From positions 1,736,001-1,800,000 of the forward strand of contig OZ234494.1 in the NCBI GenBank assembly GCA_965153455.1: 64,000 bases of DNA, read 5' to 3'. Under the pieces are notes generated by a model. It ran no database searches. It was not told where the DNA came from and worked only from the letters and a program-made list of their open reading frames with translations. Shown piece after piece: positions 1-64,000 of this stretch (positions are counted from its first letter, which is position 1; every line of letters starts with the position of its first letter). The translations under genes and the position numbers were made by a program. This DNA comes from Sphagnum compactum (taxonomy: Eukaryota).

Positions 1-1075
1 GGTTGGGTGCATTTTAAACCTAATCAATTATGCAAAATTAATCATGGAAAATTGACTATTGGAGTTGAAGATCAATTGCCGAATGTTCAACTGTGTGGTA
101 TAAATGTTTATTATTGACTATTCATAAAGATGCTGCTGATTTGTGCCAAAGATGTGACATATGTCAATGATTAGAACCTATGTGGTGAAGTGGCAAAGGA
201 CCATTCAAATAGTTATGGCATTTGAACCTTTTATGAAGTGGGGTTTAGATTTTATGGGACCTATCAACCCATAGCTAAAAATATTGGTAACCAATGTATC
301 ATTGTAGCCACTGACTACATTACTAAGTGGGTAGAGGCTAAGGCTCTTAGGGATAACATAGCAAAGAGCACAACCAAATTCATTTATGAAAACATTATAA
401 TTAGGTTTAAATGTCCCACCCACTTTGTTAATGATCAAGGAAGTCATTTCATTAATAAAACCATTGAAATACTGGTGGAGGAATTTATGATTGTACATCA
501 CAAGTCAACCACCTACAATCTGTAAGGAAATGGACAAGCTGAATCAACTAATAAAACCTTTGGAAATATTTTGGCTAAATTAGTTAATGTTAATTGTACC
601 AACTAGGACACTATGCTTTTCACAACACTATGGGCATGTCAAACAACAGATAAAATTACTACACAATCTACGCCATTTGAATTGGTTTATGACACTAAAC
701 CCATTATGCCAGCAAAATTTGTGGTCCCCACCAAAAGAATTAGGGATATACCAATAGAAGATCTTGATCAACCCATCCATGTAAGAATGGAAAATCTAGT
801 CCGATTGGATGAAGAACGGTGGCATGCCGTTGAAAACATTAATCATATACAATTACTCATGAAGGAAAATTGGGATGACAAAGGGAAATTCAAAAGTATA
901 TGTGAGGATGATTTAGTTTTGTGGATGCCTAAAACAACTAAAATCAAGGGAGGTAAATTTAAGTTACCTTGGAAGGGTCCCTATAAAGTACATATTTTTT
1001 TAATAATAATACTATTGAATTAACTACTTTAGGTGATGATGAGGTAGAAAGAGTAAATATCAACAAATGAAAATA
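1..1075 (+). mobile_element. Decayed Ty3/Gypsy LTR-retrotransposon integrase (end of pol), with stops and frameshifts
   Basis: Fragments read CQRCDICQ (Zn-binding), GLDFMGPI, IIVATDYITKWVEAKAL, CPTHFVNDQGSHF, GNGQAESTNKT (DDE triad), TPFELVY and WKGPYKV (GPY/F motif). Confidence 0.93.
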
Positions 1076-1865
1076 ATAGTATTCCAAGAGTGTAGTGGCT
1101 AACATTATGGCAGCCAATGTCTATGTTGAAAGATATCCTAGTAAGTACCACTAGAACAAATCTCCAACTGTTGGACCTATAAATTCATCTAGGATTGTGC
1201 GCAAACCTAGAAAACTTCCATAAACAGATTCCATACCTAAAATCATAAATGATGAATATTTTTGGGTAGAGGAAGAGAAGTCAAAAAATAATGAGGGAAA
1301 AATAAGAAATAATAGTTACAAAGCCAAACTTAAAAAAGAAAAGTTATTATACCGAACTAACTATACCCTGAGAGAAAGAAGCTATAAAGAAAATTGTTAC
1401 AACCACATAAGCTAAACCTCATAAAGAAAAACAAAAAGGTTATTACTAGGATGTTGAAGACACCATTAAATGAACTATGACCGATATGGCCTTTGCAAAA
1501 TTTATTGAGTCCTAAGGAGTTAATAGAGTTGAAAAAAATCAAGCATTGTTATTACTTGTGGAAAAAGTGTTCTGGAAGAGATAATGAGCTTGTGAATGAG
1601 TGGTGTGAGGATTTATTGCACACCTTCACCACTAAGATATGCACTCACAATAAAAGACCCGGTTGGAAATGGAACTACTATGTAGTGTAGTCTAACAAGT
1701 AAGGTGGTTCGAAGTAAGTAATGAAATTCACTAAAAAAAATCTAATGCGTTGTGTCCAAATCTCATGAGTTTTTGTTTTATTTTATGTCTTTGACCAAAG
1801 TTAAGCCCCGAAACTAAAAACCATTTGCTTTCATTGAGGAAAACAAAACAAACATCTCAACCTCT

Positions 1866-2234
1866 TCTACTTCCAACACCTGCAACTCCTCATAGCAAAA
1901 CCGATGATGTTGAATTTTTGGGAGGAGCTTTTAAACCTTTCAAACTAAAACTGATTTAATTTTGACACAAATCCAACGGTGGATTCGAGAGAAACAATTA
2001 ACTAAACCAAAAGTCCAGAGGCTTCACTACGATTCTTTCATGAACCCCTCTTCAACACCCTCTACTTCCAACACCTGCAACTCCCTCACAGCAAAACCGA
2101 TGATGTTGAATTTTTGGGAGGAGCTTCTACACCTTCCAAACTAAAACTGATTTAATTTTGACACAAATCCAACGGTGGATTTGAGAGAAACAATTAACTA
2201 AACCAAAAGTCCAGAGGCTTCATTACGATTCTTT
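1866..2234 (+). repeat. Near-identical direct repeat, two ~170-bp copies with 195-bp period, downstream of pol
   Basis: tctacttccaacacctgcaactcc...ccagaggcttca(c/t)tacgattcttt starts at ~1866 and at 2061. Confidence 0.9.
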
Positions 2235-3120
2235 GCTACACACAACTACATTCCATGCTTCATTTTTTCATAACCTTTTCATGAACACTTCCACACACAA
2301 GAACTAACAACCTCTCTCACACTTCATTCTCCTCTTTCTTCTCTTTTTTTCCATACACACCATGCCTTCTCCTTTTGCAAGCCTCCATGACCTTCCTTGA
2401 GCTTCTTTCCCTTGTCCAATCAAGCTTTGAAATCCTTTTGCACCAATCAATGGCCTCCTCATCCTTCAAGGGCCAATGAAAATTTGAGAATGAATGGCCA
2501 TCCAATTGAAATTAGGATGAGAATCCATGGGCCCAATGAAACTTAAGAGATATTCCATCCTCCAATCAAAGAGGATGACAATCCTCATGGGATTGGAGGA
2601 TCCAAGCTCCCCCTTATCTTGGATATCTTGATGAGGTCTCTTGAGTTTGATCCTTATCTTTTCCGTCCGTTGACCCTCACATCCTACTTCTTCATCCTAA
2701 TTACTTCAAGTAACTAACTACTAGGATAAATTATCGGTAGTAACAAGGAAGAGTCCTTGAGTTCTTACTTGACTAATTCAATGGTTGAAGTAACATTTCC
2801 GTGTAACATTTACTCCTTGATATTCCCTACCTATTTACTTTACTATGCACTAATTAACTATGTAGTACATAGTAAATTGGAATTACAATTTGCATCACAA
2901 AAGAAAAACTCTCACATACTTCTAGATCCACCGTTGAATTTAGGGTTTGATGAATCCCTTAGATATAGGGTGTTCGAGTTTTGATGAAGTTCTGCCGTCA
3001 TTCCCACACCTTACGCCTACCCTAATTTGTTAAATAAAAAGGCCTCGACCCTTTTTGAACGCAAGTACCACCTTGTTCGTACTACCTTTTTGGTTTTTGT
3101 TGATGTAGGCGCAACTAGTC

Positions 3121-3534
3121 ATGGCGGACGATGATTCTATGCCTTCAAATCCTCCGGTCGCACCTGTACAAGAAGAAGAGCTTGAAGAAACACCGCTCGA
3201 CTTGGATGTTTCTCAACGGCCGCGCGAAGAAGAACCGCCCAGGAGAGTGGTGCGCACTCGAGTTGCTCGTTCGGTATGGAATCGTCGACTGTCTCCTAAC
3301 CCACATGCTTCAGCCATTTATCTAGAGTTTGTTCCTGCTCGTGGAGCCGCGCCAGAAAGGTTTGAAGAGTGCCAGTGCGAAGATGATGATGTCCGTCTCC
3401 ATTGTCGAACGTGGGTTCCCGGTGACGGCCATTATCGTTGGCTACGAGGCTCGATCAACCCACTTCCCCTGGAGCATCGAGCCGAGTACCTCGCTCGCAC
3501 CATCCGTCGCATCTTAGAATTTTTACAACTGTGA
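3121..3534 (+). CDS. Intact 137-aa ORF of unknown function lying among retroelement remnants; possible accessory ORF
   Basis: ATG in a good context (gtcATGGcg), preceded by a T-rich tract and tag acceptor at ~3086-3108. No stops. GC- and CpG-rich compared with the flanks. Acidic/Pro-rich N-terminus; C-terminal part is Arg/Cys/His/Trp-containing. Confidence 0.5.
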   Translation: MADDDSMPSNPPVAPVQEEELEETPLDLDVSQRPREEEPPRRVVRTRVARSVWNRRLSPNPHASAIYLEFVPARGAAPERFEECQCEDDDVRLHCRTWVPGDGHYRWLRGSINPLPLEHRAEYLARTIRRILEFLQL

Positions 3535-4181
3535 TCTATCCTTTTAGTCAGTTATTCAGTTGTAATTCACTTGAGGCTACTCAGGCGGAATTGTTGCTAC
3601 TTACGTTTGATTTTGATTCTATTTCAAAGTCTGATAGAAGTGAAACTAAATAAAGATGTATTAGGACTACATCCTAAAAATCCTACAAGTACATCATTAG
3701 TGCTTGAAGATCATTCTACAGACTAACTCAACCTTGTCATGCGAAATATTGTTAATTATGGGCTTGTATTCCCTATATATCAATAAATCACATCTAATTC
3801 TACATCCCCTTCCCCTTCTCTACAAACTAAAAAGGATAATGTACTTTTAAAGGTTTACTAGGTCCTAAACTAATTAAGTGTTACATCCACTGAAATAAAG
3901 AATTACTCTATGCCTAGAAATATCACAAAAACTAATTTAACTTTTAATAATCACTACTTGAAGGTTTATAAGCATTCAAATCATTAGTACTAAGGAAATT
4001 TAAGGAACTAAAGCTTAACTAATTGTTGAGCTATAATCCATGGCTCACAAGTGGAATGCCCGAGCTAGGGAAATGTCTACACAAAAAAATCGAAACAAAA
4101 TTAAAAGCTTCATACAACCATATACGACTTGGTTCAAACCCATTACATGTGAGTTCAGTGGTAAAGAAGTATCTGAAGAAT

Positions 4182-5300
4182 ATGCCAAAGGATGAGTTGT
4201 ATCTAGTTTTACAAGATCAAATAGGCAAAGAGTTCTTTATGAGCAAGGAAATATTGTAGAAGATAGTGGAGAGAAGTTAGGCAATAATGGAGATAGTAGC
4301 TCTGAAGCAACAATATTTGTAAAGGCCAAAGTAAAGGAACATTCAACTCTTGCTTTAAAGAGAAAAAAAGAAGGAATAAGTAACACTACAAAGAAGTTGA
4401 TTTACCACCAAAAGACTTTCAAGAGATCTTCAAGCAGGAGCACGAAGAAGAAATTCCTAGGCGTGATGGGACACAATTGCAAATTTGGGAATACCTCAGA
4501 AGAAAACAACATAAGAGGTTGGTTTTTAATATTCCAAGGAAGCAACATTGTCTTGAAATTGTAGTATTACAATTAGGCTTCGATTATATCTTTGTAGGGA
4601 TATACAAAGAATTGCCAAAACCACCTTACCGGTGCTACATTGTTGTTTTCTGGGAGTTGAGAGTTCAATTTGTATAAAGAGCAAGTTCTTAAGGTTGAAG
4701 AGATGAAACATGAAGGTGAAGCTGATGTTGGCACTTTGTTAAATATTAAGTGACAAAGGATTAAATAGGTAAACAAGCTGCTGACTGTGGTTGATTTAAG
4801 GAAGGTTACTTTCCTAGGATGTATTCATGTTAATATTTGGGCCTTAGACACTCAGGAAGGAGCATGGGCTAAGAAGGTGGGTTTTGCATTGTTGAAAAAA
4901 CTCAACTGGATTCACATCAATGAACCTTTGGCGAAAAAGTTGATATGTAGTTTCAAGGACGATAAATTGACATAGGCAAGGAGGGCATAATGAAGGTATT
5001 CAAATTACCTTGCGAAGGATTGATGGTAGGAGCACATGAGGGGTACAATGGTGTTGCTACCACCTATTTTGCAAGTACACAACAAGATCACTATGTTCTC
5101 AAATTAGGGTATTTGATTGCCCAAGCAAATGAAAAGGCAAAAGTCAAAAAATTAGAAGCATTGACGGAGATCCTAACGTTTTGTTAATGCAACAAGTTCG
5201 CCCCTGGTTCTTTAGTTTCTATGATGTTAGTTGTCAAGAAGGAACCATTGAATTGGGCAACATGGTTTTCTTAGAAGTTATAAAATGAATTGGTAGCAAT
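4182..5300 (+). pseudogene. Degenerate TE-associated accessory ORF
   Basis: Broken reading frames LNWIHINEPLAKKLICSF, KVFKLPCEG, LEALTEILTF and NWATWF resemble the unannotated extra ORFs of plant LTR elements; same strand as pol. The assignment is inferred. Confidence 0.4.
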
Positions 5301-5329
5301 CTTTTTGGAATAATTCTAATAGACTACCT

Positions 5330-6060
5330 TTGCTTCTCCATCATTTGGTTTTGTTGGAATTCATTGCAAGATTTGTGAAACATATGAAATTTGCAAATTT
5401 TGGAAGCATTGGATTGGTCGACGATGACTAGAGGCTCCCCTCAAGTGAACTGAATTTATTTGAACTTGCTTCCTTTTCTTGCACACTAAAAAACTTTGAT
5501 AGGTTGCGAGCTTGCAATTGCAATATATTCATGCAGTTTTCAGGTCTCAAAAACATCTTTAAAATTTTGGTCAATAAATGTGGTTGCCACAATTTTCATT
5601 TGAACCTTTACGATCCGGAAAATACATTGCACAGCTTCATTGGGGCCAACATTCTAAGTAGTGTGAGATTGAATGAGTGACAAAGTTTGCACGAATTTTG
5701 TTACTGTTTGTACACTCTTGTTGCTTTTCACAATTTTCTAACATGTAATTGCATCCTCACCATGATGGAGAACAAATTATTTAAACCTTTCAAAAAAAGA
5801 AGTTCATTTTCTCTAGGTGATTCTGAGACCAACATCTAAATATCTAATTTTTCTTACTGCAAGGGAGAGCACTCAAGGTGAACTTATGTTTAAGATGATT
5901 TGTTTCATTGCAAGATTCAAGTCATGTTGTAATGGGCAAAAATATGGAAATATCAGTCCCAGGACAATGTTTGGGTATCATATTACTCACTGCAGTCATT
6001 GCTTGAATCTTTATGTTTTTGGAAGATTTGGAAAACAATCTAAAATGCCATTTATCAAGT
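5330..6060 (-). mobile_element. hAT transposase remnant (catalytic/insertion region)
   Basis: Minus-strand fragments CPLQHDLNLAMK (cf. CxxH-LNL) and VATTFIDQNFK (cf. ATxLDPRFK). Confidence 0.5.
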
Positions 6061-6289
6061 ATAGAAGTTTTTGTGAGTAGGAAAAGTTGGCAGATGGTCT
6101 CTTTGACAGACTCCTAAGAAACACCATCTCATCAGGGCATCACGTTTACTACATGGACAACTGGGTGTTGTAGATTATCTGGTTTCCTGTAACTGGACTA
6201 ACTGGCTCAAAACCTGAAACCGCCTAACACTATTGTAAACCAGTAATTGTAAGGGATTGGTTCAAAACCTGAAACCATCTAATGCTAGT

Positions 6290-6620
6290 TTGCTATTCCT
6301 CTTGGTCCACTGTTGGTGGCCCCCTTGGTTAGAACCTCTCATGCTTCTCCTAGTGCACTCTTACTGGTCTTCCCAGTTCAAGCCTTTTGCAAGTCCGCTT
6401 GCATTGAGCCTCTTTGCACGCTCCTCTTGGTTCGAGCCTCTTGCACTCCTCCTAGTGCACTCTTGCAGGTCCTCTTGGTTTGAACTTCTCTTGTTGATTC
6501 TCTTGGTTTGAAGTTTGAAGCCCAAGCTGCTCCTCCTGGTTCCCCTCTTGCTATTCCTCTTGGTTAGAACCTCAAGTGGTCTTCCTGGTGCACTCTTGTT
6601 GGTCCTCTTAGCATGGTCCC
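6290..6620. repeat. Degenerate pyrimidine-rich minisatellite (ctcttggtt / gtgcactctt units); second patch at ~7180-7365
   Basis: Recurrent ctcttggtt, tgcactcttg and gaacctc units. Confidence 0.7.
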
Positions 6621-9459
6621 TGACATTATTTGAATTGCAAATATTTTTTAAAAAATGGTACTCATTTTTATGAAGGAAACCATTATTCCAATAGACCTTC
6701 ATTGAATCACAATCAAATAAAATAAATAATGAAATATTTTTAAAATTTTGAACATTAAATGTCACAAATCTATATAAAACTCATAATTGAACTTATAATT
6801 TTCAGTGTTGTCAATCGTTTGTTCAGATTTCTTCCTCAAAATTGATGATGTGGATGAATACCTAACTAAATGAATGATTTAAGGTGTCATTGGAAACAAA
6901 ACATTACAAGGTATGAACTTTTAATTGTCCAAAAATTGTTTGATTTTAGAAAGTCATTTTAATTGTCCCAAAATTGTTTTAAGTTTTTGTAACCTTCTCC
7001 TTTCACTAGGTTCTCTATAATCTAAGGTAATTTTTAATACATTTTTTCTTAAAAAGAATAAACTTAAAATTCTCAAATGTGATGGTAAAAGAATGATGTA
7101 AATGGGACAGATTTTTTTGTGTTAAAATTTGGACTCTTTTCATGGCAAAGGTGAGCCACGATAGCTTGCAATTACCCTAGTCTTCTTGGTTCAAACTTCA
7201 AACCTCAAGTTGTTACTCTCGGTTTGCTCTTGTTGGTCCTTGTGGTTCGAACCTCAAGTGCTCCTTGTGGTGCACTCTTGTTGGTCCTATTTGGTTTGAA
7301 CCTTTTGTTGGTCCTATTTGGTTTGAACCTTTTGTTGTTCCTCTTGGTTCCGTCTTGTTGGTCCTATTATTCATGAAACTTTCTTTCCTTACTTCCTCAC
7401 CCTCTCCCCTCTTTTTATCTTAGTTACTCAATAAAATTATGCAAACTTGTTACAATGTGCTTTCGTGCAAGCATTCTAACCCTTGCACATTGCCTAGCCT
7501 CTTGTTGAGCTTGTGTTGTGACCCAAAATTAACACCCATGCACCTTAACTCTTGTGCATTATAATCTACTTGGATGTTTTGATGCAAGCGATCTCCAACG
7601 TTTGCAACATTTTTGTTATAGATCAAATTGCAACAAATTCACCTCTTGCATGTCTTGTAGTTACGTGTAGAATTGTTTTTTTTTTTTCAAAACCAAATAA
7701 TATATTGCTTTGCTAGTCTTGTTTTCCTCCATTTCCTTTTGCTTCAATTTGTTTTAATTCCTTTGCAATTGCCTTGTCCATGATTTTTTTCCATAATATA
7801 TTCAACAAAAGTCATGACATGTGATTGCAAGTAGTCATTTATTGATTTTTTGCCCTTGGTGTGTTTTACAAGTAAATGGGGGCAATGACAAAAGGTTACA
7901 CAAATTCATGGACTCCTACATTAGATTCGGATATTTATGTTCTTCTTACAATTGAGTGAAACAAGATCATCTATATTTACTACAAGGTCCAAGCATGATA
8001 AAGTATGCTAAAAAAGTAGTCCTTAAAAAAAATTAATTTAAAAAAAACCTCTTTTGAACATTCACATTCAAAAAGATAATTAAAAACCTATTTAAATTGC
8101 ATTTTGAAATCATAGAGCACTTCATTGAATTTATTATAAGTTGTACATAAAGTTTGAAGAATTTTTGTATAAGAAAGATGGTAGAAAAGTATGTTCTAAT
8201 TTGGTTGGTTGTTCAAATTTTCCAAATACTTTTACATTAAAACTTTAATAGATTATGACTAGAATATGAAAAGTTGAAACTATATCCATACACATTAGGC
8301 CATCATCAACTTGAAAGTATAATAATTATAATTGATGTTTTATTTTCATGTACTTGTAAGTCAATTTTGCAAAACGGTGACATGTATTTTTTGTACTTGC
8401 ATTTCAAAAAAAAAAACTTAAATGTATATTAAAACATGTGTTTATTCAATATTATGAAATGAAGTCAAAAAAACTTATAATTGTTGATCATTGACTTAAA
8501 CAACATTCATGGATTCAATACATTAAAGTATATTTTATGGATACTTTCCCAAAAAACAGCAAGTGTTTCCATGTTTATGCCCTACATTGATTTCCGTTGG
8601 CTTATCATCTATTATTGTAAGGTTATGAAGCATATCTACATAATAATGTTGTTCAATTTCTAATCTAATATTAGGAAGATCATTTAATGATGTGTGATGA
8701 ACTAATATGGATATATGGAGGAAGACTATATCAATAGAATTGCTTCACCTTGTTGTTATTGATTAGGTTGTTCATCTAATGTGTAATCCTTTTCACCTCT
8801 TTCATTGTTTGGTGTTGTTATGTATATGTTTGAAAGTTGAACCCTATTGTCCATTGCCTTGGGGTTATAAGGCCATATACATGTTACATCGAATCCAAGG
8901 GTGAAAGCCCACTAAGCCCCCCAACAATTGAAATTAGAAGTATAATTTTCCTACAATTAATTTTTTTGGTAACGTGTGAACTTCATATCTTGGATTTTTT
9001 TACTTGTTTAAAGTATATTTGGCTAGCTTTAGACTTAATCTAATCAATTATTTTGAAAATTCCAACAAACATTGAAGAATTTAAACATATGGAATATATT
9101 TGTGACCAAATAAAACCTGTCACAAAGTTTGAAATTTTGAATATATATTTCAAAACTAAGGTTCACTTCATCCACAAGAATAGTTCAAAAAGGAGATGAA
9201 ACCTATGGACATTGGAGCAAAACCAACCATATGTTTTAAATAGTGGAAATTGGTCAATAAACTTTACAAATGTAAAACATAAGATCCTGAATAAACATTT
9301 GTTGTGCTTCATCTATTTTTTTAAAATGGTTTGTGGACCCAAAGTAAGTCGTGATAACAAAATTAAAGGGCCTTGTCCTTTTTTTCCCTTGTTTGCCACA
9401 CATGATCTTTATCATTACCCATTGTTGCCTTTTTTACAAGTTGTGATTTTCTTTAAGCA

Positions 9460-9880
9460 AACAACCCGGCATGAATAGAATCAACATGAGTATTCATGGG
9501 ACTAATCCCATTAATCTTATTATACTTAATCAAACCCTTCCTCAAAACAAAACTTTGGGACAAAAAATTACTTGCTACTTTATCTAATATGCATACAATA
9601 CATCACAACATTTGCAAATTTTCGAGATCTGCATGTAAATCATCATTCACAACAAAAAGACCAACAAACGGAGTTTCAATGGTGGGGGTTCCAAAATACA
9701 GCTTGAATTCCTATAACTACAAGCTCTAATACCTCATTCTCTAATGAAATTGTAGTTTTGAAGTGCACACTCTCCAAATCTGAAAATGAAATGTTGGGGA
9801 CCACATCTTCACATAAATATGGTTCATCAACCCCACCAACACTTTCGACAATGGCATAATTGTATTCTGTAACCATAGTG
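9460..9880 (-). mobile_element. hAT transposase N-terminal remnant with a BED-finger-like region
   Basis: Minus strand reads SVCWSF...CIVC...RKGLIKYNKINGISPMNTHVDSIH (CxxC...HxxxxH), similar to KGMISYNQQDGTT at ~38755 in the larger hAT remnant. Confidence 0.55.
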
Positions 9881-10987
9881 CGCAGGAACTATACACATTA
9901 CACACAACTAACAGATTGAATTCCAAAACTTTGGAAATCGATTTGCAACAAAATTCAAAAACACAAAAATAGACAACATTGAAAAGAGATTTTACATACT
10001 ATTTATTTATCATGAAAAGGGCCACCACTTGAACTTTGTAATGATGTTGTTCACTTGTGGCCTTTGAAATCAGGGTTTTGAATTCCAATGTTTCCAATTT
10101 CAAGCTCCAATGAAGCTGTTCGTTTAAACGTAACCGCTTAAACAAATGCTTAAGCAAACATTCATTCAAACACAAACACCCAAACAAATGTTCAAACAAA
10201 CATTCATTTAAACACATATGCCCACACATTTGCTTAAATAGATGCTCATTTAGACATCGACACCTACACATATGCTCAAACAATTATTCATTCTAACATA
10301 AACCCTCACTCAAACACATATGCTCATTTAGACACAAATGCCCAAATAAATGTTAAGAAATACATTCATTTGTTGAAACAAACACTCTTTTGCTCATATA
10401 GACTTTTGTTCAAACTTTTGTTTATTTATTCAAACTTTCATTTAAACTCAAAACTCAAACCTTCAAATCTTCAAACACTCCAACTTTAAAGTTCAAACTG
10501 TAGATGTTAAGAGCTCAAATGCTCAAGCTTGAAATTTCAAATAGTTAAGACTTAGAGCTCAAACCTCAGATATTGTAAAATGTTTACGTGATATTCATGG
10601 CACCACTTCCACAAAGCTTTAATGTAATAAAATAGAGAACAACAATTTACGAGATATTCCTGATGCCACTTCTACAAAACTCCAATGTAACAAAAAGCAG
10701 AAGCAATAGAAAACAGAAAATGGTACAAGGGCCAAGGTTTAAACACTATTACATATCATGGCTTTTCAAAAGGTTCAACTTAACTAAAATGTCCACATTA
10801 ACTAAAAGGATGTCCACTTTGATTAAAGGCATGGGGAATGAAAGACATGTGATTCTTTTGGTTGGTTTTTTTATTAAAGTGACCATTTTGACCAAATGTT
10901 AAGTAATACCTTTAGTCAAAAGGGTTAAATTTTTAAAATGGTCCATCAAGATGCTCATGGTTTAATCAAATTGACCATATGAATTTA

Positions 10988-11260
10988 GTTACCTAGCTTA
11001 CTTGTTATGGCTATTAGGCTACCTACCTACCTACTTACCTATTTTATATCTACTTATGTCCTACCTACCTTCCTACTTACTTACCTTATATTTACCATCT
11101 ACCTACCTACATCCTATCTACCTACTATCTATCTACCAACCTACTATCTACCTACATACCTACTTATATTTTACATATGTAGGTATGTACATCTAAAAAC
11201 ATAGGTAGGCAGGCATGTGTACCTACCTATCTACCTAGTTATGTACTTATTTACATACTT
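10988..11260. repeat. (TACC/CTAC)n low-complexity repeat
   Basis: Runs of ctacctacctac; these explain the spurious LPTYL ORFs. Confidence 0.9.
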
Positions 11261-11565
11261 ATGAAAAAAATTGAAGTCAAATTTTCTTATACACATTGAC
11301 AAAAAATTTCATTGAAGGTCAAAGAAACATTTTAAAATCCATTTGTATTAATCATATTGTTTTACAAAGTGGTGTGGTGGTTTAATGGCCAAAACATTGG
11401 TGTGCAACCAAGGAAACCAAGGTTTAATCCCCCTTACTAACATATATTATGTGGAATATATATATTTGTATATATATCTTGTACATGTGTATAAATGTAT
11501 AGTATTTAAGTGGGTTGTGGACAAGACCAAGATAGGTAGGAGGCCATGGTGGGTGGATGGGTATG

Positions 11566-12321
11566 GGGTGAAAGCACACTATGATGATCGTTTTTGGGGT
11601 CTCACATTGTACTACTTTCCAAAGGTGCGCATGTTTAAATGTATCCCACATCAAATTTTGAAAGAATTTCACAATATTTTTGTATATTATGTTAAAATAT
11701 AATACATGCAGGATTTTTAAAAAACTATTTTATTTCATTTTATAAAATGGAAGATTGGAATATATTTGTGGAAACGAATATACTTATGTATTCAAAAACA
11801 CAAATATATTCCAAATAAAATAAAATAAATTTGAACCATGCGAAACATGTTTGGATACCATGTGATTAATTTGAAAATCTTCAATTTGAAAAATGAGTTT
11901 TTCTAGCAAAAATGTGATAAATGTGTGGTAAAATTCAAAATTTGACAAAACAATCACATTCACATGGAAGATGACAAACATAGCTAGATGAACCATTTTT
12001 AAAATTCCATTAAAATTGATTATTATATTGATTAATGAAACCTTAAAATTAGTGCAATCAAAATGAGATAATGGCCCTAGTATACTAATGTATATTATAA
12101 ATATACTCATAGATCTTTCAATATAGATAATGAAATTGACTATTATTTTAAAAAATTATTACATAACATAAATTTCTTAAAAATAATAATTGTCCGACTT
12201 AAAAACCAAAATTGATATCCAAAATTAAATGTACCATACTTTTGAAACAATTATATTATATGTACTATAATATGAGACCCAAAAGTGCTCCAAATGGGGT
12301 CACCATAGTGTGCTTTCACCC
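11566..12321. mobile_element. MITE-like element (~756 bp) with terminal inverted repeats
   Basis: gggtgaaagcacactatg (11566-11583) is the exact reverse complement of catagtgtgctttcaccc (12304-12321); the match extends imperfectly to ttttggggtctca/tgagacccaaaa. The interior is AT-rich. Confidence 0.7.
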
Positions 12322-15300
12322 TAAGCATTTATTATTTAATTATTTAATATGTTTTTATATTTAAAAATTGAACTATTTTTTTGATTAATTTTTTGGCTCC
12401 CCAAATTTTTGGCCTATTTGACTAGTCAAAAAGACCGTCAATCAAAAGAACCACCAATCAAGTTAGACATGTTCAAACTGACTTGTCCAAGATGACTAAG
12501 TGATCACGTTGACCAAATGTTAAAATGAATGGTTTTTAATTTAATTTTCTAGTCAAATAAATTATGATTTGCAAGAGTGAAGCTTGAAAACTTGAAAAAC
12601 CTAAAGGCTCATTGTTGCCTGAGAAGGCCCTAACCCTGAACGCTCAATGCCTGAAGCTTAAAAACAATATAAAAGATATGCATATCTAGATGTACATATC
12701 CGCACCCTAAACACCACATATGGATATGTATAACATAACTATGCATATTCAAGGTCTCATAAAAATATACCCATGGATATGAATAATGAATGATGTGGGT
12801 TTGCATATATGCATATGAATAAGGATATGTAAATGAAGTTACAAAAGCTGGTTACCAATTGTTCAAAATTTGGAAAATGGGCAGAGTCCGAATATGAATA
12901 TTTGCTAACCAGGGCATTGTTCATGTTGATAACCAACCTACTTACCTATATCTGGCCAATACTGATCTCAACCATAGAAGTAGCCTTAGAGTAAGGTAAC
13001 CTTCACCTTAGGGTAAAAAATAGGTGATTTTCAAACACAATTGTGGCGGCAATTGATTGGATTCCATTTAATTCCATTTAAATTAAAGACTAGGTACTTT
13101 GGACTTAAATGTCTAGAAGTAGGTACAGGGAGGCAATTAATTTGATTTAATAAAATTATTTATTTTCCACTTAAATATTATAAGTGGAAAATAATTTCCA
13201 CTTATTTCCAAGATATACTCCATTTCTATGCATCTATTTTTTTTTTTGGTTCTTGTGCAATTTGAGTTCAATTGTATTCTAATTTCTATGTTGAGGAATA
13301 CAAGTTGTGATGTATAAATTAAATGAGGTAATCTGAAATGCACTTGTGCTTAGAACTAAGCTAACTTAATGTAAATTTCATGGCATGGACTTCATATCTT
13401 TTTCACACATTTATTAATCTCAAAGTTCAAACACATGGGCATTAGAGTTTATTTAAATTACGTTTCTGATAATTTCTTCTTTGTCTGTTTCTGGGCCTGG
13501 CAGTTCTTAAGGATACGGATGTATGGTAGGTCTTTGCATGTAAATGGGGCCAACTATGGCCTATACGTAAGTGGATGCTTATCATAGGTAAGTGGGTAGG
13601 TAGTGTAAAGGTTTTTATGTAGGTGGGTTTGTAGGTGCATCACTTGGTGGCTTTTGAGGTAGGTAGATCCATGTGGATGGTTAGTAACATATTATGCTAA
13701 GAATCTTGTTGAAGGTGATTAGTGTAATGGACAAAACTAAAGTGCCCATATCAAAATAAATTAAATAGTTAGTCACCTTAATTAAAACAAATCCATCATA
13801 ACCACTTGCATTGCAAAAATATGAAAATGCATATATGTTATATAATTATGTTGGTATATGTGAGCATATACCCTGCATCTACCGACTTCAGTTTCTAGGT
13901 CAGAAATAAACCTCAAATATATATTAGCCAGGGAACATCAAAATAAGATATGTTTGAAATAGCTATTAATTGTGGGATATAATAATTAAATGAGTAAAAA
14001 AATTGTACCAACCAAGCAGGGTTTGATATTTATTCTCACATATACTTGTGGGTATATTAGGAAAAAGAAAAACCCGCAGAAACGCACTTAGAAAGGCCTA
14101 ATGAGAATAGAACACCAAGTTCAAATTGCAAGTTCAACTTGCTTTGTTACTTTGAAAAGGTACAAACATCATGACAAAACTTAGAACATGACAAAAAATT
14201 AGGAAATGCCTTTAATAACAATTTAGATCATGGGGACTATGAAAACCATGGCACATGGGTGGGTTTATTCATTTATTGTCCTTGTTGTACCTTAGGAACA
14301 AAGAGCAAACAAGACTTTTAGACTTTCTTAGCGCCAATGTCTTTATGCAACTAGTTTATGGCACATATAATGTAGTCCATATCAGAACTCAAGTAAAAGT
14401 ATGTAATTGTGTGCTCTTTTTAGTTGATGGAACATTTGTGGAGAACCAATTACCAACATGGAAATGGATGTATAAGGGAAAGCATCCATGTAAAAGCATC
14501 TACATCCACACCCCCAATTGGGCCGTTGATGGTTGTTAAGTGTTTATTGCATCCAACATACTTTGTTGTTTATTTCCTCATCCCACCCATAAACATGAAA
14601 AACACAGTATAAAGTGAGAGAATATTTAAATGTCACCTCCAATGTTTTTTTTTTTTTTTTTTGTTAGAGGATTTTCACACTATGGTGAAAAAAGAAAAAT
14701 GGATTTCTTTTTCTTTTTTAGTGATAAATTTGAAAAAGATGGAAAATTCTGCTGAACTTTTGAAACCAAAAAATTGAAAAAAAATAAAAAAATCCTGGTT
14801 GCTACCTGGGCCAATCATTATGGCCAATCAATCAAACACAATCATTTCCTTTAATTGGCCCTATTGGAGGTCATTGTATCATGGCCATAATATTATACAA
14901 GTCAAAAACTGGGTTTCACACTATTTGAAGTACTTGAAGGCTGTACTTCATCCAAATTGTTGTGTACAAGCCATTTTTCCTAGTGTGTGTGGAGATGCTT
15001 CTGGCAGAAATTTGTTGCCCTTGTAAATTAAACCAGGGTGATAGGAACTGGTAACCCAAATGCAAGGTGTGAGAACCATTGAGGCATCCCTGCCTGCATG
15101 TTGTGGGTCCCTTAGTACCCTTGAGAAAGAATTTTGAAACTCTTTCAAAACAGATCCATGTTACACTCTGGGAACACTCTCTGGGAACACCCAATCTGCC
15201 AGGCCTGGTGAATAATGCATTACATTACACTCTGGGAACACATGTTCACAAACCCCAGGCTTGTTTACGGGAATAACAAAACTCAAAATACAAAAGGAAT

Positions 15301-16534
15301 TCTTTCCAGAAATTCTTTCCCGAAATGTCCAAGTTGTATGATCTTGCAGTATCCAAGTTGTATGCGTAGTATGTGTGGCATGTTGCTATGCTGGATGGAG
15401 ACAGTAAAAGGCTGCACTCCGATTGGGTGTTGTCATCGTGTGTGGTCGGTCGCCTGTAGAGGCCAATTTGTCAAATTAGTGCCTTATGGAAAACTTGGTG
15501 ACTCTCTCTCTCTCTCTCTCTCTCTCTAAGAATGAGAAAGTTGAACTCACATGAGTGTCATTTTCAGCGATTATTTTGAGTCTTTATCAAAATGCAATAA
15601 TAATAATAATAATAAAATTTTTAAATCAATTCAGTAAGGAAACCAATGAGGGGTTATTGGCAATTCATTTGTAAACTCTAAGCACACAAAAATTTCTCGA
15701 TGATGGGGATAATCATTACATAGTTCCCCAATAAATTGTTGATATACATATTAAGCTAATATCCTAGTGGATAGGATCCACGTTTCTTGTGCCCAATTTG
15801 CAAGTGGTTGTGATTCACATCATCAAACTACTTTGGTTGTGCTAGATAGGAAGCCATGGGATGCAATGCACTAACTAATATTCACTAACTAATATTAGCT
15901 CGTCCATCGGGACAACATGTCATTAAATGAGAAGGACCCTTAGGAAGGGTTGAAAAGAGAGAGAGAGAGAGTTGATGGAGAATGGGGACTATTATTGTCT
16001 AGTCTATAGTCCTTGTGTTTCTTCTGGCTTCTGGAATATGGGTTGGAAGTGGTTTCAAATTGTAATTCTCTTTGCATGCCTTAGAAACAGTACACTTCAA
16101 TCGAGTACCACAAGATGATAATATCCTGAAGACTGTACTATTTATTGCAAAAGCTAAGTAGAAAAACAGAGTTAACCAATATCAAGTACTTATCAACAGC
16201 TGCACTGCGAGAAGACTTTTTCTGATCACGTATATCCCAAAATTAATTGGAAAAAAAACCATCTACATGGAGGTAGTTTCATTGAAAGCTAACAAAATGA
16301 TTAACTAAAATGCAATTTTAAACAATTGGAAAACCTAGCCTAGCCTGGTTGCAAGCTTTGTGTAGTCGATGCATTTTGATGTCCGCAAGCAATCCATATG
16401 CAACAAGCGTATGCCCATGTCTGGCATGATACATCGATATGGATGCCTTATGCTTGAGGCCTAATACATGAGGCTGAATATAAAAACAGTAACAAAATTT
16501 TCAATAGATTCATATGTAGTTTGTGGGCAGTTCA

Positions 16535-16562
16535 AGGGTTTGGGGTTTAAACCCCAAACCCT
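16535..16562. repeat. Perfect 28-bp palindrome of telomere-like units
   Basis: agggtttggggttt|aaaccccaaaccct. Confidence 0.9.
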
Positions 16563-17803
16563 AACCTCTTTCACACAATTAAAAGTCCCCAATTTGAAGT
16601 GTGGGTTTTCTTCTTCAGTTGGTTTCAGCCTCTGAATGAAGTTGGGTTACAATCCTTCTTCTCCATTTTGCCATAACCAAAATTAGAAGCATGGACCATA
16701 GAAAGAAATTTGCCAGATGTTTTGGTATCTAAGCAATTATCTCTTTAATTGGTGAATCAGAAGCGTTGCGATTTTAATTTAAATCCAATATGAGACCTTG
16801 AAGAGATAAGCTAGCAATTTAAAAGTTCAGCTCATAAAGCAATGGGATAAAATTTTCTAGTGCATTTGGAGGGCACATTAATATCTCAAAAAGAGGAGGT
16901 CCCTTACAATTACAAGAGGCCTGCTACACCTCAACAACCACCTCATTTGAGGCCCCTTACTTCAAGAATGCCCCACGACAGGGCCTTTAATTTAAATACA
17001 AAGTCAAAATCTTCAAATCCTTATTTCAAGAAAGCCCCACCCTAGGGCCTTACTTGAAATGCAAAATCAAAATCTTCAAAAAAAGGGAATACTCTTACCT
17101 GTATAGCAGGTTTTACTAAAATTACATTATTTTAAAGGTGTCAAAATTAGAATTATAGAAATTTCTTCATCAAAATTTCTATGTGCTGAAACTTAATTTT
17201 TTTCAAATTAATTAATTATTGGGTAGAGACCTGCTGAACCAACCTGCTGTTCACAGGTACAGTACATAGATCTAAGATACCTAGAGTAACATTTTACAGT
17301 CTACAACAGCCCAGTGTTTCAATTTTGAATTTTTTACAATTTCACACCAAATAAAAGAATACCTTTTCCATTTTATTTTTTTTGTAAAACACTGAAATAA
17401 AAAGATGCTTCCAAGTTTTTCTCCAAAACTTCAAAAACAGTGAAAAATTTGCCAAAAAAAAGTTTAAAATAAATTAAAAAACAAACCAACCAAGCAAACA
17501 ATGATGTAGACAAGTCCCCTCTTCTCTTCTTCTCTCATGTCCAATTGACATGCCACACTGTGATGCGCATCGTGCAACAAGCTTTAATCCCCATATCGCA
17601 GTCATTTTTACCAAAGGGAAAAAGGGCGGGGGGTGGGGGGGGGGGTACCTAGAATTAGCCATGGCCCACCTCTAAGGGGCTGGCTAAAAACAACCAAACC
17701 CATAGTGTAGTGTTGTGTTCTTCTTCTTCTTCTGTTTTCTTCTCACTCCTTTTCGTTTCCTGCTACAATCGTCGTCGTCTTGTTGTCTCAAGCTTACATC
17801 TTG

Positions 17804-18100
17804 CATCCACAAAGCTCTCTCCCTTTCTCTACATTCTCGTCTGGGCGTCTTTAGACGCGCCAGGAGGAGCTCCTGGTGATCCGTGCAGCGGCCGCCCACG
17901 AGCGCGCGGGTGCTAAGGTTCGCTCCTATACCATCTCTCTCTCGTCGTCATATCTCCCATCCACAAAGCTCCCTCCATTTCTATACACTCTCGTCTTGGC
18001 GTCTTTGGACACGCCAGGAGGAGCTCCTGGTGATCCGTGCAGCGGACGCCCGCGCGCTGGTGCTAAGGTTCGTCCCTATCCTATCTCTCTCTCTCTCTCC
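17804..18100 (+). repeat. GC-rich tandem duplication (154-bp period) in the probable 5' leader/promoter of the AP2-like gene
   Basis: catccacaaagctc...gccaggaggagctcctggtgatccgtgcagcgg...tgctaaggttcg at 17804 and 17958. Confidence 0.9.
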
Positions 18101-18961
18101 GGGGTGGCGGTATGAAGTGGAGCGCGCGCCTTGTTACTTTTACGTTCTCGTGGTGGTGGTCGTCTGAAGTGGAGCGCGCCTTGTTACGCTTTTGTCAAGT
18201 TTCGTGTCATGTCGCCAAGCGCGTGCGGGCGTGTTAACTTTAGTCTTTAGTGTTTCGTAGAATGTAGGGAGCTGCTTTCCAGATTAATAAGAATTTTCGT
18301 GACGTTAATTCTATTTGCAACGAGAAGATTGATGACCTTTTTTTTTCTTTTTCTTCTAGCTCTTATAAATGTCTTGATATTCTCCAGTCTTGCATTGTCA
18401 TAGCATGGCGCGTCTGTACACTAGTTTTTGAATCTATCCGTATCTAACTCCACTTTCTCCAAAATTCAATTACTAGCTAGCTTGAACGGAGATGATGTTG
18501 GGCGCATGAGTAAGTGAGTCGATCGTATGTAGTTTGTTTGAGATGCGGATGTGCGCATGGAGGGTGGTAAACGGCTACTTTCTGAAGTCACCAGCTTGTT
18601 GATCGCTGGAGAATTTCTTTTTTCCCCAAAGCTGTCAAGGTTCTGTTTCCAACAAAACTGTGAGGAGGTGTAGACAGTCGCGCGCACAGTTGTGCTAACC
18701 TCCCGGATCGCTCATCTCTGTTTATGGCTTCACCTGCAGGTGGAAGCTGAATCCGCTTGTCTCGGAAGTCAGGCCATCTCGGTATCAGGTTGCAGAGGAA
18801 GGTAACCTCCAAATAGCTGTTAGCTGTCTGTCTTTCCTACATTACAGAAGCTTGCATGTGCATCCTTCGGCACAAAGCTCTCTCTTGTATAACTACAAAC
18901 AACAAAACAAAAGAATCCATGTAGTTATGTGACTTGATGCTGGAAAACACATGCAGGTAAG

Positions 18962-21900
18962 ATGAAGATGTCCAAGAAGATGTCTCGAGACCAACGGATA
19001 GCAACAAGCGCACTGATGGAGCTATCTGCACGTCCAACGGTACTCGCGATCAAGTCTGGACCACAACGGAGAGCACCAAAAGCACAAGCGCTAGCTGCCG
19101 CACCAAACACAGTAGCCCCAGCAGCGGCTGCTAGTGGCAATGTTGTGAAGACGAAGTACAGGCATATCCATTTTTATAAAGACTCTGGCAAGTTTGGGAC
19201 TTGGTCCAGGTAAGAATCTACTAGTCAAGGCTACTAGTGTTTTCCAGATCTACATGCAAGACCATTAAATGTTCAGCTGTGGTGATCAGTGTGCTGATCA
19301 GAGTCTCTGACGACTTCCTTCCTGGGTACCACCAGCTAGATGTATAGCAACTGGTATGTAGATCACTAGTCTTGCTTGAATAGAAACACAAAACGTTAGG
19401 ATTAAAATCTCCAACTTGATCAAATGCATAAATATACAACATGCAAGTCATTATTCATATAAATACTGGTCATTCATCAACTGGGTATTACAGCATCTGG
19501 GTTCAAAATTTGACATGGTTTATATATATCTGATGATCTATTCAAAAAGTGAGGCTTAATTTTGTGTTTGTTTTGCAGGCCATACAGAGGATGCCCACAG
19601 AAGCGGGTCTATATAGGTATATACGTTCATGAGTCACCATGTGACCATCTGTTGACCATCTGTTATGTTACAGTAGCATGCATATAGAAACTGACCTTTA
19701 ATTAGTAATTGTGGTACTCATCAAATGTAGATGACGCCAGTACATCTGGTCAATGGTTTCTGAAACTTGTTCATTTGTTTGTTCACTTGCAGGATCCTTC
19801 AGGAGTATGTATCTCTCCAAAAGGTAATTATTAGTTGTTTATCTCCCCAAACTCCTCATGAATAATAAGCTGGTTTACTGTAGATACTTGAAGAAATATA
19901 TAGAACTTAGTGATGTTGCATTGCAAGCACTTACAACTTGTGCTTCCCTAGCTTATACACCTTGTCTGGTTGCTCAAGTATAAGCCTGTATTATGAGGTG
20001 AATCAGGGCCCAAGATAGGGCTTACCTGAAGTACAAGTTGGACACCAAGATACAGCTTCACTTCAAAGAAAGTGACTATGCCTTGGACGAAGAACTGGTA
20101 AGCTTCAAGTACCATGTAAAAGAATTGGAGTGATGTTAGCATGGTCATCATGCATCTTGATTGATCAGCCATACGGAAGCTGTGCATTGATATGAGCCTT
20201 GAACAGTCCCTTCTAAATGATTCTAAATGATTCCTGTGTCACCTGCATGCATGCATGCAGAGAAATACAATGAACGACCTTGATTTTGTCAAGCTTCTGA
20301 GAGCTGAAAGCCGAGACTACTACAAGCTGGCAGCTGAACCATCAAAATGTAGGTAGCTTTTCCCAATTTTGGACGTACAGATCAATAGCATAAATTGTCA
20401 TTCTTTTACACCTTCGAACTAATAACAGAACCTGACCAGAACTTCAACCAAATTTCTCTGTGCTTGAGGCCTCCCTTTGAGCTAAAACTTGACTAGTAAC
20501 CTCTTGCGTCCATCTTAATACACATTGACATTTGCAGATTATGAAGATGGTGAATGATTTTAGCTGCATGAGCTGCAGTGACTAATCTCTACATGCATCA
20601 TTAATCTCTGGTCTCTAATTTGCCCGCAGGCCTGCAATCATACTACAAGCCTCCAAGTGAAGATGAGGAGACTCAAGTGCTTGTGGGATCATTCTCCAAA
20701 TCGACTCCTGAGACCAAGTACAGATCTAGTCCTATTTTCCCTTGATATGAGCTGATGACTGCTATAGACATTTATATCAATGCCTTTTCTGAACAGCAGA
20801 ACTTGATGATATGCAGCAAATGCTCAGTTAGAATGTACTGCTGTGGTTTTATATGCCATCTTGGTGTCCTCTTCTTTTGAGAGGAAAAGAAAAAGCTTGG
20901 ACACTACATGAAGAAACTTGCAGAATGATCCAATGAGTGACATAGGTGTAATTAAGAACTAGTTTAAACTCACTATAATGCATGTAGTAAAGCTGCAGCT
21001 ACAAGTGATCAATTGTCTTGATTTGTAATTATGGGCTTGTAGATGCTTAATTGGATGTTTAGTAGAAGTCATTTGATCTGCACTATCATGGATATCTGAT
21101 GTTGTGCATTCTAGAGCATCTTCTTCTACCGCTATTGAGGAACCTGAAAAAGTCTCACGGCCAAAGAGGCGGGCGAAGACACTCTGCTCTGAAGTGATTC
21201 GCAAAGTTTGCAGCAAGAAGCCCAGGAGCTCTGAAGTAATTCACAAAGTTTGCAGCAAGAAGCCCATGGGGGCTAAGAAAGTCTGCTCCCCAGTACGTAG
21301 CAAAGTTTGCAGCAAGAAGCCACTGGGGGCTAAGACACGCTGCTCCAAAGTACTTAGGAAAGTATGCAACAAGCAGCTACAGCGACCGAGGTAATTTATT
21401 ACCCAGCTCCAGGACATGATCCTAGACTAATTTTTTTGTTAATAGACGTTCAATCCATTCCTCATGGAATCCAGAGTGCCAAATTGTGTCAAAAATTTGG
21501 TCTAAGAATTGGTCTTATTAACTTCCTGTTGGTGGGTGGCAACTGCTGCAACTCAAATGCAGCGAGCATGAAATCCGCTTGGCAATTGAGGCTTCATTAA
21601 AGTCTATGGAGACTGCACCACCGAGCTTGGCACCAAACGCAGTGGCAGACATGTTCCTGGACCATGTCTCCATAGTGCGCAAACAGAGAAGCCCCGGAAA
21701 ATCAGCTTTCTGGAAGACAATCAATGCTCGCAGTACTACAAGAGCTGGAGCAGAAGGGAGTCATGCTGTAGCAACTGCAGTAGCAACTGAAATTCTATCT
21801 GCAATACTATCTGCAATTCCAATTTCAGAATGCGAAAGGTAATAATTAAGCTATAATTCCTCATGAAATTACTACTGTTGTTTGTTGATTCAAATATGAT

Positions 21901-22163
21901 CTACTAGCTAGCGACAGCCATTATTATACGATTGCTAGCAATTTTGTGAATGAATTTTACAAGCTCAAATTTGCTTGGACCTTTTGTTTTTTCTTTGCAG
22001 ATCCAATGTCATGCAGTTGGACAACTCCTTGGATATGGAGAAAGACCAGCAGCAGCAGCTGGAGGTGAACATGAGTATTCCCACTACTCCATTGAAGTCA
22101 AGATTCGCGATGATGGACATTCCTTTCAAAAAGAGAACAGCATTCAGACAGAGGTTTGAGTAA
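18962..22163 (+). CDS. Divergent single-repeat AP2-domain protein (~432-436 aa) with basic Cys repeats, a UIM-like motif and C-terminal IPFKKR
   Basis: GT-AG exons join in frame: 18962-19209, 19579-19616, 19793-19823, 20007-20097, 20261-20348, (optional 20538-20549), 20630-20717, 21115-21390, 21563-21838, 22001-22163. The spliced domain reads KTKYRHIHFYKDSGKFGTWSR|PYRGCPQKRVYIG|SFRSMYLSKR|AQDRAYLKYKLDTKIQLHFKESDYALDEEL|RNTMNDLDFVKLLRAES, which aligns with YRG...VYLG.F....AARAYD.A...INF...DY...EFV..LRR. Exons after 20348 are less certain. Confidence 0.8.
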
Positions 22164-25049
22164 GCTGTTTGTGTTAAAAGAAGCTTCTGCTTGGCTTTAC
22201 AATTGCTGTGTGTTTCAGAACCTACTACTACTGCAGCAGCAGCTGCAGGATGCCTAATGTCATATATCTACCAGTACCCACCAAGTCCTTACTTACAAGT
22301 GTGGTAGCCTGGTAGGTCACAAATAACTACAGAGATACACCAAGCCAAAGACCAAGCTAGACCAATCACCCAGTTGGAACTAATGTAGATTTTGGACTAG
22401 TTGCTTTGGACCTTTTTTTTGAAATTCCTAGTGTGAACTATTGAAAAGACAATAAGAACTAGGCAACATTGGTGTGGATTAATTGTTTTGCACCAAATTT
22501 ACAATTATTAGTGTGAACCAATGTTGGTTGGTTTCAAGATTTGAACCAATTCCTTATAATTATTAATGTGGACTAGTGTGGTCTAAATTCAAGTTTTGGA
22601 CCAATTCCTTCTAATTATTGTTGTGGACTAAGGTAGAAATGTTTTCCACTATTTAATAGTTGACGTCCAAATGGTTGGTAAGAACTCATTGGTGGCCTCT
22701 TTGTCATTCAATAACCCATTCATGACCGAACATTTGATTGAAGTTTTACTTTATCAATCTTTTTGGTTTGTCAGTTTGGAATGATGTTCTATTATGCAAT
22801 TAAGGAGTTTGGAATATGTTGGTGTTTTGACCCCATCATGAGTAGTTGTGTTTGGTGGTGGGGTGCAAAGGTGCACATTTTAATGCATACAATTGACCAT
22901 AAACAAGGGTGGGGAAATGTGGTTGTATTTTGACCACTTAGTTCATGGGTGTGGTTTGGTACATTTTTTACATTAAAGGAGTCCGGTTTAGCAAAAGCAA
23001 TGCTTGGAGTAAAGGTGGTTTGGGCCCACTTTTGCAAAAATTCAAATGGAACAACAAAGGTAGCATTTGGTTATGGGTATCATATGGAACACTTTAAGGA
23101 CAAAATTGTTCATCTTTACAAAGGAATTGTTTGATTTAGAGGTGGTTTGGGCCCATTTTTTCAAAACTACAAGAACACAAGCTAAGGTGAATGTTGGTGA
23201 AGTGGTGTTTTGGGCCAATCTAAAGAAAAATTTAAGAACAAAAAAAGGGTAATTGTTTGGTTAATGGGGTGGGTTTGTCACACTAAAAGGTATGCAATTG
23301 AACATTAATAAACAAAACCCTATCAATCTTATAATGCACAAACATCACCAAAGGCAATATGATCTTTGGATCCTACAAACATGCACATTTATTAGCAAGT
23401 CAAATGAGAAACTAAGCAACATATTTCCCTATCCTTTTGCATTTCCTGCCAAAAATTATAACAAGACAACAATTTATATAGGCAAAGTTGAAATCATCTA
23501 AGCAAGGATACTTTTTCATTTTAATTCTCAACTCTTTTTTACCAAGTATGTCCTCCCTACCAAGTACCATTGAAGATGAACTACAATCTTTCTTATGGTT
23601 CCTTGTACAATAATGTTGAAAATTGTAGTAAGAAGCCAAAATTTAAAAGTCAAGGTACAGTATGCAAAGGAAAAAAACCCAACCTGGAAAATAAACAAAG
23701 AAGTATATTTTTAAAAATGAATGGAAAAGTGTAGGAAAATATTAACACTAAGACTAGATGTAAAGATATAAATCATAAATCATATTCACATAGAGGTTCA
23801 AGAAATACTTGTATTATCATTGGTTTGCACAATTTGTATCAAGAAGTTTTAGAATTCACAATAGTGCAAAGAGGACTAGAATACAACATGCTTTAATTCA
23901 CCACAAAGTTTGAGGTTCACACCCACAACATGCACATCAACCTTAGATGTTATTCTAGTTTGGAAAAACTTTGATGACTTTTACACAATCATTTCATCTA
24001 TTGAACCATTGGACACATATGCATTAGAAACATATATAAACTTAGTTCACTTTTTTAATTTTTCCTTTGTGTTGAAGAAAGACAAAGGCATACCACTAGT
24101 TGGGCCAAGCTGCAAACCCCCAACTCCTTGGAAATTAGGGTTGGGAGGAGTGAGGAACTAATGCAATTGAATGTGCCTTGCAACCAATGAAGCAACATGT
24201 TAAATCTGGCTACATTAGACAAGGAGAATGTGCCCTCTACTTCTAAAACATAGCCAAAACAAAAAGGTTACAAAGGTTAATTGGGTTCATATATATGGTT
24301 ATGGTAAGGGGCAAATGGACAATTAAAGCATTGGAAGAGATAGTGAATGATATTGAAAGTAGAAAGGTGAAATCACATTATGGTGGCCCCCTTTTGGGCA
24401 CTTTCATGGGTATTCTTATATATACACCTCCCCAAATGTGATTCATTTAATTTTTAGTTCATTTTTTTGTGTTTAAGAATTATAATTTGAACTTTCACAA
24501 AGTTAATTTTATTTAATATGGAAATAAATGATAAATATAATAATTTAAATTAAGGTAACCATGGGTAAATTTATATATACACAATATAACAAACCTGGGT
24601 TCCATTTCAAACTATACTATAATGTTAATTTCATTATAATTCAAATAAGCATTTGAAAAAAATCTTAAAATCCTCCCTTCTCAAAATATTTGTCACCTTA
24701 CATTTGAAAGTGATTTCTTCTCAAAATGTCAATTTACCACATACTTATGCTTAAGGCTCCCAAAAAATTTCATATATGACATGAAAATTATCACCAAAAA
24801 AAAGTTTCACAAATATTCCCATCCACCATAATATAAAGAAAAATAAATACATTTCTATTTGTTTACTTGGGTTATGTCCTAACATAATATGATTAAACAT
24901 TATGAAACTCATTAATTTTGACATGGTTAGGTTCATAAATGCACTACCCAAAAAAACATTACAACATGATTACACAAAGAGGGCCACTGTAATGTGCTTT
25001 CATTTTGAACTTGTTTCTTAGGGGGGCAAGTAGGTTATGGAACATACCT

Positions 25050-25690
25050 TTGAGCTCCTTTTGTGATCATAACCCCAAGGAGGATTGGTAATAGAAGAGG
25101 AGGATGTTTGACTATCATTTGTTGGACCTTAGCTATGAAGGAATGTGGTTTGTCCATATCCCTACACTAGCTAATTAAAGATGAAGGTTATAAAGTTGAC
25201 ACAAACAAAACCTACACCATTTTGAAAGTGTATACCAAGGAGCAACTAATGGCACCAATTCAAATGTAGATGTCCATAATTGAACATAAGACTAGTTGAA
25301 GGACTTGACGTATGTAGAAGACAAGGTTTGACTACCAATTCTTGCAATTCAATCTACCACAACTTGCAAAATTATACAACCAACATCAATATACAAGTCA
25401 CATATGGAATTTGATGGAACATGCATTCAAGTGGGTAGACAATCAAAAGTAAAGGTTCTAGCTAGGAGAAGGTCCAATGTCGTTTATAACATCATCCCCA
25501 AGTCTTGGGAATGGTTAATTATAAATTGTGCAATAAATGCAACAAGTGTGATTTTGTTAAGATTCTATATTTTCATAGGTGAAAGATTGAGAAATGATTA
25601 CATTAAGCTTTGCAAATTAAGAACATGCATGGTAGTGCAAAAGAAAGCATGGATGATTTTTTTGTTTAAAAAGTTCTTATCTTTCTACGC
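25050..25690 (+). mobile_element. pogo/Tigger-like (DDE_1) transposase remnant
   Basis: DGTCIQVGRQSKVKVLARR, EWLIINCAINA and QKKAWM..FKKFL, with an upstream HTH-like decayed region. Confidence 0.75.
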
Positions 25691-28600
25691 TCCACATGAG
25701 GGACTACAAGGAATGGGTTCAAAACTTGAAATCGATCAACATTGATCTAGAAATTAGTAAATTGCAAGAAATTTACTCAAAATCCAAAACCTACAAACAT
25801 TGGTCCACCCCAATAAACTCAAACCCTAAAATCAGCCAACACTAGTCCTAGGCTAGTAATAAAAATTTAGTGTAGTGTTGTGCAAACTTGAAGCACACAT
25901 GAGAATTTCTAGGAATATGAAACCTGACATAATGGGCTAAAATGAATTAGCACCCACCAACATGCATAGAGGATGGATGGTCAATGATCAAGAAATTGTT
26001 TCCTATTGGGCCAATTCCCTAGTTAATCATAATGGTTAGATCAATTATGTGTTTTGTTCCATGTTTGCTAAAAACTCACAAGTAGGTTATTAGTTGGTAA
26101 ATAGTAAAACTAACCTTTATGTATAAACTATATCATTACATGGTAGTCATATATATATATATATGACCTATTTTTCATAGAATGGGTTACCAAGATGAAA
26201 CTAGATATTAATTCAGTTGAGGTTCATCCACAAATGAGTTATAATTAAAGGCATCTAGTCCATGGTGCACTATTTTGTGTTATTTCATTTTGGTTAACAT
26301 AATGACGACGTAAAATACTTTGCAACCTTTCAAATTTAAGTCCTGACCAATCCAAGACTCATAATTTGAGTTTACACTTGAAAAAATAGTTCATTAGCAG
26401 GCTAGATGCATAGTTTCAACAATAATGTTAGATAATGTGTTTTTGGTGTAAATTGATCATGATGAAGGATAAAATAGAAAAGGGGTTTTATACCTTCCCC
26501 CAAACAAGTTCAATCAACCCATGGATGATTTCAAGTGGACATGATAAACATTATAATGTCCAATCATCTTCATTGAAATTGACATAAAATCCCTAGGGGC
26601 TTCTCTTTGTAATGAACAATGTTGGCACATAATTGAGCCCTCTTATATTTTTTTGACAAAATAAAAAGTGACCACATATGCAAAATGTTAAAATGTTTAT
26701 CAACTTTGCATGTGTCAATGCCTAGACTTGTGTAGAGCCTTGCAAGGTTATGTCACAAGTTTTGATTGATGTTAGTGCAAATTTTATCTAAAATAAATTT
26801 GGACATTAATGTTTTTAATTAATGAAACTAAGCTATTAGTAGTAATGTAACCTTTATCCTAAGATGTTGGAAATACAAACCCAACAAAGAGTGATAATAC
26901 ATGTAGGACAAAAAAAGTAGTCCTACATGTGACAAGACAAGTGTTGATCGTAGAATCTATGAAAAGAGTGGTGGGCATATCAATGCACCAACATCCAAAA
27001 AGTTCATTGGGGTGTTTAATGTCCCTTGCTACATATGAAGATCGTAACTTGTTTTGGACTCCCCTACTTATTTGAAACCTTAAAGGTAGCTAGTCCAAAG
27101 AAAATTAACAAATTTTTTAAAAAGATGCAAACTCAATTCCTTCTCTCTAGACTCCACAAAATGGATTTCTATGTATTTTCTTTCAAATTATTTTTATTTG
27201 CTATGTATCTATTATGTATAACTCATGTTTGGCCACATGGCAATGCAAAGATTGGATTTGGCATGTGCTATTGTAACACCTAGATGGGTTATTAAACGTA
27301 AAAGTTACAAATAAATAATAATGTGGCCTAGGGTAGAAGGATCGATAAATATGAGAATAAATAATTCAATTCATGGGCCCTACCTTGAAAATCTTTGACT
27401 AGAGGCATAAGCTTGGATTCATATGAATAATTTATTCCACTATTTTGGGTTAGACATAGTTCAACATGAATTATGTGAGCTTGATTAAATCCTAGTTGGG
27501 AAGAAGATTTTAAATAATTGAATGATTTATTCATAGGAAGGATGATAGTTCTGGAAATATAATGTGGTATAATATTAATGATTTGTAGTTGATGAATGGG
27601 AATGTTTAGTAGATGTGGATAAATGGGGATAATAATCTATCCATTTTTCCTTTCAAGTATATAAAGCATGGGGGTAGATTTGAGTTCATATTATCTTTTT
27701 CATATTTGCATGTTGCTACTTTTTGTTAAGCTTTAAGATAAATTTTTGGTGTAACAAACCTATGTCGCAATAAACTTATGTATTTTTTTATTATTATGGA
27801 AGTGTTCACAAGAGCAAATGTGCATCTTTTTGTTGAATGATCCCCATAAACAAAATCCTTGGGTGCATGTGATGAGCCCTTCAATGGGTGTAGTAGCCCA
27901 CATAACTAAGACCAAATTTCAGGCATGTGGGTGATCCTTGCCCAAAAATATGTAAGTTCATTTCTTCATTTCTTATATTTTTGAGGTTTTCTATATGGGG
28001 TGTGAGTGTTATGTGAAAATTCCATTGTGCAACCTACTTATGTGATAGTAGGGATTTAATTCAAAATTAACCCTAATAGGCCTAGACGGTTTTTTAACTA
28101 CATATCACTTTTTGAAGTTTTAGTATATTTTGGATGAAATACCTAAATTTGAGGTCTTTCAAAAATAGACAACCCTTCAAATTATATGTATTATGTAAAA
28201 AAGTCAAAATTGGTACTTTTAGCCTTGATTGTGTTAGTCAACTGAGGATGTTCTTGGGTTAAAGTTCAATTTCTTCCAATTGAACCATTTGATTACATTC
28301 AATCTTTTTTGTGCGAGGTTTGCAATTTGTATTAATGTTGTTCTATTCTTGATTTAGAAAAGAACCTTAGGTCCCAATTTAATTTATTAAATATTTTTTT
28401 GATAGAACCTTCAATTTAGTCTTGAGATCGATTTTGTGGAAATCTAAAAACCTCAATTTTGATCATTCACAAAGAATTTATAACTGGTCAAATTTAAGAT
28501 TAGGTTCAATTCCATTTCCATCACATATAATTAAATCATTTTTTTTTGGTAGCATAAGTTTGTTCAATTAGTGCACACAATTCAAAATAATAATTTATGT

Positions 28601-29215
28601 ACAACTAATCAAATGCAATAATTTGTCTAAAATATAGAACCAAGCTTACATATATTTTCATGAAAAAATTTGTACTTATGTACCAAGAGATCCTGAACCT
28701 ATTTAAAACAGGGCAACACCCGCATTCAAGTTTTGATTCAATTTTGAAAAGAGGCTAGTTGCTTGATTAGGTTCCAATGGTAGTTTCAACAAATCACTTA
28801 TACTTTCATTCAATCATTGTGCGAGGTTTCCACACATTTTGTGTTTCCAGATCTGACAATTGGATTCCAAAAATTATGCATTCGGCTGCGCTGTAAGGCT
28901 TGAACCAAGCCTACCATTGGAGCCTATGTAAGGACCTTGCCTGGAGGCTGGACCTTAAGGGCTTAACCTTGCAAATAACATATATACCATGCTCATCATC
29001 ATTTGCAATAGCTTTGAAAAACAATGAATGAGTGAATTGAGTAGATTTGCTACTTCCCAGTATACTGGATACTACCTCTGCATGATGGATATAGCTCTTC
29101 CACTCAGATGCAGTTAAAACACCCCGCATTGAACTTTGTGGGCATCAATGTGCTACAAAATGGCCAAGGATAGTTTTGATACCCAAGTGATCCATTGCAA
29201 GTAATATATATGTGC

Positions 29216-29218
<3 letters not shown>

Positions 29219-29247
<29 letters not shown>
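29219..29247. repeat. (TG)n microsatellite; others are (CT)n ~15502-15527, (CTA)n ~30644-30667, (GA)n ~30929-30954 and (GT)n ~53378-53401
   Basis: Read directly from the sequence. Confidence 0.95.
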
Positions 29248-29249
<2 letters not shown>

Positions 29250-29550
29250 AAAAGATGAAACAAATTGCATAGAAAGAACAATTTTTTTTTACCTGCTCAA
29301 ATAGCTTAGTACTGCGTACTACTAAGGATAGATAAGTGTGTGTTCCCTACTTACTTAAATATTAAACAGGCCAAAGGACTTGAATGCTGCCAGTACAAAT
29401 GCATCATAGGTAGTTACCTATTATTCTAGCTACTACTTACCTCTGCACACTTTCATCTACCATTCCAAGATCATGATATAGAGAACAAAGATACATATAT
29501 GTATATAAAGACTCTATATTATCACCAGATCTAGCAACAACATGGACTAG

Positions 29551-29656
29551 GTAACTGGCAAGAGCGCACAGGTTACTGTGAACAGTCAAGGCATGTGAAC
29601 ATTGTGACTCAGGTGCCTCAACTATTCACAGCAACCAGCATGCTCTTGCCAATTAC
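29551..29656 (-). other. Long imperfect hairpin (36-bp outer stem); MIR-precursor or tiny MITE candidate
   Basis: gtaactggcaagagcgcacaggttactgtgaacagt pairs with actattcacagcaaccagcatgctcttgccaattac. On the minus strand 5 of the 7 non-Watson-Crick positions are G.U. Confidence 0.5.
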
Positions 29657-30974
29657 TGGACATAGCTGATTGTATGTTAGCACCAAGCTTTATAGGTTTG
29701 TGACACAAGAAAGGGTGAGTTATGAGATTCAGCCAAACAGTGACCAGGAACATGCAAAAAGGTATTAAGGAGGTGTGAAACGTTAAAAGCCAGCAAACTA
29801 TGTAATATAACTAGGGAGCTCTTGTCCAATGGCATGTGGCCATGTTAGTGAGACACCTCCTACAATCAGTTATGGCAGTATAACTCTCCATGCGAATCAA
29901 GGACATGTAGATACTCATGATAAAGAAAGCCAGAACAAGGTTCAAACTTTTCCTTGAGGTCAAAGAAAGACTTCTAGATGATAAGGATTTTCAGAAGCAG
30001 GAAGAAGGAATAACTCAGAAGAGGATGAACACGCACTGAACAAAAGTGACAATCTTTCACTTGTTCAAGGAACCATGATCAACAGTAACATGTATGATAG
30101 TGACTTACTTATCTACCACAACTTCCCCAGTGACTTGATCACCTTCCCCACAGTGCAGGTACATAGGTGAGTGTCTGCACTAACCTATGTACTGAGTTTC
30201 TGTCACAAAGTCTGGAAGAAAGGGGGAAGAAAGACTTAGCCATAACACTGGCTAGCAACTAATAACATAGAAGTGGAAAAACATAGAGAAAAGTAGAGGG
30301 GAGAAAAACAAAAAAGCAAACACAATAAAGAGAAAAGACATAGAATTAACAGACAGCAAGAACAAAAAACCAGAAAGACTTCTATACCTATATCACCAGA
30401 TCTGCTACTGTCAACAAAGAACAAAAAAAAATCATAAGCTCTCAAACAAAAAAAAGATATCCAATTTGATTGATTTCCAATGTTGGGTTCACTCTCAGGT
30501 TCGTTTAGTTATGGTACACACTGCCATTGGGTGCCTCGATGCACCCGGGGGTGCTCACCTACAAGGTAAGCTAAATAGAGTACAAGACCCAGTGGTGCAT
30601 GTGCACAGGTTGTTTCAATCATTTTCTTGAACTTGCCTCACACTACTACTACTACTACTACTACTACCCACTTACCTCAGGTCCACAAAAGGCCTGAAAT
30701 CTTGGATCCTCACTACCTCCTCTTAGTCCTGGACAAGTCCACATGCTGTTGCTGCTGCTTGCTGCCAGACTCTACATAAGAAACAAAATAATGAGTGTTG
30801 CTGCTTGCTGCCAGAATAAATGTACTTACAAAACCAACCACCAATTGGGCGCAGATAGAATAGGCCTACTACAGTTTATGAGTCTAAGAAATTGTTGTAA
30901 GTGTCAAAAGAGAAGCTGTTGTAGTAACGAGAGAGAGAGAGAGAGAGAGAGAGAAAACAGTTCCAGGCTATGGA

Positions 30975-32639
30975 TTATTGGGGCGACTGTGAAAGCTCTT
31001 TCCTCAGTTTGCTGTTAAAGGGTTGACAAGCATCCACACTGAGGTCAACTGCCGCTGCAAGAGCCATAAAAACAGCTGCATCTTTGACACATCTGACATG
31101 CCGCATAGCTAGCTGCACCAAGGGTTTACTACTTTTCCTTTCTCCTCGGATTGCACAACTCATAACAAATCCACCACCACCACTACCAACAACTGGAAAC
31201 CCCACATTGTTGTTGTTGAAGGAAGAAGAGGAGGATGAGGACAAGGATGTGGAGGAGGAGGAGAAATCATCACTGCTCATGGTACTATCCTTTTTCCCCA
31301 GCCTGTCATCTGGAGAAAGAGCAGCTGGAGAAACAATTTCAGGTTTGAAGCGGGTGGTGTCAATGGAAAACTCGCCTCCCTTTCGAGCGCACACAGTGGT
31401 CTCTGACATCAAGATACCAGATCCTACTACTACACCTGCGGCACCAACACCATCACCACCTTCTGCTATCAGCTGGAATCGGCAGCTGAAGCTTTTACCG
31501 CCAGGTTCTCTCCAAGCTTCCAGACGACCCCATGGTCTCCAGCATGACTCCATGGCAGTTGTTGCCTCAGGTTGCAAGATGAGCCATGCACCAGGATTTG
31601 AGCGGCTCACATAGTCTGTGCCTGCCGAAGGCACAAAAGGTGTCACCATTGATGCAGCTGCCACAGGAGAACCCGAAAGATCATGTATCATCACAAGCCA
31701 GCCTTTCCTTTCCTTTCTCCCTTTCTCCTTCTCTCGTCCGACTGTTGAGGTACCTACCCATCCACTGCCAGCTGCAGCAGCAGAAGATGATGAAGAAGAA
31801 GAAGCACTTTGCCCTCCTACCCTGCAAAGTTCTCACAAAGAAACCACAACAACAAAAGCATCAGAGAGGGATCACACAAGCAAGCTTCACTAGGGTTTCA
31901 ACAAGTTCTTGCAGTGAGAACTTTTCTTGTTCCCTGCCAAAGACCCCAAAGCCAGGAAGAAGAAAAGATGTACTTACCATGATCTTGAGCTTCTGTCTCG
32001 GCTGAACTTGCAGCTGAAGATTGGCTGCTTGGTGTTGCCACGCACTTGTACAATCTGGGGACCCAATGCAGTCTCCCCATCGAATTGAAAGAGGTATCGA
32101 GGGTCAGGCTCCATTCTCACACTTAAGTGAAGTTCGGCTCCGGGTCTTCCTCCGTCTGCCTTTCCCTTCCCTATACATGTCCAGCCATTGTGCAACAGAA
32201 GGGGCTTCCCTTGCTCCAGCACCCACTCTAACCCTAATGCCAAGCGGAAGACGCCCAGCTTCTTTCTCCCTGTAAACACCACCACCTCAAGGCAAGGCAT
32301 GCTTCTCCTCCTGCTGCTGCTCATCATACACGACGGGAGCAGCAGCAGCTTCTCCAGCGCCGCTTCGTCCAAGTAGATGCTCGCGGCCGCCACCGCCGTG
32401 TTGTTGCTGCTCATGTCCGGGTCGACTACCGCCGTCGGAGGAGGAGCAAACAATGAAATGGGTACCTTCTGTGGTGGGAAATTGGGAAGCCGTATCTCGC
32501 AGAAGCAAGGCGAAGACGCCGCATGCAGCACCCCTCCGCCGTTCCTCCTGGACGACGCCGCTTCTTTACTCGCCACCATAGGCACCATTCGCAGACACAA
32601 TCCGTCAACCGCAAGCCTCACGAATGCACGCGGTTCCAT
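30975..32639 (-). CDS. DUF1005-family plant protein (~502 aa, 2 exons)
   Basis: Exons 32639-31978 and 31821-30975 (phase-2 GT-AG intron). Motifs: MEPRAFVRL, PCFCEIRL, EPDPRYLFQFDGE, QPIFSCKFS, ERKGWLVMIHDLSGSPVAAASMVTPFVPS, SNPGAWLIL, WRPWGRLEAWRE, FMALAAAVDLSVDACQPF. Confidence 0.95.
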
Positions 32640-33485
32640 TACTGCATAAAGTTCTCCTCCTCACTCACGCAGGGAGCTGCTGCACAACCCCTCACTCCAC
32701 ACCGTTGCAGCATTCAAACTCCCATCATTCTTGCTCTTGTTCTTCTTCAAATCTCTGTCTCTCTGTCTCTCTGTGTGGTCTCTGTAGCCAGTGCTTTGTG
32801 CTGGTTCATAAACTAGCAGCTTGTACCCTACCTATCATCAAAACTCTCTCTCTCTCGCAAATGGTTTCTCATGCTAGCTTGCACCAAACAGCCATGCACC
32901 CAACTCATCAAAACTCTATCTCTGTCTTTCTCTGTGCATGTCTCTGTCTCTATCTCTCTCGGCAATGGTCTCTGCTGCTTCATTAGACTAGTTTACTCAA
33001 AACAGGTATGCACCCATCATCAAAACTCTCTCTCTCTCTCTCCCTCTCTCTGTGGCATACGCACCCATAATCATTATCATCATCCTCATCAAAGCTCTGC
33101 TTCTTTCTCTGTGTGTGTTTGTTTGTCTGTCTCTGTGTTCAATGGGTTCATGGTGATTCAAGAGCTTGACTGGAATGCTTGCTTGGTTGCTACTATCACG
33201 TACTTACCCCACTTCATTTATCAAAATATCCAAATGTCTCTTGGGTCTTGGGTTGCGCACACGAAGGAAGAAGCGTTGCCGACTGCCGCGCGAGAAGAAG
33301 GTCCGCCCGCGATCTTCCACAAAACGTGGCAGGCAGAAAATCCCGAATTTCTGCTCTGCCGCACCCGGCCGACGTCTGCCTGCCACTGTGGCTTCCCTTC
33401 CGGCCTGCCCACGACCTGCGGCGCTCAGTTTAGCACTCTGCCCACCGTTCCACCTTCGCCCTCACCTGCCTATAACTCCATAGCC

Positions 33486-33686
33486 ATGGGAACAAAATGC
33501 TTTTGATGGGAACTTGATGGGAACAACAGGAATTTCATGGGAATTGTTTGGGAACAAGAGGAATTTTTTGGGAACTTGATGAGAACAAAAGGATATTGAT
33601 AGTTTATTGATAGGAATAAGACGAATTTGATGGGAACAAAAGGAATTTGATTGAACCTTGATGGGAACAAGAGGAATTTGATGGGC
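33486..33686. repeat. Short-unit degenerate repeat (ttgatgggaacaa) upstream of DUF1005
   Basis: Repeated (t)tgatgggaac(a/t) units. Confidence 0.8.
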
Positions 33687-34083
33687 AGACAATGTGTGCA
33701 TGTGCACACATTTTATCTGCCTGCCTCCCTTTCTGCCAGCGGATTTCAAGGAGCAGGCAGTCTGCACCCAAGGTTTGCACACCCATCTCTCTCCCCTCTC
33801 TTCTTCTCTTCTCTTCTCTTCTCTTGCAAATGCTGCTTACTTGCTTGCTTGCTTCCATCCAGACTGGAGGAAATGTGTGTGCTTTTCAAGAGTAGAATAA
33901 CTACCAAATAAAGTCCCCTTTTACTGTTATGGCAAATTCAAACTTCAAACCAGTGTTGGTCTGGTACATAGGTAGGCCCTGCCATTCTGGTATGAGCTGA
34001 GGCAAAACCACCAGGCTTTATACCCTCTATACCAGCCTGGTTAGGACTACTACTAGGGACCTGAGTGAGGTAAAGAGCAGCTT

Positions 34084-34468
34084 CAGTGGTGCTCAATAAG
34101 TATGTGACCCTGCAAAAGTATTTCTCAAAATCCAAATCCAAGTTTAATTTTCTATATAATTTTTTGTAAGCCGTACCCATAAAACTGAATCCCTGACTCC
34201 AAATAAGTGAGAGAGAGGCTACTAATAGCAACCCACCTGGACCAATGATTACGATTGGCTAATCAGATATAGGGAGCATCAGTGGTCAGTCAGATCACAT
34301 TTATTGCACTCTTCTCTAGCAGGTGTTAGGCTTTGCTGTACCCTTTACCAGCTTTCAGCAAGCTCCGTCAAATTGCTGGCCCAAAACCATTTTGCTGAGC
34401 TAAACCAGCATGTTTTGACTTGTCTTCATCCAATTTTAGTTTGCACGATCACATACTGAACACCACTG
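34084..34468. mobile_element. MITE family A, copy 1 (CAG...CTG termini, hAT-like)
   Basis: Left end cagtggtgctcaataagtatgtgaccctgcaa; right end ttgcacgatcacatactgaacaccactg (imperfect TIR). Internal ctactaatagcaacccacctggaccaat is shared with the other copies. Confidence 0.7.
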
Positions 34469-34618
34469 GAGCTGGTTCTAATATCAGGTATATACTATGT
34501 ATTAACCTCATATCAAGGTCAATACCAGGTTTATACATGTTTCATACCAGGCAAAAAATCATGTATGGATCGTATTGCCTGAGTTCATACCAGTCTGGTA
34601 GGGTCCGAAAAGCATCTG

Positions 34619-34915
34619 CAGGGTGCTAAATAAGGTGACCCTGCAAAAATATTTCTCGTATCCAGGTTTAGTTATTTTATTTATTTCCAACTCCACCCAT
34701 AAAACTAAAACTGGGCCTGCAAATAGGTAGGAGACTACTAATAGCAACCCACCTGGACCAATCAAACTATCTTGCCAATCAACTGCAGGCGTCAGACTTT
34801 GTCATGCCTTTGACGAGCCTCAGCAAAGCAAACTGTGCAAAAATGCTGGTTCAAATGACATGTTTTAACTCTTCTTCATCCAATGTTAATGTGCAGGGTC
34901 ACATACTGAGCATTG
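34619..34915. mobile_element. MITE family A, copy 2
   Basis: gtgaccctgcaaaaatatttctc ... ctactaatagcaacccacctggaccaatc ... tgcagggtcacatactgagca. Confidence 0.7.
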
Positions 34916-35109
34916 GTGGAGTTGCTTTTATACAGGTGCTCGTAAGGTGCCGATACTTGGCGTAGGCCTTTGTATTGATCTAAACACCACTTCAAAGTTC
35001 AAACCAGCAATATGAAAATAATGTTTCCGTCAAGTTCCTCAACAAATGCACTTCGCGTTTGCATGAATATTATTTTACTTGCACAAGTTTTGATTTCTTT
35101 AGGGTTTTG

Positions 35110-36050
35110 CTTTTATTCAATTTTTCATTGACAAAGATTTTACTCAAAATTCTGTATCTCCTACACCTTAGGTTAAAAAAAATTTAAATCACCTTTCCAA
35201 AATCTTACTGATTGAGCACTTTCCAACAATACCAAAAGAGTGGCCCGATTTCTTTAAAATTATTAGTTTTGATTTTATTGGATTTTCAATGACAAAATTT
35301 GTTCAATATTCAATAACTTTTGCATTATAGGTTTAAACATTACAAAATCACTTAGGTGCATCCCTACTCATAAAGGGCTTTTGAATGATACCAAGCATGC
35401 AATGAGGGCATTATTGTTTGAGGGATTTCAATGTGAGAAACAAAACAAACAAACTACCTTCCTTGATAAATAGATTAGTGTGACTTGTGCCATTGGTCCA
35501 AGTGTGAACTCATTACCCGATTAACTAAACTTGAATTTAAAATATTATTGAATTTTTAATAACAAAGATGATTCAAAATTCAATATCTCTTGCACTTTAG
35601 GTCTAAAAAATATGAAATTGCCTCCACAAAATCCCACTCATTAAGCACTTTCCAAGAATATCAACAATGCACCCAAATTTCTTTCAAAAAATTAGTTTTG
35701 ATTTTGTTGAATTTTCAATAGGTATTGCACAATCTAAAGACTAAAACTGCAAAAGCACCTTGATGCACCCCTATTCATTTAGAACTTTCTAGCAATACCA
35801 AGTGTATAAGGGAGGCGGGGGATCTCAATGTGATAAGCAAACAAAAAATAAACTTACCTTCCTTAATAGTAGATAATGTGACATGTGCCACTAATCAAAT
35901 TGTGAATAGGATTGTGACAATAGGGCCAAATCTTTTAAAAATTATTTTAAATATCAAATTAATTTTAAATGATGAAAATTACTCAAAATTCAATACCTAT
36001 CTCCCCCACTTAGGTTTTAAAATTAACAAATCACCTCTTTCAAAAAAAAA
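35110..36050. repeat. Degenerate tandem repeat, about 2-3 units of ~420 bp
   Basis: tcaaaattc..tatctc....cttagg...aaatcacct recurs at ~35144, ~35573 and ~35982; the aacaaa...ctaccttccttgata/aata block recurs at ~35445 and ~35845. Confidence 0.7.
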
Positions 36051-36059
36051 AACTTCATT

Positions 36060-36450
36060 ACAACAATGCAAGCATAAGGAGACAACATGTCAACCAATGG
36101 TAGACACTTACTAATTCTGGATGGTTACCACTCCCATGCTATTTGTAAATGTAGTCCAAATAGCAAGGAGTGTGAATTTGGACTTAATTACTTTGCCATC
36201 ACATACATCTTATGTGTTATATTCATTAGACATATTTTGTTTCAAGTTATTCAAAATTGCATTTTGGTGATACTTAGATGTTTGGACCTTATCAAACAAG
36301 GAGAAAGGTGCAAAGAAGGAGAATTTGGCGTAGTAGGTTTCATTGGTTTTTAGGAAAAGTCTTGTGCTTCATAACAATATTTAATTTGGAATTATTGGCA
36401 TATGTCAGTAAATTCCAATGCAATAGTAGGTACGTTCCACCTTTAATCTT
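36060..36450 (+). mobile_element. pogo/DDE_1 transposase remnant
   Basis: RHLLILDGYHSH followed by LITLPSHTSYVLYSLDIFCFKLFK (cf. LPxHTSHxLQPLDxxxFxxFK). Confidence 0.8.
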
Positions 36451-38559
36451 TCATGGAAATACAATAACTAAATTGTGTAGAGTTTGTTGTTAAGGACTTA
36501 CAAGAACATGAAATTTGAGAGGAATGTACAAAAGATGCAACTAAAAGCATGTCATTATTTTTTTGACGTGGAAGGCATTGGCATAGGTGGTGATGTCAAC
36601 ATTGAGGTCATTGAATTAGGCTTTGGAGATAGTTAGGTTCAAACCTTGCCAACATTTAACACATCATTGACATGTAATCATCGTGCATGGTAGGTCATAG
36701 TATCACCATCTATGGCGAAAAAAAATTGTTTTCATAATGTATTGGTCATAGGATGTTGGAAGTAGTCATGTGAAAAACCTTTCATAGACTACACAAAGTC
36801 CATTATGATGATTTTAAATTACCCAACAACTTTAAAACAAAAGGTGATAAAAAAGGATGTGGTTATTAAAGACAAGGGATTGTAGAGACAAGAATAACTT
36901 AGTAACAAAGAAAAATTGTCATTGACAAAGAAAACAAACAAATAGGAAAACAAAGACTTTTGAAAATAAAGACAAAAAAAAGGTTCAATGAAACCTAATC
37001 GACAAAGTGCATTGTTCAACAAGGTGACACACTACATGGAGCAATGGAAAATAGGAAAGCCAAACAAGCAAGACTAAATAACAACCATTTGGAAGTAATA
37101 TAACCTTCATGAATGTACAAACCAGTGTTGGCCAATTATTGAAAAACGACTCAAGTATCAACTAGGGTCTTGGTCCATGTATCATATAACTTACTTGTTA
37201 GTTCCATTTCCAAGAAATACCCAATCAAAAACTACCCAACTTGGTATTAGGATTTTAGATATCTTGTAAATACCCTATTGGTAGAATATTAGTTTTAAAA
37301 AGTTCAATACCATATTGATACCCTAATGGGGACTTACATGGGTCATTTTTTTCATCCAAGCACCTTCATCCATTAAGGGACTTTTTATTCTGTATAACTA
37401 AAACATCACAAACTTCCTGGGGAAAAATAATTATGTAAAAATAATGAGAAATTATATATAATGTAATTTGGATCAAATATCATTCTTTAGTCATTTCAAT
37501 AAATGTTCAAATTATATTGTATTATCATAGTATCAACATAAACATAATTATTCTTTAAAATTATATAATTTTCAGTCTCCTTGAATGTAAAATTTTACAT
37601 TTGTGCCATGAAAATAATGATAAAATGACAAACCATTATTCTTTTCATCATCATAATCATCGAATTAATAAGTCAAAACCATTATTCATTATGTTTATAT
37701 ATTTTCAACAAACATTTTATCAACAATAAAACAATAAAGTGAAAAATACACAACAATGATGTGAAAAAAACTTAATAAATAACATAAATCTAATGATTCA
37801 TTATAATCATATTGAAATTTTTCCTAAGGAAATTTGTGATGAACCCTAAACCATGAGTCTTTCTTTCATGTGTCATTTTTAACTTTGCATTCAGCGATGT
37901 TTTCCTACTTGCTGTTGGGATAAATTATCACGTTTGGCTACAATAGCCCCAAACACAACAATCCATCCCAATAGTGAAATCCTTGAATGTTATTGTGAAC
38001 ATTGAGGACAAATATTGAAGCATTGTTGGGGGTCCATGATGGCAAATTTTCCTTTCAACTCACAACAATTCAATTGACGCACCCATTAATAAGTAATTTC
38101 CCCTCTCTATTGTGTCTACTTATGTTCATTGTTGATGTTGCTTTTATCTTTGTTTTGTTGGGTGTTGTCCATTAAGTCTATGGGACTAAATGCATAGTGA
38201 TGAAATTGCACTGCAAAAATAGATTCGCATGAATTGTTTAAGGGTTTCAATTTCAAATTCTAAATTTTGAAGTTCATCAAAGGAATTTTTAATTAATTCA
38301 TCAATGTCCAATTGTACTAGATTTTGGATTTAAAAAATTCCATTGTAATCAAAATCCAAATGGCAAATTAGATTGAAACATTTGATATAAATGTGCATAT
38401 GCATTAGGGATTTGATTGTGAGGATGTTCACTTGAAATTGGGGAATTTAACTAAGGATTTTGGGCTAGTAGTTCATTTGATTTTGATGCCAAATGAACCA
38501 TCTACATTTGACATCATTGCAACGCCCAATGACTTGGATGAGGAAATAGAAATTGCATG

Positions 38560-40230
38560 GGAGGCTCTAAAGGTTCAATTCATCATGAATTAGAAAGCAT
38601 GGGTCCCTCACTACAAGTTGTTCCTCCCTTGGAATTTTTTTTGTGATGAGTGATGGCAATTAGCCATATCCTATTCTATTTCAAATTATGTGTTGTGTGA
38701 TTTACCATTATGTTTACCTAAATTAAAGTGCTGGTAGTACCACCACAAGGAAAAAAGGTATGATTTCTTATAACCAACAAGATGGGACTACTTTTATGGA
38801 AAAACAGATCTTGGGCGAGCATCCAGTTACTTAGTGCAAGTGGAAAAATATTAATGTGGCTTTTAATTCAGAGGAGCTACATTGAAAAAGTCCAAAAAAA
38901 GATTTATCATTCGTTAAGGGGCCATCATAGATAATTTTGGGAATGGTAATCCTTATAAGAGGGATGATGCACAAAAACAAAAATTTATGGAGGACATGTT
39001 ATTGATTATTGTCAAAGCTTACATGCCTTTTTTTAATGTAGAACATTAATGGCACTTGGTCATGTGTTAGAATCCTTGAATTGTGTTTCTAAATTGTAAG
39101 CAAATGGTTCAACATGCCATCCCTTTAATGGTGGCTAAGACAATGGACCAATATGTAATTCCTACTTTGGATTTATGTATTACAATAAAAACTTCTTTTG
39201 ATTTATGAATGTCTAGATCTTGACATGATATGTTTGTTTCTGTGATTAAATAAACTCACTGTGGGTGCCTTGCCATGTGATAATGATATTTTTTGAAACC
39301 ACTGATATGTCTAGAATCGCAATGGCAGCATAGGTCAAGGATTTCCTATCATCATACAATTTATTAAACAAATTAATTGCTTATGTGAAGCACAAGGGTG
39401 GCAATCTATCCACTCTTGCACAAGCTCTTATTTCAATTTTCAACGATGGTCCTTTGTAGTTCCTTGGCAGGGGTCGTGTTTTAGCCATGTTTTCAACAAA
39501 ACATGCCAATCAAACCCAAGGATACTGGATACTCTGGATGCCCTAAATTCCGCCCTTTCAATCAGTGTGTGTATGCAAAATTAGATTTATCAATATGAGA
39601 TTATCCTTTCAATTTTGTGAACAAGGATTTTGAATATCAATTGGGGCATTGTGGGTGCAAATGAAGGCAGAAGTTCAGGTTGTATTGGTTCCATTTCTGG
39701 CATTTACATCTTTTTACAATGCTAATAAGGCTTATGACATGTTGTCATTAATGTTGGACCCACATTTTAAATCCCTTGATGTGGTGAAGGCGTTTGTTGG
39801 ATGAGCAAAAGTGATACAAATTGTGGTTAAATATGATAGCAAGACTCTATTGCCATTGTTGGTGGTTGCTTTTCATTTGTGAAACCCCACCACTGATGGC
39901 TTGATTAAAGCAACATTAGTTGATGATGATTCCATCTTTAGGACAGTGACCTTAAATGTAACCACGTTGCATGGGTTGTTGAAGAATGAATTGGGCTTAT
40001 TCTACCATTTGCATGTGAAAGCTAGAAGATTTTGTATTGCCCTTGATTTGGTGGAAGTACCATGAAACATAAATTTCAAATGTTTCTTTTGTGCTCAACA
40101 AATCTCAGGGATTCCTAATCCCAAATTGAAACTAAGAAAATTTTCAGCATAGCTGCAGTGTTAATAAGCCTCCAATGCTATAGGTTGGGAGTTGACAATT
40201 TGGACAAGTTGGTGATGATAATGAAAATTT
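38560..40230 (+). mobile_element. Decayed hAT transposase, from the BED-like N-terminus to the dimerization domain
   Basis: Fragments KGMISYNQQDG, TSFDL*MS, AYVKHKGGNL, SCFSHVF, LMLDPHFKSL, LPLIWWKYHE and ETKKIFSIAAVL...RLGVDNLDKLVMI (cf. hATC ERIFS...RL..ENL..LV). Confidence 0.85.
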
Positions 40231-40536
40231 GATCAACTGATTTAAACAATTTCAAGAACCCAAAACTAGAAGGTTATAACAAAATCAAAGAACCATCCTA
40301 AATTGGTGTATGCCAATGTCAGGTGGTTATCAAGGTGGTTGTTAGGATTCATAATCATGGTTCTCAAAAAAAATTCAAAAACTCAGTTTCAACATATAAC
40401 CGTGATTCCCAAAATATTTGAGATCATCATATAACCGACTGGAAAACCTTGGGTTCTTTACCAGTTCTTCAATGAAAACTGCATTCTCCTAAACTTTCTT
40501 TGAAGGGTTTTGATAGCCTAGAGTAAGAGCATCCCA

Positions 40537-41008
40537 AGTGGTGCTCAGTATGTGACTCTGCACAAATATTTCTCATAGCCAAGTTTAGTTTTTATTTTTG
40601 GTTCCCCACCCATCAAACTAAAAGGAGGACTGCAACCAGGTGGGAGACTGTTAATAACAAACCGCCTAGACCAATCAATACGATTTGCCAATCAGAAAGG
40701 GAGAGTAGAAGTGAGTTCATATTTATCAGGCTCTTCTCTCGCAGTTGCACCTTTTTGCTGTGCCTTTGACAAGCCTCAGCAAATTGTGCAAAAATGTTGG
40801 CCAAAATGTGACCTTACAAAATAGCTCCAATTTTTGGGTCCCATGTGGGGTTGTAACTTGGTATTGGCCAACTTGATAGTTTGATTGGTCCAGGTGAGTT
40901 GCTATTAGTAGTCTCTCACCTATTTGCAGTCCCAATTTTAGTTTTACGGGTAGGGTTTGAAAAGAGTAAATAACTTAACTTGGATGGGAGGAGAAATGTT
41001 TTTGCAGG
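40537..41008. mobile_element. MITE family A: a forward partial copy followed by an inverted partial copy
   Basis: gtggtgctcagtatgtgactctgcacaaatatttctc...gaccaatcaa (40539-40690, +) and the reverse complement of the same block at ~40862-41008. Confidence 0.75.
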
Positions 41009-43439
41009 CTTGGAGATGATCTAAGATGTGACCATCAATCCATCTAACTGAAGGGAAACATAGGAGATCAACATTGACTAAATTCTTGGATGGATGTAAC
41101 CGGTGTTTTTTTTTTTGGGTCCAAACTTTTGCACAAATGCTACAAATAAAAATGAAAAGAGAATATGCTGTTTCACGAAAGGAAAGGTAAGGTGCAAGGT
41201 AAAGTGAAGGTGATTGTCTCCTTCACCCTACTCCCTCATGGAAAAGAACCAAACTCAAATCCTCACTCCACACCTGCCACCCCCTTCTCCCCTTCCCAAA
41301 AAAAGATAACACTAACCTTTCCAACTGCGTGGTTAGCAATCTCATTAGTTGTTAGAAATTTTTATTTTTCACACAATTTGTGACCATTTTTCACGTAAGG
41401 GTTGGGAGTATGGGCTTGTATTAAGACGCATGCAGTAATGTCATATTGACAATCTTTCTTCATTAATGAAACTCAAATCAGACAAACATAGACAACAGCT
41501 GCTGATTCCTTATGAGCCTAATCTGACTTTGTTGGCCTTGCCTACCAAGGCAAGGATATTGTGTTTAGATTCATTATAGAGTATAGTAGATTAATGGATT
41601 TTGGCCCCTAGGTAATAGGTCTATTTTTATATGAGGATTCTTGAAAGATGATAACTTGGCTTGTGTTGAAATTTGAGATTAGGTATAGAGTTATAATATC
41701 TTGAAGGATTTTGGTTTCTTTTAGAAGATTTTTTGAAGATTATATTTTCGCATGGTGAAATATTTGAGTTTTCATAACTCTTCTTTTGCCTGAAGATACT
41801 TTTTAATGCAAATGGCAAGGTCACACAGTGTGACACACCCCTTTGTTGTTTCATCATTCTTTGTTTGATTTTGACTGAAATTTTTACAAGAATGTAATTT
41901 CTGAATATGTAAATGTTGAACTCAATTGATGGATTTGTAATCTCATTCATGGACAAGTAGATTGGGCCAAACTTCTAGCTAAAAGCTTTGAATAGAGATA
42001 AAATTATTGTAAGAGGGTTTTTGTGGAGAAAGGCCACATTATTGCCCAATCCTCCAGCAAGGACTTGGAAATCCATGGTTCCGCAACATTGAATCGTCCA
42101 ATTTATCCACTGACCCCATTATAATCCACTCTTTCAACCCATTAACGAGGGCTACATGGTTGCCCAATCCTCCCACAACAAGTTTCAAAGCCAAGCGAGG
42201 CCATCTGTTTTGGGAACACCTTGTTCTGAGGTTGTTACCTCGCATAAAGCACCAGCAAAATTATTTTGTACGTTGGGTTCTTGCACTTCGTACATGGGGG
42301 GGCCACAATGAACCAGCACCCACCAGCACATCATCCACTGGATGCCTGTTATTACTCGGTTGTGGATGAACCTCACCTGAGTTAGTATTATGGTTTCACT
42401 TTGGTAGGTGGCAAATGAATGGTGGCAATCCCTGAATCCTTGTAAGCACTAGGGTTACTTGAAACTAACTCCTTGTCAATTGTGTTAACCGTAGAATAAA
42501 TAAAAAATAGTAAATTTGATTCATTCAGTTTTTGAATTAATTGTCAAAATCTTACACACATCTGTGATTAAAATGAAATAACAATCCTAAACCTTAAACC
42601 CTAAACTTTAAACTTTAAATCAACAACGGGTTTCCTTGAATGCTTGTACAAAGTAGGGTTACTTATAAAACTCTTTGATTTTTTTGTTCTTTGTCAATTG
42701 TGTCAGTGGAAGAATAAGAAAATATGGTGAATTTGGGTTCTATCTGGGGTTTTGAGTGAGTGAATTTTCTGGTCATAGTTCTAATGAGTGCAATTTTTGA
42801 CAATTTCCAACAGAGTAAAAAATTGCAAGACCATGAGGTGATGCTGGTTTTAGGGGTAGCACTAGCTATTGCATACTAGGGAGGTAGGTTCTTTGGACAA
42901 CACTTGGCTACTAGGTAAGGAAAAGGCCAGTAAATGGTTTGGCATGTATACTAAGGGACAGTGGGTTGGTACTATGTAGGTAATTTAAATAACTAGTGTG
43001 CTAACCACTGGGGTCCTCTAATACTTCGACAGAATATGGTTTTTCCATCTGCAGTATGCCTTGGCCTCATAACAAATGTGGAAGGAAAATTATCTGATTT
43101 CATCTATTTAAATATAATGTTTCATCCACTTACTTATGGTGTTTCATCCATTTACTTATAATGGTTCATCCATTTAACTATAGTGGTTCATCCATTTCAA
43201 TGTGAAATATATGTGGGGGGTGTTGGCTCATGACACATGTGCGAGGTAAATTACATGGTTTCACAAATGTAAAATACTAAGGTGGTTTGACATGACTATG
43301 TGCCATGCACACTAATCTAGATTTTCTTATGAACTTGTTCAATGACATTTTTCCGTGATTGGGAATTTGCAGTTGGTTTGGAATGTTTTTGATTTGTTAC
43401 CTTTGATTTCAAACTAAATAATTCTCCCTAACAAGAGTC

Positions 43440-44090
43440 CAGACCTTCTACCACTACGGTAGTTAACTACTTTAACTATTTTTTTCATCCTCGGGTTGTG
43501 ACAACCACTAAGTTAACTATGCCTTTAAGGTCCAGCCTCTGACCACCACTATAGTTAACTAACTATTGTGAGCTCAGTGATCATGCACCACTAAAGTTAA
43601 CTAGCCTTGGACGACGAACGCCTTTTATTGAACTTATACAATCTTTTCAGACAGGAGAATTATCATTGTCATCGTCAGTGTCTTCTTCTTCCTTCTCTTT
43701 TTCTTCACCTCCATCATATAGTGCCATTACTGGTCGCTTTGGAATGTCAAGAATGTAAGTGCAGTAAAAAACGGTGCTTCTCACAGGAATCCCGGGGACC
43801 AAGGAGGATTCACAATGCGTATGTGAGTGTGGTACTGTGAGGGACATGGATGAACTAATATATATGTATATTAGGTATGCAAAGTCCCAATCCTGCCTGC
43901 AGTTAACTACCTATAATGTGTTGACGCATATATGCACCACTATAGTTAACTAACTATTGTGAGCTCAGTGATCATGCATCACTATAGTTAACTAGCTTCG
44001 GCAGAGGATCAATATGGTGCACCACTAGTCACCACTTAGTGTACTTAGTGACGTTTTAGTGCCAAAAAAATTTTAGTGGTAGAAGGTCTG
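43440..44090. mobile_element. Young non-autonomous hAT element, 651 bp
   Basis: Perfect 17-bp TIR cagaccttctaccacta (43440-43456) / tagtggtagaaggtctg (44074-44090). Perfect 8-bp TSD caagagtc at 43432-43439 and 44091-44098. Subterminal (c)accacta(t)agttaacta repeats. Confidence 0.95.
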
Positions 44091-45843
44091 CAAGAGTCAG
44101 AGGTAAATTATCTTTAGAAAGTGGGATGACATGTTGCCTGATGGACTTAAGGACTGTTTTACACACTTGGTAGAAGCTCAACTCACAACTAGAAACTACT
44201 GAAAAAATTAGCCCCATAGTCAATCTTGTGAAACCCCCTTGTTTATGCAACTCAAAAGGTGAAAATAGACACTGAAATAAGTAGACACTAATGTCTATGA
44301 ATTGAATCCTTTTACATAATAAAACTTAATGAAATAAATACTAAGGTATGACATTTAGGGGATCAAATCAAGGGTGAATTCAAAAACCTCAACAACTTGA
44401 GAGCAGGAGGACAGGAAGAGAAAATTTCAACCATTTAGGAAGGAGAGGAAGAAGAAGGAAGAAGAAGTGTACCCACTTTACAGTGCAAATTTGAAAGGCT
44501 GGCAATACAGACATACTCAAATTGACTTCTCCTAGATGTGTTGTGTAAGGAAAATACAGCAAAAGTAGAATTGAAATAATCAATGCACATAGCTCACAGC
44601 TTTACAGAGCTGATGAACCATAGAGTACAGAAGTCTTCCTACAAGAGATACACAAACAAAACTACTGCATCTGAAAATGGATCAGAGGATTAATAGTTTG
44701 ATAGGCCATCCACTCAATCAATGTCTCAAACACAACAGCATTGAAACTCAAATCATAGTAACAGAACAATGGATGCAGGAAACTCTGAGGAATGAAGTGG
44801 TTAATGCAACATATTAGAGGAAGCGCAGTGGTTAGCACACTAGCAAGACACATTCTATGGAAATTAACGTGTAAATTACATGAGCATATTTGGTACAACA
44901 TGACAAAGTTTTTTAAAGTTTAAATTGTTGTGATCTTCTTTCATAATTTTCTTTTACTCTTTGAAAAAAATTGGTGTTGATGTTTCATTTTGCATAAAAT
45001 ACATATAAAACATAATTATGACCTTTCTTTTTTATCATGTACAAACACAAAATGCATTTGTAATCCATATTGAAAAGTACATTTTTAACATTTCAAACCT
45101 ACTTAAATAAAAACTTAGTTTTAAAACACTTAACATTGTCATCATTAAAATATTCAAGTTCCAAAAAAATGTGTATTTAATGTGCATAATGGCTCAAACA
45201 TTAATAACATATTATTTGGATAATTCAAACTGAAAAGTCTGCTTGATCTAGACATGCAAAGCACAGGCAGGAGAACTATGATGCTTGCCACCCAGTAGAC
45301 TTTGGATGGAGAGCAAGATTGTCTCTGTACATCCATTAATCCAAGAGGTTGAGCTGTGGATTCAAATCGCTTGTGTGCTACCAACAAGCATAGTCAATAG
45401 TACAGCTCTTGAAATAATAAGGAAATGTACTATCCATATGGGATGAAGTGCAGTTGTAAACAAGGCTAAGGAGGCATTGGGTAATTAGGCTTTCCCTACA
45501 ACTGCAGTCAGCTTCATACAATAAATAATTGTTTCTGCCAAAAAATGTGACACAGATATCACTGGCATGAACAGAAATGAAAAGTACCATATCTCTGCTA
45601 TTGCTGCTTATGTTCAAATGCCACCTTGCAATAACATCTGGAACCTTGGAGAAAATAAGAAGGCAAAGATATAATTGTACCCCATTTCAAAAGACCAAGG
45701 TAGGTATGCGCTTCATCCACAGAAGTGCAGATGTAGGAGCTCCTCTTTCACATCCAATATGGGCTCAAATCCCAAAATGTAATTTGTAGCAGACATCCCT
45801 TCCAGATTACTCTGAAGAAGCAGATTCTGTCCGCTGGCTTGAA

Positions 45844-48800
45844 TTAAATATTCAGAGGTTCTGATTCAGAATCTACTCCCTTCTCTGCAACCCAGGCCTC
45901 AACTGATCCTGCAAATGAGTAAAATGGTAGTTAGACATGTGCCTTTCAGCAATCCAGACCGTTGTGCAGATGGGGAAATCCTGTTCTGCAACACTATCAT
46001 CCTGACGTCATTTACATTGTCAAGAGGTTCTCCTTAGTTGCATTGAGAGGACTAATGTGTGAATAGTTGTTGCTGAACTCACATTGGAAAAAAATGTTCG
46101 TAATCTTCCAGCTAGTAATGTCCTATTAGTTCTTGGAAACTTACCTTGCCTCCAGCTCTAGAAGCAGAGACATCAGAAGAGAAATTGCAACTGGAGAGCC
46201 TCAAGAAACAATGTACTACTACAACACAAAAAGCAGAAGCAAGTATGAAGAAGATGCAGGATACTACTTTGAGGGTGCATTAAAACTTACTATTTCTGTG
46301 GATCTCTGCAATCACCATGAGGCGTCGCTGGAGAAATGCCGCAAGTAGTAGAAATAGTGCACACATCCCAAACATACCTGTGATAGGGAATGCACTCACC
46401 TGCCAAGCACAATAAGAAGTTAAAAAAGACAAGACCATACAACAGAATGAAAACGTTCTTCTCAAACAAGCATATCTGCAAGACTGCAGAGATAACTCAA
46501 CAAACAAGCAACACAACTAATGATGTCAGAATGCCATGGCAACTATGACAAGACTTTGCTGGCAGTTCCTTCTTACTGCCTTTTTTTCACTACCCTCTGC
46601 CCCAGATGAAGTTGTTGATTCTTCCCTCCATTCATCCTGTTTATATACAAACTCTAAGCACATGGCAAGTATCTCCTGACAGATCAACTGAATACTTCGC
46701 TAACTGACCAAAGATTCACCCTATTCTGCAGCCAAAAAAAGATAAATTGGAGACAATTAACATCTACAAATAGGTGTATTGGGGAGCTAAAGTGGCAGTC
46801 TGCATGGCAAGCTTAAAGGTTTGATTTCACTCACATTATACAAAACAATGCAGACAAAAATGTTGAGTGGAATACGAAAGAAGTTCATGATTGTGCTCCT
46901 GGATTCTTCAGGGAGGTACTGTGATCGCATCTTCATGATAGATGGCCAAAATAAGCCAACACAGGTCTCAAAAAGACAGAAACCAAGCAAGTTGAGGCGG
47001 CCACCTGGTGAGATACCTCCACCTTCAGCAACTGCTGGCTCCACAAGGAACTGCAACACCAAATAGTCAAGACAGCATTTTCAGGAGCAGTACACTTGAA
47101 TCAATGTCTGACGACCAGCATACTGAATTTCTGTCACAAACTGGGAGTAAGCAGAAGACTCAGCCATGATGCTGGCTAGCTGAACTAAACACTAAAGAGA
47201 TGGAGATTACAAAGGAGATCAAGAAGAAAGGGGAACACAAAACCAAAAAGTAACCAGACAAAGACAGTGGAAACAAAGAACATATTCTTTTGAGGACAAC
47301 TGGATGGAGGAAAATTAGTAGCACTGTACCAATTGCTGCTACAGTACCAAGTCTAGTTTCATGCTTATCATGCAGTGTACAGGACCATCATTTCATCCAT
47401 CTAGCATCATACATGCAATGACTACTCTCACATTCATCTCTGACTAGTGCTGCCATTTGGTGACCTCTGTGATTCATGGATGCCTGGCCACTGTTTCCAC
47501 AAAAACCAGCAGATAGAGATGATAATCGTATCCCAAAAACTTGAGAGTAGGAATGCAGAAGTCCAGCCAGTAAGATATCTGCAGAGAGGTCTGAAAATGA
47601 AGGTATTTGAAGAAGCAGAAACCAGGCCACATAGACACCCAAGCTAGCAGGGAATTCTGAACTTACAGTAATCAGCACTGGAAGACACAAAGAACCAGCT
47701 GCAACAAGGAAAACTAGCTGCATGTAGCTTTCCACCTTCAAATCTGTACGTGCCAGAAGGCGTGATGCCAGAGAGCTGCCCAGCATTGAGGCAAGCATAA
47801 AGGTAGCAAAGATGAACCCATGAGGAATGGCCTGTTTATTTGGACTGAGTGCAGGTGTCCAAAGAAACACAAATGTGTACATTGAGCCCTCAAAAAGAGA
47901 CTGGATTGCACCAAGAAGTGCAATTTTCTCATCTGTGCACCCACCAAGCAGCCAACCAACATATGATGAAGGAGGCATCAATTCCAGGCAGTAGAAAAAG
48001 AGTTTAAACAAGCAAGGAGTCACATCCTCAATTAGCATATAAGTGGGAAATGTTCACCTATTTTGAGCAACTTTTGGTTTCCCTTGAACTAGAACTAGAA
48101 AGAGTATTCAGAGTAGTCAGAAAACTATTCTCTCCCCTGCAGACATAGATCCATGAAATAAACATCAAGAAGATCCTACCATTCCTAGAGCACTCTCCAT
48201 CCACAGCCTCATTATACATTGAAAAAAACCAAAGATGCTTAAATAAACAACATCCTGTAACAGTAGTCCAAGCCAGTAGGAATCACAAAACAAAGCAGCC
48301 TTACCAGAGGTAATGGCTAAAGCAGCTTGTTGAAATTGGGCCACAATGGTTTTGCTCTCTGAAGGATCCCCATAGTTTTCTGGCCATGTGTAAATGATGA
48401 TGCCCATGCCTACTGCTAGGAGACATGAAGCTGCATCAAAAGGTGCAACAGGACCAAGGCTGAAACTGCTGACCAGTGTGTTGGCTACAAGCCCCGCCAA
48501 AATAGCAACCAGCCCATTTCCCAGAAAGATCGCCTTTGAGAATGTCAAAGATAACCATTGTGCTTCGAATCCTCTCTGTCAGCACATGTAGAAGAGATTG
48601 ATTATGAGAGTTACTCTTACAATAGCTAAATACAGAAAAATGATTGCACAAATCCCAGTGTGTGTAAAAGACCTGGGACTTAAAAACAAGAAGAATTAAT
48701 CCATTTCATAGTGTAATGACCACCAAATTCTCTGTTATTCATTAATGCTGGCATAATATGTTCCCTGTACCTTGAAGTGCTCTGCAACAAGCCAAGACTC

Positions 48801-50873
48801 AAATGCTGAGAAAAGGAGGGATGTTGCAATGCCTCCCAAAATGCGCCCCAGCATAAGTACTCTATACTGTGGAGAGTGTTTGGTAATACAGCTCAAGATG
48901 TATGTCACACAGTATGTCACACTTGCTCTCTTACGCCCACTGCAGAAGGTGATGTCCACAATATTAGTCAGATGCTTCAAGACTATACTGATCATTAAGG
49001 ATTAAAATTGACTTGATATCATAGACCTGCTCTGAAAGGAACTAGCACACATACCTCTGCCATCCTTACCTTTTTGCAGAAAAGAGAGGACTGGTGAAAT
49101 TGCACAAATGTCACACCCAGGTCAGGGAGGGACACATCACCAGATGCACAACCCTGGTAGAAGAAGCTTATTACCACAAGGTTTACTACCCAAAACCACA
49201 ACTTCTAAGGCTATTGACAATGAGGCACTCTAAATACAAATACAGGCCAATAAAGATTGAGTATAACTCACTATTTGTCCCCAAGGGAGCCCACAATAGT
49301 GCCAAAGAGCATTGATGATCCAAATCCAGCAATAAAAAGCCTGCCAATATCACCCTGGCTGTAATTGTAATGCTGGTAGAGGGCATACACATATGGTCCC
49401 TGCAACCAGTCTCCAGCTGCACATCTCAAAAAGGTACATGCCAAAATAGACACATATGCATGTTAGGAGAAACTCTTTGGCTCCATGAAACTGTCACTGC
49501 AGTAGCAGTATCCTACATATTTCAGATGAATAACATATGAAAGATCCAGCAGTTGGGGCTTGTACTGCATCAACACAACAGCAACCCATTTCCAGCAGTT
49601 CGCATCACAGATCCACCTTGGACAGATGCAGCAATGCAGGCATAACAGGCCAACCCCTAACGTGAAATATAGAATATGGCTGACTCATGGCTCCATCTTC
49701 ACTAAATGAGATCAAAAGATGGAGAAACAGACACAGATCACACTTGCTGTGATACCTCCACCCCTCTGGATCTCAAAGACTGACACATTGCAGGAGCTGA
49801 GACAAGATCAGAAAATTCTGACAATCCAGAAGACACAACTGTAAATGGGCTCCTTGAGTCAGTATGTAGCTTGCCTCTTCATCTACACTGAAAAGTCAGT
49901 CTAAAACTCTGACAGTTTTGTTCTGTACAAAATATGGTGGAAATCTGAAATGTGCATAAATACACTGAGTGCACCCTAGACATAACTGTAAATGACTGCA
50001 TTGGGGCAAAGAGACCAACTTGATCAAACAACATGTAGAAAGGCACATTCTCAGCTCTCACAAAATGGAGAATTTCACACCATTGACACAACAACTCTCA
50101 AATATCTGGAAAATGCAATCCACAATTCCATGCTTGCTGCAAAATGTTTTCTGCTATAGCAACTGATTACCAAGAAGCAAGTTTGCTAGAAGAGTGAAAG
50201 ATTCAGTGCCACAAGCTACAAACATGATGGAAATTCTTGAGAAGAAACTTCTTCAAAGACTTAAACTGGAAGGTCTGGAATAGCCAGTTTCTTTTGAAAT
50301 TTTCATCTAGGAAAAAACTCTTTCAAGTAATTTCAGCAATGAAATACAGTAACCGACAAGGCTTCTCAAGCTTCCAGTGACAAGCATATTGAAGGATTGT
50401 CACAACAGACTGCACCAAAGACTTAAACAAAGCAACAGAGCAACATTATATGCCAAAAAAACAGAAATTAAAGACAGTCTTTAGGAACGGAAAACTGAAG
50501 CATTGATGTCCTGAGACCGTAAATATGCGGATCAAGTCTGTTTGTTTGTTTGTTTTTTTGGTTTTGAATGAAGGATCCGAAGCTTGAGCAACCAAAGAAG
50601 AGAGTCCGAGATGAAAAATACGCAGTCGACTGCAAGCATATCATCATCACGGGAATGAGAAGGAGAGATTGAAAGCACACAGGATGATGAGCAGATGAAG
50701 GAAGGAGGAACAAGCACATTACCCATCATAAGCGAGTACACCACCAAGTAATTGTTTTTGAAAGCATTGAAAGCCGGAGAAGTACTGATACGGTCCTTAC
50801 TTGACTTACTGAACTCCAAACCCGCCAACACCGCCACAAGCACTCCAAACACAAGGTAATAGTAAACCTCCAT
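45844..50873 (-). CDS. MOT2: MFS molybdate-anion transporter, MOT2/MFSD5 (DUF791) family, ~463 aa, 8 exons
   Basis: Exons 50873-50723, 49416-49272, 48939-48771, 48575-48305, 47932-47667, 47050-46835, 46399-46291 and 45908-45844 join in frame. Motifs: FKNNYLVVYSLMMAGDWLQGPYVYALY, LLFSAFESWLVAEH, PVAPFDAA, WPENYGD, QSLFEGSMYTFVFLWTP, RSTIMNFFRIPLN, C-terminal EPLNI. Confidence 0.95.
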
Positions 50874-51208
50874 TGAGGAGAAAAACCGCCAGCACAGGTA
50901 GAAAAGAAAGAAAAGAGAAACCTCCGGCCGGGGAACTCCCCGCTCCGCCCTCTCCCCGCCCTCTCCGCTTCCGAACCTTCACTTGTTCGCTTTCTCGAAA
51001 AAAAACCAGAAAGGAGAACAAGAAGAAGGGGGAAAAAAAAGACTGAAAATACTGGCAGCTTGGAAATCTAAGACACAAGCCGGAGTGCCTCTCGAGCCCG
51101 CACTGCTACTCGAAATCTGGCACGAACAAAATGCGCGGAGCTGGTGGAGAGCGCGGAGGAAACGGAGGAGAGGAAGGCCGAGAGGAGGGAGGAAGGAGAA
51201 CAAGAACT

Positions 51209-51477
51209 GATCCAATGGTCACCATTTGCAGATGTAGTCAATCTAACGACCATTGATAGCGTTCAACAATAGGAAGCTGAAGACAAAGGCCCAGCAGACG
51301 AGAAAGAAGAAGAAGAAGGAGGGATCTAATGGTCACCATTTGCAAATGGAGTCAATCTAACGGCCACTGATAGCGTTCGAGACACACGAAGGCGGAGTGG
51401 AGGAGGAAGAACAAGAAGTGATCCAATGGTCACCATTTGCAAATGGTGTCGATCTAACGGCCAGTGTGATAGCGTTC
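51209..51477. promoter_or_regulatory. Triplicated ~55-bp promoter module carrying MSA-like elements
   Basis: Three copies of gatc(c/t)aatggtcaccatttgca(a/g)atg..gtc(a/g)atctaacg(g/a)cca...gatagcgttc. TCTAACGGCCA at 51356 and 51453 matches the MSA consensus YCYAACGGYYA exactly. Confidence 0.7.
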
Positions 51478-51689
51478 ACGTTTTGGTGCCTCGGTAAAAA
51501 CCTATTACAATTTGTTTTTTAATTTTATTGCAAATTTCCGAATTTTCAAGTCAAACCTGTAAAAAGTAAATAGTAAACCTACAGCTTGAGGGATTTTACC
51601 GAGCAGTAGCCTAAGTTCTGCAGACCAGAATAAAATGACCCCTACTCATCAATATGGCCCAGGGTTTTTTCTTTTTCTTTTCTTTTTTT

Positions 51690-51860
51690 TCGATTTTGTG
51701 ATGTACCTGAAGTGGTGATATGATCCATAAGATGATTTAGCCAGATTTGGCTATATACTGGATATGAAAGTTTTTAAAAAAACCAGAAAATCCTTCTATA
51801 TTCTTGGCTACCTATTGGAACTTATCATTAAATCTGGCAATTTGGGATTTATTTTTTTTC
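51690..51860. repeat. Dispersed repeat with a tagccagatttggcta quasi-palindrome; related copy at ~53810-53900
   Basis: atttagccagatttggctata (~51735) versus atttagccaaatctggctata (~53875), with shared atccata upstream. Confidence 0.65.
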
Positions 51861-53099
51861 CATTGACATCTGGCGAATTTGGGCCATTTGGGCCATTTGT
51901 ATAGATGGAAATCATATTTTCACAATTTTTTTTGGTTTTTGAACAAAAATATTTTGGGAAAATTTCAACATTTCTGAAAATAATATAATTATGTATCGAA
52001 TCTGCCACCAATATACTAGGAGACATTCCCTGTTTTTCAGGGAAATTTTCAGGGAAAAAGTCCAATTCTTTTGAAAAATAATTGAAAATTTTATCACATT
52101 TTGGCTCAGGTTTTGGTTTGGTAGGATGAACCAGCACCAAACACTAGTTTGTAACTTCAACTTCTTTAGTGAGGCCTTTTATTAGTCATCATATTTGACC
52201 CAAAATTAAATTTGAACCCACAGCCCCAATTTAATCTTAAGACGGGATTTATTGTTAGAAGTGACATTAAAAAAATAAAATTACATTGTTAAGAGGGTAT
52301 AAATGCAGGTGCTAGTTCATGCATGGACAATTTTATTTAGCAGTTTTTATTGTTTAAACAGGTTCTACGAACTATCCCTATGTACTCCTAAATCCCTCTT
52401 GGGATGCTCCCTAATTGATGTAAAAACTCACCCTAATTATTGTAGTGTATTTAGATGACCATTCTACCATGCAAGAAGAACTTAACCACCCTCTTCCAGG
52501 ATCTTATGAAACCGAAGAAAGCTTCCACAGTGGAAGAATGCCTGTCCTCTGAAAAATTAGGGCAGGTTTTTATGTCGAAGAAGGGTAACGCCTTCAGCCC
52601 TTCGATGTTTTTGTGTGTTTGTTATTCAGGCTATCGGTCTCATGGCTAGGCATCTCAAAACAAGGAAGAGCCTTCAGCCCTACCCTTCTCCTCGTGGGAT
52701 AAAAATTCATTTCAAACTACGTAGGTCGCTTGTTGTCGTAAACTCTCAACCCATATCCCAACTTGTGTAACCTCAAATAAGATAGGGTTGTCTATGGCAG
52801 CATGTCAGAGGTGTGCACATGTGCAGCAGCAGGAGCCCAGTGTCTCTCCCCCAATTTTCTTCCCTTTTTCTTCACACTTAGAGATGGCCGTGCCCATACC
52901 CATGGCAGTTCCATTGACTCCAAGCACTGACTACCCAAAGGGTGGTGGAGCAAGCTCCATGTTGATAGGCTTTAAGGTTGAGGGTATAAGTTTTCCAGTG
53001 AATAAAATAGTTTGCATAAAAATGAAGCCATTTGCCCTTTTAAAAGAGCAGTCAACCCAACGAAGCTAATAATTAGGTGAAGGGTGGAATCTCTTCTCT

Positions 53100-53302
53100 C
53101 TCTCTTAAGTGACAATTGCAGACTAAGTAACCTGCAAGAACTCATTATGTGTGAGAGAACTCGCATCCTCAAGTTGATTACAAGAAATAACCAGTTGTTC
53201 TTCTTGCTCTCTTAAGTGACAATTACAGACTAGGTAACCTGCAAGAAGATGATGTGTGTTAACTCACATCCTCAAGTCGGTTACCAGACGTAACCAGTTG
53301 TT
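53100..53302. repeat. Tandem duplication, 107-bp period
   Basis: ctctcttaagtgacaatt.cagacta.gtaacctgcaagaa...catcctcaagt...taaccagttgtt at 53100 and 53207. Confidence 0.9.
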
Positions 53303-56300
53303 TACAGTGAGGAGTTATTATGGGGGACCAATGGTGCACTGGGGCACTCCACTCATACAAACGAACGAGTTACTTTTGTGTGTGTGTGTGTGTGTGTGTG
53401 TCCACCCGCATAAACCCTAAACCTTAAACCCTAATTTTAGAATGAGGGTTTTGGGTTGGGTTGGGTTGGGGCGGGGGACACTATTCAAGAGCTTGAATAT
53501 ATAAAACTGACTGAACTAAGCTTGTCCAAAATTAGGGGTCGGTGCCCTCAATTATTTGTCTGGACATTGAGGGTGTGTCTTAGTTGGGAGAGGAGGTGCC
53601 TGATTGATTAGCACATATAGCCAATTTAGGTTATTAAATGGGTGTCAGGTGGGACCCTTTTGCACACATATTTATGGAGACCCTCCCATTTACCTGTCCA
53701 GGTAATTTTGTTGGCTCTGACCAGAGGAAAGGCACTTTACATTAGTGAAGGATTTTGGTGTAAATTTTTTTTGGCTTGACGTTCCAGTGTTTTTCTTAGG
53801 AATTTTTGTTTGTAGCCAAAGTGTTAATCATCCATAGGAACACGTAAAAATAAGTGGCAATCATCCCTAGAAATATTTAGCCAAATCTGGCTATAAACGC
53901 TTGTAAATGGGATAAGACGTTGCATAATTAAGGGGGGGGGTTTTAATCCTTACTTCCCCCACTGTCTTATTTGGAATGCAGAATTGGCAGAAAGTGTTGT
54001 GTTTTTCTGCTTTTAATAGTCAGAGGGTTCACCCCATGAGGCGACACAAAATCTGACTGTCAAAAGTATTATTACATTCCCCTATGTTCGGGTTTAGGTT
54101 TAGAGAGAGGCAGAGTGAGAGTGTTGTAACAATTTTAGCCCAAAATCAAAAGTATTATATTCCTCTATGTTTGGGTTTAGGTTGAGAGAGAGAGAGTGTG
54201 TGTGTGTGTTGTAACAATTTTAGTCCAAAGTCTCAAAGGATCCAAAGAGAGTTGTACTTTGTGACAATTTTTTATTCCAAAGTCCCAAAGGATCGAAAGT
54301 GGGATGGATTGAGAAGCAACAAAAGCAAGAGGATCGAAAGTGAGATGGATTGAGAAGCAGGAAAAGCAGCAAAGTATTAAGGTACTAAGCGAGAACAAAT
54401 TTCACGAGGTTTAGGGTTTAAGGTTTTGGTAAATTTTTGCACCTGATTTATGGAGTTATCCATAAAGTCACCCTCTCTTTGAGCCCTAATTTGACCCTCT
54501 GATCCCTGTTTCGTCCCCAATTTAGTTGTATCCATAACACAAGCAAAATTGGGCACTCTTTCATGAAACTAGGTATTATTATTAGTTCAGAAGATTTGCA
54601 AGATCTTGTTCTGACAAGGTTTGATTCAATGAAGAGTATCAGCAGGCAGTAGTCAAGGTACAGGTAAGGCAAATCCAAAACTGGTGCTGAAACTCCCCCC
54701 AGGACCAACTCAGGTGAGAAAACTAGGTTGGTCTCTTCCCCTTTTTATTATGTATTGCTTCTATCCCGTCTTCTCATGTCGTCCCCAGTTCCGGCGAAAC
54801 TGGGGACCAGTACCCCTTCATCTATTGTGCTGTCATATGCAGTTCCAGATACCTTTTTGGCACCAATCCGAGAAGCATCTTACCTTAAGCGCTGATTAGA
54901 GATTAAGGTACCTCATGAGATTAAGGTACCCATCCCCACGGCCGGCGGGGTCAAGGACCAAGTGGAGTGTAGCGACAATTTATGGGAGGTTCAAAGATAC
55001 ACTTCTCTTACTTTCTATGGACCGCATCATCGAGCCCAGTAGGGCAGATACTGTTCCATCGGGTCCTAATGTGTTATACCAGGGCCTATTCCAGAGTGCA
55101 ACTGGTGTTCTCCACCATGGATTCACAACCAAAGTGGACCTAGCACCACAAGTGGAACTGGCAAAACCAAAAGTGGAACCAGCAGATGACCAACGGTCCC
55201 ACTAGGAAGAAGTCTCTATAAGTGCCTGGTTGAGACACCTAAACTGGTTTGGTTACATAAGAAATCATTAAACTTCACTGGTAACAACATGCAGGAAGGC
55301 CCTTGTTTATATAACACATGTGTAAGGTCACATGTGTAAGGTCTTCCACTTCTTGACAGGGATCTTCTGATATCTTGTAAGATACTATGAAAACTTATGC
55401 AACGTATTATCATCTTCGAAATACGACAAGGAAATTTCAATGAGTGTTTATGGTGCAAAAGATATTCAGATGGTCAGACAAAATCACATATTACGGACTA
55501 TGGAATGGTCAAGCACCTGCCCATGAGGCAATATAGCACCCAACATAGTTGGGCACGGATGGGGTCATTCCATAACATTGAGGTCTGGGTGGCAGATTCA
55601 ATATATTTTTACAAAAATCATGTGAAACAGACATTTTGGTCACTATTCTGTGAGTGTAGGATCATCACCAGGAGATTATGTCATATACTGTGGTCAGGAA
55701 AATGACATAATCTGCCACCCCAAACCTTAATGCACTAGAGATTGCACCACCCTAGGGATACATTCTGCCTCCTGTATGGAACTAGACTATTATAAAAATG
55801 AAATTGGGTACATCATCTTTCATGGCAGATTGCCTTTGGCGTTATGTTTCTCATCAGTGCTTCAGATGCTTTTGTATGTTGGAGGCAGCTTATGATGTGG
55901 TGATTTCCCAAGCATCTCCAAATGACCTATATACATTAAGGGGTCTTCCATTTCCTGCAATCAAGCAGGCCACAAAAGGAGTTGGTTAGTTGAGCATACA
56001 GGTATAACTTCATCAAGTACCATCTTATAGGTAGGTATCTGTTTTATCCATCAAATTCCAATACAAAAGTTGGGAAAGTCTCATGAAGAAATGCCAGGTG
56101 AAAAAACGTTTGTGATGATGGCCAGCACAGGGCACCACAAGATGTTTACATAACTGCCACCCAAAGCCCCCTTCATGACAACAGAACTCTCACATGAAAT
56201 CCTTTCTGCCAGTTTGTGAAGTACAGTAATCATTACCCCAATGTACATTCCAAACAAACTATCAATGCATGTAAGAATTGGAGAAATGCACAATATATAT

Positions 56301-57898
56301 GGGCATAAAAAAGCCTGGAAAATCCTTTTTACCTTGTTTGTGTTTGTGGGGCTGGAAGAGGCACAATCCACATGCTGTCCACATCTTGCAGTGCACTTCA
56401 GAGGGGTGGAGTCCTTAGATAGCTCCACAATCCACAAACATTAAGATCAATACTGCTGTCACCCACTTGCAACATGCATTCCAGTCGAATTGAGAATATG
56501 AATGAAGCATGGAATCAGTTGTTGGATGCAGTTTCAAAAGACCTTGCATCTCTCCATAATCGCAAAGTAAGCTGTAAGCAGTACACATTGCACCTTGTTA
56601 AGTACATATACAGATGTATATGCATATCTCCAAAATTGCAGAGAAATCTCCACAACAAAGGTAAACATGACAGTGGATGGAGTTATAACCTTTACTAGAG
56701 CTGCTCACAAAGTCTCAGACCATTCAACTTTATCACAAACAGCAGTAATGAGCTGCCATGACTACCCACTGACTTTATCAGCACCCAATGGACATGGATA
56801 AGTACATAATAATCAGCCCAAAACCTTCCCAATGATGGGCGTACATAAGTACATAGTAATCTGACCAACATCTGGGGCAAATATTGGACAAAAATATTCA
56901 TCCTAAGTTCCTGTTGCATTTCTGGAAGCAACATATATGTACAGATGTGAATCTCTCAATATGTACTGATAATTTCTCCATACATATAAGTGTGCTAACC
57001 TGAATAGATTTGAGAGATGACCCGATAATAAGGTTATGGATACTTCAGCAAGCATGAAAAACAGGAAACCTGACTATAATCAGAAGAGAAAAGAAAAGAA
57101 AAAAGTAAGGCACAGCTTGAACCACAGCAACAGTTGTATACATGTTCATGCACCTTCAACAGCAACATGTGGAATTTATCACCTACCATAACATCCCCTA
57201 TGACTTCATCAGCTTCTGGCAGTAGTGTGGAGGTTAATGTCAAACATTAACCAATGAATCAGTCTATTGAGATTCTGTCGTGAGTAACATGAAATCGTAA
57301 CTATCATACTAGCTAGCTCAACAAAGCCTAAAACCGAAGGAGACAATAAAAAAAACCCACAAAGAAAGAGGAACACGAATGAAAGAGAAAAAGAAGGAAA
57401 GGAAAAACAAAGAGTCAAGGAAAATCAGTAGCAAGAAAAGAGGAAGAAAATAGAGCAAAACAAAATGGAGATATTTAGAGGATGATACTTGATTCAGGAT
57501 CTGGCCCTTCTGATCATACTCAGTGGCTGTACCAGCTCCAGAGGCAGTCAATCTGGTTACTACAGCTGTGAAGTTTTTCCAGTGATTAAAACAATGCTGT
57601 AAAGATTTTTCAATCTTTACACACAAGAAAACCAAGTCAACTATGGCGAAGCAACAGTAACTTTTTTTTCAGATGAATGCCTTTCAAGTGCTTGAATCAA
57701 ATCCCATGTATTCACAGTATCCACCCCTGAAACAGAATAACCAGTCCAAGGTAAACATGAAAACTGACAGGAAATCTGACTCCTCATCTGTCACGTCTCT
57801 CACACATTTGACCAGAGGATGAATCATATTTCAGAATGCAGTTTATTTACAGTTGGTTGCGGGACAGTTTTGCCCCAGGGGTCAAAGACATCAGCACC

Positions 57899-60667
57899 CT
57901 ACAGCTGTTGATCAAGGAATGCATCATCCTCAGATTTTTTTGGCCCCCATGTCTTTACTCCCAGCATATCACTCACTCCTCCTGTCCACATTTTCCCAAA
58001 CCAGTTATTCAGCAGCGCTCCTCCTGCCCAAGTCGGAAGCCATCCTTCTGAGTTCTCAGTGTGTGCTGTATCACCACTGTCTGTCAATGTCTTCTCCTCA
58101 TCTGTTCTCAGACTTTCCTTCCAGCACTCCAACATGTATGCAATAACAGCCTCTTCTCCTTGCTGAACAACTTCCATGGGAGGAATTGTCAATGGATTCT
58201 CCTCAAGTTTCAACCTTCTCAAGTTTGTCAGCCTTCCGATGGAGATGGGAAGCTCATGGATCTGATTGAAACTGAGATCCAGATCCAAAAGAGAAACAAG
58301 GTCCCCAATGCTATCTGGGATGGTGGTCAAATCATTGAAGTTGCTGCTTACATCAAGCATCTCAAGGTTCAAGAGATTGCCTACGGCTGCTGGCAAGCTC
58401 CGGAGCTTGTTGAAGTGAATGTCCAGAACTTTTAAGGACCGAAGCTCACCAATTGATGAGGGCAACCCTGTAATCTTGTTCAGGTGCAGGTACAACTTCT
58501 GGAGATTGACCAGTTGAAATCCAAAGTCTGAGGGCCAAACCTCCAGCTGGTTAAAATTTGCTATCAGCTCCACCAAGTTGCTGCAAATACCCCAAACCTC
58601 ATAAGAACACTCTCCAGGGTAACAACTGCACCTCAGCAAAATGGATCAGCATTGCTTTTGTTGTTTTCTTCAAGGCAAAGTTGTTCACACAGCCACTGTG
58701 AATTACCCACTCCAGTATAAGTAGCAAAGTGAGGCCAAGCTACCACTAATCTTGGGCAGTATGACTTCATGATCATATCATGACCACTCTTCCATGAAAC
58801 ATCAACCAGAGAGGGTCTTTGGCTCAACACTTTCAAAATCACATGCAGCACCGTAGTCAATGATGAAGCTGCAAAATCTCAAAAGTCTGGACAAGCTATG
58901 GCTGAATTAACTAAATAGCAACCATATGCTAGGCCACAAAAATGTATTCAGGAGTTGATCTGGAGCAAACTTGGCTAAACAACTCAAAGCCAGCTCCATG
59001 CCTTGCCCTGGAGGAGTTAGTACCTGCAGCGTCCAAGACTCGCAGGCAAGGTCTTCAGCACATTTCCTGATATGTTGAGAGATTTGAGATTTGAAAGCAA
59101 CCCGATGGAGTCTGGTAATGCCTTAAGTTGGTTATGTTGTACATCAAGCGTCTCCAAGCTCACAAGACCAGCTATGGAGTCAGGAATAATCTGTCACAAG
59201 GTAGCAAAATGGAAAGGATGACTTTGTCAACTAGGCATAAAAATGAGGCGGAATCAAAGGTGACAGAACTCAACAACTGTAACTGAAAATCAATGCAGCT
59301 TCACTTATTACAATTCTACAACATGACCATGTAAGTACATATCATAATGCAGACCAAGCAAATCAACACTCTCTGCTTACTAGGTCCAGTTGAGCCTGAC
59401 CTCTAAACAATTGTTTGCCAGGTTCAAGTGGACAATTGATGAGATTTTCCCAAACAACTCTGGCAGGTGCACCAGATACCGTCCCTTGAGGTCAAGGCTG
59501 TCCAATTGCTGTTCTTGAGCTTCTTGCAATTTTGCTGAAACATCCAAGTCAACCTCATCTGTGGGTTCGACAGTAGCTGCTGATGATGAATCTGGCATGC
59601 CTTCAAGAGCCAATTCTGATTGCTTCACATCATCCTCATACAACTGATGGAGATCATCCAACTCAATCAAAGACAGGTAGGGCACCTTTGCATTCTCTGC
59701 TGCTTCCCTCAGCTCCTTCTCCTTTTCCCCCTGAATAGGTAGTATAACACGTGTAACAGCCACTCAGCCAACTACCACACTCTTGGGACTTGACAGGTAG
59801 ACTAAGATGAATGCAATCTACTGGAAAGTTGCACTCTTAATTCCAAACTGAACACCCTTATTGAGGCTTGTGAGTCACAAAGGGACAGTAGGAGAACAAC
59901 AACAACACAGCATCCCAACACAAGCAAATCTTTCGCAATCCCCCCAGCCCCCTTCATTCATTCATTCAGTTCCCAACATCATTAACATCCAGAGCCTCCT
60001 CCTATGCTTGTCAGTTGCAAGAGCATGAAGACGATCTTCATGAAGCAGCATCAGTTAGGGTTTGTAGTGCATCATCCATTTGTAATCCACAACATGATAT
60101 CACATGGCAATTAGGTTCATTTCCAAAAGACGAAGAAGGAGCAGTAGCAGCACAAATGCCACAGCATGTGGCGAGTTCAAAAAATTCAAACTGTGCTTCA
60201 AATCCACCTCTGCATCACCTTCTTCCATCCTTCGTTCCCCTTCCTTAATGGTTTGCAATTCTCTTAGCCTGCATCTTCTTTAGGGTTTTCTCGCTTGATT
60301 CCACTAGATTCGCAACATAGTAGAGAATTGGCCGTCAGAAAGGAAGAAAAGCACGAAAGAAAGAAACCCTAGAAAAATGAAAAACACCGCAACCAACCTG
60401 CTGCGTCGTCCGCAATTGCTGCTCAATTTGGCCGCCACCGCCGTTGCCAGCAACGGGCGCGAGGGCGACTTCAGCATCAGCAGTAGCAGCAGAAACTAGA
60501 TTCTCCAACTGTTCTTGCAGACACGCATCGATACGCAGCAACGCGTTTCGAGCTTCGTCCACCTGCACACCGGAGGGACGCGGCCCCAACTCCGCCAACT
60601 CCGCTCGCATGGCCGCCAATTTTTCCAACAGCGACACATTCTCTGCTGCGGCCTCGTCCTCCTCCAT
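57899..60667 (-). CDS. PIRL: Plant intracellular Ras-group-related LRR protein (~482 aa, 4 exons)
   Basis: Exons 60667-60398, 59730-59401, 59190-59024 and 58580-57899 join in frame. N-terminal LGPRP...VDEAR coiled-coil region, then LRRs ([79 protein letters not shown]), C-terminal FLDQQL. Confidence 0.93.
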
Positions 60668-60784
60668 CCTCTCGCCGGTCTTCTCCGTTGCCCCAATTCC
60701 TCGCAAATCACATAACAACACTTCCCTTCGACTTCTTCTTCTTCTTCTTCTTCTTCGTCATCGTAGTCGTCTTATCCTGCCGAG

Positions 60785-61330
60785 CGAGACAGAGAGACCG
60801 TGGATGATAACCGTTGAGCCGGGTATACGTATGTATATTTTTGTATCGAAGATGTGTACGATAATGTACATACGATGTGCACTCTGCATGTGTTCTCTGT
60901 TTGTGCACTACCTACATCACCTGGCTAGGTATGTACCCGGATCGGTAAATATCGGTTTTGGGGTGTCTCTTCTCCTCCCACACAGAGAGATAGTGTATGA
61001 TAACCGTTGAAACGGGTGCATGTATTTTGTATATATGTATTGAGTACGTGTAAAAATAATGTACGTACCATGTGTACTCCGCATGTATACTGCCCTATAT
61101 CATCATCCGAGTAGGTCTGTATCCCGATTGGAAATTAATATACCCGTTCAAGCGGATCTTCTTGTCTTCTCCTTCCGAGAAAGAGACTGTGGATGATAAC
61201 CGTTGGGGCAGGTTTCCATGTTTGTGTACATGTATTGAATATGTGTACTCCGTATGTGTACTACCCTATATCATCATCCGGGTAGGTATGTGTCCAGGTT
61301 GATATGTATATTACCCGTTTGAGTGGGTAC
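60785..61330. promoter_or_regulatory. Triplicated ~195-bp promoter unit upstream of PIRL, each copy with a MYB/MSA-type core
   Basis: atgaTAACCGTTG cores at 60808, 61001 and 61197; the reverse complement of the third, CCCAACGGTTA, fits YCYAACGGYYA. Confidence 0.65.
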
Positions 61331-62929
61331 ATGTCATATACATACATACATACATATATAGATAATGCCTACCAGTTGTTGTGTGATTATTTGAATCTTT
61401 TGACAGCCGAGGGGGCTCCTGCTTTTTAAATGTTTCAGAATCAGAGAACCACGGGTTTCAGGGTTTTTGAAAAATCAATCAGAATCAAAGAACCGTCGAT
61501 CCCAGTCATTCTCAAAAATCTTTAAAAGAACCTGTGGTTCTATGGCCGTTCATTTGATTTCTTCCCAAAGAATTTTGGGAACTATGATCACATACTAGAA
61601 TTCAGTCTTTGAATTGTTTTTTTGGGAGAGCCGTGGTTATGAATCTTAAGAACCACTTTGATAAGTGCCAAGCACTTGATTCTTTGTTTCTTACAATGAA
61701 TGCAGAGATCTTCTCAAATGCTTGAGGCCACTTCTTAGAATCAACCTTCTCCCTCGCAATACTTGGCTAAGATAATGGTAATGTAGTGGAATGCCATCCA
61801 AGGGGTTTGCAAGATTGTAGTACAAGGGGAGTGGGTGAACAAGGGTGAAGCGAAGTGGGTGCATGTTTTCAAAATTTGAGCTTGGCATTCCAAGTGGAGA
61901 AGAAAAGGGGGCACCGGGGTGAGGTGGCCTGGAATTAGTGATCTGTTTCAAAGCGTTCATATCGACAGTTGAAGCTGGAGTTACATCTAAGTGAACCTCC
62001 CTACTGGATTCCACCTGCTAATTAGATCTAACATCTTCAGTCTATCTTCTCTTTCCTAAAGCAGACCCCTTCCTCTTCCCTTTTTGCATTTGAATGCTTG
62101 CAGAAAACTATAGCATTTCTTGGAATCTCGGCTCATTTTTCTCACGTAATGAGAATTCTGAGGTTGGAACATTCTCCTTGGGGCAGTTAAGATACCACCC
62201 ATAGTCGATGAGGTGTGACAAGCTCCAGTCCTTCAGAAGATCCTTATGATACATGATGTTGTCTACTTTTGGATCCCACCAGATCCCAAAAGGGGGGAGG
62301 GGGGGGAGCTGGTCAATGGTTCCCATCAAAAGGATGTGATAGAAACATTTGCAAAAAACAACAAGATTTTAGTTCTAAAATGTTCTTCATGCTCTACTTT
62401 CGACACCAAGAGTAGGGGAATAGTCGCTGCAATAGAAGGAGGAAGGAAGTGCTAAACCTGTACAACACTCATTTGAGGGCCTCCTTCCTTCTTGTAAGTA
62501 GCTCTTAGGATTTACTTCTACGCACTATGTCCCTTGGCTTGAACTCATGGAAGAAATAGATCTCCCAAAGAGCTTGTTGTCAGTTGTAAATGTAAATGGA
62601 AAATCCAACACGGTCAAGCCTAGATTCGTGACTATAGAAGCATAATGCTTCAAAGCCTTGGACTCCAACTGCATCAAATAATTAAAGGATTAATAGCCAA
62701 CGAGAAAGATGAAAGAAAGCAAAGTAGAGGAAGAAATCATACCTTGTGTTAGAAAGTGGCCTTGTGGAGCCACTTGTTAAATTGCTGGTTCAAAAATCCT
62801 TGCTTTAGGAAATTCTTGGCCTCCTTGAGCACACTAGACTCATTCTAGGTCTTGAGCTAGGAGAGTTTTTGCCGTGGAGTCACACATGACTCTCGCTCTA
62901 AAAGTGAAAATGGTTACTATTACATATAG

Positions 62930-64000
62930 GATACTTGTTTTCCAAGGCAACATATTGGAAAGAAAATGTTTTTGTCCAAGATGTCTATGCATGGAGATGG
63001 TATTGGCTGTGATTTAGTTAAGCGGATGCAACCTGGGGGCAACCTCTAAACCACTTAGATCATGTTTGATCATCCAAAACGTGTTGAAGGTTGGATGACA
63101 TTCACTTGCCATGTGTATGATTTTTTCTATTGCAAGGTCATGATGATTGCAATATGTGATATGCAATTTGAAGACACAAAGGTTTAATGTGTATTGTGGT
63201 AGAATCTAAACAAGGTGATGGGCAATAATGGTGTTCCCAATCCAAACTTCAAAGGATTCATGGTCAACAATGCCTTATGGTAGCAGAAATGCAAGTGAGT
63301 TGATGGTTAATAGAGAACAAATTTGTTTTTTTCACTAAAATCAATCCATGGATAGACACACAAAACATCAGATCAAACCAGAGTTGTGAAAAAAAATAGA
63401 ACATTGTGCTATGAATACCAAAATGCCATTTTTTTGGAAGAGGTAGATGCTCGACATGCAGCAATTCAATGTTGGTGGTGTTTTTCGAAGGTAGCTAATG
63501 AAGTTAAACTTCAAGAGTTGGAAAATTTGTTTAGTTTTTGGCACTTTCGTGTGAGGCAATGGGGAAGATTTATGATACATGTACTATTTTCAACCCTCCC
63601 ACACATCTCTTCTTTCACCCCATATTCTTGACAATTTCACATCTATGGTAGCAAACTTTTTAAATATCACAACAAACATTTATTTTGTTTTGCAAAAATT
63701 CTCTTCAGAAGAGCTTGCAAACATGCCCAGATGCAACCTTTCAAAGACAATGCATACGACTTTAACAATCTAGGAAAAGGGGAACCTACTTATATGTTGC
63801 GACATCGGATGATTATGTTCAGGCTTTCAAACAATCGACATTATATTCTCATTTCAAGTGGGGTCTCACATTCAAGGAGTTGGGAGCGCGTCAGGCTTGA
63901 TAAGAATGAACTGCTTTTGCATAGAACAACCCAATCTGGAGATCCAAAACAACTTGCAAACATAGTTCTAAAATATTCCCTAGGTTCAGCTTGCACGTTA
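62930..64000 (+). mobile_element. Mutator-like (MULE) transposase remnant
   Basis: VFKMS-like start, FDHPKRVEGWMTFTCHVYDFFYCKVMMIAICDMQ, PNFKGFMV, LFSFWHFRVRQWGRFM; many stops. Confidence 0.7.

Follow-up and report, generated by a model that had tools for sequence, protein, structure and literature searches.

The AP2 subfamily offers the closest known systems for comparison with the locus reported here, its proteins being recognised by two AP2 repeats joined by a linker. Two of its lineages are relevant: euAP2, which includes APETALA2, TOE1-3, SMZ/SNZ and AP2-like proteins of ferns and conifers, and ANT, which includes ANT/AIL/PLT/BBM and WRI1 and with which the moss APB genes are grouped. 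Arabidopsis euAP2 genes have 26-, 31- and 88-bp exons at the positions and in the phases of the exons described below. RSR1 is presumably also a euAP2 gene, and RAP2-7 is taken here to be TOE1.

Micro-exons help to distinguish gene types within the subfamily. In the available sections of PMC7714060, one type carries tandem 26+31 bp micro-exons in repeat 1, as opposed to a type with a 9-bp exon; the pair accompanies a 45-bp repeat-2 exon, and RSR1 is named as an example. The 45-nt exon is located in RAP2-7 in the available part of PMC8831610, and AP2-domain micro-exons are reported for AP2, TOE1 and TOE2 in that of PMC10808074. Taken together with the placing of RAP2-7 and RSR1 given above, these sources link the 26+31 bp type to euAP2. 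An intron after V-Y-L-G is common to both gene types in the same sections (PMC8831610, PMC7714060), and the 26+31 bp pair was found only in four angiosperms among nine sampled species, suggesting a late origin (PMC7714060, available sections). As far as the accessible text of PMC8136505 goes, euAP2 homologues were reported from vascular plants only when they were searched for systematically. For WRI1, the consulted portion of PMC9401623 describes a linker that forms a V-shaped two-helix element clamping repeat 1, and four base-reading positions in repeat 1 that include E79, W83 and Q98. Repeat 2 of WRI1 accounts for half of its DNA contacts.

Within the window, the 64,000-nucleotide stretch of Sphagnum compactum DNA that was analysed, a gene of nine coding exons and approximately 433 codons extends from 18962 to 22163; it and all features below lie on the plus strand. 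A preliminary description had modelled five exons (18962-20348), all of which have an AG acceptor and a GT donor and are joined in frame. The 38, 31 and 91 bp exons that it had singled out, with canonical ends and in-frame splicing, were recovered both in the window and in Sphagnum proteins. The gene runs past the end of that model (20348), up to a TAA stop at 22161-22163.

Exon 1 (18962..19209) opens with an ATG at 18962, is 99% identical to the S. balticum model P0001 and encodes a disordered N-terminus followed by the start of an AP2-like domain (strand 1, K-Y-R-H..., and the strand-2 region), with a phase 2 donor. The 38-nt exon 2 (19579..19616) ends in V-Y-I-G in phase 1 and corresponds to the 26-bp euAP2-type micro-exon lengthened by 12 nt. 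Exon 3 (19793..19823), at 31 nt, equals the second euAP2-type micro-exon in length, encodes the beginning of the AP2 helix and has its phase 2 end within an Arg codon. The remainder of this helix (R-A-Q-D-R-A...) and a first linker helix are encoded by the 91-nt exon 4 (20007..20097), and a second linker helix (...D-F-V-K-L-L-R-A-E-S...) by the 88-nt exon 5 (20261..20348). All the features that had been noted, YRH, VYIG and RAQD as altered hallmarks and ...DLDFVKLLR... as a linker-like stretch, are present in the spliced product.

Downstream, the 88-nt exon 6 (20630..20717) contains a Cys anchor followed by V-x-x-G-x-F with spacing as in euAP2, and is a possible vestige of AP2 repeat 2. Exon 7 (21115..21390) encodes R-P-K-R-R-A-K, a basic stretch, as well as K-V-C-S-K-K-P units that form internal Lys/Cys-rich repeats; the tandem repeats at 21186-21377 have periods of 42 (1.9 copies) and 57 (2.4 copies). 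Exon 8 (21563..21838) opens with a short acidic/Ala/Ser helix motif resembling the consensus of a ubiquitin-interacting motif (UIM), although in Pfam neither P0001 nor P0002 had a UIM match at E <= 10. The last coding exon (22001..22163) encodes a C-terminus common to P0001 and P0002. Two further exons may lie upstream. A putative coding exon at 18543..18586, with an ATG at 18543, is where P0001 starts and is open and spliceable in the window; its coding use is not conserved, since the S. tenellum model P0002 starts further downstream. The other (18740..18801), with AG/GT ends and a frame shared with the 18543 start, may be 5' UTR or an N-terminal extension.

Several lines of evidence support this model. 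The exon joins are identical in independently annotated proteins of S. balticum (P0001, P0031) and S. tenellum (P0002), and the reading frame is unbroken over nine exons in the window, in both S. balticum copies and in S. tenellum. A Sphagnum metagenome contig that is 93.7% identical (L001) keeps the AG/GT dinucleotides at all six junctions examined, including those of exon 2. Gaps between it and the window occur at 11 positions in introns and at none in exons, while substitutions are alike in exons (13/321) and introns (27/726). In contigs from a 95-99% identical relative (X1-X3), which are DNA because they cover introns, the nine gene-body indels listed are all intronic, three further indel rows not being shown. 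One RNA run under another species label (X5) yielded 13 reads, 12 of them partial matches only, with loose ends at places that are not exon boundaries (21623, 22037) and low-complexity stretches, and held no splice-junction information. Public annotations describe an 'unnamed protein product' without a domain. Because the joins recur in Sphagnum proteins, profile scores exceed those of shuffled sequences (below), the L001 junctions are kept and indels are confined to introns, the gene is more than a chance arrangement. Judged from its sequence, it is an intact nuclear gene from a Sphagnum moss. The lineage-specific transcription factor family that had been proposed is not borne out at this scale: a single such gene was found within the 64-kb window, and two copies on one S. 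balticum contig.

The relationship to euAP2 emerged from sequence searches. With P0001 as the query, phmmer against a library of 1.84 billion representative proteins (E <= 1e-3) returned 28 matches, namely seven short Sphagnum fragments and 21 full proteins from outside Sphagnum. The latter matched query residues ~67-198, corresponding to repeat 1 and the linker, with 29-37% identity and E values between 1.7e-5 and 9.5e-4; all 21 carry the euAP2 repeat-1 signature and 19 carry AASS[GR]F. Ten of the 21 were scanned for PF00847, and all contained it (41-78 bits). The ten that were looked up are all from vascular plants (eight angiosperms, Pinus and one fern), and six belong to clusters named TOE3, SMZ, APETALA2, APETALA2-like or AP2L1, the other four having generic names. 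Comparison of a Sphagnum profile with a euAP2 profile using hhalign gave 96.4% probability and E = 1.2e-9 over 90 columns at ~32% identity. Against an HMM of repeat 1 and the linker from the 21 euAP2 proteins, the spliced product of the window scored 36.4 bits (whole) and 40.1 bits (domain), with a maximum of 8.3 among 2000 composition-preserving shuffles; repeat 1 alone scored 24.0 bits (shuffle maximum 7.8). Homology to the AP2/ERF superfamily is therefore statistically supported by phmmer, hhalign and the repeat-1 HMM.

Other searches differed in reach. A language-model look-alike search placed an AP2-annotated cluster at the top (score 0.92, 176/256 features shared), and a word-indexed homologue search found two Sphagnum clusters and nothing else. 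Neither P0001 nor the Sphagnum profile matched WRI1, TEM1, ERF096 or ERF1 in the PDB set at E <= 10, whereas a euAP2 protein query matched all four; sequence searches of the PDB with the Sphagnum proteins likewise left solved AP2 structures unmatched. By similarity ranking, which is not a phylogeny, the only detectable relatives outside Sphagnum are euAP2 proteins and not ANT/WRI1, RAV or ERF proteins. The hidden, highly divergent AP2-type domain and AP2-subfamily linker proposed earlier are upheld by these euAP2-only matches and by the HMM scores of 36-40 bits. The gene is best described as a Sphagnum-restricted, strongly derived euAP2 relative of putative function. Horizontal transfer from a vascular plant was considered and found unsupported, with identity at only ~32% and a Sphagnum-specific C-terminal half.

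The exon layout points in the same direction. Compared with the published sizes, as given in the available sections, the 38+31 nt pair terminates at the same places as the 26+31 bp type, judged by V-Y-x-G and by the Arg that precedes A-x-D. The suggested euAP2 exon architecture holds in that the pair fits this type and not the 9-bp VYL type; the first exon of the pair departs from it in being 12 nt longer.

Domain-level detection fared differently. A PF00847 match had been set beforehand as a test, and none was obtained: at a gathering score of 33.3 bits, P0001 returned zero Pfam families, and neither P0001 nor P0002 had an AP2 row even at E <= 10. Domain scans miss the AP2 domain of this gene because it is split by micro-exons and strongly divergent. 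With regard to the two repeats and linker of the subfamily, the linker is present and a second repeat is not detectable. The repeat-2 HMM scored 11.3 bits on the window product (shuffle maximum 9.1) and -1.7 bits on residues 149-235, where 1171/2000 shuffles were equal or better. An ungapped in-register comparison of 20630..20717 with euAP2 repeat 2 gave a BLOSUM62 score of 0 (null -40.9 +/- 11.9, P = 0.00145, register chosen post hoc), so that a weak in-register vestige may be retained. The earlier statement that repeat 2 was lost consequently agrees with the -1.7-bit score and is softened by this vestige (P ~0.001, post hoc register). No AASSGF-like hexapeptide with up to one mismatch was found in six frames of 18000-23500, a peptide-level search for the miR172-site region.

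Structure prediction gave a partial picture. The full-length AlphaFold model has a mean pLDDT of 46.5 and no strands, while a domain-only model reached 65.3, with the strand-2 region (residues 17-32) below 50; the input alignments were shallow (24 and 13 rows). The AP2 helix and two linker helices were predicted at pLDDT ~70-85. Compared with the AP2 fold, a three-stranded antiparallel sheet on one helix, the helix is predicted and the sheet is partial or of low confidence. Foldseek searches of the PDB with both models gave no match at E <= 0.001, and the weak matches included no AP2 entry. The structural match anticipated in the preliminary description did not materialise, as no confident sheet and no AP2 entry were obtained. 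The predicted helices match the WRI1 linker clamp in the available part of PMC9401623.

Among Sphagnum species, no other part of the protein is conserved as well as the AP2-like segment. The window product matches P0001, P0031 and P0002 at 95/98, 95/98 and 93/98 residues in the domain, and at 242/272, 244/272 and 223/269 in the C-terminal part. The metagenome loci cover the gene only partly (L001 and L002 end at exon 4, L003 in intron 1), and counts are tiny throughout: dN/dS is 0.23 over codons 63-105 against L001 (three synonymous and three non-synonymous changes), and synonymous to non-synonymous changes against L003 stand at 7:1 over codons 20-82 and at 4:0 over 20 codons.

Overall, a real and intact Sphagnum gene that descends from a euAP2-type repeat 1 and linker, and whose product is predicted to be a nuclear nucleic-acid binder of altered specificity, is the reading that we regard as probable, with moderate confidence. 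The evidence shows that its central 100 residues come from repeat 1 and the linker between the repeats, as present in AP2-subfamily genes of euAP2 (non-ANT) type, and that the paired micro-exon layout is retained, here as 38+31 nt. The canonical AP2 signature is gone or eroded past detection, as are repeat 2 and the AASSGF/miR172-site region. The protein is predicted to be nuclear and to have kept nucleic-acid binding, possibly through a remodelled, much more basic surface braced by the two linker helices, the net charge of the domain being +12 compared with +5 in euAP2 repeat 1. Its specificity would differ from that of canonical AP2 proteins, and the Lys/Cys repeats and ubiquitin-interaction-like helix of the C-terminal half may bring further functions.

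Two alternatives concern what the domain does and where it came from. The AP2-derived segment may no longer bind DNA, the helix and linker serving instead as a protein-interaction or structural module of a Sphagnum-specific adaptor, with the sheet decayed to a basic disordered loop. This would accord with AlphaFold confidence in three helices only, with the low strand-2 pLDDT and with the missing Pfam and fold matches. Going by the available part of PMC9401623 and by alignments read by eye, three of the four WRI1 base-reading positions are also altered (E79, W83 and Q98 to G, R and R). Repeat 2, the source of half the DNA contacts of WRI1, has disappeared as well. However, the strand region is near-invariant among Sphagnum sequences, with mostly synonymous changes, the region has gained basic charge, and the Y-R Arg and linker L-R, which contact the backbone in WRI1, are both retained; loss of binding is judged rather unlikely. 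Similarly improbable is an ancestor that preceded the euAP2/ANT split or lay on the ANT side, in which case the likeness to euAP2 would reflect the keeping of ancestral states, namely old intron positions and the absence of a long repeat-1 insertion, rather than shared derived ancestry. In its favour, the strand 2-strand 3 loop has an insertion of four residues where ANT proteins have ten (as defined in the available text of PMC6361745), neither the euAP2 nor the ANT state, a few residues are as in WRI1 and not euAP2 (e.g. L-K-Y in the helix), the euAP2 placement rests on similarity and not on a tree, and the intron after V-Y-L-G occurs in both gene types (PMC8831610, PMC7714060, available sections). 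Against such an ancestor, all 21 significant non-Sphagnum matches are euAP2, WRI1 is unmatched at E <= 10, discriminating positions counted by eye favour euAP2 over WRI1 by nine to four, and the micro-exon pair is of the 26+31 and not the 9-bp type (PMC7714060, available sections).

A decaying duplicate or untranscribed prediction with no function is a highly improbable explanation. In its favour, the RNA reads gave no support, canonical motifs are eroded, exon 7 is read in a shifted frame in one public fragment (P0005), a stop interrupts the 18962 frame of L003 at codon 11, and the Sphagnum species are so close that conservation is a weak argument. Nevertheless, the frame is intact across nine exons in all four copies, splice sites are kept with indels confined to introns, and synonymous changes outnumber non-synonymous ones in codons 20-105 (7:1 against L003). 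The S. tenellum model, moreover, uses a Met downstream of the L003 stop.

Beyond the favoured euAP2-derived reading, it is conceivable, although doubtful, that Sphagnum holds the sole known bryophyte descendant of euAP2, a lineage-specific regulator of new specificity that kept the micro-exon pair and survived in peat mosses only once it had lost repeat 2 and the miR172 site and rebuilt its DNA-reading surface into a new, more basic one. If so, the euAP2/ANT split and the paired micro-exons would be older than the divergence of bryophytes and vascular plants, since a Sphagnum gene with euAP2-only relatives and the same exon pair would move both back to early land plants. The gene provides a concrete locus for testing such an origin, as well as a worked example of a transcription-factor domain that is invisible to standard domain scans.

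Among known systems, Soloist and SMOS1-type ERFs share with this gene a single AP2-type domain and the presence of introns; they are absent from the 28 phmmer matches. The ANT lineage shares an AP2-subfamily repeat 1, a helical linker, an intron after V-Y-x-G and the L-K-Y helix residues, but the Sphagnum gene has neither the ten-residue insertion (euANT1 motif) nor the 9-nt V-Y-L micro-exon described in the available parts of PMC6361745 and PMC8831610. Unlike euAP2 proteins, the Sphagnum protein has one recognisable repeat only, no AASSGF/miR172-site motif, no K-K-S-R-R-G-P-R-S-R-S-S lead-in and no M-L-D-L-N N-terminus, has insertions of four residues in the strand 2-strand 3 loop and of one residue after the helix, falls under the Pfam threshold, and has an unlike C-terminal half. 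Its host is a moss, whereas the euAP2 homologues in the accessible text of PMC8136505 come from vascular plants only. It is with euAP2, nevertheless, that repeat 1 and the linker align over ~90 columns at 32% identity, with a shared core of Y-R, F-Y, G, W, C, K-x-V-Y-x-G-x-F, R-A-x-D-R-A, D-Y and F-V-x-x-L-R-x-x-S, and with tandem micro-exons whose ends fall at V-Y-(L/I)-G and at the Arg that precedes A-(Y/Q)-D (PMC7714060, available sections).

The divergent AP2-like domain is encoded by a nine-exon gene on the plus strand. Reading positions 18000-24500 of the window and splicing by coordinates gave exons at 18962-19209 (248 nt), 19579-19616 (38 nt), 19793-19823 (31 nt), 20007-20097 (91 nt), 20261-20348 (88 nt), 20630-20717 (88 nt), 21115-21390 (276 nt), 21563-21838 (276 nt) and 22001-22163, the last ending in TAA. 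All internal boundaries carry AG...GT, and the spliced frame is open over 433 codons. The five exons of the preliminary description, sizes included, are present as described, as are the altered hallmarks YRH, VYIG and RAQD and the linker-like stretch in the spliced product; the observation of a spliced, divergent AP2-like gene is confirmed. Two extra upstream exons on the same strand (18543-18586 and 18740-18801) are in frame and open, without conservation as coding sequence. Because a related Sphagnum locus from a metagenome, L003, lacks 12 nt near the 18962 start and runs into a stop at codon 11 in that frame (L003:4001-4246 versus window 18962-19209), and because an S. tenellum model begins at a later Met than 18962, the conserved start codon is probably, as in that model, the Met at codon 19 (window 19016). 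In the remainder of L003 exon 1, differences from the window are almost only synonymous.

Close relatives share this structure. A word-indexed search using translated exon 1 identified annotated proteins in S. balticum (P0001, 476 aa, 99% identical) and S. tenellum (P0002, 427 aa, 92% identical), and both align to the spliced product with identical exon joins across all nine exons. A second S. balticum copy (P0031, 479 aa) is 95% identical to P0001; the two lie on one shared 16.5-Mb contig and their accession numbers differ by two, which suggests a local duplication absent from the 64-kb window, where tblastn found a single copy. All three proteins are named 'unnamed protein product' and have no precomputed Pfam domains. 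The proposal of a lineage-specific transcription factor family is not borne out, as no family expansion was found beyond one copy in the window and two on one S. balticum contig. A short public Sphagnum fragment, P0005 (99 aa, from a 373-nt contig), follows the exon-7 frame at first but reads the repeat region in a shifted one. This implies that its source carries a 1-nt indel, whether as a broken copy, a different allele or through misassembly.

One metagenome scan yielded three Sphagnum-like loci. L001 and L002 extend to the start of exon 4 and share 93.7% identity with the window; L003, at 91% identity, stops within intron 1. Relative to L001, substitutions affect 13 of 321 exon and 27 of 726 intron positions; exons have no gap positions and introns 11, and none of the six splice dinucleotides examined differs. 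Nei-Gojobori counts were three synonymous and three non-synonymous changes for codons 63-105 against L001 (omega 0.23), and four and none for codons 63-82, or seven and one for codons 20-82, against L003; the N-terminal codons 20-62 gave an omega of 1.7 against L001. Within the domain (product residues 63-160), identity is 95/98 to P0001, 95/98 to P0031 and 93/98 to P0002, and over residues 161-433 it is 242/272, 244/272 and 223/269, respectively. The synonymous and non-synonymous counts, small as they are, indicate that the AP2-like part is under purifying selection.

The AP2 ancestry of the domain is hidden from standard models. Neither P0001 nor P0002 matched PF00847 (Pfam), even at E <= 10, so the HMM check envisaged in the preliminary description came out negative. 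AP2 structures in the PDB were likewise missed by phmmer of P0001 and by hmmsearch with a Sphagnum-only profile; the PDB set included TEM1, ERF096, ERF1 and WRI1 (7wq5), an AP2-subfamily protein with a solved DNA complex, and a genuine euAP2 protein matched them. An exhaustive phmmer search of P0001 against 1.84 billion representatives returned 28 proteins at E <= 1e-3. Seven are short Sphagnum pieces (46-99 aa) of the same gene; the other 21 align to query residues ~67-198 (E 1.7e-5 to 9.5e-4, 29-37% identity). PF00847 was found in all 10 of these 21 that were scanned, the euAP2 repeat-1 signature in all 21, and AASS[GR]F in 19, the exceptions being P0011, a 211-aa truncated entry, and P0029. 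The 10 clusters looked up were all from vascular plants (eight angiosperms, Pinus and the fern Anemia); six carried the names TOE3, SMZ, APETALA2, APETALA2-like or AP2L1, and four only generic ones.

Profile comparisons gave the same picture. With hhalign, residues 101-196 of the Sphagnum profile aligned with repeat 1 plus linker of the euAP2 profile (96.4% probability, E = 1.2e-9). An HMM built from repeat 1 plus linker of the 21 hits scored 36.4 bits on the whole window product and 40.1 bits for the domain, against a maximum of 8.3 bits in 2000 shuffles. Scores and shuffle maxima were 24.0 and 7.8 bits for repeat 1 alone, 6.8 and 6.5 for the linker piece, and 11.3 and 9.1 for repeat 2. A language-model look-alike search ranked an AP2-annotated cluster first (score 0.92, 176/256 features shared), which serves as a lead only. 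From the phmmer, hhalign and HMM-versus-shuffle results, the domain is soundly homologous to euAP2-type proteins, and specifically to their repeat 1 plus linker, and the hidden AP2-type ancestry that had been proposed for this gene is upheld.

The predicted fold is less complete. AlphaFold gave the full protein (24-row alignment) a mean pLDDT of 46.5, with helices at 138-154, 164-176 and 179-197 and no strands; the domain alone (13-row alignment) reached 65.3, with three helices at pLDDT ~70-85, a pair of short strands and, at V-Y, a bridge of two residues; its strand-2 region was below 50. No intact sheet appears in these models, which were built from shallow alignments. Foldseek found no PDB match to either model at E <= 0.001, and its weak matches included no AP2 entry, leaving the structural side of the preliminary description without a fold match. 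In the accessible text on the WRI1-DNA structure, a V-shaped two-helix linker clamps repeat 1 (PMC9401623); the AP2 helix and this linker are the counterparts of the three helices predicted here.

WRI1 contact residues, as given in the accessible text of PMC9401623, were placed on the moss protein by our own reading of the alignments. Both backbone contacts, the Arg of Y-R and the linker L-R, are retained, Tyr stands at the H72 position, as in euAP2, and E79, W83 and Q98 are replaced by Gly, Arg and Arg. In the moss protein the repeat-1-like segment has 14 Lys+Arg and 2 Asp+Glu (net +12), whereas euAP2 repeat 1 has 9 and 4 (net +5). The downstream half contains a basic R-P-K-R-R-A-K stretch, and exon 7 holds, at 21186-21377, tandem repeats within the coding sequence with periods of 42 (1.9 copies) and 57 (2.4 copies), yielding four to five Lys/Cys-rich K-V-C-S-K-K-P units with no Pfam family match. 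The start of exon 8 (21563-21615) encodes an acidic-hydrophobic-Ala-x-x-x-Ser helix motif, conserved in P0001, P0002 and P0031, which presumably resembles the ubiquitin-interacting motif consensus; Pfam lists no such motif for these proteins. Given the contact mapping, basic charge and downstream features, we favour, by inference, a regulator that acts in the nucleus and binds nucleic acid through a rebuilt recognition surface. Alternatively, the helical scaffold, the best-predicted part of the models, may be the sole functional part of the AP2-like segment.

The proposed loss of repeat 2 broadly stands. An HMM of repeat 2 did not detect it on product residues 149-235 (-1.7 bits; 1171 of 2000 shuffles equal or better), but a weak vestige in register is possible. 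From the Cys after the linker (window 20346-20717 and 21115-21140, plus strand), moss and euAP2 sequences run ungapped for 45 residues, with V-x-x-G-x-F and A...A-I coinciding and 8/45 identities to each of two euAP2 hits, P0010 and P0013. The BLOSUM62 score of 0 compares with a null of -40.9 +/- 11.9 (P = 0.00145), and because this register was chosen after seeing the alignment, a vestigial repeat 2 is only a lead. No AASSGF-like peptide with <= 1 mismatch occurs in any frame of 18000-23500.

In the surrounding window, minus-strand neighbours encode a DUF1005 protein (30975-32639; two ORF pieces, E = 8e-56 and 2.5e-80), an MFS_5 transporter (47388-48548; E = 1e-39 and 7e-30) and a leucine-rich-repeat protein (57899-58639), with no obvious link to the AP2-like gene. 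Downstream, AT-rich sequence at 22400-24500 contains, by eye, several near-repeats of ~60-100 nt with 'GGTGGTTTGGGCCCA...', possibly a repeat element, dispersed or in tandem.

In the preliminary description, Arabidopsis euAP2 genes have an 88-bp exon, with exon phases like those seen here. The last codons of the window's 38-nt exon are V-Y-I, followed by one base of Gly, and the 31-nt exon stops two bases into the Arg before A-Q-D. The accessible text of PMC7714060 describes three repeat-1 micro-exon types, a 9-bp (V-Y-L-G) exon and a tandem 26+31 bp pair; that of PMC8831610 assigns the 9-nt exon to genes of the ANT/WRI type and places a 45-nt exon in RAP2-7, and that of PMC10808074 reports AP2-domain micro-exons in AP2, TOE1 and TOE2. 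Compared with the euAP2-type pair, the second exon has the same length and the first is 12 nt longer, 38 being 26 + 12 given a 4-residue insertion in the alignments. Joint skipping of the moss pair is frame-neutral because its sum is 69 nt, and would delete strand 3 and the helix start; the euAP2 pair (57 nt) likewise keeps frame on double skipping.

According to the accessible text of PMC8136505, searches of Physcomitrella, OneKP bryophytes and Phytozome recovered euAP2/TOE3 homologues only in vascular plants, and no description of a bryophyte gene of this type was found in the literature on Sphagnum, moss and Marchantia AP2 and euAP2. The moss gene might be a bryophyte euAP2 relic, a rather doubtful reading because similarity ranking is no tree and common features could be ancestral. 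The earlier interpretation as a whole is partly supported: the gene is real and its AP2 ancestry is of the euAP2 type, as is the micro-exon layout, but PF00847 and fold searches gave no match and no family expansion was found. In the accessible text of PMC6361745, the AP2-like subfamily comprises two lineages, euAP2, marked by a miR172 site, and ANT, in which repeat 1 has gained 10 residues and repeat 2 one residue by insertion. The moss gene fits neither definition, and we keep it out of euAP2 membership because a second repeat, the miR172 motif and a Pfam match were not found; its exon layout and closest detectable kin are nevertheless of euAP2 type.
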